DNA of 64,000 bases from Promethearchaeota archaeon (GTDB lineage Archaea; Asgardarchaeota; Lokiarchaeia; Sigyniarchaeales; SOKP01): positions 640,001-704,000 of the forward strand of contig JAHPZA010000006.1 in assembly GCA_019058445.1 (NCBI GenBank). Reading direction: 5' to 3'. The notes beneath the pieces were generated by a model. It was not told the origin of the DNA. It saw nothing but the letters and a program-made list of their open reading frames with translations, and did not search any database. Made by a program: the position numbers and the translations under genes. Positions within the stretch are counted from its first letter, which is position 1, and each line of letters starts with the position of its first letter. Below, piece after piece: positions 1 to 64,000 of this stretch.

Positions 1-1993
1 TCGAATTGATTTCAACGATAGGTTCAGGATTTAATTTAAGTAAAGACTTTATATTAGAAAACATCGAATGAGTGCGGAAACGGCTGTGACCTTGGATGAA
101 TGTTAAAGGATATTTTTTGTCTCCGGGAGTAATAGGGGCTTCTATAGGTGGTAAATAGACCGGAAGTGCTTGCCCGTCCTCTACAAGTTGCTCGGCATAA
201 AGCTCAATTTTTCTCGAAGGTGTTCTAAAATTTAAAGGAAAATTTCCTCCCTCAGGAAGTGCTCTTAAGAGCATAGCACCTTTACCTAAAGTTTCTCGAT
301 TATATCCTTCTAATGAAGAATGATTAGTTATCATGTCAATCATTGCTTCTTCTCCACCTTTAAAGTAATCTCCATATCCCAGTTTTTCAGCCAGCCCGGC
401 GACAATATTTACATCAGATTTAGATTCATATAGCGGCTCAATTACTTTTTGTTGGAGTTGTACATAGGGATAAGGATGGGAGACAAAATCAGAAAATTCT
501 AAGAAGCTACATACTGGCAATACAAGATCCGCATAACGAGCGGAGGGTGTCATAAACAATTCTGTTTGTACAATAAACTCTAATTTTGGATAAAACTCGT
601 TTATAATCTTGTTATGGTCAACGCATTGGTTTAAAAAATTGATAAAAGAAAACCATAGAGCCTTTATAGGATATGGCTTACCGGAAATTACGGCTTCATA
701 TAAGTTTAATATACCGAGCCTATGAAAACTTGGTTTGTCTGGAACTGCTTTAAGAAATGGATCCCAGTTCAGTACTGCTGGCAGATAACCCGAGCTAAAA
801 GAAGTTGCCACATGACCGGTTACGCTTGCAACAGAGCATAACCCTCTTAAGGAGATGTCTCCGTGATACGTTCGAGTAAAACCCATATATGTAAAAAATG
901 TAACATTATGAGTAGTTCCTAACTTTTTTGCTAATTTAATTATAAGATTAGCATCAACACCGGTTATTTCTGCTGCTTTTTCCGGAGGATATTCATGAGT
1001 TAATTCTTTTAAAAGTTGAAAGGCAGGTTTACATTCAATTCCATTTACATCATAAGTTCCTGTGATACTTGCAGATTGTACATTTTTTTTCCGAAGTGGT
1101 TTAGGAGAATTTGAAGTTTCCTCCCAAATAATATATGAATTGGCTTTTTTATCTCCAATATCTTTACCTCGGAGAAGTTTACCTGTATCACTTCTTACCA
1201 AAAAAGGACCATTGGTATGTTCCCGAATAAACTCTATGTTGTAGAACTTATTTTGAAAAATTACATTCATTAATCCCAACGCTAAAGCGCTATCTGTACC
1301 AGGTTTTAATCCCAGAAACTCATCAGCTTTAGAAGCTGTCACAGTAAAGCGTGTGTCAACAACTACTACTTGCGTACCGGCTTCTTTTGCGTCCATTATT
1401 TTTCTCATAGTCTGAAGAGGCATAGATTCTCCTGGGTTTGCGCCCCACACAACTAGCAATTCAGGCCAATTCCTCTGCCAAAACTTCCCAAAAAGATACA
1501 TATACGGAAATTGACTACCAAAAATAACTCGACTCCCGCATGGCAACCCCGCATCCCCATAACCCCAAGCACTTACTCGAGTACTCTGAGTTAGACTTGC
1601 TATTCTAAGGTATGCTCCAAATTTAGTTGTACCTGCGCCTGGACCACCTAATACCCACCCGATAGATCTCCATCCAAATTTATCTGCAATACTTCTAAAG
1701 TTTTCAACAATAATATCGTAAGCTTCGTCCCAGGAAATTCGTTCAAATTTTGCTTGACCTCTCTCTCCCACACGCTTCATAGGATATTTTAAACGATCAG
1801 AATGATATGTGATATCCAAACTAGAAAGCCCTCTAAGACATATTCTCCGATCTATTTTATTCGGAAACTCCGCAGGTTCTAATTTTATGATACGATCTCC
1901 TTGGAGATGAGCTAAAATACCACAAGCATCAATACCACAATGTGCTGGACAGGCAGTTCTTATTTTCCTTATCTCATTATTATTTACTGACAT
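1..1993 (-). CDS. Molybdopterin (Mo/W-bisPGD, DMSO reductase family) oxidoreductase catalytic subunit, 3' end runs off the window
   Basis: Not in the ORF track because there is no stop in the window. Manual translation from ATG at 1993: MSVNNNEIRKIRTACPAHCGIDACG...RICLRG...RLKYPMKRVGERGQAKFERISWDEA...WGANP...DTRFTVTASKADEFLGLKPGTDSALALG...MTPSARYADLVLP...HSRFRTHSMF. These are canonical family motifs. Confidence 0.93.
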   Translation of the reverse strand, partial: MSVNNNEIRKIRTACPAHCGIDACGILAHLQGDRIIKLEPAEFPNKIDRRICLRGLSSLDITYHSDRLKYPMKRVGERGQAKFERISWDEAYDIIVENFRSIADKFGWRSIGWVLGGPGAGTTKFGAYLRIASLTQSTRVSAWGYGDAGLPCGSRVIFGSQFPYMYLFGKFWQRNWPELLVVWGANPGESMPLQTMRKIMDAKEAGTQVVVVDTRFTVTASKADEFLGLKPGTDSALALGLMNVIFQNKFYNIEFIREHTNGPFLVRSDTGKLLRGKDIGDKKANSYIIWEETSNSPKPLRKKNVQSASITGTYDVNGIECKPAFQLLKELTHEYPPEKAAEITGVDANLIIKLAKKLGTTHNVTFFTYMGFTRTYHGDISLRGLCSVASVTGHVATSFSSGYLPAVLNWDPFLKAVPDKPSFHRLGILNLYEAVISGKPYPIKALWFSFINFLNQCVDHNKIINEFYPKLEFIVQTELFMTPSARYADLVLPVCSFLEFSDFVSHPYPYVQLQQKVIEPLYESKSDVNIVAGLAEKLGYGDYFKGGEEAMIDMITNHSSLEGYNRETLGKGAMLLRALPEGGNFPLNFRTPSRKIELYAEQLVEDGQALPVYLPPIEAPITPGDKKYPLTFIQGHSRFRTHSMFSNIKSLLKLNPEPIVEINS

Positions 1994-2149
1994 GATAAAA
2001 GACTATGCTCCTTATTCTAATTCTAATAATCATAATATAATATTCAAATATTTTTTATATATCAAATTTTAATTTAATATTTTTATAATATATTTTTTCT
2101 TTTGAGAAAATTTATAACTAAGTTAAATAATTCTTGATATGATTATATT

Positions 2150-2320
2150 ATGGCTGAAGATGAAGAATTTAATAATGAAGAAGAAACTGATAGTGAAGAT
2201 GTGAAAAAAGAGAAAGAACAACTGGAGAGTTTAGGTGTTTCTAGTACATGGAATGTCTTGACTGACTCTAAAAAAGAGAAGAAAGAAGAAAAAAAGCCCG
2301 AATTTCGAGGATTCAATTAG
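2150..2320 (+). CDS. Small highly charged hypothetical protein (56 aa)
   Basis: MAEDEEFNNEEETDSEDVKKEKEQLESLGVSSTWNVLTDSKKEKKEEKKPEFRGFN. Coding-like purine bias and an upstream TTTATAA. Below the ORF-track length cut-off. Confidence 0.65.
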   Translation: MAEDEEFNNEEETDSEDVKKEKEQLESLGVSSTWNVLTDSKKEKKEEKKPEFRGFN

Positions 2321-2324
2321 TGAA

Positions 2325-3164
2325 TTACGTCTTTAAGATTACATTTAAAAGTATTGGAAAATTTTTTTCGGCTCCATGGATTAGAAATAATCTATTTTTA
2401 ATAGGAATTACTGCTTCATTCCCAGCCAAAATCCATTCTCTTTGGATTTCTTCCTTTATATAGACTTTAGCACCTACATATCCATCAAATGTCGCATCTT
2501 CTATCTTTAAATCTATAAAACCTGGAATATCATGATTCCTAATTTCATATTCAGTTTTGCTTTTGTATGTTGCTAAGGCAGCTTTTATCAAGTTTTCATC
2601 AGTTTCAATATTTCGGTCATACTCAAAAATTATAAGTCCACAATCATTAGTAGGAAATCCTTTAGCAGCTACTAATTCATAATCAAAAATAGTTCTACTA
2701 AGCGATTCAGAACGTTCAATGACTTCCGATTTAATCCCCCATTTACGCTCAATAAGTGGTTTTAAATATTTTATAAAACCAGGATGAACATTTTCTAAAA
2801 TTATTTCTTTTTTCTCTTGAAATATTTTTTCAAGATTATCCCCTATGAAAATATAAGAGTCTTTAAGTTGCTTCAATTCGGTTTCATTCTTGTGGATGAT
2901 TTTATCTAACATTTTAATCGGTGAATTTGCGACATAGTGCGTTCTTTTAGGTTTTTTCTTGACTTCAATACCCTCTACCCAACCTTTTCCAATTAACCTA
3001 TCCAGAATTCCATATATGGTTGTGCGACCTATTTCTAGATTATCCTTTAACCTTCCGACCATATCACCATTCGAACCCTTCTCTAATAACGCTAGATATA
3101 CTCTTGCTTCTTCTGGAGTTAAACCAAACTGTATGAGTTTTTGAATGTATTCTTCATTAACCAA
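2325..3164 (-). CDS. TrmB-family wHTH transcriptional regulator with an uncharacterised C-terminal domain
   Basis: N-terminal LIQFGLTPEEARVYLALL...RTTIYGILDRLIGKGWV is the TrmB HTH signature. The C-domain is homologous to that of 5467..6762. Confidence 0.85.
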   Translation of the reverse strand: MVNEEYIQKLIQFGLTPEEARVYLALLEKGSNGDMVGRLKDNLEIGRTTIYGILDRLIGKGWVEGIEVKKKPKRTHYVANSPIKMLDKIIHKNETELKQLKDSYIFIGDNLEKIFQEKKEIILENVHPGFIKYLKPLIERKWGIKSEVIERSESLSRTIFDYELVAAKGFPTNDCGLIIFEYDRNIETDENLIKAALATYKSKTEYEIRNHDIPGFIDLKIEDATFDGYVGAKVYIKEEIQREWILAGNEAVIPIKNRLFLIHGAEKNFPILLNVILKT

Positions 3165-3219
3165 TTAAATCACGTTGATTTAGGAGTAAAGTCTGTTAAA
3201 CACTTATAATTTTGAAAAA

Positions 3220-3250
3220 TATATAAATGTTGTCACTAGGTGACGACAAC
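3220..3250 (-). promoter_or_regulatory. TATA box plus TTGTCAC-N3-GTGAC palindrome (candidate TrmB-type operator)
   Basis: tatataaa 3220-3227 (TTTATATA on the minus strand) followed by gttgtcactaggtgacgacaac. Same layout as at 8451-8481. Confidence 0.6.
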
Positions 3251-3318
3251 TTCAATATATTTAAATATAAACAAAATTTTTCTCTAAATAGTAAAAACTA
3301 ACTTAAAGAAGTGAAAAT

Positions 3319-3999
3319 ATGTCTAAAAGCAAAAAAAGAATTCCTGAAGGAGAGGCAATTTTAGATATGCCTGAATTAACCATGGAAGAGCTAAATGAGA
3401 GCTTTAGAAAACGAATGTGGGAATACAAACAGTTTGTGAAGTTCCTTATAAAGGGAGTAGGAATTAAGGATTATTCTAAAATATTAGAAATCGGTCCGGG
3501 ACCAGGATGGATTACAATTCTTTTAGCAAAGGCAAATCCCACATTAAAAATAACCGGTTTGGAAATATCTGAAGATATGATCAGGGTAGCAAATGAAAAC
3601 AAAGAAAATGAGGGAATATCTGATCAAATTGAATTCATTCTTGGAGATGCAAAGAATATGAGTGAAATAAAAGATAAAACTTTTGATGCAGTGATCTCTC
3701 ATGATAGTTTACATCACTGGGAAGATCCCATTAGAGTTTTTAATGAAATTCAAAGGGTGTTAAAAGAAAATGGTGTGTTTTGTATTAAAGATGGGCGAAG
3801 AGATATTGGTTTACCCGCTAAATTTATATTTAATATAGCAAAGCTTTTCATTTCTAAAACCATGAGCTATTATTGGAAAACGTCAATAATGGCCGGATAT
3901 ACTCCTGAAGAATTAAACCAAATATTAAATCAGACCAAATTGAAAAATAGATATGAATTAAAAACCGATTTATTTGATTTAATAATTCATAATAAATAA
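3319..3999 (+). CDS. Class I SAM-dependent methyltransferase (UbiE/Methyltransf_11/25-like)
   Basis: ILEIGPGPG motif I; FDAVISHDSLHHWEDP; RVLKENG. Confidence 0.9.
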   Translation: MSKSKKRIPEGEAILDMPELTMEELNESFRKRMWEYKQFVKFLIKGVGIKDYSKILEIGPGPGWITILLAKANPTLKITGLEISEDMIRVANENKENEGISDQIEFILGDAKNMSEIKDKTFDAVISHDSLHHWEDPIRVFNEIQRVLKENGVFCIKDGRRDIGLPAKFIFNIAKLFISKTMSYYWKTSIMAGYTPEELNQILNQTKLKNRYELKTDLFDLIIHNK

Positions 4000-4052
4000 G
4001 AAAAAATAAAAAATTAAAAAACTCTTTTTTATGCTAATTTATTACTAGTTTA

Positions 4053-4763
4053 TTATTCTTCCTTTAGGAATCTCCTTTTAATCATTTCCGGCATCATAAA
4101 ACCGATATAAAACATAATCGCGCTTATGACTAATATCACGCGAAAAGGTGGAAAAGACAAAACTGTTTCTAAAGCCGCTCCTATCAGATATATCAGAAAT
4201 GCTAAGAGTAAGAATTTTCCCTTTAATTTAATCTCGGGTTTCTCTGATTGTAATGATCTATAAGCAAAATAAAAACCAGATATGATAAATATCACCAAAT
4301 CCAATAGAAGATAAATAATTAAAAATACTCCTAAATCGATATTAACTGGGTCTACAAGCACTCCTAAGACAGAAATATCTGAAAATAGGAAATATAGGAT
4401 TAATACCTCGAAAATTAGAGCATAGATAATATATGCACTAATTAGGGGTTTGAAATTCTTGATTCTAGTGAGGTCGTTTAATGCCACAAACCATACAGTT
4501 AGCGTTAATGAAATAAATGAAAATGTAATTAAAATATACCAAAAGATTGATAATCCGACACCATTAAATAAATAGACTAAGAAACTAATCGACGATCCCC
4601 ACCAGGGTTTACTCATCACTATCCACGTTATTCCTACTAGAATAAGAGTTTTTTGTTTGAATTCTCTATATTTTAACGCAATTTTTAAGCCTATTATTAC
4701 CGAAAAAATTACAAAAAGAAGGCTAAAAAGACCATTTATCACAATAGTAGTATCAATTACCAT
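4053..4763 (-). CDS. Lokiarchaeal multi-pass (~7 TM) membrane protein
   Basis: About seven hydrophobic segments. SEKPEIKLKGKFLLLAF loop of the kind seen in expanded Loki 7TM families. Confidence 0.75.
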   Translation of the reverse strand: MVIDTTIVINGLFSLLFVIFSVIIGLKIALKYREFKQKTLILVGITWIVMSKPWWGSSISFLVYLFNGVGLSIFWYILITFSFISLTLTVWFVALNDLTRIKNFKPLISAYIIYALIFEVLILYFLFSDISVLGVLVDPVNIDLGVFLIIYLLLDLVIFIISGFYFAYRSLQSEKPEIKLKGKFLLLAFLIYLIGAALETVLSFPPFRVILVISAIMFYIGFMMPEMIKRRFLKEE

Positions 4764-4893
4764 GTTAGCTTATGCCTAAGAGTTTAATGTTTTTTACAAA
4801 TACCATGTTTTATTTGTATTTAAACCTATCTTGAACGAAAACGGCTTAAAAAATAAATTTAAAAGTATTAAATAAAGATAATTTAAAAAAAAC

Positions 4894-5451
4894 TCAATAT
4901 TCAAGAGAAAATGTATTTTTAATCCAATCTTCAATATCCTTATTTGAATTGCTTCGGGGTTGTGCACCTTTATAAATATTAATTTGTCGCTCTTCTTCCA
5001 TTTTCTTGGAAAGATCCCGAATTTCTGTTATATTCCCATTTTCAACTTGAATCTCAACCACCGTTCCAAAAGCCATTGGCCGCTGAAATCCCATATGGAC
5101 ATACATTTGCTGGATGAAATCTTTTGCTAACAATACTGTTCCTGTGAATTCTGCTTTCAGATTTAAATTTTGATAGCAATAGTCAAATATAGAATTACCC
5201 GTCTCTTTAGCCGTTATAGGTTCGACTCCATTAATCTCAGGAGGTTTTTTCGCATTTACTAACATTCCATCTAAGATTAAACGGTCGTTTGTAAATTTAT
5301 ATTTCATCACATACCCCCGCCAGCATGCTGTACATCTAAAATAAGATTGTATATCAAAATCTTCAGGAATGGGCAACTTACCACCCTTAAGACCCACAAG
5401 GGAAAATTTATCTCCATTATATAAAAATTCATCTGGGATTTGTGCTGTCGT
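4894..5451 (-). CDS. Conserved hypothetical protein (MTAQIPD...TACWRGY family), probable ACG start
   Basis: The frame stays open upstream of the track's GTG (5397) to ACG-ACA-GCA-CAA-ATC-CCA-GAT at 5451. GGAGG lies 8 nt upstream of the ACG. Confidence 0.75.
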   Translation of the reverse strand, partial: TTAQIPDEFLYNGDKFSLVGLKGGKLPIPEDFDIQSYFRCTACWRGYVMKYKFTNDRLILDGMLVNAKKPPEINGVEPITAKETGNSIFDYCYQNLNLKAEFTGTVLLAKDFIQQMYVHMGFQRPMAFGTVVEIQVENGNITEIRDLSKKMEEERQINIYKGAQPRSNSNKDIEDWIKNTFSLEY

Positions 5452-5466
5452 GATAAAAACCTCCCT

Positions 5467-6762
5467 CTAATATAGTTTTAAAATAATATCCATTATGTTT
5501 TGAAATTTCTCTTCTGAACCCCATATTACATATATTACGTTATCGATTGGTATTGCAACTTCTTTTATGGCAACAACCCAATCATGACCAATGTTATTTG
5601 CTATTTTACTACCCTCTTCAAACTTGAGAAGTATTGATGCTCCTAGATATTCTTGGACTTTAGTATATTCGATTTTCATCTCTTCAAAACCAGGGATGAC
5701 ACCCTCATTTTTTAATTTTTCAATCTGTTCTTCAATTTTATTATATACTAGATCTAGTTTATCACGAACTCGCAACTCATCAATTATATCTTTATCATAT
5801 TCGAAGAATATAATTCCGAAATCTTTTTCAAGCCCCATTATACCTAAAACATCAATGTCAAAGACTTCCCTACCCAAAGATCGAGAATCTTTATAACGTT
5901 CAGAGATATCTTCCCAGCCATTGCTAATGTATTCGTCTATTAACAGTCTGAAACTTTTAAGAATTTTTATCTCTTCTTCCTTTTCCTGAATTATTTTATT
6001 TACCAAGTCACCTATAGGCCTTGCTACATAAATTTGTGTACCTCTTGGAGTTTCTAAAACCTTCTCAACCCAATTTTTTTTCAAAAGCCGTTCTATTATT
6101 CTATATATTGTAGTTCTTTTTATAACTAATTCTTTATTCAAATTACCTACTGTTTCTCCTTTTTCTCCTTTATTAAGTAAGGTTAAGTAAACTCTTGCCT
6201 CATCCGGACTTAATCCAAATTTCTGCAATCCTAATGTCTGCAATATTTTGGAAGTATCAAATAAAAATTTAGTAGAAACCTCTTTGGTAAACGGATCTTC
6301 TTTACCTAATAAAACATCTGGGGCCATATAAGGTTCTTTTGTACTCATTAATCTTAATGTTCTTGAAGATAGAGTTATAACATCAATTAGCTGAACTAAT
6401 GTATCCCCTTCATCCAGAGAAATTTTACAAATTATCCCTCTTTCCTCATCTTTAAAACCAACTATAAAATCTTTTCGATTTGAAGAAAATGCAACTAGCT
6501 TGTCAAAGGTATTTTGTATAACTCTATAAATTATACCCATTATCTGAATTGTTTTTCCTTTCTCAGATTCCCATACAGAATTGATATTTTCTATATCTCC
6601 ACCAATATCCCAATTTAATGTAGAGTATATTAAATTGTATATTATTCTCTTCTTTTCTTCCTCTTCTCCCTTTTCTTCTTCAATTAATTCTATAATTGCT
6701 ACAGAATTTATATTTAAATCAGATTCCAGAAATGACTCTGCAATTTTTTCGTAGTTGGTCAT
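5467..6762 (-). CDS. Profilin-like domain fused to TrmB-family wHTH regulator and a shared C-terminal domain
   Basis: N-terminus VAII...IYSTLNWDIGGDI...VW...IQIMGIIYRVIQNTFDKLVA...IVGFKDEERGIICKI matches the Asgard profilin pattern. Centre LQKFGLSPDEARVYLTLL...RTTIYRIIERLLKKNWV is a TrmB HTH. Start at ATG 6762 is favoured by the TATA at 6802-6809; the track gives 6789. Confidence 0.8.
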   Translation of the reverse strand: MTNYEKIAESFLESDLNINSVAIIELIEEEKGEEEEKKRIIYNLIYSTLNWDIGGDIENINSVWESEKGKTIQIMGIIYRVIQNTFDKLVAFSSNRKDFIVGFKDEERGIICKISLDEGDTLVQLIDVITLSSRTLRLMSTKEPYMAPDVLLGKEDPFTKEVSTKFLFDTSKILQTLGLQKFGLSPDEARVYLTLLNKGEKGETVGNLNKELVIKRTTIYRIIERLLKKNWVEKVLETPRGTQIYVARPIGDLVNKIIQEKEEEIKILKSFRLLIDEYISNGWEDISERYKDSRSLGREVFDIDVLGIMGLEKDFGIIFFEYDKDIIDELRVRDKLDLVYNKIEEQIEKLKNEGVIPGFEEMKIEYTKVQEYLGASILLKFEEGSKIANNIGHDWVVAIKEVAIPIDNVIYVIWGSEEKFQNIMDIILKLY

Positions 6763-6869
6763 ATAGAGAGAAATTCTTTTACTTTTCATATGATCATTTC
6801 GTTATATAATTATAGTATAAATAAAAAAATAAAATAATTTACCCGCGAATTTTTTGATTTTATAGTAGG

Positions 6870-7070
6870 CTATTTGTATTTGTTTTTGAATTTTTCTTTT
6901 AAGTCTTTCAGCAAATCTTTCATACACTCGTTTTCTTTAGATCTTTGAATACGTGTAAAATCATTTAGCATTGAAAATCGCTCTGTTGGGGTTTTTTTTG
7001 CATTCTTTTGTTCATCTGCTTCATCTGATAAAAGTATGCAGGGAATACCATCTATCACTCTTATTTTCAC
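6870..7070 (-). CDS. Small hypothetical protein immediately downstream of actin
   Basis: GTG at 7070 preceded by a GGGTGAGG SD-like sequence. Ends in the amphipathic helix MKDLLKDLKEKFKNKYK. Confidence 0.6.
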   Translation of the reverse strand: MKIRVIDGIPCILLSDEADEQKNAKKTPTERFSMLNDFTRIQRSKENECMKDLLKDLKEKFKNKYK

Positions 7071-7112
7071 CAAATTCCTCACCCTAATTTGATATTTAAG
7101 ATAATTTGGATC

Positions 7113-8252
7113 TTAGAAGCATCGATGGATTACCTGAGGTCCCATTTCTTTATATTCGCGCCGAGTGATCCACATCCTATTAAAAGTCTTCAGAGATGCC
7201 AAGATCGACCCCCCGATCCACACAGAATACATTCTTTCGGGAGGGGATATGATCCTAACATCTACAGAATCCGGAATCTGTTCCTTAATTTCTTTAGCTA
7301 AACGCTCCTTGAATCCCGGATACATAGTAGAACCTCCCGAAAGAACGATATTCGAAAAAAGATCTCGCCTTAAATCTACATCACACTCGTAGATCGCCCC
7401 TACTATTAGATCATCTAATGGTTCCAGTTCTTTTCCTACAGCCGACGGATTGAAGAAACATTCGGGTGCGAGAAACCTCTCCACACCTACATTTATAGTT
7501 TCTCCATCAGGTAACATGAAACTTTTCTCCATTCCTGCCACTTTTTTGGAAAGCATTACCTCCTTTTCCGGATCTAAAGCGACATAACAGAGTTTTTCTT
7601 TTATGTCCCTGACGATCTCCATTTCGGCTGAACTCATAAGGGTCACTCCTTTTTGCCTCAATAGCCTCTGCAAATATCTTGTAACATCACGCCCTGCTAG
7701 ATCGACTCTCTCGATTGCATGACTTAACGCAAAGCCTTCAAAGATCGGTACAATATGGGAAACTCCATCACCGATATCTATGACCGTTCCCGTTACACGT
7801 CCTGAGGCATAAAGAGATAATACTGCCTGAGTTGCTACATATAATGCAGGAACGTTAAAGGTTTCAAACATGATTTCGCCCATTCTCTCCCTATTTGATC
7901 TCGGATTTAATGGAGCTTCGGTTAAAAGTACCGGATGCTCTGAAGGATCTATTCTTAAGTCTGTGTAAAATGTATAATGCCAGATTCTCTCCATAGAATT
8001 CCAGTCATCGACAATTCCATGCTCTATGGGAAAATTTAGTTTCATAACTCCCGAGAGTTCCGCAGCCTCCTCTCCGATATAATATTCTCTGGTAAAGTGT
8101 TTATACTCGGAAAGGATATTGTGATATTTTGGTGTGCCGATCATAGTAGGAAATACTGAACGAGGTTGATCCTCACCCGCATAACCGTTTTTTGAAATAC
8201 CTGTGCCGTTGTCTAAGACGATTGGTTTTGAAAGTTGCTCATGATCTGCCAT
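7113..8252 (-). CDS. Asgard actin (Lokiactin-like)
   Basis: DNGTG, FPIEHGIV, HPVLLTEAPLNP, FETFNVPALYV, QAVLSLYASGR, DIGDGVSHIVPI, LSGGSTMYPG, PPERMYSVWIGGSILASL, C-terminal IHRCF. ATG at 8252 has GGAGG upstream; the track's GTG 8267 overlaps that SD. Confidence 0.97.
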   Translation of the reverse strand: MADHEQLSKPIVLDNGTGISKNGYAGEDQPRSVFPTMIGTPKYHNILSEYKHFTREYYIGEEAAELSGVMKLNFPIEHGIVDDWNSMERIWHYTFYTDLRIDPSEHPVLLTEAPLNPRSNRERMGEIMFETFNVPALYVATQAVLSLYASGRVTGTVIDIGDGVSHIVPIFEGFALSHAIERVDLAGRDVTRYLQRLLRQKGVTLMSSAEMEIVRDIKEKLCYVALDPEKEVMLSKKVAGMEKSFMLPDGETINVGVERFLAPECFFNPSAVGKELEPLDDLIVGAIYECDVDLRRDLFSNIVLSGGSTMYPGFKERLAKEIKEQIPDSVDVRIISPPERMYSVWIGGSILASLKTFNRMWITRREYKEMGPQVIHRCF

Positions 8253-8450
8253 AATTTTTTCCTCCACTTTAATATCTTATTTTTTTTAGATTTTTATTGA
8301 GGAATCAAGCATGAATTTGATGATAAAAGTATTGTTTAGATTGACTTTGCCTAAAATCATCTACCGCAATATATTATCCAAATTCAGTATTGATTCCTTT
8401 GTTATTTTTTCCAAATTTTTATTACTTGATAATATAATAAAAATTCTACC

Positions 8451-8509
8451 TATATAAATCTTTGTCACCCTTCCGTGACAATCATGACACATGATCATAA
8501 CATGTGATT
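8451..8509 (-). promoter_or_regulatory. Putative actin promoter: TATA box plus an array of three palindromes
   Basis: tatataaa 8451-8458; TTGTCAC-N6-GTGACAA 8462-8481; ATCAT-N5-ATGAT 8481-8495; ATCAT-N5-GTGAT 8494-8508. Confidence 0.6.
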
Positions 8510-8808
8510 TAACAATCGAGGAAAAGACATTTATTGATTCAAAAATTGCAGAATCAATAGGATAAATATATTTTAAACAGTATAGACAAAATTCTTTGAG
8601 GGAAAAATTAAAATTACATATAATTTTTAAAAAAAATTGAACTAGGTAAGAAGATAGCAAAAATTACTTAATCTTTAACGTCAAATTATTTAAATAGTAG
8701 TGAAAACATTAATTTTTAGGATTAGTTCTATATTTAATGATCTACCTATCAGCATCATTATCATTACTTGATATTTCTTATTAAAATAATGAGGTTAATT
8801 TAATAACT

Positions 8809-9207
8809 ATGGCTAAACAAAAATATCTAATTCTAATTAGTGGCTCGATGAGATTTAAAGAAGAAATGACTTTATTATCAACCAAATTAAGAGAATTTGG
8901 AAACAATAAAATTATTGAACCAAGCGATGATATATATTATCAAGGCATCGGTCTTATCGAAAAAGCAAAGAATCATAAAATTTTTGAAAAACTCATTGAA
9001 AATGCTGATTTACTCTTAGTGTATAATAAAGAAGGGTATATTGGTCTTTCTTCAGCAATGGAAATACAAAAAGCTTTAGATTGTAAAGTTCCTGTGAGGC
9101 TTTTGTTTGAACCTGAAGCAATAGAGTTCAAGGCATTTTGTTTGCATCCAGAGTATGATTTTAAAGTAGATGAGAGAAATTTCTTCTTTTCAGAAAAACT
9201 ATACTAA
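8809..9207 (+). CDS. Nucleoside 2-deoxyribosyltransferase-like / flavodoxin-like fold hypothetical protein
   Basis: ILISGSMRF...KLIENADLLLVYNKEGYIGLSSAMEI pattern. Confidence 0.6.
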   Translation: MAKQKYLILISGSMRFKEEMTLLSTKLREFGNNKIIEPSDDIYYQGIGLIEKAKNHKIFEKLIENADLLLVYNKEGYIGLSSAMEIQKALDCKVPVRLLFEPEAIEFKAFCLHPEYDFKVDERNFFFSEKLY

Positions 9208-9293
9208 TGTAATTTTATAAATCTTACGCTCTTTAAACATTACGTTGGAGCATTTAGAGCACTTAATCTCATAGATGCTTATATTGAGGACAT

Positions 9294-9328
9294 ATTTTAT
9301 ATATTTATAAAAGATCTAAGTCGAGGGA
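9294..9328. repeat. 35-bp exact copy of 12610-12644 (3' end of the amidohydrolase gene)
   Basis: attttatatatttataaaagatctaagtcgaggga occurs at both positions. Confidence 0.9.
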
Positions 9329-9543
9329 TGTCTCCTTTTAAATGACTGTTATATCTAGTTTTGGGAATTGTTTCTTGAGCTCTTGAATTTTATCAAATAA
9401 AGGAGAGTTTTTTGGAATAAAAGAGATGAAGTACTATTTCACAAAGAATCTTAAAAATCCTTTTTTTTTAATTTTTCTTTTTAATTTAGAAGATGTTTTT
9501 ATACTATTAAGGAGCTTTATAAGGTAAATAATCTATTTGATTT

Positions 9544-10086
9544 GTGATGCACGGATTCGTATCACTTTTAGATGAAAAATATTCGGGAAGAATTGAGAAA
9601 TTATGGGATTTAATTGAAACTAAAACGGGTCTTTCGGGGATCAAAATAGTTCCCTATCCACATTTCGCTTGGCATGTTGCTGGGAATTATGATTTCAACA
9701 AATTAGAAAAGATAATGAAAGATTTAAGTGAGAGTATACCATCTTTCGAGATTAGAACGGCGGGCTTAGGGATTTTTGCTGGTAGATCACCAGTATTATA
9801 TTTAAAAATAGTCAATACCATTGAGTTACTCAAGATTCATTCAAAAATTTATCAAAATGCACAGACTATTGCGGAGTATTCAAATACTTTATATGCACCT
9901 AATAACTGGGTTCCTCACATCTCACTCGCATTGGGTGATCTCACAAAGGAAAATATTGGAGCGGTGATTAAATTAGTAGCTTTTAAGAGTTTTTACTGGA
10001 AAATTCGAATAAATAATTTATCATTTATTTATGGGCCAGCTGGAGAAATTGGAAAACTTAAATTCAAATTTTTATTGAAAGAATAA
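9544..10086 (+). CDS. 2H phosphoesterase (2'-5' RNA ligase superfamily)
   Basis: Two HxT/S-like motifs, PYPHFAW and WVPHISL. Confidence 0.8.
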   Translation: MMHGFVSLLDEKYSGRIEKLWDLIETKTGLSGIKIVPYPHFAWHVAGNYDFNKLEKIMKDLSESIPSFEIRTAGLGIFAGRSPVLYLKIVNTIELLKIHSKIYQNAQTIAEYSNTLYAPNNWVPHISLALGDLTKENIGAVIKLVAFKSFYWKIRINNLSFIYGPAGEIGKLKFKFLLKE

Positions 10087-10123
10087 TTGCATTGGAATCC
10101 TATTACTAAGAAGGTGGAAGAAT

Positions 10124-10828
10124 ATGGAATTGTTAAGAGATATTTTAGATAATAATGAGAAAATATTCTGGATAAAAGAATTGAGTCGAAGAACTATATT
10201 ACCTTTTTATTATGATAAGAAAGGAAAAAAAAGAAAGGCAAACAAAAGAATTCAGAAGTATTATGAAGCAATGAAAGTACCTCGCTCTGATAAAATTTTA
10301 GAAGACTACCCTATTATTCTTACTCTTACCAATAAACACATCATTAGACATGAAGTTAATAGATATGATTATCCTTTATGGTATGGGAAATACGATATTT
10401 CCCATATTTACGAATACCGTAAAGAATTTTGCTTCTATAATTTGAGTGAATTAACAAATATATGTAAAAATATTAATCCTAAAAAAAAGAGATATGAGCT
10501 TGGGCTTTATTTTGATTTAAATGAAAGAATTTATGGTGATGATGCCCCAAATGTTTGGTTAGATAACTTATCGAAAAAAGATTACATAGAAATTCTAAAG
10601 TTTTTATTAAGAATTGTTCCCCATGTAAAAATCGATTATCTTTTCAAAAAACAAAAGAAATATGAAAACGATCTCTATAACGAAACAACTAAAGATGTCT
10701 TACCATCATATTTAGTAAAAGAAGAAATAAAAAGGACTCAAACATGTAAATTCTGTAATAAGAAAGTGGATGCGGATACAATCTTCTGTCCCAACTGTGG
10801 AAATAAAATTGAATTTAATCATAAATAA
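10124..10828 (+). CDS. Hypothetical protein with C-terminal zinc ribbon
   Basis: CKFCNKKVDADTIFCPNCG at the C-terminus. Confidence 0.75.
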   Translation: MELLRDILDNNEKIFWIKELSRRTILPFYYDKKGKKRKANKRIQKYYEAMKVPRSDKILEDYPIILTLTNKHIIRHEVNRYDYPLWYGKYDISHIYEYRKEFCFYNLSELTNICKNINPKKKRYELGLYFDLNERIYGDDAPNVWLDNLSKKDYIEILKFLLRIVPHVKIDYLFKKQKKYENDLYNETTKDVLPSYLVKEEIKRTQTCKFCNKKVDADTIFCPNCGNKIEFNHK

Positions 10829-10877
10829 AAAGTAAATAGATACAAACAAATTAATACAAAAAAAGCAAATAATACAT

Positions 10878-10980
10878 ATGGAAGAAGTAGCTCAAGAAAT
10901 GGGAACATGTGAAAAGTGCGGGGCAGACATCAATCTTGCTGAAGCGTGGAGAGTTGATGAGTAATTTTACTGCTAAAAAG
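10878..10980 (+). pseudogene. Inactivated copy of the zinc-finger microprotein at 15097-15222
   Basis: MEEVAQEMGTCEKCGADINLAEAWRVDE*FYC* versus the intact MNEVIQERGTCEECGAEIDLAEAWRVDEKFYCEKC. Upstream sequence is also conserved. Confidence 0.85.
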
Positions 10981-11274
10981 CATAATAGATTTTTTTATAA
11001 CAAGTCAAAAAAGTATGTTTGGAGAAGAAAGCCTTTTAAAATCAAGAATGGAAAAAAAAAAGAAAAAATTATTTCAAAAACTTCCAATGACCTATTGGTT
11101 AGCGATTCTCATTTGTGTACTACTTTTTTTAATCTTCGGGGGTTTTCTATGTATATTAGAGATATGTCCGTAAGAGAAAGATTGAGGAAAAAGCAAAAGA
11201 TGGTCTGAGTTATTGTTTTACCACCTGTATTTACTTTATTTATTATGGGAATGGATAGTCATAGTGAAATATGA

Positions 11275-11508
11275 ATGACTGAAAAGAAAGAATCGTTTAC
11301 TACAAAGGAAAAAATCTCAGTCGGTATATATGGTTTAGTAGTAATGATAGCTGTAATAGGACTTCTTTTAAGGGGAAATACAAATTATGATGAACCTTCC
11401 ATTAAGATCTTACTCGCATTAATATTTATTCTTACTCCTATATGTATTTATATTATTCTTGATGGTCTTATAAGTCTTAGGAAAGAAAAACAACGAGATT
11501 CAGAATAG
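11275..11508 (+). CDS. Small two-TM membrane protein
   Basis: Two hydrophobic helices, ATG start. Confidence 0.6.
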   Translation: MTEKKESFTTKEKISVGIYGLVVMIAVIGLLLRGNTNYDEPSIKILLALIFILTPICIYIILDGLISLRKEKQRDSE

Positions 11509-11519
11509 AGAAAAATTAG

Positions 11520-11613
11520 AAAAGAACTGTACCTTAACGAGAATAAAATAGAAACTATACCAGATTCAATTAAGAAGCTTGTCTCTTTAAAAAAATTACA
11601 TCTAATTATTTGA
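11520..11613 (+). pseudogene. Leucine-rich-repeat gene fragment
   Basis: Translates to KELYLNENKIETIPDSIKKLVSLKKLHL, an LxxLxLxxNxIxxIP LRR unit with no start codon. Confidence 0.7.
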
Positions 11614-11707
11614 ATTGTTAAGTTCTTCTGGAATATAAAAAAGGAAAAATATAGAAAATCCATACATTTTAAAATCCAAATGAGTATGATCATATTAGAA
11701 ATTCTAA

Positions 11708-12433
11708 ATGTTTTCAGAAAAAGAACATAAAAGGTATATTATAGCTAATAATTTTCGGAATGAAAAAAAGAAAGAAATTCTAATAAATTGCCCTCAAAAA
11801 TGCGTTATCTGTTGTACAACAAATATCGAAGGAGATTTGAAAGTAGTTTCAGATATGGGGTACAAATCAAGATATATAAAAGTACCTCTCTGTAGCACAC
11901 ACTATAAAATACACAGAAAAACTACAGATTCGAAGATGCTATCTTATCCGTGCCTAATAATGTTTGGAATTATGTGTTTGGCTATATTTATTTACTTATT
12001 AATTCCCAATTATGTTTTATTTGCTATAATATCATTTTCAAGTCTTTTTTACTTTGCTTATACAGTATTTAGCAAAAATAAACTTAAATCAAGCATTATA
12101 GGATATATTTACTTTCGGTATTCCAAAAATGGATCTGTTATTGCCATAAGGGATTTGAATTGGGCAAAAGATTTCGAAAGAATGAATGAAATCCGTGAAT
12201 TATCTTTTGATTCTAAATCCTATGAACAATATAGAAAAAAGAGCCTCTATAGTTTTATTATTATGATACTTTCTGGTATTTTTCCCCTTCCTATCTTGGT
12301 CGTAGCATTTATCTATGGAATAGATGAGCTATATTCTACAACTCAACTGATTGGAATTGTTTTTATACTCGTGTTTGGCATTCGGGGGATTTATTTCTAT
12401 ATTAAGGCAGATTTATTGAAGGGAACTAAATAA
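11708..12433 (+). CDS. Membrane protein with N-terminal CxxC...CxxH zinc-binding region
   Basis: PQKCVICC...VPLCSTH plus four TM segments. Confidence 0.7.
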   Translation: MFSEKEHKRYIIANNFRNEKKKEILINCPQKCVICCTTNIEGDLKVVSDMGYKSRYIKVPLCSTHYKIHRKTTDSKMLSYPCLIMFGIMCLAIFIYLLIPNYVLFAIISFSSLFYFAYTVFSKNKLKSSIIGYIYFRYSKNGSVIAIRDLNWAKDFERMNEIRELSFDSKSYEQYRKKSLYSFIIMILSGIFPLPILVVAFIYGIDELYSTTQLIGIVFILVFGIRGIYFYIKADLLKGTK

Positions 12434-12612
12434 AGCTATAATTAGATTAAAAAAGAAATAAAGGGAGATAAATGGATATCTGAAAACATTATAAAATGAT
12501 CCTATGGCTTACTGGTCTATTCACCCTCTCGAGCACTTAATGATCTTTTCGTCGAGAAATCTGAGATCTTCGCTCGCAAATTGAACAGATAGAATTTGCG
12601 AACAGAAAAATT

Positions 12613-13551
12613 TTATATATTTATAAAAGATCTAAGTCGAGGGAACAGTGTCAATGCATTTTTTTGTTCAATCATAAAACGTGTATTTAAGTCAAAATCT
12701 TGGTTTTTTACAATCTCTTGGATCATTTCTTTTACTACGATTTCATGAACAAAAGGAAAATCGCTTCCAAAAAGGATATGAGAAATATCAACTAATTCCA
12801 TAAGGGAGCGAAACACATTTTTAGTTGCCGATAATGCGGTACTATAATAGAGATTTTTAAAGTATTTATTCAATCTCTTATTACCAAAGGTAATCCTCCA
12901 AGCGATATAGGGAGCAGTTCCTCCGGCATGAGCAAAGATGAATTTTATATTTTTGTATTTTTGAAAAACATTATTGTATAGCAGATTTGCGAGTGCTCGT
13001 GTCGTATCAAACACAAATTCTAAAACAGCCGATGGAAAACTGAGGCTGGGGAGCTTTTCCTGGGGCGGAGAATTAGGATGAATGAATACCACAGTATTTC
13101 GTCGATCCAATGCTGAGAAGAGATCTTCAAATTCAGGATCCCCAATATATTTACCATTAATGTTAGTAAGCATTCCCACACCATCTAATTTTAATGTACC
13201 TAATGCATACTCTAATTCATGCAGAGAAGCTTCAATATCAGGAAGGGGTAAGATAGCTAAACTTCCAAAACGATTTGGATATTTCTTTATTAAGTTAGCG
13301 GAATACCTATTGCAAAGACGTGCTAAATTTTTAGTAAATTCAATATCTCCAAAGAAAATCCCAGGAGAAGAGATAGAGGTTATTGCGATTGCAATATTTT
13401 GGCGATCCATGAGTGCTAAACTTTGTTCTGGATTCCAGGGAGGGAAATTGGTATTATCAACGGTAACAATATCAATTTTCGCTAACGATGAGAGATACTC
13501 CGGAGGAAGAATATGATGATGAATATCAATTCGATACGGTGCTATATCCAT
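12613..13551 (-). CDS. Amidohydrolase-2 family metal-dependent decarboxylase/hydratase (ACMSD-like)
   Basis: RIDIHHHILP, VFIHP, AHAGG, ILFGSDFPF. Confidence 0.9.
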   Translation of the reverse strand: MDIAPYRIDIHHHILPPEYLSSLAKIDIVTVDNTNFPPWNPEQSLALMDRQNIAIAITSISSPGIFFGDIEFTKNLARLCNRYSANLIKKYPNRFGSLAILPLPDIEASLHELEYALGTLKLDGVGMLTNINGKYIGDPEFEDLFSALDRRNTVVFIHPNSPPQEKLPSLSFPSAVLEFVFDTTRALANLLYNNVFQKYKNIKFIFAHAGGTAPYIAWRITFGNKRLNKYFKNLYYSTALSATKNVFRSLMELVDISHILFGSDFPFVHEIVVKEMIQEIVKNQDFDLNTRFMIEQKNALTLFPRLRSFINI

Positions 13552-13709
13552 TATAAAGACATTTTGAACTTTTCAATTGTTAAGCTTTTTAATACTATTA
13601 TATGATAATTGTTTTTAATCTTATAAAAAGTGATATTTAAGGTTTCATTGAAAGAATGAGACTTCTCCACTCTAATACTCGAAAAATGTTTGAAATAGCC
13701 TTAGACGTA

Positions 13710-13803
13710 TAAATTCTGTGATAACAAAGTGGATGCGGATGCAATCTTCTGTCCCAACTGTGGAAATAAAATTGAATTTAATCTTAAAAAAAAATAAATA
13801 GAT
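13710..13803 (+). repeat. Duplicate of 10747-10841 (zinc-ribbon 3' end of ORF 10124..10828)
   Basis: aaagtggatgcggat(g/a)caatcttctgtcccaactgtggaaataaaattgaatttaatc is shared nearly exactly. Confidence 0.9.
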
Positions 13804-13866
13804 GAAAATAAATTTTATAACAAATTTACAGAATTACTATCAATTAAGTATAAAAGGTCATTAGAT

Positions 13867-14967
13867 ATGCGTAAAGTTGCTGTTATAGGTGTTGGTTTGC
13901 ATCGCTATGGTAAATGGGATAATAAAACCTCGTATAGATTGGCTAAAGAAGCTATAAATGGAGCTTTGAAAACATCTGGCCTTGAATGGGATCAAATACA
14001 GAGTGGGTGGTGTGGGCACATTGGTCAAGGAATGACTGCTGGAGCAAGAATCTTTTCTCGATATGGCAAAACGGGATTATCTATAACTAATGTAGAGAAT
14101 GCCTCAGCTTCAGGTTCATATGCATTTCGAGGAGCATATTTAGAGGTTGCATCAGGAGAATTTGATATTGCGCTTGCACTTGGTATTGATAAAAGATTTA
14201 AGGGATTAAACGTGTCTAAAGAGAAAAAACCAAGCCAACCAACACTAGTTATTAAAAAATTCGCTTCGGATGCGCGAGCCCATATGAAAAAATACGGTAC
14301 CACAGAGGAACAATTAGCTATAGTATCTGTGAAAAACCATTATAATGCCTCTATGAACCCGTATGCACAATATCAAGAGGAAATAACTCTCGATGATGTG
14401 CTTAATGCACCCATATTGGATTATCCCCTAACAGCACTTCACTGCTGTCCAATTGGTGATGGTGCAGCAGCTTGTATTTTGGCAAGCGAAGATATAGTTA
14501 AGCAAATGGGAATTACCAAACCTGTATGGGTTATCACTTCTGTATCTAAGAGCGAGTTTCATCCCAAAATAGATTCTCGTGACCTTACTATGATTACTTC
14601 ACAGGAAGCTTATAAACGTGCGGGTATAGGTCCGGACGATTTGGGATTAGTAGAACTGCATGATGCGTTCGCAATTGAGGAAATCTCTATATCCGAACAA
14701 CTTGATCTTTGTCCGATAGGAAAAGGTGGCAAATTGGTGGAAGAAGGGTCCACCCAAATCAATGGGCGCATTCCAATTAATACAAGCGGCGGGTTACTAG
14801 CAATGGGTCATCCAATAGGACCTACGGGAATAGGACAGGTTGCTGAAGTTTTTTGGCAGATGCGTGGAGAAGCAGGAAAGCGACAAATACCTGATCCACC
14901 TAATCATGCCTTAACACAAATGATAGGTCTTGGGGGCACATGTATAATTCACATCTTCTCCCGTTAA
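13867..14967 (+). CDS. SCP2/SCPx-type thiolase-family protein with Ser at the catalytic Cys position
   Basis: VKNHYNASMNPYAQ, CCPIGDGAAA, VELHDAF, NTSGGLLAMGHPIGPTG; VENASASGS where VENACASG is expected. Confidence 0.9.
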   Translation: MRKVAVIGVGLHRYGKWDNKTSYRLAKEAINGALKTSGLEWDQIQSGWCGHIGQGMTAGARIFSRYGKTGLSITNVENASASGSYAFRGAYLEVASGEFDIALALGIDKRFKGLNVSKEKKPSQPTLVIKKFASDARAHMKKYGTTEEQLAIVSVKNHYNASMNPYAQYQEEITLDDVLNAPILDYPLTALHCCPIGDGAAACILASEDIVKQMGITKPVWVITSVSKSEFHPKIDSRDLTMITSQEAYKRAGIGPDDLGLVELHDAFAIEEISISEQLDLCPIGKGGKLVEEGSTQINGRIPINTSGGLLAMGHPIGPTGIGQVAEVFWQMRGEAGKRQIPDPPNHALTQMIGLGGTCIIHIFSR

Positions 14968-15096
14968 ATCCAACCTAATTTACATATAAAAGATTTGAAT
15001 ATACTTTTTGGTTTGAGAAAATTGAGTTATAAACTAATCTTTAGACAATATTAAAAGAATGCAAATAAATTAATATAAAAAAAGTAAATAAAACAT

Positions 15097-15222
15097 ATGA
15101 ACGAAGTAATTCAAGAAAGGGGAACATGTGAAGAATGCGGAGCCGAAATCGATCTTGCTGAAGCATGGAGAGTAGATGAGAAATTTTACTGCGAAAAATG
15201 TTTTAGCAAATTAGAGGTCTAA
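15097..15222 (+). CDS. CxxC-CxxC zinc-finger microprotein (41 aa)
   Basis: MNEVIQERGTCEECGAEIDLAEAWRVDEKFYCEKCFSKLEV, followed by an oligo-T terminator. A paralogous pseudogene lies at 10878. Confidence 0.8.
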   Translation: MNEVIQERGTCEECGAEIDLAEAWRVDEKFYCEKCFSKLEV

Positions 15223-15324
15223 TCTTCTTTTTTTTATTTTTTTTAGATAATAGATTAATAAGAACATATTCCTAATATAAATTTTTTAGCTAGATTTCCT
15301 CATCGAGAAACCTTTAAAATATTT

Positions 15325-15603
15325 TTAGTGAAGATGAATCTTCAACATTTTAATGAAGAAAATAAGGAGTAAAACTAATCCAATTAATATCAAGAACATC
15401 AATAGATCCCTAAAAAGTAATAAAAGCATAAATGCTATCAAGCTTATGACTCCTAAATAAAACGTGACTACTATTCTGATAGGGAAATAATCCCCCTCAC
15501 AATATTACTCAAACCATTTAAGTATGATTAAAAAAGGTGGTATGGAAATACCGTATATCAACAAACACACTACGAATAAATAAGAGAGCAATTCAGTTGT
15601 CTT
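15325..15603 (-). pseudogene. Decayed membrane-protein gene
   Basis: TTELLSYLFVVCLLIYGISIPPFLIILKWFE*YCEGDYFPIRIVVTFYLGVISLIAFMLLLLFRDLLMFLILIGLVLLLIFFIKMLKIHLH*. Three TM segments with one internal TAA. Confidence 0.5.
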
Positions 15604-15613
15604 ATAAAAGTGA

Positions 15614-16051
15614 CTATAATTTTTTTCTTAAATTTTTAGTTATTTTACTTTCATAATAAAGATAGGTTCCAATTGCATGTCCAATTAGATTTTCTTCTTC
15701 ATCCCAGCACCGCATTTCTGCTACAGCCTGCCTTTTTCCCATTCGAATGATTTTTGCGCGTGCCCAAATTATGGTTTTTTCAGCAGGACGGAGAAGATGG
15801 AAACTCATTTCTGTAGTGACTACAAAACCATTATGGGCTAGAGCGCATGTAAACCAGCCTGCATTATCTAGTACAGTGGCAATTACACCTCCATGAATCC
15901 CATCTCCGGCATGATCTAAATGAGGATTATACGGTAGGGTGATAATACCTTGATTTTTTTCGTTATATGTTAATCTCATTCCAAAATTTTTGGCAATCCT
16001 CGCCTTTTCGTTGAATAACTTCAAAAAAAATCGTTTATAATTAGTAGGCAT
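15614..16051 (-). CDS. PaaI-family (hotdog fold) thioesterase
   Basis: GIHGGVIATVLDNAG, VTTEMSFHLLRP. Confidence 0.9.
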   Translation of the reverse strand: MPTNYKRFFLKLFNEKARIAKNFGMRLTYNEKNQGIITLPYNPHLDHAGDGIHGGVIATVLDNAGWFTCALAHNGFVVTTEMSFHLLRPAEKTIIWARAKIIRMGKRQAVAEMRCWDEEENLIGHAIGTYLYYESKITKNLRKKL

Positions 16052-16300
16052 AATTGAACTTCATTACTCTTTTTTACTGAATTAAATGAGATCCTATATT
16101 ACTAATTAGTTTTCTATTGAATCAACAATTGATTCTTTTTAAGGATAACTGAACAAGAGAAATCTTATTTTAATTATAAGTAGAAATTAAAGAAATCTCA
16201 CATTTTACTTAAAATTACTCTCGATAAGGATAGAACGTTCGAATCCTATTTTCGGAGATTAAAAATAACATGAGCTTTGAGATAATGCAAAGATTTCTCA

Positions 16301-16522
16301 TTTTAAATGGAAATTTCATTATAAAATAATTTTGAACCATGTTAAGGATAAAATTAGGGAGAAGTATAGTTTAAATAGTCTGCTTAGAATAACCTAGTAA
16401 TTGAAATAAAAATTTCTGCATTATTCTGGATTTTTGTCTTTTGGTTAGTGTGAAACACTTCATACTTTTTCTTTTCAAAATTAAATTGAAATAATGTAGA
16501 GATTTTTATTTCTTCTCTTTCT
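16301..16522. repeat. Degenerate ~220-bp direct repeat, copy 1 (possible IS/transposase end relic)
   Basis: Shares tagtttaaatagtctgct...cctagtaattgaaat...ggatttttgtcttttgg with 16902-17122. Confidence 0.75.
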
Positions 16523-16721
16523 TATTTAAATCGGAAAAAAGAGGTATAAGGAACTTTTATTGGTGCTTATTTTTTTAAATTTTTTGAAAAAAAGATTTCT
16601 TTTCTTTAATAAAGGGATCTAAAAAATATGATTAAGTTATTCAGGTATAAGGTTTTAGAACAGATTTATTTAAAAAAGTTTTTACATAAATGTAATTATA
16701 AAAAATCTAAATGAATATACC

Positions 16722-16877
16722 ATGTTAGGAATGTCATTCATAATTTTAGGTAACTTTTTATTATTTTGTATGGTGGTCGCATTGTTTATCCACCCGGCTC
16801 TTGCTCTTGTTTTTTTGATACTTGGAGTTATTTGTCTTATTCTTGGAACCTGTCTCATTTCAAAAGGTTATATTTAA
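16722..16877 (+). CDS. Small two-TM membrane protein (51 aa) between the two repeats
   Basis: MLGMSFIILGNFLLFCMVVALFIHPALALVFLILGVICLILGTCLISKGYI. Confidence 0.55.
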   Translation: MLGMSFIILGNFLLFCMVVALFIHPALALVFLILGVICLILGTCLISKGYI

Positions 16878-16901
16878 TAGGGGCGTGTTTTAATTTTTTC
16901 T

Positions 16902-17122
16902 TTTTAAATTGAAATACATTATAAGTTAATATTAAAATAAGTTATAGGACATAATTAGAGAAGAGTTTAGTTTAAATAGTCTGCTCACTATTCCCTAGTA
17001 ATTGAAATGAAGATTTCTACATTGTTTGGGATTTTTGTCTTTTGGCAAGGATAGAAATGCTATTCTTTTTCAACTAATTTAAAATGGGATGATGTGAAAA
17101 TCTTTATTTCCTCTTTTTTTAG
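16902..17122. repeat. Degenerate ~220-bp direct repeat, copy 2
   Basis: See 16301-16522. The minus strand of both copies reads as a stop-containing QKTKIxNNxEIFISITR peptide. Confidence 0.75.
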
Positions 17123-17463
17123 AAAGAATTATCAGTTATAATTTCAAAAATCAGTCTTATAAATTATCGATTATAACCTTGCAGAGGAAATTCCTTAATT
17201 CCCTCAAAAAGTAAAAATATTTAAATAGAAATTCAAATATTTTGTATTTATTGAGATTAAAATCCTCACCAAAACATATTGTTTTTCGAACAAAATCCCC
17301 TACTTGGTCCCCTAACCCTTGGAAATAATTGTGTGCGAGGATTTTTTTCTCATCTTTTTTCATCCAATTAAATTATTGATCATAACTATTTTGTTCAGGA
17401 GATAAAGCTTTCTATATTTTGTCGGCAATTTATTATTATCCAAATTACCAAAATTCAATACTT

Positions 17464-17735
17464 ATGAGTTAGAAAATCTGTAGTTTCTGTGGTAAGGAAA
17501 TTCAAGAAGATTTAAAGATATGTCCCTATTGTGGAAAAACTTAGAAGAACAAGAGATTCTAGTTCCTATGAAAGGACCTCCCAGAAGTGGATATAAAACA
17601 CTAAATAGAAAAGAAAAAATTTAGATGTTTCCTCTGATCGCTGGAATAATGACAATTATGGTACTTTTTTGTCCTGCAGTATATGCTACTGAAGAAACAC
17701 CCAGCATCAATTTTTTAGCTATAGCCATCATTTGA
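17464..17735 (+). pseudogene. Decayed zinc-ribbon membrane protein gene
   Basis: MS*KICSFCGKEIQEDLKICPYCGKT* followed by the hydrophobic remnant MFPLIAGIMTIMVLFCP. Confidence 0.6.
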
Positions 17736-17819
17736 TATCTTTCAAAAAAAAGCAGGAAAAAATATAATATCATTGACGGACTATTTTTACAAGAGTTTAT
17801 TAAAAAAAGGTTTTTTAAA

Positions 17820-18926
17820 ATGTCGGAAAAATTATGGCAAAAAGTGGCGAAAATACTAGTTAAAGCTGGTGGAAATCCTCTTTTTCAAGCCAATGACACT
17901 ATGATTACGCTTTTCAAGACTTTATTAAATGAAGAACAAGCAGAGTTCCTCTTGAATTTCAGAAATCCTAAAATGACATTTGCTAGATTAAAAGAAAAAA
18001 CCGGGATGGAAGATAGAGGATTAAGCACAATGCTCAATTCTTTAATGGATGAGGGAATCATCTTTGATATGCCTAAAAAAGATCCTAATAATTCAGAATA
18101 TCATCTATTGGCGCCCATTCCTGATATTTTCGAATATTCTTTGGTTAAAAAAAATACGACAGAAAAAAGGAAGAAACTTGCGAAAATATACGATAAAATC
18201 CTTGAGGAGGCAGGTGAATTAACCCACAAAAACTATGAGACTTTGTTATCCATATTTAAAGATAAAATGCCCGCTTTTACAAGGATTCTACCAATTGATA
18301 AGGAGCTTATTATTCCAAAAGAAGAAACCTTACCATTCTTCGAAGCCTCGAAAGTTATTGATAGGTATGATACTATCTCATTATCCCAATGTCCTTGTAA
18401 GCTAGATAAGGAGCTTTTAGGTGATCCTTGCAAAGCGACAACAGATCATTTTAGATGCTTACATTTTGGGCACATCGGGCGTTATTTTATTGAACATGGA
18501 TTTGGTAAACCAATCTCTAGAGAAGAAGCGAAAAAGGTGTTATTGGAAGCAGAAAAAGATGGTCTTGTTCATAAAGCTTTTCATTACGATTTTGATCTTG
18601 ATAAAGAAGAAAATGCGATATGTAATTGCTGCAAATGTTGTTGTATTATTTTTCAAAGTTATTATCGAGGTATATGGCCGTACCATACTAAAAGTTCATA
18701 CATCGCAGAACTAGATGAAAATAAGTGCAAAGGTTGTGGAGCGTGCGTCGAAAAATGCCCTATAGAAGCAATAACCTTGATAGATGGAAAATCTCGTACT
18801 GATAATAACAAATGTTTAGGTTGTGGAGTGTGCGTGAATCAATGTCCGGAAAACGCTAGAGTATTAAGAAAGACAGACCTTAGAAGCGTATTTATCCCGA
18901 TACCCAAAGTTGATAGTTCTAATTAA
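17820..18926 (+). CDS. 4Fe-4S dicluster protein with N-terminal HTH-like region and Cys-rich CNCCxCCC domain
   Basis: CPCK, CNCCKCCC, CKGCGACVEKCP, CLGCGVCVNQCP. Paralog of 61833..62942. Confidence 0.9.
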   Translation: MSEKLWQKVAKILVKAGGNPLFQANDTMITLFKTLLNEEQAEFLLNFRNPKMTFARLKEKTGMEDRGLSTMLNSLMDEGIIFDMPKKDPNNSEYHLLAPIPDIFEYSLVKKNTTEKRKKLAKIYDKILEEAGELTHKNYETLLSIFKDKMPAFTRILPIDKELIIPKEETLPFFEASKVIDRYDTISLSQCPCKLDKELLGDPCKATTDHFRCLHFGHIGRYFIEHGFGKPISREEAKKVLLEAEKDGLVHKAFHYDFDLDKEENAICNCCKCCCIIFQSYYRGIWPYHTKSSYIAELDENKCKGCGACVEKCPIEAITLIDGKSRTDNNKCLGCGVCVNQCPENARVLRKTDLRSVFIPIPKVDSSN

Positions 18927-19045
18927 TATTATGAGTTTACCCAATACAAGCTTGAAAAGATTTGAGAAAAAAAAAGAAAAAAATAAAGTACGAGATTCAA
19001 ACTATATCACGCTTCATAATTATCAAATTTTAGACCACGAAAAAA

Positions 19046-19558
19046 TTACTTGAATGAGATTTCAAATATGCAGGTTTTGTCTGCATTGGGTCTGTTTTTA
19101 ATGTTTTGTACTTTGATATTAGGATTTATTTTTTTAAAATAATTCTCATGAATTTTAGTGCAGCCATGGATACATGATACTTCTGCGGGATTCCCCTCTA
19201 TGCATATATATTCCTCTAAATTCATTTGTAACATAGAATTCCAATTCGGGCAAGTTTTATACTCCCATTTCAATGAATCAGGAGTTTCTTCTAAATTTCT
19301 AATAACATAGCCATTTACTTTGCAAACTTGCGTAAGTACATGTTTTGCTTGTTCAATATCATTTCCTTCAGGTTCAATGAGCTGATATAAAAGATCAACA
19401 GCAGGAGGGAGTAAATCATCCCACATTTCCAATTCTAAATTAATGATTTCTTTAGGTCCCAACCTTTTGTAAGCATACCAAGACCACCCATTAGAAATAT
19501 TATAAAGCATTTGAAGTCTTACCATATCAGCCATTTTTTTTGTTAGTTCTCTTACCAT
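19046..19558 (-). CDS. Hypothetical protein, ATC-hydrolase/V4R-like Cys-containing domain
   Basis: CPNW...C..GC...INPNIKV...CIFEI pattern. Confidence 0.6.
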   Translation of the reverse strand: MVRELTKKMADMVRLQMLYNISNGWSWYAYKRLGPKEIINLELEMWDDLLPPAVDLLYQLIEPEGNDIEQAKHVLTQVCKVNGYVIRNLEETPDSLKWEYKTCPNWNSMLQMNLEEYICIEGNPAEVSCIHGCTKIHENYFKKINPNIKVQNIKNRPNADKTCIFEISFK

Positions 19559-19753
19559 ACATTTTCACTCTCTATATTTTTTTGATACTATTTTCGCCAA
19601 ATAACTTAATTTCTATATAGATGATTAAGTTTATTTTTCATTTCTATTTAATTTCATTTAATTCATCTTAATATACAAATTTAAATTAGTAGTGACAACA
19701 TAAAAGTAATCATTTATATGCTAAAAATGAATTAAATCAAAATTTTAAAAATT

Positions 19754-21145
19754 ATGACAGAAAATACAGAAGAAACGAGTGAAATTAATCATTCCACTTT
19801 AGCAATGTTATCGTTCAATTGTTCTTTTTTTGGAACGCAGTTAATTAGTCTCATATATAATTCCCGTTTAATTTTTTTCTATGAAATTGAGGTTGGATTA
19901 TCTATTTGGCTAATAATGCTTGGTTATGCAATTTATACAGCGTGGGATGCATTCAATGATCCCTTCATGGGGCACCTTTCGGATCGACCAAACAGGTTAT
20001 GGAAAAAATACGGAAAACGCTTCCCATGGATTTTTGGTTCTTCAATTCTCCTATGTATGGCATTTTTCTTGATATTCATTCCACCAGATCCTAAAGTGAA
20101 TGAATGGGCAACATTTACATGGTTTTTATGCGTGCTTTTCTTGTTTGATGGTTTACTCTCCATATTGATGATAAATCGAAGTGCTCTATTACCAGATAAA
20201 TTCCGAACTGATAAAGAACGTAAAAAATTAGCCGGATTTTTTGTCCCCTTCTTTACTATTGGACTCATAATAGGAATGATGCTTCCTCCCTTGTTCATAA
20301 CTTACGGAGATAGAACTTCATACGTTTTTATGGCAATCATCGCGAGCATTATAACTGTCATTTTCCTTATATTATCTTTTCCAGGCATGAAGGAGGATGA
20401 CATAATGATAAAGCGTGCTTTTACTGCTGCTCAAGAGGAAAAAACCCCCTTTTTTGGAACGCTAAAAAAGGCATGGACGCAAAAAAATTTCAGGATATTT
20501 GTCTTAAATAGAATACCCATAATGGCTGCTAGCATTCTTTTTGTTGTGAGCACTCCCTATTATGTACGTTATGTTTTGAAAGGAAAAGCCATCATGGAAA
20601 TTTATCTTTACGCCGCTTACTTAATTCCTGGCGTGCTTTTGGTACCTTTATGGATGAAAGTAGGAAAAAAGATGGGATATGTGAAACTTTACCCAATATT
20701 ATGCTTTTTAATTGGAATTGCATTCTTATTTTCAATATTTATATTTGAGATTGTATCCGCAGTGATTTGTGTCTTATTTTTGGGTGCGTTTTATGGAGGA
20801 TTAAATACCATATCGTCCCCAATTGATGCAGAAATGTTTGATGAGGCTGCGGTATTACATGGAGAACGCAAAGAGGGCACGTATTATGGACTACAATCAG
20901 TAATTGGAAAGGTAGGACAAGTACTCTACATAGTTATCTTAGCAATAATCCATACTTTAACAGATTTTGATCCAGAACGAGGCACGAACCAAACAGATTT
21001 AGCAATTTGGGGGATTCGGCTTCAATTTGGATTACCTACGGCAATCTTCATGTTTATTGCCGGATTTGTTTTTTGGAAGTGGTGGGATTTAAAACCTGAA
21101 AAAGTAGCTCAAATCCATGAAAAGTTAAAGCAGATGAATCTTTAA
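19754..21145 (+). CDS. MFS transporter, GPH (MelB-like) family
   Basis: WDAFNDPFMGHLSDR, GKRFPWI, ERKEGTYYG; 12 TM. Confidence 0.92.
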   Translation: MTENTEETSEINHSTLAMLSFNCSFFGTQLISLIYNSRLIFFYEIEVGLSIWLIMLGYAIYTAWDAFNDPFMGHLSDRPNRLWKKYGKRFPWIFGSSILLCMAFFLIFIPPDPKVNEWATFTWFLCVLFLFDGLLSILMINRSALLPDKFRTDKERKKLAGFFVPFFTIGLIIGMMLPPLFITYGDRTSYVFMAIIASIITVIFLILSFPGMKEDDIMIKRAFTAAQEEKTPFFGTLKKAWTQKNFRIFVLNRIPIMAASILFVVSTPYYVRYVLKGKAIMEIYLYAAYLIPGVLLVPLWMKVGKKMGYVKLYPILCFLIGIAFLFSIFIFEIVSAVICVLFLGAFYGGLNTISSPIDAEMFDEAAVLHGERKEGTYYGLQSVIGKVGQVLYIVILAIIHTLTDFDPERGTNQTDLAIWGIRLQFGLPTAIFMFIAGFVFWKWWDLKPEKVAQIHEKLKQMNL

Positions 21146-21177
21146 AGTTTTTATTTTTTTTTATTTTATATTTTTTA

Positions 21178-22479
21178 GTGAATATAAAAATGGTTGATTT
21201 AGAAGCTATTTATAAGGAAGTGGACGAACTATCCCGTGAAAAAGTAATGGAGATAATGAGCTCTCTAATCAATATTGACACAACCCATCCCCCTGGAAAG
21301 ACTTATAGGGAATACGTGTCGGCTATTTCTCCTTACTTTAAAGAATTAGGGTATGAATTAGAAGAAGTAGTCATACCAGAAGAGCGTTACAAAAAATTAG
21401 CTCCCCATTTGAAAGGACCTCGAATTAATCTTGTCGGAATTAAAAATTACGGACAAGATAAAGACGTGAGCTTTTATGGACATATGGATGTAGTGCCCGC
21501 AACAAATGAAGGCCAATTAAAATGGCGTTTTCCTCCCTTTCAAGCAACTATGATAAAAAGTGGAAAAATATATGGAAGGGGTACCGCGGACATGAAAGGT
21601 TCAATGGTAGGTTTAATTTTAGCGTTGCAAATTATTGAGAAATTGAGCCTTATACCCAAATATAACATTAGAGTTTTAAATTGTACTGATGAAGAGGGAG
21701 GTCCTTATGCGGGAGTTGCGTATCTAGCCGAAAAAGGCTATGTGAAAGGTACTGTATTTTGCATGGATGGGGCCAGTACTCCTACAATCATGGTTGGTTC
21801 ATATGGATCGATGAATATAATTGTTGAAACATTTGGAAGAAGCTGTCATTCTGCTGTTAATTTTATGGGGGTAAATGCTTTAGAACAAACAGTACCCATT
21901 TTAACAGAACTGATGAAACTTAAAGAAATAGTCGAAAAACGTGAAAGTAATTCTATTCCAGGACTCCCTAGACCTGGATCGAATAGAAAGTGGAACTTCT
22001 CTCCAATGTTTAATCTTAACATCCTGAATGTTGGTACAAAGGCTAATATCGTACCCGATCACTTAACATTGCTGATAAACCGGCGAATTATACCCGAAGA
22101 AAAACACGATGACGTGAAGAAAGAAATTGAAGAAGCAATTGAAAGAGGAAAATCCAAAAGTAAATTAGTAAATGTGAAAACCACTTTCCACATTGGTTAC
22201 CCTCCAATGAAAGTCGATATTAATAGCCCAGGTAACATTAGATTGAAAAAAGTAATGTCTTTGGTTAAAAATATCCCAGAAGAAAAAATAACTCACTTAG
22301 GTATGCCGGGCAGCACGGATATGGGGCTTGTCAATAAAATACTAAATACGGAGGACATTGTCGTATATGGCGCAGGATATGGCGGATCTAATGGACATGG
22401 AGTGAACGAGAACATTCGATTAAAAGATTTGAAAACTTTTATCAAGGAAATAATTCTATTTTTATGTCACGATATTTAG
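21178..22479 (+). CDS. M20/DapE/ArgE-family metallopeptidase
   Basis: GHMDVVP, IYGRGTADMKG, DEEGG, HGVNE. Confidence 0.92.
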   Translation: MNIKMVDLEAIYKEVDELSREKVMEIMSSLINIDTTHPPGKTYREYVSAISPYFKELGYELEEVVIPEERYKKLAPHLKGPRINLVGIKNYGQDKDVSFYGHMDVVPATNEGQLKWRFPPFQATMIKSGKIYGRGTADMKGSMVGLILALQIIEKLSLIPKYNIRVLNCTDEEGGPYAGVAYLAEKGYVKGTVFCMDGASTPTIMVGSYGSMNIIVETFGRSCHSAVNFMGVNALEQTVPILTELMKLKEIVEKRESNSIPGLPRPGSNRKWNFSPMFNLNILNVGTKANIVPDHLTLLINRRIIPEEKHDDVKKEIEEAIERGKSKSKLVNVKTTFHIGYPPMKVDINSPGNIRLKKVMSLVKNIPEEKITHLGMPGSTDMGLVNKILNTEDIVVYGAGYGGSNGHGVNENIRLKDLKTFIKEIILFLCHDI

Positions 22480-22753
22480 AGCTTTAAATTTTTTTTATTA
22501 TTTTAAATATATGCTCTACTTGAAATTATCATTCAAATTTTGTGAAATGTGGAAATAAAAATAAATATCAAATAAGCCAAATATTGTAATAAAATTATTA
22601 ATACAAACCTTTTAGACTATCAAAATTCCAAATAAAACTATGCAAGTGATTAAAAGATAATATAGAAATAAACCGTTGAAATAGTGTTGATATTTCTTAA
22701 AAAAAAGAGATATTAATTAGAATTTCTATTAAACTGTAGGTAAAACTAGATTT

Positions 22754-23368
22754 CTAATAATCCCCAACGTATTCAATAACAAGTTGATGACATTCCTCTC
22801 CAGGATCCATATCAATAGAATCATCCCATCCGTTAAAGCAATTTAATTCAAAATAATCATCACTATCGCTAGAAATATAAAATTCAGCATTAATTGTATG
22901 AATCGAATATGTTGGATGAATAAATTCTAATTCTTCATCGATCACTCCATTTTTATAAAGATTAAGATAGTAAGAATGAGCTGGATTACAACCCGTCAAA
23001 ACTAACCTTAAGGTTATTCGATATAATCCATTTTTAACTAGGTAGTATCGAGTATTATTATGATTCAAGATAATATATCCGCTATTGTTAAATAGATTAT
23101 TTGCTGCTGAAATTAGCCAATTCCAATTATCTGAAAAAGGAGAATAACTTTTGTTCCTTTGAAGATGCTCCCATAGTCCAACGACGAGCCCTACTGTTCC
23201 CGGAGGTCCTGTTGTTCCATCATCTCCATCATCTCCCTCTTCTCCCTTTAGAGCTCCCGTCTGAACTAGCATAGCAGAGTAGGCTCCAAAAGCTAATCCA
23301 CTTGCTCCGATTATTACTCCTAGAAGAGCTAACACTATTAGATTATTTTCTCTCATTTTTGATTTCAT
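22754..23368 (-). CDS. Membrane-anchored protein with a short collagen-like repeat and a C1q/TNF-like beta domain
   Basis: N-terminal TM; GEEGDDGDDGTTGPPGTVG; GLYRI...LYKNG...DYFEL pattern. Confidence 0.65.
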   Translation of the reverse strand: MKSKMRENNLIVLALLGVIIGASGLAFGAYSAMLVQTGALKGEEGDDGDDGTTGPPGTVGLVVGLWEHLQRNKSYSPFSDNWNWLISAANNLFNNSGYIILNHNNTRYYLVKNGLYRITLRLVLTGCNPAHSYYLNLYKNGVIDEELEFIHPTYSIHTINAEFYISSDSDDYFELNCFNGWDDSIDMDPGEECHQLVIEYVGDY

Positions 23369-23620
23369 ACCTCTAATTTAAAATTTTAATTTGTTGTTAA
23401 ATTGGATTTGTAAGTGAAGGGTAATTAAAATTTAGATATGTTTCTATTTATATCTATTTTTGACCTAAATGTCCAGAAAATATCATTAATTCTTAGAAAT
23501 CAAATAACATATGGATTAAAATCAGGTTTTTCTTAATTTCTTCCAAAAATTTGGGATCTTCTATATATAAAAGATTTAATTGTAAATATTTTAAAATTTG
23601 TTGAATCCTATTTCTGCTTT

Positions 23621-24943
23621 TTATGTTTTCAAATGGCGTTCAAATTCGTATTCAGCGGGATCTATTGTCATAAATACCCAAAAACTAAGAAGTTGTACTC
23701 CTACGCAAAAAATAGCAACAACGAAATATATTGAAGTAAAATCAGCACCATATAAAGCAAGTAAAATAAATATCAGCCCTCCAATAAAAGCCCCAATCAT
23801 CATCCCGAAATTAGTCGCAGAAATAGTAATTGCGTAATATGTAGCCCTCATTTCAGGATATCTATTTGACATATCTCCTCTAATTGTTTGATTTGCTACA
23901 GTTATAATGTAATTACTAAAAGCAAAAGTAATATAGCCTATAATGCCCCCAACCAAACCTATGAGGAATATACTGAAAAACAGCCAAGGAATGTAAACTA
24001 AATGTCCAATATATACCGCAAGTCTTCTATTTTTATCTGCAAGCTTCCCACCGATCAAAGTAGCGGACAGGATCCCTATAACTGCTAATACACTGAAAAA
24101 AAAGCTAATTAAATATAATTCAAGCCCCTCATCGGATAATAAATACGTTACAGTCGTTCCCTCAAGCTTGATTAATCCAAGAGTCATCCATACGAGGAGC
24201 CCATAAAAGGTACCAATAATAATACCATCAATCCTATCAATAATAGAGAATGTAAACACTTTCCAATTTTCTTTTTTACTAAAGATATTTTTTACCTTTT
24301 TCCATACGTATATTTTTTTACTTGATATCAGCTCTTCTTCAATAAAATATGGAGTAAAACAAACAATTATCATTAAAATACCTTCCATCATGAACAACCA
24401 AGGAATTGGTAATGATAATATAATAAAACTTATTCCAAACAGATAACCTCCTGCCATTTGACCTAACATATACATACCTATTGTCCAACCTTGCATGCGA
24501 CCAAGCTTTTCTTTAGGGGTAACATCGAGAATTAGTCCATCAATCGCAGTATCTGCTACTGCTAAACCTATATTTATTAGAACTCCGTAAAGCATGAGAA
24601 AGATATACAATAACGAAACATCTAAAGGTAAGTAAAATCCCATGATAATCCACCAAATACCACAAAAAGTTCCAAAAATACAAATAAAAGGAAATCTTCG
24701 TCCAAACTTTTCTGAAATCTGGTATTTATCATTGATCATTCCTATGAAAAACTTTAAACTCCATGGTAAAACAGTCAAAGCAGTTATCATGAATAAAAGA
24801 GCCTCATCTAATCGGCGAATATTGACAATGAGATAAAATGCAAGAGTAATCCCCCAAATTCCATGATGAAGTCCCTGAACTAAATAAAATGAAGAAAAGA
24901 TGAGGCTATTTTTAGTGTATGGTTTGATCTTATCATCATTCAT
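23621..24943 (-). CDS. MFS transporter (AmpG/BT1-like)
   Basis: YLVQG, PWSLKFFIGMINDK, GRRFPF, DTAIDGL. Confidence 0.88.
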   Translation of the reverse strand: MNDDKIKPYTKNSLIFSSFYLVQGLHHGIWGITLAFYLIVNIRRLDEALLFMITALTVLPWSLKFFIGMINDKYQISEKFGRRFPFICIFGTFCGIWWIIMGFYLPLDVSLLYIFLMLYGVLINIGLAVADTAIDGLILDVTPKEKLGRMQGWTIGMYMLGQMAGGYLFGISFIILSLPIPWLFMMEGILMIIVCFTPYFIEEELISSKKIYVWKKVKNIFSKKENWKVFTFSIIDRIDGIIIGTFYGLLVWMTLGLIKLEGTTVTYLLSDEGLELYLISFFFSVLAVIGILSATLIGGKLADKNRRLAVYIGHLVYIPWLFFSIFLIGLVGGIIGYITFAFSNYIITVANQTIRGDMSNRYPEMRATYYAITISATNFGMMIGAFIGGLIFILLALYGADFTSIYFVVAIFCVGVQLLSFWVFMTIDPAEYEFERHLKT

Positions 24944-25286
24944 TTTAATGCACTCTCCATAGTTAATATTTGGTCTCTTATAGTATTTATAGAATTGTTT
25001 CTATCTGGTAAAGAAGAATATCAACCATGCTATAATATAAATAAGACAAAAAATTATGATTGCAATGAGGCAAATTCTGGTAAATGGATTAGATCGCTTA
25101 AACTTAAAATCTTTATCTTTTTCATTCAAACTTTAGCACTTCACTTTCTTTTAATTTATTTACTAGACGTTATCTACAAAGTATTTATTATAAATCCAAT
25201 TAGTAAATATTTAATGATTTTATTTTGTTATTATTCTAAATAAATCTGATAATAACTAAAATATATTATTTACCAGGAAAATTAAG

Positions 25287-25907
25287 TTGAAAGTGGTATG
25301 TACATCTGATACACATGGAATGCACAATTATTTGAAAATTCCCGATGGAGATCTTTTTATTTTTGGAGGAGATATATCTGAAACAGGTCGTATCGAAGAG
25401 CTAATCGAATTTAATCAATTTTTAGGTGAATTACCTCATAAATATAAAATCATTACTGACGGAAATCATGACTTATCTCCTGAGAAAGTTTCAAAATTGA
25501 TTACAAATGCGTATTATTTGCAACATGAATTACTCGAAATTGAAAATCTTAGAATTTGGGGAACTTCATGGCAATTTTGGTTGTCTGATCAAATACAACG
25601 AAAAAAAACTCAAGCTAATCCCCTAGAATTTTGGAAAGAAGTTCCAGCTGGAATTGATATTTTAATAACTCATTTTCCTCCTTATGGGATTGGTGATTTA
25701 ACAAGAAGTGGAAGCCACTTGGGATCGAAGGATTTGCTTTCTGCTCTCCGAAGAATAAAACCTAAATATCATATTTTTGGCCATGTTCATGAAGGTTATG
25801 GAATTTTTAAAGAAAGCTTTAATAACTTTGAAATCACACTAATAAATGCTTCCGCCATCATCGGATTCGGCTCCAAAATGAATCCTCCGATTGTATTTAC
25901 GCTCTAA
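25287..25907 (+). CDS. Calcineurin-like metallophosphoesterase (MPPED-like)
   Basis: SDTH, GGD, GNHD, LITHFPP, HIFGHVHE. Confidence 0.92.
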   Translation: MKVVCTSDTHGMHNYLKIPDGDLFIFGGDISETGRIEELIEFNQFLGELPHKYKIITDGNHDLSPEKVSKLITNAYYLQHELLEIENLRIWGTSWQFWLSDQIQRKKTQANPLEFWKEVPAGIDILITHFPPYGIGDLTRSGSHLGSKDLLSALRRIKPKYHIFGHVHEGYGIFKESFNNFEITLINASAIIGFGSKMNPPIVFTL

Positions 25908-25992
25908 TCTTTCTATAATATGTTTTCTATTAACATATTTTCTTAGGTAATCATAATAAAATTTAATTTCTTTAGTTCCTTATTTTTGAACT

Positions 25993-27228
25993 ATGTCTAA
26001 TTCCGAATTTTATAACTTTGTAATCTTAGGTGCGGGTCCGGCAGGGTTGACAGCTGGTATCGTGGCAGCAAGAAATGGATTTAGTGTTGCAATTCTGGAA
26101 AAGGGAGAGAGAGCAGGTCCTAAGCCCCGTGGTGAGGGAATGGCTCATGGAAAAATTGTAGATAATATTTTGGGAAAGGATTATCTGCCCTCAATTGGTT
26201 TAAGGTCAAATGGAGGACGAGTTTGGCATTCCCCAGGAGATATCCACACTACTACCACCTTCCGAGAGTATCCACACTATTTTTTTGAATGGCGGGAATT
26301 TATTGATCGATTTGTCGATGTTGCTCAAGAGTTAGGGGTAAAAATTCTTTTAAAAAGCGAAGCTACAGAACCAATTGAAAAAGATGGTATTTGTATAGGA
26401 GTTAAATATAAGGATGCGAGTGGAAGCATAAAAGAACTCCATGGCAATGCGATTTTAGATTGTAGCGGGTATTCAGCAGTGCTTGGGAGGCATTATGGTA
26501 TTCCTTATGAGGAGGAAATCATATGTCCTATTGTAAAGTGTTTAATCAGTGAGGCGAATTTTAATATAAAAGAAACCCCTGATCTTCAGTTCTATTTCAT
26601 AGGAAATGGAGATTTGAAATATTCACCGCGATTCCCTCAATGCGTTGCTTACTTTTTTCCTCTAGCAAATAAAAGAGCTGAAGTAGGATTAATGCTACGT
26701 ATGGCACAAGCTCGCAGTATGAAAACAGTTACAATTCCCAGCGATGATGAAATCATGAGAGTGTGGGACGAAATTAAAAAATCATATCCCGGATATAGTG
26801 TATTTTTCAAGGGAGCAAAAATTGACTATGAAGAATTAACTTGGCTTCCAAATGCTAAAATGGTTGAAAATTATGTTCCAATTCCAGGTGTAGTTCTTTT
26901 AGGTGATAGTGCCGCATTTGTCAATCCCTTTGGGTCTTCAGGACTTCTTTATTCAATGGAAATGGCAAATTTCTGGGTAAAAATGCTTTCGGAAGACTTG
27001 AAAAACATTTTAGTACACGAAGAAGAGCTTTCAGAACTTAATAAAATGTTATTTGAAAAAACGGACGAATATAAGCAAAATTTCGAAAACTTTGAAGTGT
27101 ATGAGCAGGTAAAAGGGTATTATAATTTAATAGGTGCATTTGAATATAAAATCTTTAATCGATTACGCACAGCCGAGAGAATTAATAAGAAATGGGACTA
27201 TATCGCATCGCTTCTGAAGAAAGCGTGA
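25993..27228 (+). CDS. FAD-dependent oxidoreductase, geranylgeranyl-reductase family
   Basis: ILGAGPAGLTA, LEKGE, LLGDSAAFVNPFGSSG. Confidence 0.85.
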   Translation: MSNSEFYNFVILGAGPAGLTAGIVAARNGFSVAILEKGERAGPKPRGEGMAHGKIVDNILGKDYLPSIGLRSNGGRVWHSPGDIHTTTTFREYPHYFFEWREFIDRFVDVAQELGVKILLKSEATEPIEKDGICIGVKYKDASGSIKELHGNAILDCSGYSAVLGRHYGIPYEEEIICPIVKCLISEANFNIKETPDLQFYFIGNGDLKYSPRFPQCVAYFFPLANKRAEVGLMLRMAQARSMKTVTIPSDDEIMRVWDEIKKSYPGYSVFFKGAKIDYEELTWLPNAKMVENYVPIPGVVLLGDSAAFVNPFGSSGLLYSMEMANFWVKMLSEDLKNILVHEEELSELNKMLFEKTDEYKQNFENFEVYEQVKGYYNLIGAFEYKIFNRLRTAERINKKWDYIASLLKKA

Positions 27229-27264
27229 ACATTTAAATATAATAAGAGAAGGGAGAACATAGTT

Positions 27265-28059
27265 ATGAGCAAACTCATTGATGAATTAATGATAGACAAC
27301 ATTCGTACCGAGGGCTGTTCCATAGGAAAGGGTCTTGATAGAATAAAGATCTTAGATAAATATAATTTGCCATATGATAAAAAGGCAGACAATATTATAA
27401 TAACCGGATGTGTGGTTATATCAGTACTCCCTAAAGTTATAAAATCTTTAGCAAATATTTTCGATAAAAAAGGTTTATCTTACTCTTTTTTGTCAAAAGA
27501 ATATTGCTGCGGGAATTATCTTTATCGTCCAGCAATTAAAGCTCGTGACCAAGAAGCAATAACTGAATGCCAAATCCTTTCAAAAGAATTTATATGGAAA
27601 AATATAGAGCAAGCTAAAGAGCTTGGAGCAAAAAGATTGATAATCTTTTGTTCTCCTTGCTATCCAATTTATAAGCACGCATTTCCAGATGAAAATATTA
27701 TTTTTTACCCTGAAGCAATACATGAGGTCATGGAAAAATATAAATTCGATAATTCTATAGATTATTATGCTGGGTGTTATCGCTTACATAAAAGATTTTC
27801 TCCTGTTCCTATGGATTTAAAATCCACTAATAAGATATTTTCAAAATTAGAGGGGCTTAAAATTAACCGTATTAGCGCACCAGTATGTTGTTATAAACCC
27901 GAGGGACTCGAACACATGATTGAACATGTAAAAACAAAACAGATGATACACATCTGTACCGGTTGTTATAGTCAAGCATTAAAAATGAAACGTAAAATAA
28001 AGGAGGTAAAAATTTTAATGCTTCCCGAACTCATTGAGAGAATTATAAGCAAAAATTAA
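27265..28059 (+). CDS. CCG-domain (HdrB/GlpC-like) Fe-S protein
   Basis: TGC...EYCCG...CSPC and AGC...VCC...CTGC. Confidence 0.8.
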   Translation: MSKLIDELMIDNIRTEGCSIGKGLDRIKILDKYNLPYDKKADNIIITGCVVISVLPKVIKSLANIFDKKGLSYSFLSKEYCCGNYLYRPAIKARDQEAITECQILSKEFIWKNIEQAKELGAKRLIIFCSPCYPIYKHAFPDENIIFYPEAIHEVMEKYKFDNSIDYYAGCYRLHKRFSPVPMDLKSTNKIFSKLEGLKINRISAPVCCYKPEGLEHMIEHVKTKQMIHICTGCYSQALKMKRKIKEVKILMLPELIERIISKN

Positions 28060-28063
28060 TAAG

Positions 28064-28840
28064 TTATTCTATTTGCCCAGCTTGTGGTTTAATGTATCCG
28101 AGATATGCACAAACAATCCCTAGAATGGCAAAAGCCCAAGCTAAAAAATAAAATATTGTAAATCCAGGAATCTCAAATACTAATATGAAAATTCTATCTA
28201 TTAAAAAATTTAAAAATATTAACATGTAGCTTAAAGCCATTAAAGTGAGAGAGAGAAATGCCTGTCTATAAATGGATTCTTCAACTCCTTTATATGCTTC
28301 AATTGAGCGGTACATGAATGCGATATAAATCATTGACATGAAAATTAATGTTAAGAGAAAGGCAATTGCATCAAGTAATACAGCCATAAAACCATGGACT
28401 GGTTCATATATAACCAAGTCATAAAAAGCAGTGAAACAACCAAAAATTATTACGATATATTTTTGATTTTTTTTGTAATCTTCTTGAAATATCTTCACTT
28501 TAAAGTTATATGATAACAAAATGGCAATACAGACTAAAAATTCACTCACTCTAAAGCTTAATATTCTAAAAAAAATCCAGCCTAATGGAGAATAGGGCTC
28601 CACTACCAAGTCTAATCTTAAAACTACAAACACTTTCGAAAGCAATGAAAAGAATATAGCAAGAGTATAAATAAGAAAAATTACCAATAACCTCAAGGTG
28701 AGATCATGCCGTTTTTCAAGATACTTAAACATAATAAGAATTAAAAGAATAAGTGATATTACTAATACAATTGATTCATAGATCATCCCAATAAAAAATA
28801 AATTACGTTCTTCTTCTCCACTAATTTGAAAGAATAGCAT
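28064..28840 (-). CDS. Lokiarchaeal multi-pass (~7 TM) membrane protein
   Basis: About seven hydrophobic segments, C-terminal YLGYIKP. Confidence 0.75.
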   Translation of the reverse strand: MLFFQISGEEERNLFFIGMIYESIVLVISLILLILIMFKYLEKRHDLTLRLLVIFLIYTLAIFFSLLSKVFVVLRLDLVVEPYSPLGWIFFRILSFRVSEFLVCIAILLSYNFKVKIFQEDYKKNQKYIVIIFGCFTAFYDLVIYEPVHGFMAVLLDAIAFLLTLIFMSMIYIAFMYRSIEAYKGVEESIYRQAFLSLTLMALSYMLIFLNFLIDRIFILVFEIPGFTIFYFLAWAFAILGIVCAYLGYIKPQAGQIE

Positions 28841-28901
28841 TAATTAATTTTAACGAAGTATGATTTAAAAAATGAAATAGTTTTCAAACACTCCAACGAA
28901 T

Positions 28902-29561
28902 TTATTTAATTTTTTGCATAATATAATATCCGCAATCGAATTCTTTGGGATCCTTCTTAACCATGGCTATTTCTCTCTCATGGCTTTTTAAAATTTCAAG
29001 TTCTTTAGATCCTTTATATTTTTGATGCAATTCTTTAATTCTTTCTTCTAATGGGGCATAATATTCCGTCCACCAGTATTTCTCAGGTAATAAAAAATGA
29101 TCAATAAGCTCAAAACCATAGTTCGGGAACATCTCTAATGATTTATCCATCCACTTTATCGTCTCAAACGAGACTAAAAAACCTTTAGGTTTCAAAATCC
29201 TAGAGCATTCCTTTAGGCTTTTGTTTATGTCAAGAATGTGAAGAACTCCTTCTTCCCAGAGAATGTCAAAGTTCTCATCTTGAAAATTTGTATTATATAA
29301 AGATATGTTCATTATTTTAATACGCCCTGAAAGCCCCATTCTCTCGATTTTTTTTTGTAATTTATCCAAAGCATCTTGATTAATATCGATCCCAACAATG
29401 GTTCCATTACTGAGCTTCACTAATTCTAATGTAGGTAGTCCGCTACCGCAGCCAATATCTAGTATATAGGGCTTATTTATTTTGGGTAGCATTTCATATG
29501 CTTTCTTTGTATATTTAAGAAAAATACCTCTAAACTCATCAATATTAAGTAAATCGGTCAT
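28902..29561 (-). CDS. Class I SAM-dependent methyltransferase
   Basis: ILDIGCGSG, FDILWEEG, RILKPKG. Confidence 0.9.
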   Translation of the reverse strand: MTDLLNIDEFRGIFLKYTKKAYEMLPKINKPYILDIGCGSGLPTLELVKLSNGTIVGIDINQDALDKLQKKIERMGLSGRIKIMNISLYNTNFQDENFDILWEEGVLHILDINKSLKECSRILKPKGFLVSFETIKWMDKSLEMFPNYGFELIDHFLLPEKYWWTEYYAPLEERIKELHQKYKGSKELEILKSHEREIAMVKKDPKEFDCGYYIMQKIK

Positions 29562-29615
29562 TATAATCTTAAATTTTTAGAAATATATATTATAAGAAAA
29601 AAAAAGTAAATTACC

Positions 29616-30653
29616 TTATTGAATGTATTTTGATGATTTTTTAAGTTGTTCCTCAGCAACTTTTACAATTGATTCTATTATATCGGGGACTTTATCGATG
29701 CTATGTATTACTCCGCAACTTTGACCTAGCGGAATCGCACCAGTAACCAAGTCACCTCTTAAATAGACCGATTCATAATGCTTTCCATCTTCAATCAACT
29801 CTTCCATCGTAAATCCATTTTCCTCAGCCATTTTTTCTTCCTTGCTATCTATGAGACCATGATGTAAAGCATATTCATTTCTCCATAATCGAATTGGTCC
29901 CAGGAAGCCCGTAACTAATATTGTATCTTCCGGATTCGCAGGAGGGACGATATCCTTGTACTTCACATGAAATTCACTTTCTTGTGAAGATATAAATCTC
30001 GAGCCCATAGCAATTGCTCCTGCTCCCAATCCCAAAGCAGCGGCAAGCCCATATCCGTTTCCAAACGCACCACAAGCGATAATGGGAATATCAGGATGTT
30101 TCTCCTTTACTTGTTGGAGAAGAACTAATGTGCCGGTCTTTTCATATGATTGATGTCCACCACCTTCACTTCCCGTCACGACCATGCCATCAACTCCTGA
30201 GGCAACACATTTGTCTGCAAGCCAAGCTGCAGGGGCAACATGGAAGTGTTTTAAATTAGTACTTTCTCTTAATTTTTGAAAATTTTTATTTTCAGGTAAT
30301 AGTCGTGCAGAACCGGCACTACTAAGAGCATAAACACATTGTTCTCTTAATTTCTGATTATCCCTAATGATTTTTGGCACTTGCCTACATAATCTTTTAG
30401 CATCATATTGCATTCTCCCAGTGCGAATGTTAAATCCAAAAGGCTTGTCAGTATGCTCAACCACATATTCCATATCTTTTTTCATTTCTTTTAAACTATC
30501 ATTCGCTAATAGGTTAGTATGACTTATCACACCCATTCCTCCAGCCTCCGACACAGCAACAGTTAATTCTTTTGTATAAAAAGGACCCATAGGTGCTGCG
30601 AAAATCGGGTGCTTAATTCCAAACATCTCGGTTATTTCAGTCTTTAAAACCAT
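29616..30653 (-). CDS. Nitronate monooxygenase / FabK-like FMN oxidoreductase
   Basis: GIKHPIFAAPMG, GSEGGGH, LGAGAIAMGSRF, GQSCG. Confidence 0.9.
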   Translation of the reverse strand: MVLKTEITEMFGIKHPIFAAPMGPFYTKELTVAVSEAGGMGVISHTNLLANDSLKEMKKDMEYVVEHTDKPFGFNIRTGRMQYDAKRLCRQVPKIIRDNQKLREQCVYALSSAGSARLLPENKNFQKLRESTNLKHFHVAPAAWLADKCVASGVDGMVVTGSEGGGHQSYEKTGTLVLLQQVKEKHPDIPIIACGAFGNGYGLAAALGLGAGAIAMGSRFISSQESEFHVKYKDIVPPANPEDTILVTGFLGPIRLWRNEYALHHGLIDSKEEKMAEENGFTMEELIEDGKHYESVYLRGDLVTGAIPLGQSCGVIHSIDKVPDIIESIVKVAEEQLKKSSKYIQ

Positions 30654-30861
30654 TTTTTAACACCTTTTTTCACTTAAAATATTATTATAATTATGATAAA
30701 GTGAAAGGTATAAGGCTTAAAAATTTTGATCAAATCCTTAGGTATAGTTAATTAGCAGCAATAATAAATATTTATGAGAATTTAACCAATTATATCTTCC
30801 AAAAATCGCTCAAAAGAGAATTATGAAAATTTTTAAGAAATAAAGAAAGAAAATTATGTCT

Positions 30862-32625
30862 TTATCCAGTATGATTTATGATTTTAGGTTTACTTAAGAC
30901 AAATCCGCACTTCGGACAAATTCTATGTAACCGATATTCTTGCATGCTGCTGAAAAAACTTGAACCTAAGATCCCCGCAGGTAACGTAAATAATGCAACT
31001 CCTAGAAAAGCAAAACAGATGGTTAGGAATCTGCCGGCCGTTGTCACTGGATATACATCACCAAACCCAGTTGTAGTAAAGGTAACAATGCCGAACCATA
31101 AAGTTGCTGGAATACTTGCAAATTTTTCAGGCTGGGCATTATGTTCAAAATAATAGATTGCTGTAGAACTGAATATGAGAAATAGGATACATATGAAAAT
31201 TGTGCTTAAAAATTCTCTTTTAGTATCTTTGAATATTAAGCCAGATATACTAAATACGTCTATAAAATGTCCAACTTTAAATACTACAACCATCAATAGA
31301 ATTAAGAAAAACTGCCGCGTTGTAGGTACTAACTGACCCGGAATTAACATAAGATACAAAGCAATAATCACGATAACATCCACTATAGCGAGTGGACTTT
31401 TGACGAAATTCCATTTCCCTTGAACAGGATCTTGATATTCTTCCCGTTCTGAACCTTCACAGCTCCAAAATCGTAGAGCATATTCTGAGGTAAACACTAT
31501 TATAGAAATTATATACACAGTATTTAATACAGATCTTAGTTCTTCGGATAGTATAGGATTAGTTTCAACCATAATTGCCAACACATTAAGCGTTATAAAA
31601 GTCATAAAGAAAATAAAGACCAATAACTGTCCCAAACTTCTAGGAAAAGCGAATTGCACTAAATCATAATATCTACGCTTGGTTTGTTGCTGGGGTGTTA
31701 ATTTTGGTAATTCCTTAGCTTTTTCTGCTTCTAAGGCTTGTTTAATTATCTTAGGAAGCCTCCCCCTCCTTTTCTTATACAAGTCCCTAAACAATGCTTC
31801 TTTTTGAATTGTGGTATTACAATTTGGACAAACCTCATACTGTGGATTTCTTTCTCTAAGTTCATCAATATATCCTGAACCAATGACAGATGCAGGTAAT
31901 AAAAACAATGTGATACCTAAGACTGATATAACTGCTGATATTATTTTACCCATAACGGTCTTCGGAACCATCTCTCCGTATCCGATTGTGAAAAGATTTA
32001 TTGCTGTAAACCACATTGAACTAAAAAGATTCGTAAATATATCAGGTTGGGCATCATGTTCTGCTATATACATAAGTAATGACCCGAAAAACATTAACAG
32101 CAACGATAAAATTAAGGTAATTAATAGTTCTTCTTTTTTACGTCTGATAACGCCAAAAATTATTTCAAATGATTCAGAATACCGAATTAATTTAAGGAGC
32201 GCAATTACGCGAAGTAGTCTTATACCCTCCATCCATTTGTATTCAGCAGGTATGATTAACGCTAATAAAAATAGAATAACACTTGCGAAATCAATTATAC
32301 CCTTAAAGTTTATCATATATCCTAAGCTTTTCAAATTATTATCTTGGTATTTTGGATTTATATCACATGTCCAAAACCGTAATATAAATTCTATGGTAAA
32401 AATTACTACTGAAATAACTTCAATTAGAATAAAAACGATGGAATATCTTAGCACTAAATCTTCATCAGTTTCTAAGATTGTTATAAGACCACTTATTAAG
32501 CTAGCACATACTAGTAAAAATGCCAGAAAACGCGCTGAACCTGTTTTTGATTCGGGAAAATTTAAATTTTTAAAAATCTGCTCTTTATATTTTCGGATTC
32601 TTTCCTTTTTGAGTTCTTTCGTCAT
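30862..32625 (-). CDS. Tandem-duplicated (2x6TM) voltage-gated-type potassium channel
   Basis: Two complete Ion_trans repeats with filters TIGYGE and TTGFGD, each followed by LPA..(I/L)GS and CPxC. Confidence 0.9.
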   Translation of the reverse strand: MTKELKKERIRKYKEQIFKNLNFPESKTGSARFLAFLLVCASLISGLITILETDEDLVLRYSIVFILIEVISVVIFTIEFILRFWTCDINPKYQDNNLKSLGYMINFKGIIDFASVILFLLALIIPAEYKWMEGIRLLRVIALLKLIRYSESFEIIFGVIRRKKEELLITLILSLLLMFFGSLLMYIAEHDAQPDIFTNLFSSMWFTAINLFTIGYGEMVPKTVMGKIISAVISVLGITLFLLPASVIGSGYIDELRERNPQYEVCPNCNTTIQKEALFRDLYKKRRGRLPKIIKQALEAEKAKELPKLTPQQQTKRRYYDLVQFAFPRSLGQLLVFIFFMTFITLNVLAIMVETNPILSEELRSVLNTVYIISIIVFTSEYALRFWSCEGSEREEYQDPVQGKWNFVKSPLAIVDVIVIIALYLMLIPGQLVPTTRQFFLILLMVVVFKVGHFIDVFSISGLIFKDTKREFLSTIFICILFLIFSSTAIYYFEHNAQPEKFASIPATLWFGIVTFTTTGFGDVYPVTTAGRFLTICFAFLGVALFTLPAGILGSSFFSSMQEYRLHRICPKCGFVLSKPKIINHTG

Positions 32626-32845
32626 AAGCTGTCATATTATGAATTATTGCTTTAACTTCAAAAAATGTTATACAAACCTAATCAAAATTATTGTTTTAAA
32701 AACTTTTGAAAAGCGAAAAATTCAAAGTGTTTATAATCAAATCTATTCTTTAGGGTATTTTTGAATTTTAAAAAATTCAATACATTTTTCAATAGAGGGA
32801 TCATAATGAACTTAACAGCCAATTATAAAATAAAATGAAGTAATT

Positions 32846-33625
32846 ATGATAACGTGGATTTTAGGATCAATTCTTATTATTTGGTGTTTATATAATAGAT
32901 TCGGTAGAGAGGATGGGTATGTGAAAGGATATCCGCTTGGAATGCCAAAGGGTTCAGTACGAGCATTAATTGCTATTTCAGTGGTAGCATTTCCCTTCAG
33001 TTATTTAATTGAGGGACAAGAGATCCCGAGTGCTATTACCAGCGCGATATTCATCCTCGTTGCTTTTTATTTCGAGACACGAAAAGCTAAAAAAGAATTA
33101 CTTTTAGAACTTATAAATGACGTGAGATATCCTGAGACTCCTAAGGAAAATGTGATTTATCCTCTCTATTTGCCAAAATATTCTGTAAGAATTACACTTG
33201 TAACGATGTTGGTATTAGTATTGATTATTAATGCATATGGACCAATGGTGCCTTTTGAAACAACAAATACTTTAATGGATATTTTGTTGATAATTAGCTT
33301 TTTTATTCTTGGCTCGATTTTTAAAAGGATCAGTAATATTCGAGAAAATAAAAGAAATAAACGGCTAATTAACTTGAAATTAGCAGAAGACGCTTCAATT
33401 TCAAATGAGGGAATAATTGAATATATATCTTCTCAAGAAAAAAGTAAAATAAAGAGAAAAGGGAAAAACTGTCTTTCCGTAATAACATTAATTGCTATTT
33501 TTATTGCATTGATTTTATACACGGTTGATATTGATTATGAGATGCTAACTTTGCTATTCTATGCTTTTACTTTACGTACTACATTATTCCTATTCATAAA
33601 TATATATTATGGTTATAGAGATTAA
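32846..33625 (+). CDS. Membrane protein with internal repeat (PLGMPKGSVRA / PLYLPKYSVRI)
   Basis: Multiple TM segments and a repeated motif. Confidence 0.75.
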   Translation: MITWILGSILIIWCLYNRFGREDGYVKGYPLGMPKGSVRALIAISVVAFPFSYLIEGQEIPSAITSAIFILVAFYFETRKAKKELLLELINDVRYPETPKENVIYPLYLPKYSVRITLVTMLVLVLIINAYGPMVPFETTNTLMDILLIISFFILGSIFKRISNIRENKRNKRLINLKLAEDASISNEGIIEYISSQEKSKIKRKGKNCLSVITLIAIFIALILYTVDIDYEMLTLLFYAFTLRTTLFLFINIYYGYRD

Positions 33626-33766
33626 TTCCCTTATTTTTTTTTTTTAAAAAAGCTATTTATCATTCTGAAATTGTAATAAATTATAGATAAAATATTTAAA
33701 TTAACAATTAACATATTGTTTACTTGCTATGTACTTAGCAAAAAAATCAATTTGAGGTAGACAAAA

Positions 33767-33946
33767 ATGAGAACAACTCCCCCAAAATCAATAACATTAT
33801 ATCTCTCTATTATCCTTGGAGTTATCGGGATTATCTTAGGACTTGTAGGTCTAGGAATAGGAGGAGTATTTATGCTTATTGCCTGGATAATTTTGATTGT
33901 CGCCTGGATAATACTCGTCCTAAGTGTAAAAATAGAGGGTTTATGA
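33767..33946 (+). CDS. Small two-TM protein (59 aa)
   Basis: MRTTPPKSITLYLSIILGVIGIILGLVGLGIGGVFMLIAWIILIVAWIILVLSVKIEGL. GAGGT SD, and a TTGCTA-N6-TAGCAA palindrome at 33724-33741 upstream. Confidence 0.75.
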   Translation: MRTTPPKSITLYLSIILGVIGIILGLVGLGIGGVFMLIAWIILIVAWIILVLSVKIEGL

Positions 33947-34036
33947 CTCTAATTGTGGTTGGTTTTTAATTTATTCAACCTTTTTTTTTATTACTCGTTT
34001 CTTGCCATTTTAATTATATTATATAACAAAGTATGG

Positions 34037-34927
34037 TTATATTTTTGCCCCTGGAAATAATGGTTGCATAGTGAGTTCTCTTGCCATACTAATAACTTTT
34101 TCCTGTTCTTCATTATTTAGCTTTCTATAGCGTTTAACAGCATCAAATATTAATGGCCAAAGCCTTACATCACAGGGTAGCGAATAAGTTGTTACCCCTT
34201 CTTGAGACAATGTAAACCATACGGCTTGGTCTACTAAGTCTTGGGTATCTAGAGGTTCGTACCAAGTTGTATACTTGTTATCACTGCGCAGAGTTTCACT
34301 TTTCCATCTACCCTTACTAATCGCTTTTATTGCTGTAATACCAATATTCTTTTCTTGTGCCAATTTAAGCACTGGCCTGAAATCGTTTACTGGATGAGGT
34401 TTTACTAACGCACCAGCATATACAGGCATTAAAATTGTTTCAAACTCATCAGATAATTCGAGAGCTTTCTGTAAAACTCTTACATCCTCATGAGCCGTAA
34501 TGCCAATATGCTTAATTAGTCCAGTTTCTCTGGCTTCCTTAAAAGCTTCCATGGCTCCGTCTTCACCTAATATTTGATTTAATTCATCAATAGATGCTAC
34601 AGCATGAAATTGATATAAATCAAAATATTTCGCGCCTAATCGTTCTAATGACTTATGAAGTTGTCTTTGTGCTCCTCTTTTTTTTCTTTTTAAAGTTTTT
34701 TCGGCTAAAAAGAACTTATTTCTATATTTTTCAATCCATGGATTAAGCCGTACTTCTGCCTGCCCATACGTGGGAGCCACATCTATCATATTTACTCCGT
34801 TATCCATCGCAAGTCTAACAGCCTTATCTGCTTCTTCTTGATCAACATATCCAGGTCCACATCCTCCGAGAGCAACAAAAGAAACCTTTGCTCCAGTTCT
34901 TCCAAAAATACGAGTTTCCATATGCAT
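34037..34927 (-). CDS. Aldo/keto reductase
   Basis: GVNMIDVAPTYG, SLERLGAKYFDLYQFH, GLIKHIGITAH. Confidence 0.92.
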   Translation of the reverse strand: MHMETRIFGRTGAKVSFVALGGCGPGYVDQEEADKAVRLAMDNGVNMIDVAPTYGQAEVRLNPWIEKYRNKFFLAEKTLKRKKRGAQRQLHKSLERLGAKYFDLYQFHAVASIDELNQILGEDGAMEAFKEARETGLIKHIGITAHEDVRVLQKALELSDEFETILMPVYAGALVKPHPVNDFRPVLKLAQEKNIGITAIKAISKGRWKSETLRSDNKYTTWYEPLDTQDLVDQAVWFTLSQEGVTTYSLPCDVRLWPLIFDAVKRYRKLNNEEQEKVISMARELTMQPLFPGAKI

Positions 34928-35249
34928 CCCTTTTTTTGTTTATTTTAAATCTTAATAATTGAATCTTTATTTTTTAGCTTTTTAAAAATATCTTTAATAA
35001 TTGTGAGGTTAGAATTTTTTTAAGTGCTTTGGGCTCTTTAATGAGTCAGTCTTTCAGAGGATACTAATTATTCTGCAGCAAAATATTAAGAAAATTATGG
35101 AATATTAATAACTTTGAATTGAAAAAATTAAAAAAAAATATGGAAGTTATTCTATTTTTCTGATCATTTACAGAAATGTCAAAAGATCACATTAGAGTTA
35201 AATATGCATTAATCATAATTAATTCTGATAATTAACGAAAATTAGTTAT

Positions 35250-35364
35250 CAAAGAGGAAGAGAAAGAGGAAATCAATCCTAATCAAAAATAATAATGAGA
35301 ATTAAACATTAAAATGTTTAATAAAGGGCGAAATCCAATGTTCGATAGGATTGAAATTTCCTCC
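35250..35364 (-). ncRNA. Candidate structured small RNA, copy C of a three-member family
   Basis: Outer stem gaggaaa-tcaatccta (35266-35281) / taggattga-aa-tttcctc (35346-35363). Inner hairpin 35301-35322. Invariant ATTGGATTTCGCCCT on the minus strand. TATA at 35387-35394. Confidence 0.65.
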
Positions 35365-35605
35365 AATGCTTATTATATATTTTCATGTATAAAAATGTTT
35401 ACTTTAGTTACACATAGTTAAATTATCAAATATAAGGGAAATCATAATATAGTAAAAAATTAAGATTAAAAATTTATCAAACTCAGACTAAACAAATTAT
35501 TTAGAAAGTTAAAAGCTTAAAAATTAAGATCAATAGAAATTGATTAATCAAATGACTATCTAATTTAAAAATTAAAAAAAAATAAATAAAAAAAAGTAGA
35601 AGTGA

Positions 35606-35986
35606 TTATTCAATCGCTACATCCACAGAGGTCATTTCAACTTCTTTATTTGGTACATGGATCCTCAGTAATCCATTCTTGTACGAACTAGTCGCTTTCT
35701 CATGTTCTACGGGGCAGCATAAGGTATAATACCCTACGTATCTAATTCTATCTGTATCCCCGGCAACAAAGAAGGTATCTTCAGACATTTTAAGCTTAAT
35801 TGTGTCCTTTTCTACTCCGGGAAGATATACTTCTATTTCATAGCCAGTATCCTCTTCATTGATCCATGAGCACATCTGGGGAGTAAGTACAGTTCTTTGT
35901 GGCTCCTCTTCTACTTTTTTTATTTCTGAAGGTGTTTCTTCTGCTTTTTCAATTTCTACCTCATCTTTTGTTTCAATATCACTCAT
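35606..35986 (-). CDS. Small heat-shock protein (Hsp20/alpha-crystallin)
   Basis: IEVYLPGVEKDTIKL...SYKNGLLRIHVP. Confidence 0.9.
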   Translation of the reverse strand: MSDIETKDEVEIEKAEETPSEIKKVEEEPQRTVLTPQMCSWINEEDTGYEIEVYLPGVEKDTIKLKMSEDTFFVAGDTDRIRYVGYYTLCCPVEHEKATSSYKNGLLRIHVPNKEVEMTSVDVAIE

Positions 35987-36307
35987 TTTTGATCAACTTG
36001 GATTTTTTATTAAGTATATAACTCTAAATTTGTGAAAAAAATATAGAAATTTCTATTTATGCGTGATAAAACATTAAATAGAAGATTAAATTCACTTTCC
36101 AATTTTAATTGCATCCTACAATTGATTTACAAAATATAAAACTTCTCGCAGAAATGAATCTTTGAGACCCAAGGATTTATAATTTTTAATTCTCCAAAAT
36201 AATATTTTTTAAGAAAAACAAGAAAATCAGCGGGCTTTCATTTTTTATATATATCTCCTCTTTAATTAGTATTACATATTCAATAGATAATTACTGGTGA
36301 GACATGA

Positions 36308-36742
36308 TTGGAATGCTCAGAAATCTCAAAGATTTGGAATAACTACAATATAAGTTATGATCCGCTCTTAGATGATGTTTTGTCCAATCACTCAAAATTT
36401 AAGATCAATAACAAAGAAAAAAATTATGCAAAATGTGGAGATTACTTAAAACTTGGTGAAAAAAACATTTGGCTTCAATTTCATTATGAAAATTTCACAC
36501 GCTGTAGGCTTGTTGCCTATATTGAGGGAGAAAAATTTAAGATTTGGAGCATTGTAAGTACTCCAAAAAAGATTGGGCTTGGTAGCAGAACTTTGGAGTT
36601 CCTAAACCAGATGTTTCTTGATTCAGGATGCAAATTGAAGCTTTTTATCGTGGATGTATGGCCCGTGGCAAAAGGTTTTTGGGATAAGATGAAACAAAGA
36701 AGCCTTATTACGGATTATGAAGTTAGTGAATGCCATATCTAA
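36308..36742 (+). CDS. Hypothetical protein, GNAT-like fold possible
   Basis: KKIGLGSRTL...AKGFWDKM resembles acetyl-CoA-binding motifs A and B. Confidence 0.55.
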   Translation: MECSEISKIWNNYNISYDPLLDDVLSNHSKFKINNKEKNYAKCGDYLKLGEKNIWLQFHYENFTRCRLVAYIEGEKFKIWSIVSTPKKIGLGSRTLEFLNQMFLDSGCKLKLFIVDVWPVAKGFWDKMKQRSLITDYEVSECHI

Positions 36743-36765
36743 TTTTTTCTCTAAAAGACGAATAA

Positions 36766-37890
36766 TCAAGGACGTAAGGAATCTAAATATACATCCAAAT
36801 CTTTTATCTCATTGAATATAGGTAAATTTAGCTCTTTTTGGCTATATAATTGCATTATCCTCTTCTCTAAATTGTTAGTTGCTTCTTGAAGTCCAGAAAA
36901 ATCTCTATTAGAAATAAATGTTGTTAGATCAGATAGATTTAAATCATGATAGTTTTCTTCTACTTCATGAAAAAGGTTAAAATCGTAGGTACTAATGAGA
37001 TCTCCTTTATTTTGAGCAATGATTTCTGAGATCCAAATTTGTAATTCGGTGGCTGCATAACTAGCTAATAGGATATCCCTTTTATCACAAGCAGCATATA
37101 TCTTGTTAAAATATTCTTTCATATGTACTAGGACGTTTTTATTCAATATCTTTCGATTAGTTTTAATACTTTGTTGCTGACTTCTAATAAGCTTTCGAAT
37201 CTCTAACATAAGAGTTCTTCCAGTTGATAGTAATTTATCAAAATCATTAGAACTAACAAGGATTCTAATCATATTATCCAAATTTTTAGGTATGATGGGA
37301 AGTTGAAATACTTTTTGTAGATTTGAACCCTAATTTTTGGAATAATACACATTATTCAGCCATGATAAAGTAGCACAGATATTATTGATTAATCCCCATA
37401 AAGCCCACCGTGCAGTTAAAATATCATTCTTCACTTTGGCTAATTTTACTCGTTCAATGGAATAATCCATATTAAATTGACTCATTGCCCGCATAAAATT
37501 TCCTTCAGTATCTTCTTTTATCTTCTGAATTGATTTTTTTAATGAATTGAATCTTTCTAGATCTTGTTCATTTCTATAATAAAGAACTTTACAGTTCACA
37601 AAAATGTGGGCTGCAACACACCAGATTTTTAATTTATCTTTTTTAGCTGAAGCAATCTCTTCAGCTTCTTCCCAATCCATGGACCAAATGTCCACTGCCT
37701 TATCCTGAAAAATAAAGCTCCATTTCATTTGATTTTCTAAGCTAGTGATAGCATACATATCTAAATCAGAATAATCAGATTGTTTGCCTGTAGCTATAGA
37801 ACCATAAATAGCAATAATGGATATCTTTATACCATATTGCTCCACTACTCGTTTTGCGATTAATTCAGCTAATTCGTTTAAACTAGACAC
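36766..37890 (-). pseudogene. Kanamycin-nucleotidyltransferase-like gene interrupted by one in-frame TAG (37330-37332)
   Basis: YGSIATG...SDLDM nucleotidyltransferase motif. The track ORFs 37330..37890 and 36766..37281 are in the same frame: YYSKN*GSNLQKVFQLPIIPKNLDNMIR. Confidence 0.8.
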
Positions 37891-38045
37891 ACTACTCCCT
37901 TTTCAAATTTTTTGAGATAATAATTATCTAAAATCAGTTTTAATTTATTTATATCTCTAATTATTGTCCAATCAACAAGAATCCCTTTTTAATTATTTTC
38001 TATAAACTGACTTAAAGAAATTTTAGATTTTATTTGTTTATCTTT

Positions 38046-38876
38046 TCATGAGAAAATATATTTATCAAGCCAATATTTCTCATTAAACATAAATATGGCA
38101 TCGGCGGAGCTTACAAACTTTAATGATCTTAAAACATCAAATAGTAAGTAAAGTCCAAAATTTTCTCGGAATTTTCTTATAAGGATTCCTAATGTGAGTC
38201 CGTTGGGAGATAGCTTCCTTAATTCGTCGGGATTTCTACTTTGATAGGAATTAAAGGCATTTATGAAGTTAATTACCTCAGATGTACATAATTCCTTTAA
38301 GTTTTTATCTTTAAACCGAGCCAATTTAAATCCTTTATGTCTAAACAGTATCAATTCCAAAGAATGAACTTCATTATAAACCACACTTCTCTTATTCTTT
38401 GATTTTTTAAAATATTTCGCGCCAAAGCTACTAATCTTGTTCTCAAAATAAGGTGTAAAGTGTAAGGCATATAAAGGGGCCAATAATCCCTCTTTTGCAG
38501 CGTTCATATAATATACGCGACCTTGATAGATTTCATGTAAATAATTTTCAGCTGAAGAAGTATATACCCAATCTTCATTTTTTGGTTTTCTGTCAAATCC
38601 CTTCCCCTCAAGTACCCACAATACGAAATCTCCTTCCTGATTATATTCTTTTGTACGCTGAATTATTTCTGAGCTGCTGATCTTTGAATGTTGAATTTCA
38701 ATGACAATTTTTTTACCATTTTTTAACTCAACATAAATATCAGCTATTCTATTTCCAATTTTTATTTCTTGCTGAATGTTATTTATCTCATTATATACTG
38801 AAAGATTGTCATAAAAGAATTTCTTAAGTACAAGGTGATTTATTGTTTCTGAATGTTTTACATCCTCTAAAGTCAT
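38046..38876 (-). CDS. Competence CoiA-like PD-(D/E)xK nuclease-domain protein
   Basis: ETINHLVLK...RIADIYV...VIEIQHS...RTKEY...VLWV. Confidence 0.8.
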   Translation of the reverse strand: MTLEDVKHSETINHLVLKKFFYDNLSVYNEINNIQQEIKIGNRIADIYVELKNGKKIVIEIQHSKISSSEIIQRTKEYNQEGDFVLWVLEGKGFDRKPKNEDWVYTSSAENYLHEIYQGRVYYMNAAKEGLLAPLYALHFTPYFENKISSFGAKYFKKSKNKRSVVYNEVHSLELILFRHKGFKLARFKDKNLKELCTSEVINFINAFNSYQSRNPDELRKLSPNGLTLGILIRKFRENFGLYLLFDVLRSLKFVSSADAIFMFNEKYWLDKYIFS

Positions 38877-38951
38877 ATCTATTAATTCATTCTAATAACA
38901 ATTTTTTAAACTCACTGGTTTTATTAATGAGAATAAAAAAAGAAAAAATAT

Positions 38952-39150
38952 TTACAGCTCTGCTTGAGTGGTGTATCTTCAGCTAGGGAGAACCTTCACC
39001 GCTTCTGTCGAAAATACCTAGAATTTAGGGCTTTAATCCAGGTATAGATACACCTGCCTGCGACATTGATAAACCTAGTGAAAGAACAATGAGTAAAGCA
39101 AGAGCAGAAATCACGCGCTTATTTGCGTTCACTTGATCTCTACCTCTGTT
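38952..39150 (-). ncRNA. Candidate ~200-nt structured RNA (multi-stem, possible pseudoknots)
   Basis: Non-coding, locally GC-rich, several 9-10-bp complementary pairs with G-U wobbles that favour the minus strand, followed by a U-rich tract. Confidence 0.6.
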
Positions 39151-39252
39151 CTTAACGTATGGTTTTTTGTAGTAAAGTTCGTCTATTTTAATTAAAATAA
39201 AATTATTTAAACTCCTCCAAATAAAATCTGAACAGCAATTTAGCAGTTATGT

Positions 39253-39609
39253 TTATGCTATTAATGATAGACCTTGAACGTGGGGTGATTGATGATATTT
39301 CTTGTAATACGCTTCTTGAAATAAGTGATCCTTAATTTCATTTCTTAATGATTGATATCCCCTTCCTTTTAACACGGCTCTTATCTTTTTAGTAAGAAGA
39401 ATTTTGTTATTCATTGAAATTTCGTAAATAAATATCACATAAAAATTGGTTTTCTCCACTTTGTAAATATCTGCTACCATATGATCGAATACAGCTCTTA
39501 GAGTCTCCTTATATTCCATTTTCTGTCTCCAAAACCAATTAATATTGAACTTTATAAAGAAAAAATTTATTGTTAGGAAAAAATTCCCGTTTTTTCTAAA
39601 TAGTCCCAT
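39253..39609 (-). CDS. Hypothetical protein (true start probably MEYKETL)
   Basis: Open frame with GGAG just upstream of the internal ATG. Confidence 0.5.
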   Translation of the reverse strand: MGLFRKNGNFFLTINFFFIKFNINWFWRQKMEYKETLRAVFDHMVADIYKVEKTNFYVIFIYEISMNNKILLTKKIRAVLKGRGYQSLRNEIKDHLFQEAYYKKYHQSPHVQGLSLIA

Positions 39610-39777
39610 ACTATAACTATAAATAGTATAAGAGTAAAGATTCCAAAACCTACAATTAATGTTTTTTCAACTAATACTGCCACAAAAAGAATTTTGTATC
39701 TAAAAATTTAAAGTTCTAAAGTTTATTCAAGTAATGCTCTTAACTAAGTTCTACATAAAACCCAAAATAAGCTACTT

Positions 39778-40098
39778 TTAATTTTTATATAGTTTATTTT
39801 CGTTAATCTTATTATATTCTTTAAAATTTTCTATGTATTCTTCAACACAGTTAGAGCAAATGGTTACAATGTTGTTAGGATCAAAATTATATTCCGGAAA
39901 TTTTTGAGGAGCTTTTTTATGGATAAAGCACATGAATCCGCTTTGATGGCTATGAAAATGCAAAAATATTTGCAAATCTCTTTCATCTCCAAATGGTCTA
40001 TGCCTGTTAAACTCTTTTACTAATTTCCTTCTGTATTTTATGATATCTTTTACGTTATAGTTGTCAATTTCCTTCTCGGTCATCGTGCGTTTTACCAT
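39778..40098 (-). CDS. Degenerate HNH-like protein
   Basis: IHKKAPQKFPEYNFDPNNIVTICSNC resembles HHIxP...PELxxDxxNLxTLCxxCH. Confidence 0.55.
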   Translation of the reverse strand: MVKRTMTEKEIDNYNVKDIIKYRRKLVKEFNRHRPFGDERDLQIFLHFHSHQSGFMCFIHKKAPQKFPEYNFDPNNIVTICSNCVEEYIENFKEYNKINENKLYKN

Positions 40099-40243
40099 AT
40101 AGTTTTATTTATTTCAAAATAAAAATCTTCTTTTTACATTTTATAAATAGAAAAGTGATTTACCTCAAAAATTTAAGGAAATGCTTAAGAACTTTTGATT
40201 TCATAATAAGAAAATTTATTTACCCATCACAATAAAGAACAAT

Positions 40244-40495
40244 ATGGATAAAGATAGATATAAAGGCAAACCTGCGATTGAAAAATTTAAGAATGACATG
40301 GGATTTGAAGATTGCTCTATAACTAAAAACCATATAGAAGAGAGTGGTTTTGTTCATAAAAATATTATTCATAAAATTGAAATGGAGTGTTCTAACTTCT
40401 ATGAGGACAAATTTAAATGTTCAACCTCAATAAAATCTGATAATGATGAAATTATCAAGTCTAATTGTGATAAACAAGATTTTCAAGAAGACTAA
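40244..40495 (+). CDS. Small Cys-containing hypothetical protein
   Basis: 83-aa ORF with ATG start and coding-like composition. Confidence 0.5.
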   Translation: MDKDRYKGKPAIEKFKNDMGFEDCSITKNHIEESGFVHKNIIHKIEMECSNFYEDKFKCSTSIKSDNDEIIKSNCDKQDFQED

Positions 40496-40567
40496 ATTTA
40501 AGATTAAAATAAAAAGAGTGTAATTAAAAAAAAATATTTTGTAGATTACCTTAATATTTTATTTTTC

Positions 40568-41470
40568 TTAATAAACTTCTATAGTTTCCCGTGTATAAGG
40601 TTTGTTTTGTTTGAATGCCTCAAGAATTCCATTCATTCTATTTTTTACCATTCTCTTCCATATAAAGCTTGTATCAGTAAATATGTAGAAGGCCTCATCC
40701 TTAATTGCTTCAAATACAATATCTCCAGCTTTATCTGGTGATAATCCTTCTTCAAGGGTTCTGTAAAAAGTCTCAAAATATGACTTATATTTTGGATGAG
40801 TCTCTAACCATTCTTTGTTTGCTGTTTCTTGGTCAATATCGCGATCACGTAATTCTGCCGGACGATTTCGAAAAGAATTTGTTGCAATGTTGGTATTTAC
40901 AAACCCGGGACAAAGAACTGACACTTTTATTTTTGTATTTTCATTTTTCAACTCACCCAATAATGTTTCTGAAAGCGCTACTACACCGAATTTAGTAATA
41001 TTATATATTCCGCTTAAAGGCTCCGCTAGATGACCTGCCATAGATGATGTGTTGACAATGTGACATTCATTATCTTGATTTAGCATAATTGGAACAAATA
41101 CTCTAATTCCATGAATGACTCCCCATAAATTTACTCCCATAACATATTTCCAATCGTTTAGAGTGGACTCCCAAAGAAGTCCTCCCCCGCCTACGCCCGC
41201 GTTATTACATAATATACGAACCTCCCCAAAAGTTTCAAGTGTTTTCTGAGCTAAAGCTTCAACATTTTCGGGTTTTGAAACATCTGTTAACACTGGCAGA
41301 ACAAGCCCTCCTAATTTCTTGAGTTCTTTTTCTGCCCTCTCTAAAGCATGTACGTCAATATCGGCTATAACTACTTTCATTTCCTCTTTAACAGCCCTTT
41401 TAGCTATTCCAAGTCCAATTCCATTTGCGCCGCCAGTGATAACAACTACCTTATCTTTAAAATCTTTCAA
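40568..41470 (-). CDS. Short-chain dehydrogenase/reductase
   Basis: TGGANGIG, NNAG, YNITK. Confidence 0.93.
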   Translation of the reverse strand: MKDFKDKVVVITGGANGIGLGIAKRAVKEEMKVVIADIDVHALERAEKELKKLGGLVLPVLTDVSKPENVEALAQKTLETFGEVRILCNNAGVGGGGLLWESTLNDWKYVMGVNLWGVIHGIRVFVPIMLNQDNECHIVNTSSMAGHLAEPLSGIYNITKFGVVALSETLLGELKNENTKIKVSVLCPGFVNTNIATNSFRNRPAELRDRDIDQETANKEWLETHPKYKSYFETFYRTLEEGLSPDKAGDIVFEAIKDEAFYIFTDTSFIWKRMVKNRMNGILEAFKQNKPYTRETIEVY

Positions 41471-41756
41471 GTTTTTCTAACCTCGATTTAAAAGTTTTTA
41501 AATTTTGGATTGAGCAATAACAAAAATTGATATTCTTATATTTAACTTTTTTGTCAAAAATAAATCTCATATTATAAATTAAAAAAAGTTATTGAATCAA
41601 AATTTAAGGATAAACGATAAAATTCTCAGTGAATCACTATTTATTCTTTGACTGTTTCTTATTAAAAAAAAAGATATTGAAAAAAATAATCTCAGTCTTT
41701 TGATTTAAATAATCTTGTGATTTTTTGTTTAAATAAAATTAGCTAAAAATACTATC

Positions 41757-42044
41757 ATGACTAAATTAATTTGTAAAATTCTCTATACTCCAGCACAGAC
41801 GAGTAATGCGATAGAAATTATTGGCGAAGTGGATAAGGAGCATCTGATTTCAGAACAATGTGAATTGATCGCCGTAGAACATAAAAGATATTTAAATAAT
41901 CAGCCAATTTCCCATAAATCTTTTATATCCAAAAGAGAAATTATTAAAATTTTGGTATTCAAAGAATCAATGCGGTTTGTACTAAATAAAGAAAATTTGT
42001 CATGGAATTCTCATGTCGAACCATTTGTAGGAGCAAAAACGTAA
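41757..42044 (+). CDS. Hypothetical protein
   Basis: 95-aa ORF with ATG start. Confidence 0.6.
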   Translation: MTKLICKILYTPAQTSNAIEIIGEVDKEHLISEQCELIAVEHKRYLNNQPISHKSFISKREIIKILVFKESMRFVLNKENLSWNSHVEPFVGAKT

Positions 42045-42207
42045 AAATTTACGAGTTTTTTAACTTTTTGATCAAATTTGAAGCCATTAATCAAAAACAG
42101 ATTTCTTTTTTCTTACTTCTTTCTGCAAAAAGATGTGAAAAGTAAGTAAGTTTAAGATTCATATTACATTTTTGGATTCAATTAAGAGACCAATTAGAGT
42201 TGATTAG

Positions 42208-42780
42208 ATGCTAAGAAATGTTGTTAATATTAGCGTGTACAGAAAAGTTATCCTAAAGGATGGAAGAGTAATAATACTCAAGAGAATGAACCAAGAAGAT
42301 TATAAAAAGGGCATGAATTATGAATATGTACATAACTGGTTAGCTCAAGTAAGTAAGTATTTATTATATGATTTCCAAGAGGAAGACATGGACTGGGATA
42401 AGCAGCAATTTTTAACATCATTAAATAATGCGGAAAACATCATTTTAGGGGGAATTTATAATGAAAAGATTATTGCACATGCTAAACTTAATGTGAATAT
42501 ATTATCTCCAAGGGAGAAGCATGTAGGATACTGGGCTGTTATGATTCATCCTAAGTTCCAGAATAATGGTTTAGGCACACATCTTCTCAATTGTATAGAA
42601 ATAATTGCCAAAAAGATTGGACTAAAACGTTTAGAAGCTGAATTTATAGAGGAAAACTCTTCAGCAAAAGCATTATATCTCCGAAAATTGGGTTATACTA
42701 TTGAAGGTCGCAAAAAAAGGGCATTTAAGCTTCCAAATGGCACCTATGTAGATAAGGCAGTTATTGGGAAAATATTATAA
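42208..42780 (+). CDS. GNAT acetyltransferase
   Basis: IHPKFQNNGLGTHL, NSSAKALY..LGYTIEG. Confidence 0.9.
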   Translation: MLRNVVNISVYRKVILKDGRVIILKRMNQEDYKKGMNYEYVHNWLAQVSKYLLYDFQEEDMDWDKQQFLTSLNNAENIILGGIYNEKIIAHAKLNVNILSPREKHVGYWAVMIHPKFQNNGLGTHLLNCIEIIAKKIGLKRLEAEFIEENSSAKALYLRKLGYTIEGRKKRAFKLPNGTYVDKAVIGKIL

Positions 42781-42807
42781 CTTCTAATATCTACTTTAGA
42801 AATCAGG

Positions 42808-43494
42808 TTATCTACTAAGAACTCCAAAATATATAATAATTTCGTGTGAATTACTTGATAATTTGTATTGAGGTAATCCATTTCCCTTTTCAACATTAAG
42901 AAAAGTAAGTATTAATTCCTTTTTTTGAACGTCGAGCAGTTTTATTAATAAACCGACCATCAACATTAATACTTTTCGTGAACCATCTTTTAATACAGAT
43001 AATTTTGAAAGGAGTATCTCCTTAGATTCTTGAATATGTTGAAAGGGATCGCTTGCTCTGGAACATAGATATACAACTGTTTCCATATCTTTATGAAATA
43101 AAATAAAAGCTCCTAAATGGAGGTCATAAAAGATATCAAAGCTTGTTGAGAAATCTTTCCAGGACAGCGCAAACTTGATTAGATTATTGTTAATGATATC
43201 ATTAGCCATTTGAGTCTTATCACGACTTCTAATAATTATGCTATTAAGCAGATCATTTATGCTATATCTCCTTGCTTTTGAAAATTCAAGGATACGAAAA
43301 TTATAATTAAAATCTGTTATCAGCATATCTTTTACGAATGGGATGCTGTCTTCGGGATATTGTTCATAAAAAACTTTTGTCGTTTCATACCGAACGGTGT
43401 CATTGAGCTCATATGAGATCTTACTTTTCAAAGAATTAAAAGAATGCATAGAATTTTTTAGATCAAACTCTGATGTATTGTGAATTTTCATCAT
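42808..43494 (-). CDS. Hypothetical protein
   Basis: 228-aa ORF with no motif recognised. Confidence 0.65.
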   Translation of the reverse strand: MMKIHNTSEFDLKNSMHSFNSLKSKISYELNDTVRYETTKVFYEQYPEDSIPFVKDMLITDFNYNFRILEFSKARRYSINDLLNSIIIRSRDKTQMANDIINNNLIKFALSWKDFSTSFDIFYDLHLGAFILFHKDMETVVYLCSRASDPFQHIQESKEILLSKLSVLKDGSRKVLMLMVGLLIKLLDVQKKELILTFLNVEKGNGLPQYKLSSNSHEIIIYFGVLSR

Positions 43495-43974
43495 ATATTA
43501 GCTTATACTCAACTATTAAAAAGAAAAAATAGGAACTTAATATTTGAAACTTACCAGGTAAAGGTTTAATTTTAGGCATACCAAAGGTAATATCTTAGAA
43601 GTTTTAAGTGTTAGACATAAATTAAGGCTGAATTTTTTATCCCTTAAAAAAATATGCATTATTTCTTCATAAATTCATACTTTTAAGTATTTAGAAAAAT
43701 GCTTTTTTCAGAAGCTGATCAATAAGATCATAAAAACAAAATTTATTTCAAAAAATTGAAAATTTCTTTTCATTAATTAGAACCAATTTCTTGAAGTGGT
43801 CATTCTGTTTGATTTTTAGATAATTTTGGGAAATAATTTTTGCCGTATTATCTTTATATTCAAGTTTCCTACAATATCGCATGTCAAAAAAAAAGGTTTA
43901 AAAAGACCACTCGGGATCTTAATTAATTAGTTTTTAAGAAAAAATGTAACTTTATTATAAGGTGATAAAAAAAG

Positions 43975-45267
43975 ATGGCTACTGATAAAAATTACTATAA
44001 TAAGACCCATACTCCCCAATCTGACCGATTAAGAGCACCATTGGAAGAGAATAAAACACAGATATTCACTGGGTTGATATGTGATTCTTGTAATTCTACA
44101 GATATTGTCGAGACAAGAGAAGGCTATGTATGTAGATATTGTGGAATGGTATTAGAGGGAAAAATAATTGTATTTAATAAACCTTATTTCTCAGATGTTC
44201 AGTATTATGCTAAGATGGGGGCAACACATATCGGAAATGCAAGAGAAAGACTTGCTCACGCCCACTCTAAAAAATTAACTCACTTACAAAAACTTCACTC
44301 AATTGAATCAAACGAAAAGGAGCTACTAACACATGCAAAAATCGAAATATCGAGAATTTTTACGTGTTTAAATCTGCCCCAAACATTAAAACAATTAGTA
44401 TATCATAAATTCATCAAAATCCGAACTGCGATTCGATCCGGGACCAAATATCGTGCTCCCCAAAAATTAGTACCTCTCACGATTTACTTTATTTGCAAAT
44501 TCGAAAAAATTTCTATTAATGAGGCCGATCTCTTAGAAGTTTCCAAAATTTCAAAAAAGGATTTTAATGCATTTAAGCTGCAAATCTTAAATTTTTTTCC
44601 CGAATACCTAGAAAGAGACAGGAAACAATACATCTTACAAAAAATCTTAGAACTTACGGAACATTTCAAGCTTGGTATGGAATTTTATTTTCAGTCCAAG
44701 AAAATCTTATTTCGGCTATGGGACAATATTAAAAATACGAAAGATGAAGTAATTGCTGGATTAGTAGCCTCGATATCAGTGCTATGTGCTTTTAAGAGTA
44801 AGGATGTGTCCGTTAGTGCCATATGCAATAAATTAGGAATCAAAATGAGCACAATTCAATCGCAAGTGAAAAGGCGTATTTTTGACCAATATCAAATTGC
44901 GGGTTTTACTACCCTCATAAAATCCTCTGAGCTACTTAAGAAAATAATTGGAAAAATGGGCTTGCTTACCACTCAACAAGAAAAAGTTGCCAATAAACAG
45001 AATAGTGATGAAATAGCTAAAAGAAAAACTGCTGAAATTGTTGAGATCAAACTTGGTGGAGCTCGAAAAACATGTAATCACCTTATGGATGTAGGACATT
45101 ATTTATTCGCCATTGCCAATGAAGAGAGGACTCCTGTCATGGTATCGTTAAAATCTTATGATATGAGTAATTTCTATTCTGACGCTAATATACGGAAATC
45201 TCTCCACGATAAAAAATCCGTTTTAGATAAGGAACAGCCTCTCTTTGAAGTGAAATTTATCAAATAA
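43975..45267 (+). CDS. Divergent transcription factor B (TFB/TFIIB)-like protein
   Basis: Zinc ribbon CDSCNSTDIVETREGYVCRYCGMVL followed by two cyclin-like repeats and a C-terminal extension. Confidence 0.8.
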   Translation: MATDKNYYNKTHTPQSDRLRAPLEENKTQIFTGLICDSCNSTDIVETREGYVCRYCGMVLEGKIIVFNKPYFSDVQYYAKMGATHIGNARERLAHAHSKKLTHLQKLHSIESNEKELLTHAKIEISRIFTCLNLPQTLKQLVYHKFIKIRTAIRSGTKYRAPQKLVPLTIYFICKFEKISINEADLLEVSKISKKDFNAFKLQILNFFPEYLERDRKQYILQKILELTEHFKLGMEFYFQSKKILFRLWDNIKNTKDEVIAGLVASISVLCAFKSKDVSVSAICNKLGIKMSTIQSQVKRRIFDQYQIAGFTTLIKSSELLKKIIGKMGLLTTQQEKVANKQNSDEIAKRKTAEIVEIKLGGARKTCNHLMDVGHYLFAIANEERTPVMVSLKSYDMSNFYSDANIRKSLHDKKSVLDKEQPLFEVKFIK

Positions 45268-45291
45268 ATAAAATTCCTTGAACTAGAAAAA

Positions 45292-45738
45292 ATGATCGAC
45301 GATTATCTACTCCGACCGGCTACCATGGAAGATAGAGAGTTCATGAAGCATTTAGAAAAAGTAAATTTTGAAAAATTTCCTAAAGTCATGGAACTTTTCA
45401 GTGAGGAGCATCAAAAGAACCATTATGAAAATCATTTTAATCCGAAATATGTGTATATCATCGAATATGATAATCGACCTATTGGAGCGCAATCTGTAAT
45501 TGTACGCAGGAAAAATATGTTTATTTTATTTTTGTATCTTTTACCTGAATTTCAAAATAAAGGTATTGATGAAACTCTCATAAAAGTCGCCTTAAAACAA
45601 GCAAAAGAAGAAAAAAAACCTTTAATATCTTGTGTGTTTCAAGAAGATACTCAAGGAAAAAGTTTATTTGATGCCTTAGGATTTGAACCTTTTAACGAGG
45701 ATGATCTTCGATTGCGTGTGAAATGGAATCCTGCTTAA
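45292..45738 (+). CDS. GNAT acetyltransferase
   Basis: LRPATMED, LYLLPEFQNKGI. Confidence 0.85.
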   Translation: MIDDYLLRPATMEDREFMKHLEKVNFEKFPKVMELFSEEHQKNHYENHFNPKYVYIIEYDNRPIGAQSVIVRRKNMFILFLYLLPEFQNKGIDETLIKVALKQAKEEKKPLISCVFQEDTQGKSLFDALGFEPFNEDDLRLRVKWNPA

Positions 45739-45811
45739 AAAATTGATTAATTAGTAGTAAATTAAAGTTCTTTTATTGTGATGATTTTTTATAGAGGCGT
45801 GTTAAAATCGA

Positions 45812-46288
45812 TTAATAATTTTGGGGTTCATATTTAGTATCTTTCCTATATTTAGATTTTTTCATTTTGAATCGAGATAAGACAACAAGTATAAGACCCG
45901 TAAAACCAAATCCCCCATTCAAACTTAATAGAGTTATTATTTCTAACCTCATCATCGAAATTAAAGTGCCCTCTATACCCTGCATTATTAAAAAGACCAA
46001 TAATCCAATCATACCCATTCCTGCTCCAATCCAAATAATGAGCTTACCACTTTTATATCGATGCATCATAACTAATGTAGCTCCAGAGATAACTGAAATT
46101 CCCCCTCCTAAGGCTATATACGTGAAAATGTTCAGAATAACGGAAAGAACACCTTGAGTTTTTGGACCAACATACTCAGCAGCAACACCGAAGATAAGCA
46201 TAAAAATTGTTGGATTCCCCACCATAGAGCCAATAATCATTAAGGCTCCACCCAAAATACATAAAAATATCCATTTTTTATTCTCCAT
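45812..46288 (-). CDS. Small membrane protein (4 TM)
   Basis: Gly-rich hydrophobic segments. Confidence 0.75.
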   Translation of the reverse strand: MENKKWIFLCILGGALMIIGSMVGNPTIFMLIFGVAAEYVGPKTQGVLSVILNIFTYIALGGGISVISGATLVMMHRYKSGKLIIWIGAGMGMIGLLVFLIMQGIEGTLISMMRLEIITLLSLNGGFGFTGLILVVLSRFKMKKSKYRKDTKYEPQNY

Positions 46289-46495
46289 TTTATTACACCT
46301 AAATATAATATTATTATTTCCAATAATTCATCTAATTTAGCTTTTATTTATTTGATTTTATTTTTCTTACAAACAAATAGCAAGGGAAGCGATGAAAAGA
46401 CTGCTATATTGAAATGGCAACCTCCCATAGCTTCTTAAAATCCTATGAATCCTATGAATCTGCAATATTTAAATTGAAAAATAAGCTAAAATCTC

Positions 46496-47545
46496 TTACT
46501 TCTTTAAGTCATTTAGAGAAAAACTTATATAATCATCCTTTTTTCGATCTGGGGGATATAATCTTAAATTTATCGTATTTGAAATCTCAAATAACGCAGT
46601 ACAAATCGTATCATATATATATCCCGATTCTGGATCCTTAACAGAATTAAAAGCAATATATTTATCCGAAAGAACCTCTAAAGCATTGTTAGTAGTTTTT
46701 TTTAAGTTTGATAACAACTCAATTCCCCGTCTATATCGCGTTTTTGAGTTTCCATACTTAGGATAGGGAATATTCTTGAATTTTTCAGAGATATAGTGAT
46801 TAGTGTGGTAGTATTTATCCGAAATCTCTGTAAGGCAAGAATCGTCTGCGGTAGTTTCTAAATTTTCTACTTTATTTTCTCGCAATGATGCTAAATTATA
46901 ACTTACCCCTCCTGATCTCGGGGAATATAACTGGGCACTTTCAATTGCTTCCTCAATAGATTTCGCTTCTAATATACTTCTTCCAAAGAAGATTCTGCTA
47001 AAGCTAATTCTTTTAACTGGATTTGGTAAGCTATTTGCGGTAAATACAATTCCATGAGAGTTAAATCCGAACGAATTTCCGGAAATACACCCAGGATATG
47101 AATGCGCAAAAAAATTTGTTCCGTTGTCGAGTTCCACAGCGGTCAAATATGAATATTTGCCCATTATACTCTCGTAATCTTCATTATGGGTCAGAATGAT
47201 CTTATCTTCGTTTTTGAAGATTATTGTGGAACAACTCTCCAGAGTATCGTCCTTAAAAGGTACATGGCGGAAATTTGCTACTAAAATCTGGCGATAATCG
47301 AGACCAGATCCCTCCGATATTCCCTTAATTTCATCCATATAATGTGGAAAATGTTTGTGGGCCAGGGATTCCACACTATCTAATCTTTTTGGATGTTTTC
47401 TATCAAAATCTATGAGATTGTTCACTTCTTTGCATTCTTCAAAAGCTTGAGCAATGCGCTTTTGAAAATATTCTCCTATTTGTTTACCTATTTCGTGATT
47501 AGTCCCCTTTACACGAATGAATGGTAATAATGTGCTTTCAGTCAT
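46496..47545 (-). CDS. C45-family Ntn-hydrolase (isopenicillin-N acyltransferase-like)
   Basis: GTNHEIGKQIG, EIKGISEG, ESCSTI (nucleophile Cys), HNED, GFNSHG, HTNHY. Confidence 0.9.
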   Translation of the reverse strand: MTESTLLPFIRVKGTNHEIGKQIGEYFQKRIAQAFEECKEVNNLIDFDRKHPKRLDSVESLAHKHFPHYMDEIKGISEGSGLDYRQILVANFRHVPFKDDTLESCSTIIFKNEDKIILTHNEDYESIMGKYSYLTAVELDNGTNFFAHSYPGCISGNSFGFNSHGIVFTANSLPNPVKRISFSRIFFGRSILEAKSIEEAIESAQLYSPRSGGVSYNLASLRENKVENLETTADDSCLTEISDKYYHTNHYISEKFKNIPYPKYGNSKTRYRRGIELLSNLKKTTNNALEVLSDKYIAFNSVKDPESGYIYDTICTALFEISNTINLRLYPPDRKKDDYISFSLNDLKK

Positions 47546-47681
47546 GTCGGTTTTTAAGTTTCATACACTAATGATTCCTTAAATCAAAGCGAATTTGATT
47601 TAAAATCATAAAATAGGGAAAATAAGATGGAATTGAATTTTAAATTTTCCAATTATCCATTAGAAAAAAGTGTATACTATT

Positions 47682-48068
47682 CTATTGGTGTGCAAAATAA
47701 AGCAAATCTAATACAATACTTTTAATTTGCATAATCCCTCTCGAGACCAATTTCCAACAGAGTTGATAGACAAAAGGCCAATGACCATTTTCCAGAGCTT
47801 TTCCTATTTTCACATATTTTTTCCATGGTACTTCAGAATAATTGCCAAAAATCATCGGATATTTCTCCAATAGCTTTTCCAATAGCGTAGTTAGGTGAAT
47901 GATATATTCCCAGGTTGGTTCTGCTGTGCCATTTTCATTTGAAATAAATTGCTTGCGGTCCAAACCATACATGTAAATTTCGAGTATCTCAATACATTCC
48001 AACACTTCCAAAAGAGGATAGAGCAAATCTTCAACCCAAGTATTTCCCTGTTCCTTTTTCGTATCCAT
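47682..48068 (-). CDS. HepT/DUF86-like HEPN protein lacking the RxxxxH motif
   Basis: YSEVPWKKYVKIGKALENGHWPFVYQLCWKLV parallels the DUF86 pattern PEIPWxxIxGMRNxLxHxYxxVDxxIVW. Confidence 0.5.
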   Translation of the reverse strand: MDTKKEQGNTWVEDLLYPLLEVLECIEILEIYMYGLDRKQFISNENGTAEPTWEYIIHLTTLLEKLLEKYPMIFGNYSEVPWKKYVKIGKALENGHWPFVYQLCWKLVSRGIMQIKSIVLDLLYFAHQ

Positions 48069-48480
48069 TGAAATGAACTGTATTGCCTGTATTTATATTT
48101 ATTATTATTCTACAACAGCATATTTAATCCTATATAATAGTCTTATAGAATAATATTACTTTTTTATGACCTCAAATTCTTCTCTTAGACTCAATTATTG
48201 GACCATATATTAACGGTCTTTCACACCTTGTCGTACAGTTTAATCTTTTCGATAGGTCTTATGATACAGATCGAATCCAGCATAACCCAATCAGCGATTT
48301 TTTTATTTATATTATATTTTTTTAGGTAGTACCAACGAAAAGAAAAGAGAAAATTTTTTTTGTATACTTCTTATATAAGCTTTATTAGTTATACCTAATA
48401 AATTAGCTTGTTTGTTGCGATAGAACGACAAACTATTTTTATTACTAGCTTTTTATATGACTAATACCAAATACCTATGT

Positions 48481-48608
48481 AAGGAAAGGAATCGTCGAAA
48501 TTCGAATAAACATTGGATTTCGCCCTCTATTAAGCTCTTGTACGAGTTTAATTCTCTCCTACTTATGTAATTTCATTCGAATTTGGATTCCTTTACTCCT
48601 TTTTCTTT
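48481..48608 (+). ncRNA. Candidate structured small RNA, copy A
   Basis: TATA ttttatat at 48451-48458. Stems aaaggaatc/gattccttt and aaattcgaat/attcgaattt. Loop cattggatttcgccct. Inner stem attaagctc/gagtttaat. T-rich tail. Confidence 0.65.
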
Positions 48609-48862
48609 ATTATTACATTAATCTAGTTCGAGATCTGTTCAAACCAACACATAACTTCGAACTTTACAAATTAAATATTTTTTGAATTATTTTTTTTATA
48701 TTAATTGGTTATTAATGACAAAAATTCGAAATTAACAATTCTTTAAGGTTTTTTTCTGGAGGTTTCAGGGGTGATTTTCAAAACCAGGCGTGAGAAAAGT
48801 ATCATAAATTTGAAATTATAATTTAAATTTATATTTCATACAAAAAATATGAGAGGATAATA

Positions 48863-49708
48863 ATGGTTGAAGAAAACTATGAGCATATTAAAATAGAATA
48901 TCCTAAAACTATGGAAAGCGGCACCGTTGATGGGAATTATGCTATAATCTCGATGAATCGACCCGATAAATTGAATGCACTTCAAGTTCAAACTCTAAAA
49001 GAAATCGCCACAGCGTTAGATACTATGGATTTGGATCCCAATATAAGATGTGTATTATTGCGGGGTACGAAAGATTTTACAAAAAAGCCCGCGTTCTCAG
49101 CAGGGGCTGATCTTTCTGCAACTATGGGAAAAAATGTGAAACCGAACATTCCCATACACATGATGCAATCCCAGGAATATAGGCACAAATACTACGATCA
49201 AATTGAAAGATTTTTAAAGCCTTTAATTGCTGGTGTAGATGGATTTGCATTAGGTGGAGGTCTAGAGCTTACTTTGGTATGTGATGTGGTGATTGCCAGC
49301 AAGCGATCGAAATTTGGCTTCCCGGAAATAGCAAGAGGTATTTTTCCTTCCAATGGAGGAACGCAAAGAATGGTGCAGCATATCGGAGCTGCTAGAGTGT
49401 TTAACATGATGTATTTTGGAGAGCATTACAGCGCCGAACAAATGCATGAATGGGGCTTTGTCACCCATGTTGTAGATGATGATAAATTCGAGGATTATCT
49501 AAATGAAAAAATGAAATGGTTAGGAGAAGCTGCTACCGGAAGTTTGGCAATAATCAAAAAGTGCATAAGGTATGGAACCCAGGTGCCCTTAAATATAGGG
49601 TTGCAATTCGAGCAAATGGGATTTGGGGTCAATTCTGCCGCAAAAGATATTCGGGAGGGAATTTCAGCATTCCTTCAAAAAAGAGAGCCAAAATTCAAAG
49701 GCTTTTAA
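48863..49708 (+). CDS. Enoyl-CoA hydratase/isomerase (crotonase)
   Basis: MNRPDKLNAL, AFSAGADL, ALGGGLEL, FPEI..GIFP..GGTQR. Confidence 0.93.
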   Translation: MVEENYEHIKIEYPKTMESGTVDGNYAIISMNRPDKLNALQVQTLKEIATALDTMDLDPNIRCVLLRGTKDFTKKPAFSAGADLSATMGKNVKPNIPIHMMQSQEYRHKYYDQIERFLKPLIAGVDGFALGGGLELTLVCDVVIASKRSKFGFPEIARGIFPSNGGTQRMVQHIGAARVFNMMYFGEHYSAEQMHEWGFVTHVVDDDKFEDYLNEKMKWLGEAATGSLAIIKKCIRYGTQVPLNIGLQFEQMGFGVNSAAKDIREGISAFLQKREPKFKGF

Positions 49709-49819
49709 CTCCTTTTATAAAATTATCTCTTTCTTTTTTTTATGTAGTTACAATATGAAATAAAGATGAAATATTGGACTCCACTACATTTTAAATCAGT
49801 AATGTCTGTAAATTAATTG

Positions 49820-49949
49820 TAAAAAAAAATAGAATCTTTAAATTCGAGCTTAAATTGGATTTCGCCCTTAATTAAACCCCTGGAAGAGTTTAATTATCTT
49901 TTATTTTTTTCTATTTGCTTCGAATTTAGATTCTTTTTTCTCTTCTTTT
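49820..49949 (+). ncRNA. Candidate structured small RNA, copy B
   Basis: TATA ttttaaat at 49789-49796. Stems agaatc/gattct and taaattcga/tcgaattta. Loop attggatttcgccct. Inner stem taattaaac/gtttaatta. Pyrimidine tail. Confidence 0.65.
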
Positions 49950-50018
49950 ATACAGTTAAATAATAAACATTTAATATATTTGAAGATATAATTCTTCAAA
50001 AAGGTGTAACATGCAATA

Positions 50019-50906
50019 ATGAAAGCATTAGAAAATTCTGCTATTCAAATTAATATTGAGGAGTGCACTAAATGTAGAGCCTGTGTAAATGAGTGTAACT
50101 TTTATTATTTTGAGGATAATGAACTTCATCTTATTGAAGATTTTGAAGAATCTTGTTTTGAATGCGGTCATTGCGTCGCAATTTGCCCAGTGAATGCTAT
50201 CATGTTAAAAAATTATCCCCCAGATAAAGTTAAAAAATTACCCGATAGCAAGGAGTTACCAACATTTGATGCGTTGTCAAATCTTTTTCAAATAAGAAGA
50301 TCACGAAGGCAATTTCAAGAGAAATCTGTTCCGAAAGATTTAATAGAAAAGCTTTTAAATGTCGCAGGAGTATATTCAGCAACAGGACATAATGAACAAA
50401 ACGTATATTTCACTGTGGTACAAGATCGTAACTTATTGAAAAAAATTTCAGATGAGATTACTTTGCAAGTAGCAAATCTTGTTAAAAAATTTGAAACAGA
50501 AGAAGGAAGGGAATCATTAAGAAAGGCATTTCCAGAAGATTTATTGAAAAAGGCTGAGAAAGGAATTCCATCTTTTAAGAGGAAATTAATCCGAATTGAA
50601 CAGGGTAAAGAAGTTTGGAGATGGAACGCTGAGTTAATTATAATCCACTCTCCTAAAGACGCGACATCATTAACTGAGAATTGTACGTTAGCAGCAGGGC
50701 AAGTAATGCTTGCTGCAGAAACCTTGGGTTTAGGGACGTGTTCATTGGGTTATATTACAGCATTTTTAAATATATACAAGTCAGTTTCTAAAATTGCACA
50801 GATTCCACGAAAACATACAGTTGGATACTCCCTAGCAATAGGATATCCCGTAGCAAAATATCATAGAATTCCGGCCCGAAAAACACTTAAAGCAAATTGG
50901 TTATGA
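50019..50906 (+). CDS. Ferredoxin-nitroreductase fusion protein
   Basis: CTKCRACVNEC, CFECGHCVAICP, RRSRRQF, LAAETLGLGTC. Confidence 0.92.
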   Translation: MKALENSAIQINIEECTKCRACVNECNFYYFEDNELHLIEDFEESCFECGHCVAICPVNAIMLKNYPPDKVKKLPDSKELPTFDALSNLFQIRRSRRQFQEKSVPKDLIEKLLNVAGVYSATGHNEQNVYFTVVQDRNLLKKISDEITLQVANLVKKFETEEGRESLRKAFPEDLLKKAEKGIPSFKRKLIRIEQGKEVWRWNAELIIIHSPKDATSLTENCTLAAGQVMLAAETLGLGTCSLGYITAFLNIYKSVSKIAQIPRKHTVGYSLAIGYPVAKYHRIPARKTLKANWL

Positions 50907-50957
50907 ATACATTCATTATTTTCATAGAAAAAGACAAAGTAATAAATAGGTAAAAAT

Positions 50958-51089
50958 ATGAAAAGGAAATGTGTACTGTGTGGAATGATACGATCCACGA
51001 AAGATCTAGTTTTGCAGGATAATGGTAAATATATTTGCTTTTCTTGCTGGAATAAATATCTCAAAGAAAATAGAGAAAAGGATTCTTAA
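50958..51089 (+). CDS. CxxC-CxxC zinc-finger microprotein (43 aa)
   Basis: MKRKCVLCGMIRSTKDLVLQDNGKYICFSCWNKYLKENREKDS with an AGGT SD. Confidence 0.75.
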   Translation: MKRKCVLCGMIRSTKDLVLQDNGKYICFSCWNKYLKENREKDS

Positions 51090-51140
51090 GATGAGATAAA
51101 ATGAGCAGAAAGGAAGATATAAGAGAAAAATATTAATGTG

Positions 51141-51365
51141 TTAATAAGAGAGTAAATAAGTATATCGTTCAAGGTTAAATTTTTTAACTTTTATATCCTC
51201 CTTATTATTCCCCTTATTTTTACGCACGAGGGGTATTTTTACTACGATTTTGAACTCATCCAAATACAGATTATCATAAAAGATTTTTTTCCCTTTATCA
51301 TAATCTATAAATTTTCTTGTTTCAAAATCTTCATTTTTTATGGTTGGGATTAAAATTTTAATCAC
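51141..51365 (-). CDS. Small hypothetical protein
   Basis: 74-aa ORF. Confidence 0.5.
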   Translation of the reverse strand: MIKILIPTIKNEDFETRKFIDYDKGKKIFYDNLYLDEFKIVVKIPLVRKNKGNNKEDIKVKKFNLERYTYLLSY

Positions 51366-51716
51366 CCTTGTCCAATTTATTTAAAATATATTATTAGACA
51401 TTAATGAAACTCAATAAATATTTCATGTATTATACGTAAGTACTGTGTTTAAGTAAAAATGATAAAATAACAGCTGTCTCCAAGATAAACCTCTGAATGT
51501 GGTACCAGAAAATATATGCCAAATCACCTATTTATATGTTATGCTTTTTATATAAACGATCTTTTAAGAAAAAGGTTTTTCCTTATAATGTATTGGATTT
51601 TAAGCAAATCTCAAAAAAGAGTCGGAACTCTCAAAATTTTAAGGTAAAAATTAAAATTTAGACTATATTTATTTTCTTTAAGTCAAAGCAAAATAAGCTC
51701 ATCTCAACTATTAGTC

Positions 51717-52172
51717 ATGAGTCAGAAAGAATTACAAGCTTTTCTCCAAAACGAGATATTTAAAAAGTCTAAAAAGTTGAAGGGAAAATTTGCCCCTTTC
51801 TCAGAAATTATAGATAATGAATATCGAGTTTTAAAAATAAAAGCTATTTATGATTTAAGTGAAAAATCTAAGAATTTATATCTGTTTATCATCAGAAACT
51901 ATTCCAAACCTCCAAAAGAACGATTTTATTTGGCAATTATATTAGCCGCTCAAAGTTCTGATCTTTTAGTAAGTTTGGCAAATAATTTTGCTCAGAAAAA
52001 TGGTTTAAAATTGATACAATATGCAATTAATCCAAAGCAGTTGAGAATTAGCTTAATTTCTTTAAAAGAAATTGAAAATCTTGAAGATTATTCGTTTTCA
52101 GTTGACATTCTAAAAGAATTTCGAACTTTTTTTAGAAATATGTTAGGAAAAATTAAATCCTCTTTAGAATAA
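51717..52172 (+). CDS. Hypothetical protein
   Basis: 151-aa ORF with ATG start. Confidence 0.7.
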   Translation: MSQKELQAFLQNEIFKKSKKLKGKFAPFSEIIDNEYRVLKIKAIYDLSEKSKNLYLFIIRNYSKPPKERFYLAIILAAQSSDLLVSLANNFAQKNGLKLIQYAINPKQLRISLISLKEIENLEDYSFSVDILKEFRTFFRNMLGKIKSSLE

Positions 52173-52255
52173 ACATAATTTTTAAACATACACACAATAA
52201 TAATAATAGTTGTAAATGATTAGATTTTAAAAAATAATCTTACCAATGATACATA

Positions 52256-53752
52256 ATGAAAGTAAAAAGACGTTTTTCAAGGCTTATTCGTGAAAATACA
52301 GTTAAAATTGTAGCTACCTTAGGTCCAGCATCTGAATCCAAAAAAATGCTTAAAGAACTAATAGATACTGGCGTTGATGTATTTCGCTTGAACTTTTCGC
52401 ATGGTACTCATGATGAAAAAAGAGAGTTAGTACAAAGAATTCGGGAAGTTGATGAATATGTAGGAATTTTATGTGATATCCAAGGTCCAAAAATAAGAGT
52501 GGGTAATTTCAAAGACGATAAGGCTTATAATTTAAATATTGGACAAGAAGTCTTGGTGTATGAGAAAGACATAATGGGAGATCAGAATCAATTTTCTGTG
52601 CCTTTAGTAGGCTTCCTAAACACCATTTCGAAAGGGGATGTATTTTTTATTAATGATGGGATCATTAAAATTCAAGTGAAAAAGAAAGAAAGTGACCATA
52701 TAATTGGCGAAGTAATGGCAGGTGGTATTATAAGCAATAGGAAGGGAGTTAATATCCCAAAAGGAGCATTAAGCCAAAGAGTTCCTACTGAAAAAGATAT
52801 AAAAGATTTAGAATTAATCGCTGAGCTCAATCCGGAGTATGTGGCTATTTCCTTTGTCTCTTCTGGGGCTGATGTACTTCATGTGAAAAGGATTCTTGAA
52901 AACTATGGAAATAATGATATTAAACTTATTTCTAAAATAGAACGCCCCATCGCGTTAGATAATTTTGACGATATTTTAGAGGTTTCTGATGGGATTATGG
53001 TGGCAAGAGGGGATCTTGGGGTTGAGATATCCCCTGATCAAGTCCCTGTTCGGCAAAAAGAACTGATTAAAAAATGCAACAAAGAGGGAAAGCCAGTAAT
53101 AGTTGCGACTCAAATGCTCGAATCAATGATAAATGCACCAATACCTACAAGGGCAGAAGCGAACGATGTGTTCAATGCGGTTATAGATGGGACAGATGCA
53201 GTCATGCTCTCTGCTGAAACTGCTGTAGGGAATTTTCCCTTAAATGCCGTGCAATATATGAACAAAATTGCTTACACTGCTACCCAAAATATGCCAAAAC
53301 GAAAACCCGATGAGTATGACTCTGATCGGTTGATTCATACACAAGTATTAGGACATGCAATTCATTCATTAACTACTGAGATGGAAGATTTAAATTTTCG
53401 AGGTAAGATTTTGGTTTTAACAAGAGGAGGATTTGGTGTAAGAATGATTGCAAAGTATCGTCCACCGCTACCCATCATTGCAATTACACCACATAAAAGA
53501 ACTGCAAGGGAAATGAATTTACTCTGGGCAGTACAACCTATACATATTGAGAATATTAATTTCTTTAATTTAGATGCTGAAGCTATCATTCAACAATCGG
53601 TGAAATATGCCGTTGAATTGGGAGTAATAGACGAGAATGAACATGTAGTAATCTTACTTGTCTCGAGAAAATGGAAAAAGAGAGGCAATATCGTAGGATT
53701 TTATTACGTAGGGGAAATTCTTGAAGGGGACAGAGAAGAAAATTCAAAATAG
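52256..53752 (+). CDS. pyk: Pyruvate kinase
   Basis: KIVATLGPAS, RLNFSHG, DIQGPKIR, SKIE, DGIMVARGDLGVE, ATQMLESM, PTRAE. Confidence 0.97.
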   Translation: MKVKRRFSRLIRENTVKIVATLGPASESKKMLKELIDTGVDVFRLNFSHGTHDEKRELVQRIREVDEYVGILCDIQGPKIRVGNFKDDKAYNLNIGQEVLVYEKDIMGDQNQFSVPLVGFLNTISKGDVFFINDGIIKIQVKKKESDHIIGEVMAGGIISNRKGVNIPKGALSQRVPTEKDIKDLELIAELNPEYVAISFVSSGADVLHVKRILENYGNNDIKLISKIERPIALDNFDDILEVSDGIMVARGDLGVEISPDQVPVRQKELIKKCNKEGKPVIVATQMLESMINAPIPTRAEANDVFNAVIDGTDAVMLSAETAVGNFPLNAVQYMNKIAYTATQNMPKRKPDEYDSDRLIHTQVLGHAIHSLTTEMEDLNFRGKILVLTRGGFGVRMIAKYRPPLPIIAITPHKRTAREMNLLWAVQPIHIENINFFNLDAEAIIQQSVKYAVELGVIDENEHVVILLVSRKWKKRGNIVGFYYVGEILEGDREENSK

Positions 53753-53901
53753 AAGTACATCTTAATTTTTAGGTTTCAATTGGTTTTTATTATTAGTTTT
53801 TTTATTCTTTATTTATTTGGAGTGTCAGTTTTATAAAGTAGGAAACCGAAATAAATAATAACTATTTCAATGTTATATAAAAAAAAATGAATTGATAAAA
53901 A

Positions 53902-55236
53902 ATGGAATCAGAGGGAAAAGCTTCTACGGGAAAATTCATTACCTATGGAATGCCCCGATTCAGTGCTGGTATCGTATTAGATACGGTTGATTTCGGCATA
54001 TTATTCCTATATATAGTTGTCTATGGGCTTCCTCCAATACTATCAGGTTTAGCATTAGCAATTGGGAAATTAAGTATTGCACTAGGTCAATTTTCGATGG
54101 GCTGGTTATCAGATAGAACTAAAACCAAGTATGGTAGAAGAAAACCATTCATGTTCTTTTATGCACCCCTGACGGCATTATCATTTATCTGTGCTCTATT
54201 ACCGATGATCTTTATTCAAAATCCAAGTTCCATCATTTTATTCGTATGGATCTTAGTGTTTGATGCAGTTTTTCAATGGTCCTATGGAGGACTTACTACG
54301 CCTTATCAATCTTGGGTATCTGAGCAATTTATTGTGCATGAACGCCCTAAAGCATCTGCTTTCCAAAATCTATTTAGTTTTATAGGAGCTGGAGTTGGAA
54401 TCGTTTTTACCTTATTGGTATTTCCCCCGTTGATCGAGACTTTTCAAAAAACAAAAACCGTAGACCCTATTTTTGTAATTTTGGTATTTATTTTTGGATT
54501 TTTACTAGTATTACTATTCTATATCTGTGCTTTCGCATTTCCAGTTGAAAAAGTTGAGGCTGCTGAAATGAATTTCTCTGAAGATTTGAAAAAGGTGCTT
54601 AAAGATAAAAATTTCATGAGGGTATGCTGGCTACAGGGCATAGCATTTTTAGCTATTGGGATGATAACACCATCTGTAATAGGTTTTGCTACAATCGTGT
54701 TAAAAATAGAGGGCACAACATTATATCTTACAGCGGTAATTCTTTTAGTGGGTATTATGGTCTTTCTTTTTATGTGGAAAAAATTAATAGATAAAAAGGG
54801 GAAAAAGCAAACCTTCTTAATCATAATTTTAACTGGAATTATTGTTTTACCCTTGACTTTAATAGGACTAGTCCCAGGTGAAATTAACTTTTTAATCACT
54901 GTTGTTTGGGTATTGGCAATCGCAGCGTTTATGGGGGGTTGGTATTTATTTCCATACATCTGGTTAGCGGATTTAGCGGAAGATGCGCAAGTAAGATCTG
55001 GTGAGGGAAGAAAATCTGGATTATATGCGGGATTTCCACAAATTCTTCTTAATATATTTCAAGCTATTGCATTATTTATTACAGGATTTATTCTAAGCCT
55101 CCCAAATGTACCAGGCAAAGACTATTCTTGGGGTTATGTTTTATGGGGTGTGTGGTGTTCAGGAGTTCTGATTGTTACCTATTTATTCACTAAGAAATTA
55201 ATTACTTTAGATTTTGATTGGGAAAAAGAGAGATAG
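53902..55236 (+). CDS. MFS transporter, GPH family
   Basis: GWLSDRTKTKYGRRKPF, RKSGLYAG; 12 TM. Confidence 0.9.
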   Translation: MESEGKASTGKFITYGMPRFSAGIVLDTVDFGILFLYIVVYGLPPILSGLALAIGKLSIALGQFSMGWLSDRTKTKYGRRKPFMFFYAPLTALSFICALLPMIFIQNPSSIILFVWILVFDAVFQWSYGGLTTPYQSWVSEQFIVHERPKASAFQNLFSFIGAGVGIVFTLLVFPPLIETFQKTKTVDPIFVILVFIFGFLLVLLFYICAFAFPVEKVEAAEMNFSEDLKKVLKDKNFMRVCWLQGIAFLAIGMITPSVIGFATIVLKIEGTTLYLTAVILLVGIMVFLFMWKKLIDKKGKKQTFLIIILTGIIVLPLTLIGLVPGEINFLITVVWVLAIAAFMGGWYLFPYIWLADLAEDAQVRSGEGRKSGLYAGFPQILLNIFQAIALFITGFILSLPNVPGKDYSWGYVLWGVWCSGVLIVTYLFTKKLITLDFDWEKER

Positions 55237-55373
55237 ACCAAATTTCAAATTATTAAATTTATTTTTTTCTTTATTCTTAAGCTGGTATTTTTATTATCAA
55301 TGTAAGAAAGTTGAAATTATAAATATTCAAAATGAACTAATTAAGAATAGCACCTTTTTAAAAATGTGATTGT

Positions 55374-56540
55374 ATGAGAAATGAAAAAGAGGAAGGATTA
55401 ATCAAAGCTACTAACACTTTTGCTATAGAACTATATCATCAGCTAAGTAAACCTGAAGAAAATCTATTTTTCTCACCCTTTAGTATTTTTACTGCGCTAT
55501 CTATGGTTTATGCTGGTGCTCGGGGGTCCACAGCGAATCAAATGGAAAAAACTCTCCACATTCCATTAGAGCAGCATCATTTCCACAGGGCTCTTAAAAA
55601 ACTCTTACGTATATTGGGTAGTGAAGAGACTAACAAGGATAATGAACTGAGTATAGCGAATTTATTGTGTGTTAAGGAAGGCTATGATCTTCTCGAAAAA
55701 TTTTTATGGAGTATCGAAGATAATTATAATGCTCCGATATGGAAATTAAATTTCTCATTAGTTAGGGAATCTTCTGCAAAAATTAATAATTGGGTGGCTG
55801 AACAAACTAAAGGTAAAATCTCTAATATTATTGATTCGATTGATCCTGAGATGAGGCTTATTTTGATTAACGCAATCTATTTTAAAGGGATGTGGGAAAA
55901 TACGTTTGATAAAAATTTTACAAAAGAGGAAAACTTCACACTTGCATCTGGTGAAAAAATAATGGTTCCGATGATGCGCCAAACGAGGAATTTCACCTAT
56001 TTAGATGATGATAAGTTCCAAATTCTTGAAATGCCATATAAGGGAACCCTTATCTCTGGTACAACTAAACGGGTTAATATGGTTATTTTTCTACCGAAAC
56101 AATTTAATAAACTTCCACTGATAGAATCCCAGCTTACTTTTGAAAAGATGGAAGTTTACGTTTCGGAGCTACGTGAGCAATATATGCAGAGAGTAAGGGT
56201 TTTTTTTCCTCGATTTACGATTCAAATAAGCTACAAACTTACAAAAGCTCTTTCGGATTTAGGACTTGCTCTTGTTTTCACTAAAAATGCAGATCTTTCA
56301 GCAATATCTAAAGAACCAGTGATCTTTATTTCTGATGTTATACATAAAGCTTTCGTGGAGGTAAATGAGAGAGGTACTGAGGCAGCAGCCGTAACAGCAA
56401 TCAGTGTCGTGGGAGCCTCTATTGGCCCAAGAAAAGAGCCGCCCGTATTTCGCGCAGATCATCCTTTCATATTTCTTATTCAAGATTCACAAACAAAAAC
56501 AATCCTCTTTATCGGAAAAGTTATGAATCCTATAGAATAA
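55374..56540 (+). CDS. Serpin (serine protease inhibitor)
   Basis: NLFFSPFSI, NAIYFKGMW, VPMM, hinge EVNERGTEAAAVT, FRADHPFIFLI. Confidence 0.95.
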   Translation: MRNEKEEGLIKATNTFAIELYHQLSKPEENLFFSPFSIFTALSMVYAGARGSTANQMEKTLHIPLEQHHFHRALKKLLRILGSEETNKDNELSIANLLCVKEGYDLLEKFLWSIEDNYNAPIWKLNFSLVRESSAKINNWVAEQTKGKISNIIDSIDPEMRLILINAIYFKGMWENTFDKNFTKEENFTLASGEKIMVPMMRQTRNFTYLDDDKFQILEMPYKGTLISGTTKRVNMVIFLPKQFNKLPLIESQLTFEKMEVYVSELREQYMQRVRVFFPRFTIQISYKLTKALSDLGLALVFTKNADLSAISKEPVIFISDVIHKAFVEVNERGTEAAAVTAISVVGASIGPRKEPPVFRADHPFIFLIQDSQTKTILFIGKVMNPIE

Positions 56541-56561
56541 GTTCTAAAAAAAAACAAAAAT

Positions 56562-56808
56562 TTAGGCCAGATCAATTGAAATTTCTATTAAATGATCCAA
56601 CTTAATAACTTGATCACCAAACCGTACTAAATCTAACTTATCTTGCTTTTTTTTGAATAATCCTTTTTCAAATTCATTTAATGCGACAAGAAACGCACTG
56701 AGAGTTTCTTATGAATTATCCTTAATAATTTCCTCAAATATGTATTAGATTATAAGCTTACCGGACGGATATTCGTATAATATTAAATGATAGAGTATAG
56801 CTACCCAT
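56562..56808 (-). pseudogene. Decayed longin-like domain gene
   Basis: VAILYHLILYEYPSGKLII*YIFEEIIKDNS*ETLSAFLVALNEFEKGLFKKKQDKLDLVRFGDQVIKLDHLIEISIDLA*. Confidence 0.45.
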
Positions 56809-57057
56809 CTAATTATACTTGCATAATTTAATATTATTTGAAATTGATAGATCTTGAAAGTAAAAATGTGTAATATCGTCACGAAAGATCAGAAAATTCT
56901 TAGCTTTTTAATAAAAAAAATGATATTAGATTATCACCATACAGATCATTAAATTGTTAAAAGAATAGAATGAAACTCTTCAAGATCTAATTATCTTGAA
57001 AAATCACGGGGTTTAAGAGATTAAATTTGTAATTAAAGTTAAAATGTAATTGTTAGA

Positions 57058-57270
57058 ATGGAAAAGCTCGATAGTTTTCAAGTATACAGCCATAACCACA
57101 GTGTGAATGTTTTAGTGGATAAAATATGGGTAAAAAACGAGAGAGTATACTTCAGAGTTTTAGAGGAATTAGAAAATTCTCAAAATCATTTAAGAAAAGA
57201 GCAGAAACCGAATGTATATTCCATTCATGTAAATTCTATTTTTACGTTACGATGTAAATTATATTTTTAA
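57058..57270 (+). CDS. Small hypothetical protein
   Basis: 70-aa beta-rich ORF with ATG start. Confidence 0.6.
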   Translation: MEKLDSFQVYSHNHSVNVLVDKIWVKNERVYFRVLEELENSQNHLRKEQKPNVYSIHVNSIFTLRCKLYF

Positions 57271-57373
57271 ATTAAATTTTTATTAAATATTCTAAAATCT
57301 CAAATTTTATTAGATGATTATTATTACTTTAAAAATATTATCACAATTTTAAGTTCAAAAAAGGCATAAAACC

Positions 57374-58552
57374 TTGATTTTATCAAAAAAATCAATTATT
57401 TTTATCCTTATATCGGTATTAATTGCTAATACTACTGGAATGGGCGTATTTGCTTATGCTCCAAGATATTTATTAAATTTAGGAGTTGATATAATAGTTA
57501 TTCAGCTTATTTTAACATTGTATATATTCACTACTTTAGCATTTCCTCCATTAATTGGGAAATTATCTGATAAAATACAACATCGATCAATGCTTTTTAA
57601 ACTTGGAGCTGTTGGAGTAAGCATTATCTTTTTTCTATTTACCACAGTCTTCAATTTAGTTCTTATAATCATTTTAATGATATTATACGGTTTTTTTGGT
57701 ACGTTTGCTAGATTGAAATTTGTATTATATGCAGAGTTGGTAGAAAATGATCATCGTTTTATCGCTTATTTTGCTGCCATAACCGCTTTAGGATGGTTTT
57801 TAGGGGCGTTCTTAACGGGTATTTTTGTTGATTTATTTGGAATTGGTCAGTATTTTCAATTATTATTATCAGTTTCTTTAATAAACCTTGTTATCATCAT
57901 GTTTATCAAGGAAAATAGAACATTAATCTTGGAACGCCATGAAAAAGAAGAAGTTAGAAATTTAGATGATATTATATTAAACAACCGGGATGATTCAAAT
58001 CATATATCCCGATCCATTTATCCGAGCTTATTTTTTCGCAATTTTGGTGTGCGTCCAATATTAGTAATTCTTGCAATATTAATGTTTTTTCATATTTCCA
58101 GTGATACCCAAATAGGTTTTTTGATTGGAATCAATTTTTTAATTCAATTTTTTCTAAATATATTATTAGCCCATGTCATAACCGAGAAGAATTTAAAATG
58201 GATTATGTTTATAGGTTATATCTTAAGTGCTTTTACTATTCTGGGTTGGATTTTAGCCACTGATTTCTGGAGTTTTTTAATCTGTCAAATTCTTATTTCA
58301 CTTTCTTTTGCTATGTTCATGACGGCAACTCAAATCTACGTTACTAGAAATACTACCCCCCATAATAAGGGAAAATATGTCGGATATATGAATACTGGCA
58401 CTCAATTAGGTTCCTTTTCTGGAGGGTTAATGTTTAGCCTATTACTCGTGCTATATTCTGGCAATTATTATCCTGCCATGTATTTTATGATTATTTTTCC
58501 CGCGATTTCAGCTTTCATCATTCTAATTAAGTTTGAAAGGGAAAATGAGTGA
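57374..58552 (+). CDS. MFS transporter
   Basis: GKLSDKIQHR motif A, 12 TM, NKGKYVG. Confidence 0.9.
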   Translation: MILSKKSIIFILISVLIANTTGMGVFAYAPRYLLNLGVDIIVIQLILTLYIFTTLAFPPLIGKLSDKIQHRSMLFKLGAVGVSIIFFLFTTVFNLVLIIILMILYGFFGTFARLKFVLYAELVENDHRFIAYFAAITALGWFLGAFLTGIFVDLFGIGQYFQLLLSVSLINLVIIMFIKENRTLILERHEKEEVRNLDDIILNNRDDSNHISRSIYPSLFFRNFGVRPILVILAILMFFHISSDTQIGFLIGINFLIQFFLNILLAHVITEKNLKWIMFIGYILSAFTILGWILATDFWSFLICQILISLSFAMFMTATQIYVTRNTTPHNKGKYVGYMNTGTQLGSFSGGLMFSLLLVLYSGNYYPAMYFMIIFPAISAFIILIKFERENE

Positions 58553-58614
58553 TGGCTTCTTTTCAAAAAGATAAAAAAATATATTAGAAATACTATTATC
58601 AAAAGAGTGGAGAA

Positions 58615-58758
58615 TTAAATCCAAACCTTAAAGTAATCCCTGAAAGCCTTTTCATACTCTTCAAGAAGAGGATTATCTATTTCTGCAAATCTTATCTCTC
58701 CATATTCAATTTCTCCATAAATTTCAGCAGATTTTATTTCTTTCTCTAAAATAGCCAT
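58615..58758 (-). CDS. Small acidic hypothetical protein (47 aa)
   Basis: MAILEKEIKSAEIYGEIEYGEIRFAEIDNPLLEEYEKAFRDYFKVWI with an AGGT SD. Confidence 0.55.
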   Translation of the reverse strand: MAILEKEIKSAEIYGEIEYGEIRFAEIDNPLLEEYEKAFRDYFKVWI

Positions 58759-59045
58759 TAAAATATACCTACGAATAAAATTTATTATAATTTATCTGAA
58801 GTAAGATTTGTTATCCTTCGGAATTCTGTTATTTAAATCTCACTATATTTTATTTTAGCTCACATCATCCATTATTTTTTTATAATCCTCTTATTCTACT
58901 ACAACTTGTTCTCCCTCTGTCTCATTTGGAAGTAAGAAATTTCTTCATCTTATTGCATAAGCAACCTTTATATAGAAATCTGTTTAATTAAATTTTAAAT
59001 AGAATTCTAATAAAAAATATTAAATTTTTAAATTGTGAATTTTCT

Positions 59046-60437
59046 ATGAGTGAAAATGAAAAAGAATTACTTGATGAGTCATATAAAGAACCTTCAGTAC
59101 CTAGCATGATTTCCTACGGAACGGCTGGTTTTTGGAGTATGTTTGCGTATTCAGTTTTCGGAGCATATTTTTTCTTCTTTTATGAGATAGCAGTGGGTTT
59201 AGATACCATTCTCATAGCTTTAGCAATGATTATATTTACCTTATGGGATGCTGTAAATGATCCGCTTATTGGGTTTCTTACCGATCGTAAAACAAAGTTC
59301 ACAAAAAAAGCAGGCAAGAGATTTCCATGGATTGTAATTGGCATTTTGCCAGCGAATTTTATGTTTGCACTATTATTTATGCCACCAATGGGGGCTGCTC
59401 CAATTGTATTATTTTGGTGGATTATTATAACGACCTGCACATTTGATTCTTTAGTTACGCTCTGTATGGTTAATGTTTCTGCACTTTTTCCGGATAAATT
59501 TCGGACAGACAAAGCACGTAGGAAGGCTTCAGGATTGAGTGCAACATTCTCTATGCTTGCGTTACCCGCAAGTGCCATTATACCTCCATTAATTATTACA
59601 TTCGAAGATCCAACAAGTTATATCCCCATGGCTTGGTTATGTGTTGGAATATTAGTGATTGTTGCGATATTATTCTTGCCCGGGATGATTGAGAATAAAG
59701 AGTTAAAGGAAAGATATTATGTTAGTGAAGAAATTCAAGAAGGCTTCTTAGACGCATTAAAATCATCAATGAAACAAACGAGTTTTGTATATTATATCAT
59801 CCTCTTCTTTGGATTTACAGTTGTTACTTCTTGTTTAACAGCTTCCATTCCGTACGTAGTATTTATTGTAATACAAGGCTCTGAATTTTTTGCGATAATG
59901 TTATTTGCATTGTTTCTTAGTGGAACAATCATCTCAGTTCCTTTTTGGGTTTTTTTTGCTAAGAAAATGAAAAATAACAAAAAAACGGCTGTTATTGGAG
60001 GATTTACATGTGCAATTGTTACGTTTATAGTGACATTTTTTGTCGGCATTCTCGACTTGGTTTTTGTATTTATTTTAGGATTCGCCATGGGAAACCTCTG
60101 GGTTTTGATTCCGGTCTATTTTTCAGATGTACTCGATGAAAGAGTAGTATTAACACGTTCAGATGTGAGAGGGACTACTGTAGGAGTTCAAAATTTCTTT
60201 ACACGATTATCACGTGGCGCCCAAATTGCAATATTTGCTATAGTTCATATTCTAACCGGATTTGTTGAGGGTTCACAAACCCAGACAGAATTAGCTCAAT
60301 TTGGAGTGTTACTTCATTTTACTGTAATTCCTGCCATAATACTTGCGATATGTACTCTAATCTATTGGAAAAAATTCCCGCTTACGCCGGAAGAAACAAA
60401 CAAGATAAAAATAAAACTTAAAGAACTCGGTTTTTAA
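59046..60437 (+). CDS. MFS transporter, GPH family
   Basis: WDAVNDPLIGFLTDR, GKRFPWI, PDKFRTDKAR. Paralog of 19754..21145. Confidence 0.92.
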   Translation: MSENEKELLDESYKEPSVPSMISYGTAGFWSMFAYSVFGAYFFFFYEIAVGLDTILIALAMIIFTLWDAVNDPLIGFLTDRKTKFTKKAGKRFPWIVIGILPANFMFALLFMPPMGAAPIVLFWWIIITTCTFDSLVTLCMVNVSALFPDKFRTDKARRKASGLSATFSMLALPASAIIPPLIITFEDPTSYIPMAWLCVGILVIVAILFLPGMIENKELKERYYVSEEIQEGFLDALKSSMKQTSFVYYIILFFGFTVVTSCLTASIPYVVFIVIQGSEFFAIMLFALFLSGTIISVPFWVFFAKKMKNNKKTAVIGGFTCAIVTFIVTFFVGILDLVFVFILGFAMGNLWVLIPVYFSDVLDERVVLTRSDVRGTTVGVQNFFTRLSRGAQIAIFAIVHILTGFVEGSQTQTELAQFGVLLHFTVIPAIILAICTLIYWKKFPLTPEETNKIKIKLKELGF

Positions 60438-60548
60438 TTCAATTTTTACTTTCATTTTTTTTTTAAGTTTATTGAGGGCTTTATTATATAACAATAGATT
60501 TATTATTATTCTAATTTAAGTTAACCTAATAAATTAAGAATATGAAAA

Positions 60549-60795
60549 ATGGTTAATATATCTGAAAATAGTGATGTTTACTGAGAATTGCAAAAACATC
60601 TCGATATGCTTCCAATTGGATCTCCTGCCAGAGAATCAGCGGTGGAAATAAAGATATTGAAGAAAGTTTTTACACCAGAAGAAACTAAAGTCGCGACTAA
60701 GCTAAGGTTCACGTTCGAATCCCTAGATAATATTTATAAACGAGTTGATAGCAAGGAGATGTCAATAAACGATTTAGAAATAGTATTAGACAATT
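60549..60795 (+). pseudogene. Truncated duplicate of the 5' end (and promoter) of 61833..62942
   Basis: SENSDVY*ELQKHLDMLPIGSPA versus SENSDIYRELQKHLDTLPIGYPA (CGA to TGA at 60582). Similarity ends near 60795. Upstream 60468-60548 matches 61751-61830. Confidence 0.85.
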
Positions 60796-60928
60796 CTGAT
60801 CATTGTTCCATCGTTTTGAAAATGGATATAGAAATCCCTTTCATGAGTATTCAATCTAAAAGTTCATTTAAAGCATTAATCACTTCATTTATCTATATAA
60901 AATTTTTTATATTTTCATTTTCTTAAAT

Positions 60929-61522
60929 TTGTTTATTATGGGATTGAAAATTTTAAAAAAAAGGAATTTTTTTAATAGAATAATCTTAAAACTCTGGTTG
61001 AAAGATGCTTATAGAAAGATTGAAAGATTTGAGAAATTTCTTAATAAAGAAGATAAAATTCTAGACATAGGTGGAGGTCTCGGAACTGTGTCTTACCTTT
61101 TAAAAAAAAGGGGATACGATTCAGAAGTTATAGATGTTCAAGATGTTTCTATTTTTAAAGATATTCACCCCTTAATATATGGCGGGACAAAACTTCCCTT
61201 TGATGATAATACTTATGATATAGCACTCATTCTCACAGTGTTACATCATACAAAATCCCCGGAAATAATTCTAAATGAAGCGAAAAGAGTTGCTAAAAGA
61301 ATAATCATTATTGAAGATATCTACAATTCATTATTACATAAATACGTTTTATTCTTAATTGATTCTTTTACTAACTTTCAATTTTTTAACCATCCTCATA
61401 GCAATAAAAACCATAATGGCTGGATTCAATTATTTAAGAACTTAAATATAGAAGTTATTGAATACCGAATCATAAAAACAGCTCCATTTGTGCATCAAGT
61501 AACATACATTTTAAAAACCTAA
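60929..61522 (+). CDS. Class I SAM-dependent methyltransferase
   Basis: ILDIGGGLG, LPFDDNTYD, VLHH. Confidence 0.9.
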   Translation: MFIMGLKILKKRNFFNRIILKLWLKDAYRKIERFEKFLNKEDKILDIGGGLGTVSYLLKKRGYDSEVIDVQDVSIFKDIHPLIYGGTKLPFDDNTYDIALILTVLHHTKSPEIILNEAKRVAKRIIIIEDIYNSLLHKYVLFLIDSFTNFQFFNHPHSNKNHNGWIQLFKNLNIEVIEYRIIKTAPFVHQVTYILKT

Positions 61523-61832
61523 TTCAAGTTCATTGAAAGCATTCAAACATATAAAATTTTAAATCAAATCGATATATTGAATCTATAACTTAATTGGATA
61601 AAAGAATATACAATTCCATACAAGTTCATTTGTTATTAAGTATAATAATAATCACATTACATAAAGAAAAAAATCTTAAAAAATCCATTTTAACCACAAG
61701 AGAATCAACCAACCAAATTTTTAATTAATTTTTTTCTTTATTTTTCTAAATTTATTAAGAGCTTTATTATATAACAATAAGATTTATAATTATTCTAAAT
61801 CACCTTAACCCATTGAATTAAGAATATGAAAT

Positions 61833-62942
61833 GTGTTTTATATGTCTGAAAATAGTGATATTTACCGAGAATTGCAAAAACATCTCGATACGCTTCCAAT
61901 TGGATATCCTGCCACAGAATCAGGGGTGGAAATAAATTTATTGAAACAACTTTTTACACCAGAAGAAGCGAAAGCTGCAACTAAGTTAAACTTCTCCTTC
62001 GAATTACTGGAGGACATTTACGAGAGATTTGATAGCAAGGAGATGTCCATAAATGAGTTAGAGCAAATATTAAATAATGCAGTCTCCAAAGGCGCTGTCA
62101 TCATCAAAAAAGAGGGTGATAAGAAATATTATGCTAATGCAATGTTTATGATTGGGATGTATGACATTCAAACCCATCGAGGGAATGAAACTCTTGTTGA
62201 TTTTTTACAAACCTCTTCTCAATATTTTAAAGAAGCTATGGATGCGGAAATGTTTTCCACAGGAATTAATCAATTTCGAATTGTACCAATAGAAACAAGT
62301 ATAACTCCTGAACATCATATCACGTCTTATGACGATATTCGTCAAATTATTGAAAATACAGAAGGTCCAATTGTAGTGAACGATTGTGTGTGTCGAAATA
62401 AAAAGGATCTCTACGGAGAACCATGTAGCCATACTGATTTGCGTGAGACTTGTTTTGTGCTGCGTGATGTATTTGCTCAAATGTATATCGATAATGGATG
62501 GGGTAGACAAATAAGTAAAGAAGAAGCACTCGAAATTTTAAAGAAAACAGAAGAAGATGGATTGGTGTACCAACCAGGTAACGCTCAGAGACCTGGATCT
62601 CTCTGTTGTTGTTGCGGATGTTGTTGCGGATATTTAGCTGATATGAAAGCATTACCTAAGCCAACAGATTTTCTCAAATCAAATTATTACGCTGAAATAG
62701 ACTCTGATTCTTGTACAGGTTGCAGCACCTGTATAGATCGCTGCCAAATGGATGCATTGACTCTCGTGAATGATATCTCTACTGTAAATCTGGATAAGTG
62801 TATAGGATGCGGGGCATGTGTGCCAACCTGCCCTGTAGAGGCAATCATACTTCGCAAAAAAGAAAAAGAAACTACGCCTCCTGCCGATTGGGATGCATTG
62901 TACGAAAATATCTTAAATAAAAAGCAGGAACTTCGCTCATAA
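61833..62942 (+). CDS. 4Fe-4S dicluster protein with Cys-rich CCCCGCCC domain
   Basis: CVCR, CCCCGCCCG, CTGCSTCIDRC, CIGCGACVPTCP. Probable start ATG 61842. Confidence 0.9.
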   Translation: MFYMSENSDIYRELQKHLDTLPIGYPATESGVEINLLKQLFTPEEAKAATKLNFSFELLEDIYERFDSKEMSINELEQILNNAVSKGAVIIKKEGDKKYYANAMFMIGMYDIQTHRGNETLVDFLQTSSQYFKEAMDAEMFSTGINQFRIVPIETSITPEHHITSYDDIRQIIENTEGPIVVNDCVCRNKKDLYGEPCSHTDLRETCFVLRDVFAQMYIDNGWGRQISKEEALEILKKTEEDGLVYQPGNAQRPGSLCCCCGCCCGYLADMKALPKPTDFLKSNYYAEIDSDSCTGCSTCIDRCQMDALTLVNDISTVNLDKCIGCGACVPTCPVEAIILRKKEKETTPPADWDALYENILNKKQELRS

Positions 62943-63045
62943 TAGCTATAAACTGCTGATAAAATCTTATTAAAGATGAATTAATCTTTAATTATGTCTT
63001 TTTTTTTGTTTAGAAATTATTTTCAAATGAGGTGAAACTCAAAAA

Positions 63046-63849
63046 GTGGCAGGCATTAAGGAAGAATGGTATAAAATTACGAAACTTAAGGATTATTTAT
63101 ATGTTTTACAAGAAAATATCTCCATTGTCCATCCCGTTTATACTAACGATCCTTTAAATCTCTACTTGATTTTAGGAGATCATACTGCTATTTTAATAGA
63201 TACAGGATGTGGATTATCTCCTTTAAAGCCATTAGTTGAGAAATTAATCAGAGGAAGAGATTTGTTGATTTTTAACTCCCACACGCACTGGGATCACGTT
63301 TTTGGTAATGGACAATTCGAAGAAGTATATGTGCATGAAAATGAAGCATTTATGGTTTCTAGACCTTACGACCTTTCATTCTCAAAAGAAATCTTCGGGA
63401 AATGCTATGCGAGTAGAAATTTTCTCATACCTCCCGCTAAAACTATCAAAACCCTAAAGGATGGAGATTCCTTTGATTTAGGAAAGATAAAAGTTAAAGT
63501 TATACATGCACCAGGACATTCTCCGGGTTCAATTTGCTTACTAACAACTACAGGAGAACTTTTTATTGGAGATGTTTCTTATTATGGAGATATATTCTTA
63601 CCCCGTAGAAGGTCCTTTCCTATAGTTCTCGAAAGCATTTCAAAGCTAATAAGATTATGCGAAATCAATGATAAAATTGAATTATATCCCTCCCATAAAA
63701 AAATACCTTGTGATAATACTCTTTTACTAGATCTTTATAATGGGATTAAAAATATTGAAAATTTATGGGAAAACCGGAAAGAACATAATTTTTTTAATGC
63801 GTGGGTAATTGATGATGAGAAATTCAGGTATTATATTTCACGCTATTAA
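63046..63849 (+). CDS. Metallo-beta-lactamase-fold hydrolase
   Basis: IDTGCG, SHTHWDHVFGN, PGHSPGS, GD, PSH. Confidence 0.92.
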   Translation: MAGIKEEWYKITKLKDYLYVLQENISIVHPVYTNDPLNLYLILGDHTAILIDTGCGLSPLKPLVEKLIRGRDLLIFNSHTHWDHVFGNGQFEEVYVHENEAFMVSRPYDLSFSKEIFGKCYASRNFLIPPAKTIKTLKDGDSFDLGKIKVKVIHAPGHSPGSICLLTTTGELFIGDVSYYGDIFLPRRRSFPIVLESISKLIRLCEINDKIELYPSHKKIPCDNTLLLDLYNGIKNIENLWENRKEHNFFNAWVIDDEKFRYYISRY

Positions 63850-64000
63850 TCGTAAAAATGTTTTACTAACTCTAGATTTTTAAAAATATTTGAAATTTCA
63901 TAATAATGAACTTTTTTCAATTGAAAAAAAGTTAGTTTTTTAACAACGAATTATTGAACAAGTATTTTAAAAAAAAACTCTTTTAAAGGTTTTAATGAAC

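Follow-up and report, generated by a model that had tools for sequence, protein, structure and literature searches.

Several families of bacterial 'sibling' small RNAs are known, namely Qrr1-5, the streptococcal csRNAs and LhrC1-5 of Listeria, and bacterial multi-copy sRNAs regulate the translation or stability of mRNAs via a shared seed. Like the RNA described here, these families consist of paralogous genes of about 100 nt with their own promoter and terminator, in which one single-stranded stretch is combined with differing stems. However, the present RNA is archaeal, has no sequence or Rfam relation to them and yielded no complementary targets; in addition, its single-stranded stretch forms part of an internal loop, flanked by a terminal clamp and a hairpin, while theirs is a linker or a hairpin loop. 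The CsrB/RsmZ RNAs also offer many copies of a short single-stranded motif and do not need complementarity to mRNAs, but they carry many motifs per molecule and the present RNA only one, and a candidate CsrA-like partner was not identified here.

A further likeness is to Y RNAs, which are about 100 nt long and combine a long stem of the 5' and 3' ends with a U-rich 3' end and a big internal loop rich in pyrimidines. In Y RNAs the stem with the Ro site is conserved and the loop is variable, whereas here the 5' strand of the loop is invariant and the stem covaries at every pair. The similarity to 6S RNA is limited to topology (closing stem, central bubble, terminal stem); the present RNA is smaller, its bubble is asymmetric with one invariant strand, it has no Rfam match and it occurs in one family, and we know of no archaeal 6S RNA. 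Finally, as in archaeal H/ACA RNAs and snR30/U17, a hairpin with an internal loop could present a sequence to rRNA, and the best 16S site found is a conserved loop. However, the loop strands of about 19 and 25 nt differ from the H/ACA pocket of 5-9 nt, and the rRNA match is not significant. A box ACA/ANA was not found 3' of the lower stem, where the tails read ACUCCUUUUU, UUUUUUCUC and UUUCUCUUCC, and no ANA is conserved in 61 copies. A K-turn or K-loop (sheared G.A, L7Ae) is also absent, P2 (the apical hairpin) being a plain Watson-Crick helix with variable loops, and neither box C (RUGAUGA) nor box D (CUGA) of C/D box sRNAs was present in the copies read.

The window, i.e., the whole analyzed stretch of 64,000 nt from a Promethearchaeota genome, contains three exact matches to the 15-nt motif ATTGGATTTCGCCCT, at 48512-48526 (+), 49854-49868 (+) and 35325-35339 (-). 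Allowing up to two mismatches added no match; shuffled sequences gave 0.12 matches on average, and three were reached in 0 of 100 shuffles. This agrees with the first-pass annotation, which had proposed three copies with a common loop motif. The ends of each RNA pair as a two-part stem (P1a, about 6 bp, and P1b, about 10-13 bp), and a large asymmetric internal loop separates this stem from the apical hairpin P2 (about 9-10 bp). The features of the three copies, together with one neighboring gene discussed below, are as follows.

48483..48612, plus strand: sRNA gene, copy A; the transcript is predicted to start at about the first P1 base and to end in the T-tract
48451..48458, plus strand: TATA box of copy A, TTTTATAT
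48485-93 / 48586-94, plus strand: P1a of copy A, AAAGGAATC / GATTCCTTT
48498-507 / 48575-84, plus strand: P1b of copy A, AAATTCGAAT / ATTCGAATTT
48512..48526, plus strand: invariant 15-nt motif of copy A, 5' strand of the internal loop, exact match
48529..48552, plus strand: apical hairpin P2 of copy A, ATTAAGCTC / GAGTTTAAT
49820..49949, plus strand: sRNA gene, copy B, with P2 at about 49870-49895
49789..49796, plus strand: TATA box of copy B, TTTTAAAT
49831-36 / 49929-34, plus strand: P1a of copy B, AGAATC / GATTCT, which A/U pairs can extend
49839-47 / 49920-28, plus strand: P1b of copy B, TAAATTCGA / TCGAATTTA
49854..49868, plus strand: invariant motif of copy B, exact match
35251..35366, minus strand: sRNA gene, copy C, with P2 at 35322-35301
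35388..35395, minus strand: TATA box of copy C, TTTTTATA
35363-57 / 35272-66, minus strand: P1a of copy C, GAGGAAA / TTTCCTC
35354-44 / 35284-73, minus strand: P1b of copy C, TCAATCCTA / TAGGATTGA
35325..35339, minus strand: invariant motif of copy C, exact match
50958..51089, plus strand: zinc-ribbon gene (43 aa, CxxC...CxxC), conserved downstream neighbor of the copy-B lineage

The stems quoted for the three copies in the first-pass annotation were found in the sequence, as were the apical hairpin ATTAA(A/G)C...GTTTAAT and its three different loops, the TATA-like boxes before the copies and the pyrimidine/T tails after them. Using the covariance model R1, copy A was matched at 48471-48606 (100.9 bits, E 2e-19), copy B at 49813-49949 (63.8 bits, E 2e-10) and copy C at 35252-35372 on the minus strand (69.1 bits, E 9e-12). 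Copy A folds at -29.3 kcal/mol (z -3.4), with the 15-nt motif unpaired in both the MFE and centroid folds; copy C folds at -28.2 kcal/mol (z -5.1), and the z value of copy B is -1.6. In an orthologue of copy C from the relative G003 (L032), P2 is kept around a larger loop. Single-sequence folding showed that the opposite strands of the three copies fold about equally well, so the strand was fixed by the G.U and A.C counts given below, the TATA box and the T-tail. The three copies do belong to a real family but are not the whole of it: eight copies were found in this genome by both pattern and R1, and a ninth, diverged one by the model R2, so the window holds three of nine.

Once the copies of relatives were added, the pairing pattern was far above chance. 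In an alignment of 62 copies, all 27 modeled base pairs showed double compensatory changes, including all 10 pairs of helix 4 (P2), and the covariation score was 0.595 vs. 0.215. Paired cells amounted to 90.8%, compared with 69.1% in shuffles and 57% after a one-column slide; this alignment was fitted to the model, which is offset only in part by an alignment-free check, where cognate 5' and 3' flanks reached -22.5 kcal/mol and non-cognate ones -14.1 kcal/mol. RNAalifold on a plain MAFFT alignment did not recover the stems and gave only a local alternative hairpin, so a model-guided alignment was needed. The strand of the RNA is fixed by 128 G.U cells vs. 29 A.C cells. Thus, both the covarying closing stem with its hairpin and the sense strand that the first-pass annotation had derived from wobble pairs hold for the larger set.

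While P1 and P2 vary freely in sequence via compensatory substitutions, the 5' strand of the loop (about 19 nt), (A)AC-AUUGGAUUUCGCCCU-C(U), is essentially invariant in at least 13 genera. Conservation of the 15-nt motif was at least 90% in every column and at least 97% in 13 of 15 columns (62 copies). The 3' strand (about 25 nt) is rich in pyrimidines, with a U-run after (U)CUCUCCCU. An alternative pairing, between the motif and the 5' strand of P1, is only about 1.8 kcal/mol better than that of shuffled motifs.

In 43 of 61 copies, the TATA consensus TTTWWAWW falls into a peak 30-33 nt upstream of the first P1 base (about 31 nt), and a run of at least four T residues lies within 30 nt after P1 in 55 of 61, the tail containing 58% T. 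The TATA box assigned to the three copies at first reading is therefore fixed in position in this larger set, which also shows the T-rich end. A positioned TATA box, a T-tract, strand-specific G.U pairs and covarying helices are the features of an independent archaeal RNA gene, and these signals suggest that the copies are independently transcribed.

Of the 131 genomes searched from its own taxonomic family (f1), 121 carry the RNA according to the covariance model, with 1-7 copies each, whereas 0 of 19 genomes of the three sister families f2-f4 do. In a sample of the whole phylum, 24 of 25 f1 genomes were positive, compared with 1 of 125 genomes of other families, this single match being weak. 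The RNA is thus confined to one uncultured Promethearchaeota family. A search of the whole window against Rfam 15 gave no matches at gathering thresholds, and at E values up to 10 only chance-level matches appeared, e.g., AniS (20.5 bits vs. a threshold of 50), which is in line with the novelty claimed earlier. Neither orientation of the motif, whether written as DNA or as RNA, was mentioned in the papers searched, and a search on Asgard sRNAs in general gave nothing relevant. The copies are a real, uncatalogued family of structured RNAs of about 115-130 nt. No known prokaryotes are more closely related to eukaryotes than the Asgard archaea, and no resembling Asgard small non-coding RNA was found in the Rfam release or the literature searched. 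The covariance model is a ready marker for annotating genomes of this family.

A second multi-copy RNA family, about 140 nt long and consisting of several hairpins, shows the sequence GAUUUYGCCCU-CCUCCCCCU-AUUU unpaired and extends it into AUUU..UUUU. It has 5-6 copies in this genome (C1:55333, C1:72670, C4:351111, C6:874933, C9:199078) and was present in 14 of 24 f1 relatives. The two families occur in the same archaeal family and share the same unpaired pyrimidine-rich module; however, in the second one the two halves of the module adjoin directly instead of being separated by P2, and the first four bases of the motif, AUUG, are missing in most copies. No genomic complement to the module of the second family and no Rfam match were found.

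Two paralogues of the RNA, presumably the ancestral ones, keep conserved neighbors, namely a gene for an RNase-Z-like MBL-fold protein and the 43-aa zinc-ribbon gene listed above. The conserved neighbors and candidate partners lie beyond the span delimited by the first-pass annotation. The MBL-fold gene and a GTPase gene stand beside the RNA, which may be on either strand, in about 41 of 114 loci. The MBL-fold protein scored 53 bits against a cut-off of 293 for the RNase Z model and had only weak PDB matches; target sites in its mRNA were inconsistent and weak (-11 to -18 kcal/mol). The zinc-ribbon gene was found in about 29 of 114 loci, on the same strand as the RNA and either 100-220 nt downstream of it or with one gene in between. 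It occurred in 30 of 41 f1 genomes vs. 1 of 19 genomes of f2-f4, but a query of only 43 aa is of limited power when families are distant, and the restriction to f1 may partly be a sensitivity effect. Its protein gave zinc-finger matches in Pfam, all of them subthreshold, and no informative relatives in the Atlas. Overall, the comparative support for the RNA is unusually clean: hundreds of copies, compensation of all modeled pairs, a fixed promoter position, a 15-mer nearly frozen in at least 13 genera, two conserved neighborhoods and a second RNA family sharing the module.

The reading that we prefer, and to which we give about an even chance, is that this is an independently transcribed structured RNA that in trans displays its loop to one partner, probably a protein. 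P1 and P2 would serve only as a scaffold, and the loop would be a single-stranded recognition platform for one conserved partner. A protein is favored over an RNA since no convincing complementary site was found in the genome or in rRNAs and since the same module, contiguous and unpaired, is carried by a second, differently folded RNA family. The RNA would then be a component of an RNP or a titrating decoy. As a counterpoint, 15-19 invariant nucleotides are more than is usual for a protein site, and RNA-RNA recognition often has this appearance.

Recognition of this kind could take the form of sibling sRNAs, in which the invariant loop or the CU-rich strand would seed sites of 6-10 nt in several mRNAs, e.g., at purine-rich starts. 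Such a role, which we consider rather unlikely, is consistent with several copies that have their own promoters, differing stems and one common single-stranded stretch, and the CU-rich strand (CUCUCCCU here, CCUCC in the second family) resembles an anti-Shine-Dalgarno sequence. However, the invariant part of the RNA differs from this SD-like part, the genes inspected appear to lack leaders, with a TATA about 25 nt upstream of the ATG, and complementary sites were not in excess of a reversed-sequence control but fewer. GU-aware full-length complements in the genome comprised only the antisense of the loci themselves plus 3 others vs. 1 in the control, and a duplex scan of contigs C6 and C9 gave 11 sites at or below -22 kcal/mol vs. 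27 for the reversed core (7 self matches removed), the top ones being deep inside ORFs and not at starts; this search covered extended matches in the assembled sequence, and short mRNA seeds of 6-9 nt, tRNAs or the unassembled rRNA of this genome may still be targets. None of the five tRNAs that ARAGORN finds in the assembly overlapped a predicted site. The first-pass annotation had suggested rRNA as the target, i.e., pairing of the motif with the '690 loop' of 16S helix 23 in pre-30S assembly or hibernation. A 16S gene was not found in this genome and the rRNAs of relatives were used instead, one of which (L043 from G011) was discarded because it looks bacterial or plastid-like. The 690 loop, which reads GGGGUGAAAUCUUAU in the same genus, is indeed the best 16S site of the motif there and in another f1 genus, with 12 contiguous pairs at -18.1 kcal/mol. 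Yet these 12 pairs include 3 G.U pairs and are followed by a U.U mismatch, although a perfect match would be expected between two invariant RNAs, and 7% of shuffled motifs reach the same energy. A better 16S complement, GGGGUGAAAUCCUAU, was found in the sister-family genus g17, whose sampled genomes gave no match to the RNA model. In addition, CGCCCUCU and CUCUCCC match AGAGGGCG-GGAGAGG about 36 nt upstream in 16S, but, as reasoned from the sequences, these two matches exclude each other, since they do not follow one another in a compatible order on the two strands. The 23S rRNA and rRNA flanks of relatives offered nothing better than the 690 site, and the motif showed no match as a sense mimic of rRNA. 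The 690 pairing thus exists, but at an energy so often equaled by shuffled motifs we find a role in it very unlikely.

Readings that do not involve a displayed loop of this kind appear less probable still. If the RNA were a cis-acting leader or riboswitch, its loop would bind a ligand, and P1 with the T-tract would stop transcription before the next gene. Copies A, B and C do lie upstream of same-strand genes, 255 nt from a crotonase, 70 nt from a ferredoxin-nitroreductase and 323 nt from an aldo/keto reductase gene, and in the copy-B lineage a nitroreductase or the zinc-ribbon gene is kept downstream. However, a consistent same-strand place upstream of one gene was not found: the downstream genes are unrelated to each other or convergent, which indicates that the RNA is not a leader, for the most conserved paralogue, the gene that follows is convergent in several genera, and in some genera this paralogue and the MBL-fold gene occupy opposite strands. 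The zinc-ribbon gene is preceded by a separate TATA, about 27 nt upstream of the ATG. We therefore hold a leader to be highly improbable. Equally doubtful is an RNA-polymerase decoy like 6S or a Ro/Y-like scaffold, whose stems and bubble would mimic an opened promoter or the RNA of a quality-control RNP. The U-rich tail fits such a role, and so does the layout, in which a bubble of about 19/25 nt separates a long closing stem from a terminal one, but the Rfam 6S and Y models gave no match even at E values up to 10, and 1-9 copies per genome with a range of a single family would be unusual for a housekeeping decoy. The Y-RNA idea of the first-pass annotation also lost ground because the loop and not the stem is conserved and because no TROVE/Ro60 gene (PF05731) was found in this genome (92.6% complete), while controls in Deinococcus and Bacteroides matched. 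A mobile foldback repeat (MITE-like) or a DNA-level site with no functional RNA would account for multiple intergenic copies, tandem pairs about 300 bp apart in some genomes and near-identical copies that break contigs in G019. We regard this candidate as extremely improbable: variable terminal inverted repeats (P1) around an invariant interior are the opposite of what a MITE shows, and orthologous copies keep the same two gene neighborhoods across genera. Moreover, the G.U bias is strand-specific, the promoter position is consistent and the motif is absent from the viral contigs searched.

For the preferred reading, a loop displayed to a protein, candidate partners would be the 43-aa zinc-ribbon protein, the RNase-Z-like MBL-fold protein and, via the U-run, an Sm-like protein. 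The MBL-fold and zinc-ribbon proteins are candidates by adjacency, which is weak evidence of physical contact, as the gene order could be inherited. If one of these neighbors, nuclease-like or zinc-ribbon, is the partner, a new RNP system would be defined; in any case, the RNA provides a concrete, testable way into the RNA-protein biology of an uncultured Asgard lineage. A more specific and, in our opinion, improbable version is that the RNA acts as the specificity or adaptor subunit of a lineage-specific RNP, its loop being read by the zinc-ribbon protein and/or recruiting the MBL-fold hydrolase. The loop module of the second RNA scaffold would then feed the same machine, and the U-run, similar to an Sm site, is reminiscent of snRNP architecture. 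Such a version would amount to an RNA-guided or RNA-regulated nuclease/RNP system present in one Asgard family only. The MBL-fold gene still adjoins one paralogue of the RNA across an inversion.

The 15-mer ATTGGATTTCGCCCT was found exactly at three positions of the window, one in each of the RNA loci A, B and C:

48512-48526, forward strand, motif of copy A
49854-49868, forward strand, motif of copy B
35325-35339, reverse strand, motif of copy C

No additional matches were found in the window at up to two mismatches, with a chance expectation of 0.12. On reading, all three loci contained the elements described in the first-pass annotation, namely a two-part closing stem (P1a and P1b) whose sequence differs from copy to copy, a large internal loop with the motif on its 5' side and a pyrimidine-rich strand on its 3' side, the hairpin P2, ATTAA(A/G)C...GTTTAAT, with three different apical loops, and an upstream TATA-like box together with a T/C-rich tail. 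Single-sequence folding of the three copies gave z-scores of -3.4, -1.6 and -5.1, and the complementary strand folded about equally well; thus, thermodynamics alone settles neither the significance of the structure nor its strand.

Base-pair statistics were obtained from a model-guided alignment of 62 copies, where two-sided changes were revealed at 27 of 27 base pairs. Standard pairs occupied 90.8% of the cells, compared with 69.1% for shuffled partners and 57% when the partner was slid by one column; the corresponding covariation scores were 0.595, 0.215 and 0.17-0.18. Because this alignment was fitted to the model, an alignment-free pairing test was added. The 5' flanks paired with their own 3' flanks at a mean of -22.5 kcal/mol versus -14.1 kcal/mol with those of other copies, and the own 3' flank was among the top three partners for 40 of 58 copies. 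G.U or U.G cells were more numerous than A.C or C.A cells (128 versus 29), which identifies the RNA as the strand carrying ATTGGATTTCGCCCT. Analysis of column conservation showed that A-C-AUUGGAUUUCGCCCU is essentially invariant and the stem columns vary freely; the C(U) after the invariant core, the (U)CUCUCCCU after P2 and the U-run are conserved at approximately 60-90%.

Note that in all copies the 5' strand of P1b (AAAUYYRA) is also able to pair with the segment UUGGAUUU of the motif (e.g., window positions 48498-48520), which gives the 3' strand of P1b a resemblance to the motif. The alternative pairing was on average just 1.8 kcal/mol better than that with shuffled motifs and could be a co-transcriptional folding intermediate.

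Transcription signals were surveyed in 61 copies anchored on the first base of P1. The consensus TTT(A/T)(A/T)A was found at positions -31 to -26, and TTTWWAWW started at -34 to -30 in 43 of the 61 copies. The centre of the archaeal TATA box lies approximately 26-27 nt upstream of the transcription start, so that transcription is expected to start within a few bases of P1. Within 30 nt past P1, 55 of the 61 copies contained a run of at least four T and 36 a run of at least five, and the T content of the first 20 nt was 58%. The predicted transcripts would therefore end just past P1 and measure approximately 115-130 nt, with both ends clamped together.

The window (C6:640001-704000) belongs to G000, an assembly of 4.6 Mb in 10 contigs with 31% G+C. 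Eight copies of the family were found in G000 both by pattern and by covariance model. A ninth, diverged copy (C1:91741-91868, reverse strand) was revealed by the model R2, built from 62 copies; its motif is changed to CCUACAUUUCGCCCC with the stems and hairpin kept, which reflects either decay or a functional variant keeping just AUUUCGCCC. The pattern was present in 34 of 41 relatives, and the reversed control pattern almost never. The earlier model R1, built from ten copies, matched 121 of 131 genomes of the host's family f1 (13 genera, 1-7 copies each) and no genome among 19 from the three sister families in the order. In a phylum-wide sample, R2 matched 24 of 25 f1 genomes; for the 125 genomes from 26 other families, its sole hit was a weak one (E about 1e-3). 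In public records, the carriers of the motif were Promethearchaeota/Promethearchaeia MAGs. Four bacterial 19-mer matches, by our estimate about the chance level for the collection, were all rejected by the model, and the motif was not found in viral contigs. At least 120 metagenome contigs carried it, and some contig names suggest marine sediment.

The genes downstream of the nine G000 copies are unrelated to one another; copies A, B and C are followed by genes encoding an enoyl-CoA hydratase, a ferredoxin-nitroreductase and an aldo/keto reductase, respectively. Most f1 genomes contain two copies, and these paralogues occupy two conserved neighbourhoods, each with a characteristic gene:

G000 C9:216296-217102, forward strand, single-copy MBL-fold gene, 269 aa (orthologues L081, L125-L130)
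window 50958-51089, forward strand, CxxC...CxxC zinc-ribbon ORF, 43 aa, below the usual ORF cut-offs

In the first neighbourhood, a small, Ras/Rab-like GTPase gene is followed by the MBL-fold gene and then by the RNA. The MBL-fold protein matched Pfam Lactamase_B_2, and its similarity to RNase Z was subthreshold. This arrangement was found at about 41 of 114 loci sampled via the 19-mer and, by a coordinate check, in about 20 of 27 genomes. The MBL-fold gene adjoins the RNA in at least five genera, including g3 and g4, where the RNA is inverted and convergent with it. In every genus inspected, this paralogue is followed by a convergent gene. In the second neighbourhood (about 29 of 114 loci), an RNA of the copy-B lineage is followed 100-220 nt downstream by the zinc-ribbon gene, sometimes with an inserted gene between them, which in the window is the nitroreductase. 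The zinc-ribbon gene has its own TATA box approximately 27 nt before the ATG and is apparently leaderless; its protein is 52-78% identical across genera. The search recovered this gene from 30 of 41 f1 genomes versus 1 of 19 sister-family genomes, a restriction that may be overstated owing to the limited reach of a 43-aa query. Two congeneric genomes have one RNA copy immediately upstream of the nitroreductase orthologue; in G000 (window positions 48863-50906), a second RNA copy and the enoyl-CoA hydratase gene additionally stand in front of it, suggestive of duplication or insertion at this locus.

In order to find a complementary RNA, G000 was searched for full-length complements of the motif, with G.U pairs allowed. 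The loci's own antisense strands and three other sites were found (one for the reversed control); at one mismatch, there were 38 complements versus 65 for the control. A duplex-energy scan covered both strands of the whole genome, with a reversed-core control on contigs C6 and C9. On these two contigs, 11 sites at or below -22 kcal/mol were found after removal of seven self hits, versus 27 for the control, i.e., no excess. The best non-self sites lay deep within ORFs and none in tRNA. ARAGORN detected just five tRNA genes in the 4.6-Mb assembly, none of them in the window; the missing ones may be intron-containing, split or simply unassembled.

Since 16S rRNA was not found in the G000 assembly, the rRNAs of relatives were used, namely 16S from G006 (same genus) and G093 (another genus) and 23S from G006. 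The best 16S site of the motif was the 690 loop of helix 23, GGGGUGAAAUCUUAU, as proposed in the first-pass annotation. At -18.1 kcal/mol, the duplex runs for 12 uninterrupted pairs, three of which are G.U, and then meets a U.U mismatch. Shuffled motifs equalled the motif in 7% of cases for 16S and 28% for 23S, and the rRNA flanks added no complementarity. The 16S of the sister genus g17, GGGGUGAAAUCCUAU, is a better complement, and the sampled g17 genomes gave no match to the RNA model. No sense-orientation mimicry of any rRNA segment by the motif was found. The putative 16S of another relative (L043, G011 C106:3345-4170) has a 690 region of bacterial or plastid type, GGAGCGGTGAAATGCGTAGAGATTGG, and its contig probably contaminates the MAG.

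A scan for motif variants revealed a second, undescribed RNA family of approximately 140 nt. Its fold combines three hairpins with a closing stem, GACUCCUGCC.../...GGCAGGAGUC, and leaves a long segment unpaired. G000 contains five exact copies and one variant; five G000 loci and locus L377 are listed below:

C1:55250-55470, reverse strand, second family
C1:72590-72810, reverse strand, second family
C4:351030-351250, reverse strand, second family
C6:874840-875060, forward strand, second family
C9:198985-199200, forward strand, second family
locus L377, second family

Two second-family copies are close neighbours of the present family's copies G and H, at distances within approximately 100 nt. 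The second family was also found in 14 of 24 f1 relatives and in one genome of the sister family f3; it had no match in Rfam. Its unpaired stretch, (U)GAUUU(U/C)GCCCU-CCUCCCCCU-AUUUNAUUUUU (overall GAUUUYGCCCUCCUCCCCCUAUUU..UUUUU), corresponds to the CU-rich strand and U-run of the present family preceded by the eleven 3'-terminal bases of its invariant motif, all fused without P2; in the f3 genome (L009), the full ATTGGATTTCGCCCT is followed immediately by CCTCCCTCT. No genomic or rRNA complement of this stretch was found. That two different scaffolds present the same pyrimidine-rich single strand speaks for this strand as the functional unit, whose two halves are brought together by P2 at the hairpin base in the present family.

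Thus, the loci form a lineage-restricted, multi-copy family of structured-RNA genes. Covariation is strong, the strand is defined, the promoter and terminator signals are positioned and the single-stranded core is invariant. The observation of the first-pass annotation was correct and understated, and its structural and transcriptional reading was supported, but not its specific functional guesses. No Rfam family matched these RNAs. We infer that the RNA would act in trans, with the invariant core serving as a platform for recognition. A protein partner is more probable than an RNA partner, since the DNA examined yielded no extended complement and the module is also carried by a second scaffold; the RNA may then be a component of an RNP or a titrating decoy. 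The neighbouring zinc-ribbon and MBL-fold proteins and, via the U-run, an Sm-like protein are candidates only, as adjacency is not binding. An uncultured Asgard lineage thus carries a new, well-supported RNA family, for which concrete candidate partners can be named.

Among the alternatives, a sibling sRNA pairing through a short seed is the most plausible. An RNA directed at 16S comes next: the 690 loop is its best site, but the shuffled motifs and the g17 rRNA leave it without statistical or co-evolutionary support. A leader or riboswitch is less probable again and is excluded for the best-conserved copy by the convergent downstream gene. A 6S-like or Y-like decoy follows, and a mobile repeat is the least likely, since the termini are variable but the interior is invariant and orthologous positions are retained across genera. 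For H/ACA, C/D and Y RNAs, riboswitches and MITEs, at least one tested defining feature is absent from the present family. Its nearest analogues in mode of organisation are bacterial sibling sRNAs and protein-sponge sRNAs, with no homology. The literature searched did not contain ATTGGATTTCGCCCT.

Some genomes carry tandem same-strand RNA pairs approximately 300 bp apart (G012 C80:32540-32974, G024 C12:48501-48928, G023 C56:13744-14169 and G008 C53:133-547); in G012 and in G024, one member has GCCTT in place of GCCCT. In addition, the ends of the G019 contigs C16, C42, C64 and C76 (L068, L069, L071 and L072) fall within near-identical RNA copies, and these four breaks were probably caused by two recently duplicated copies disrupting the assembly.
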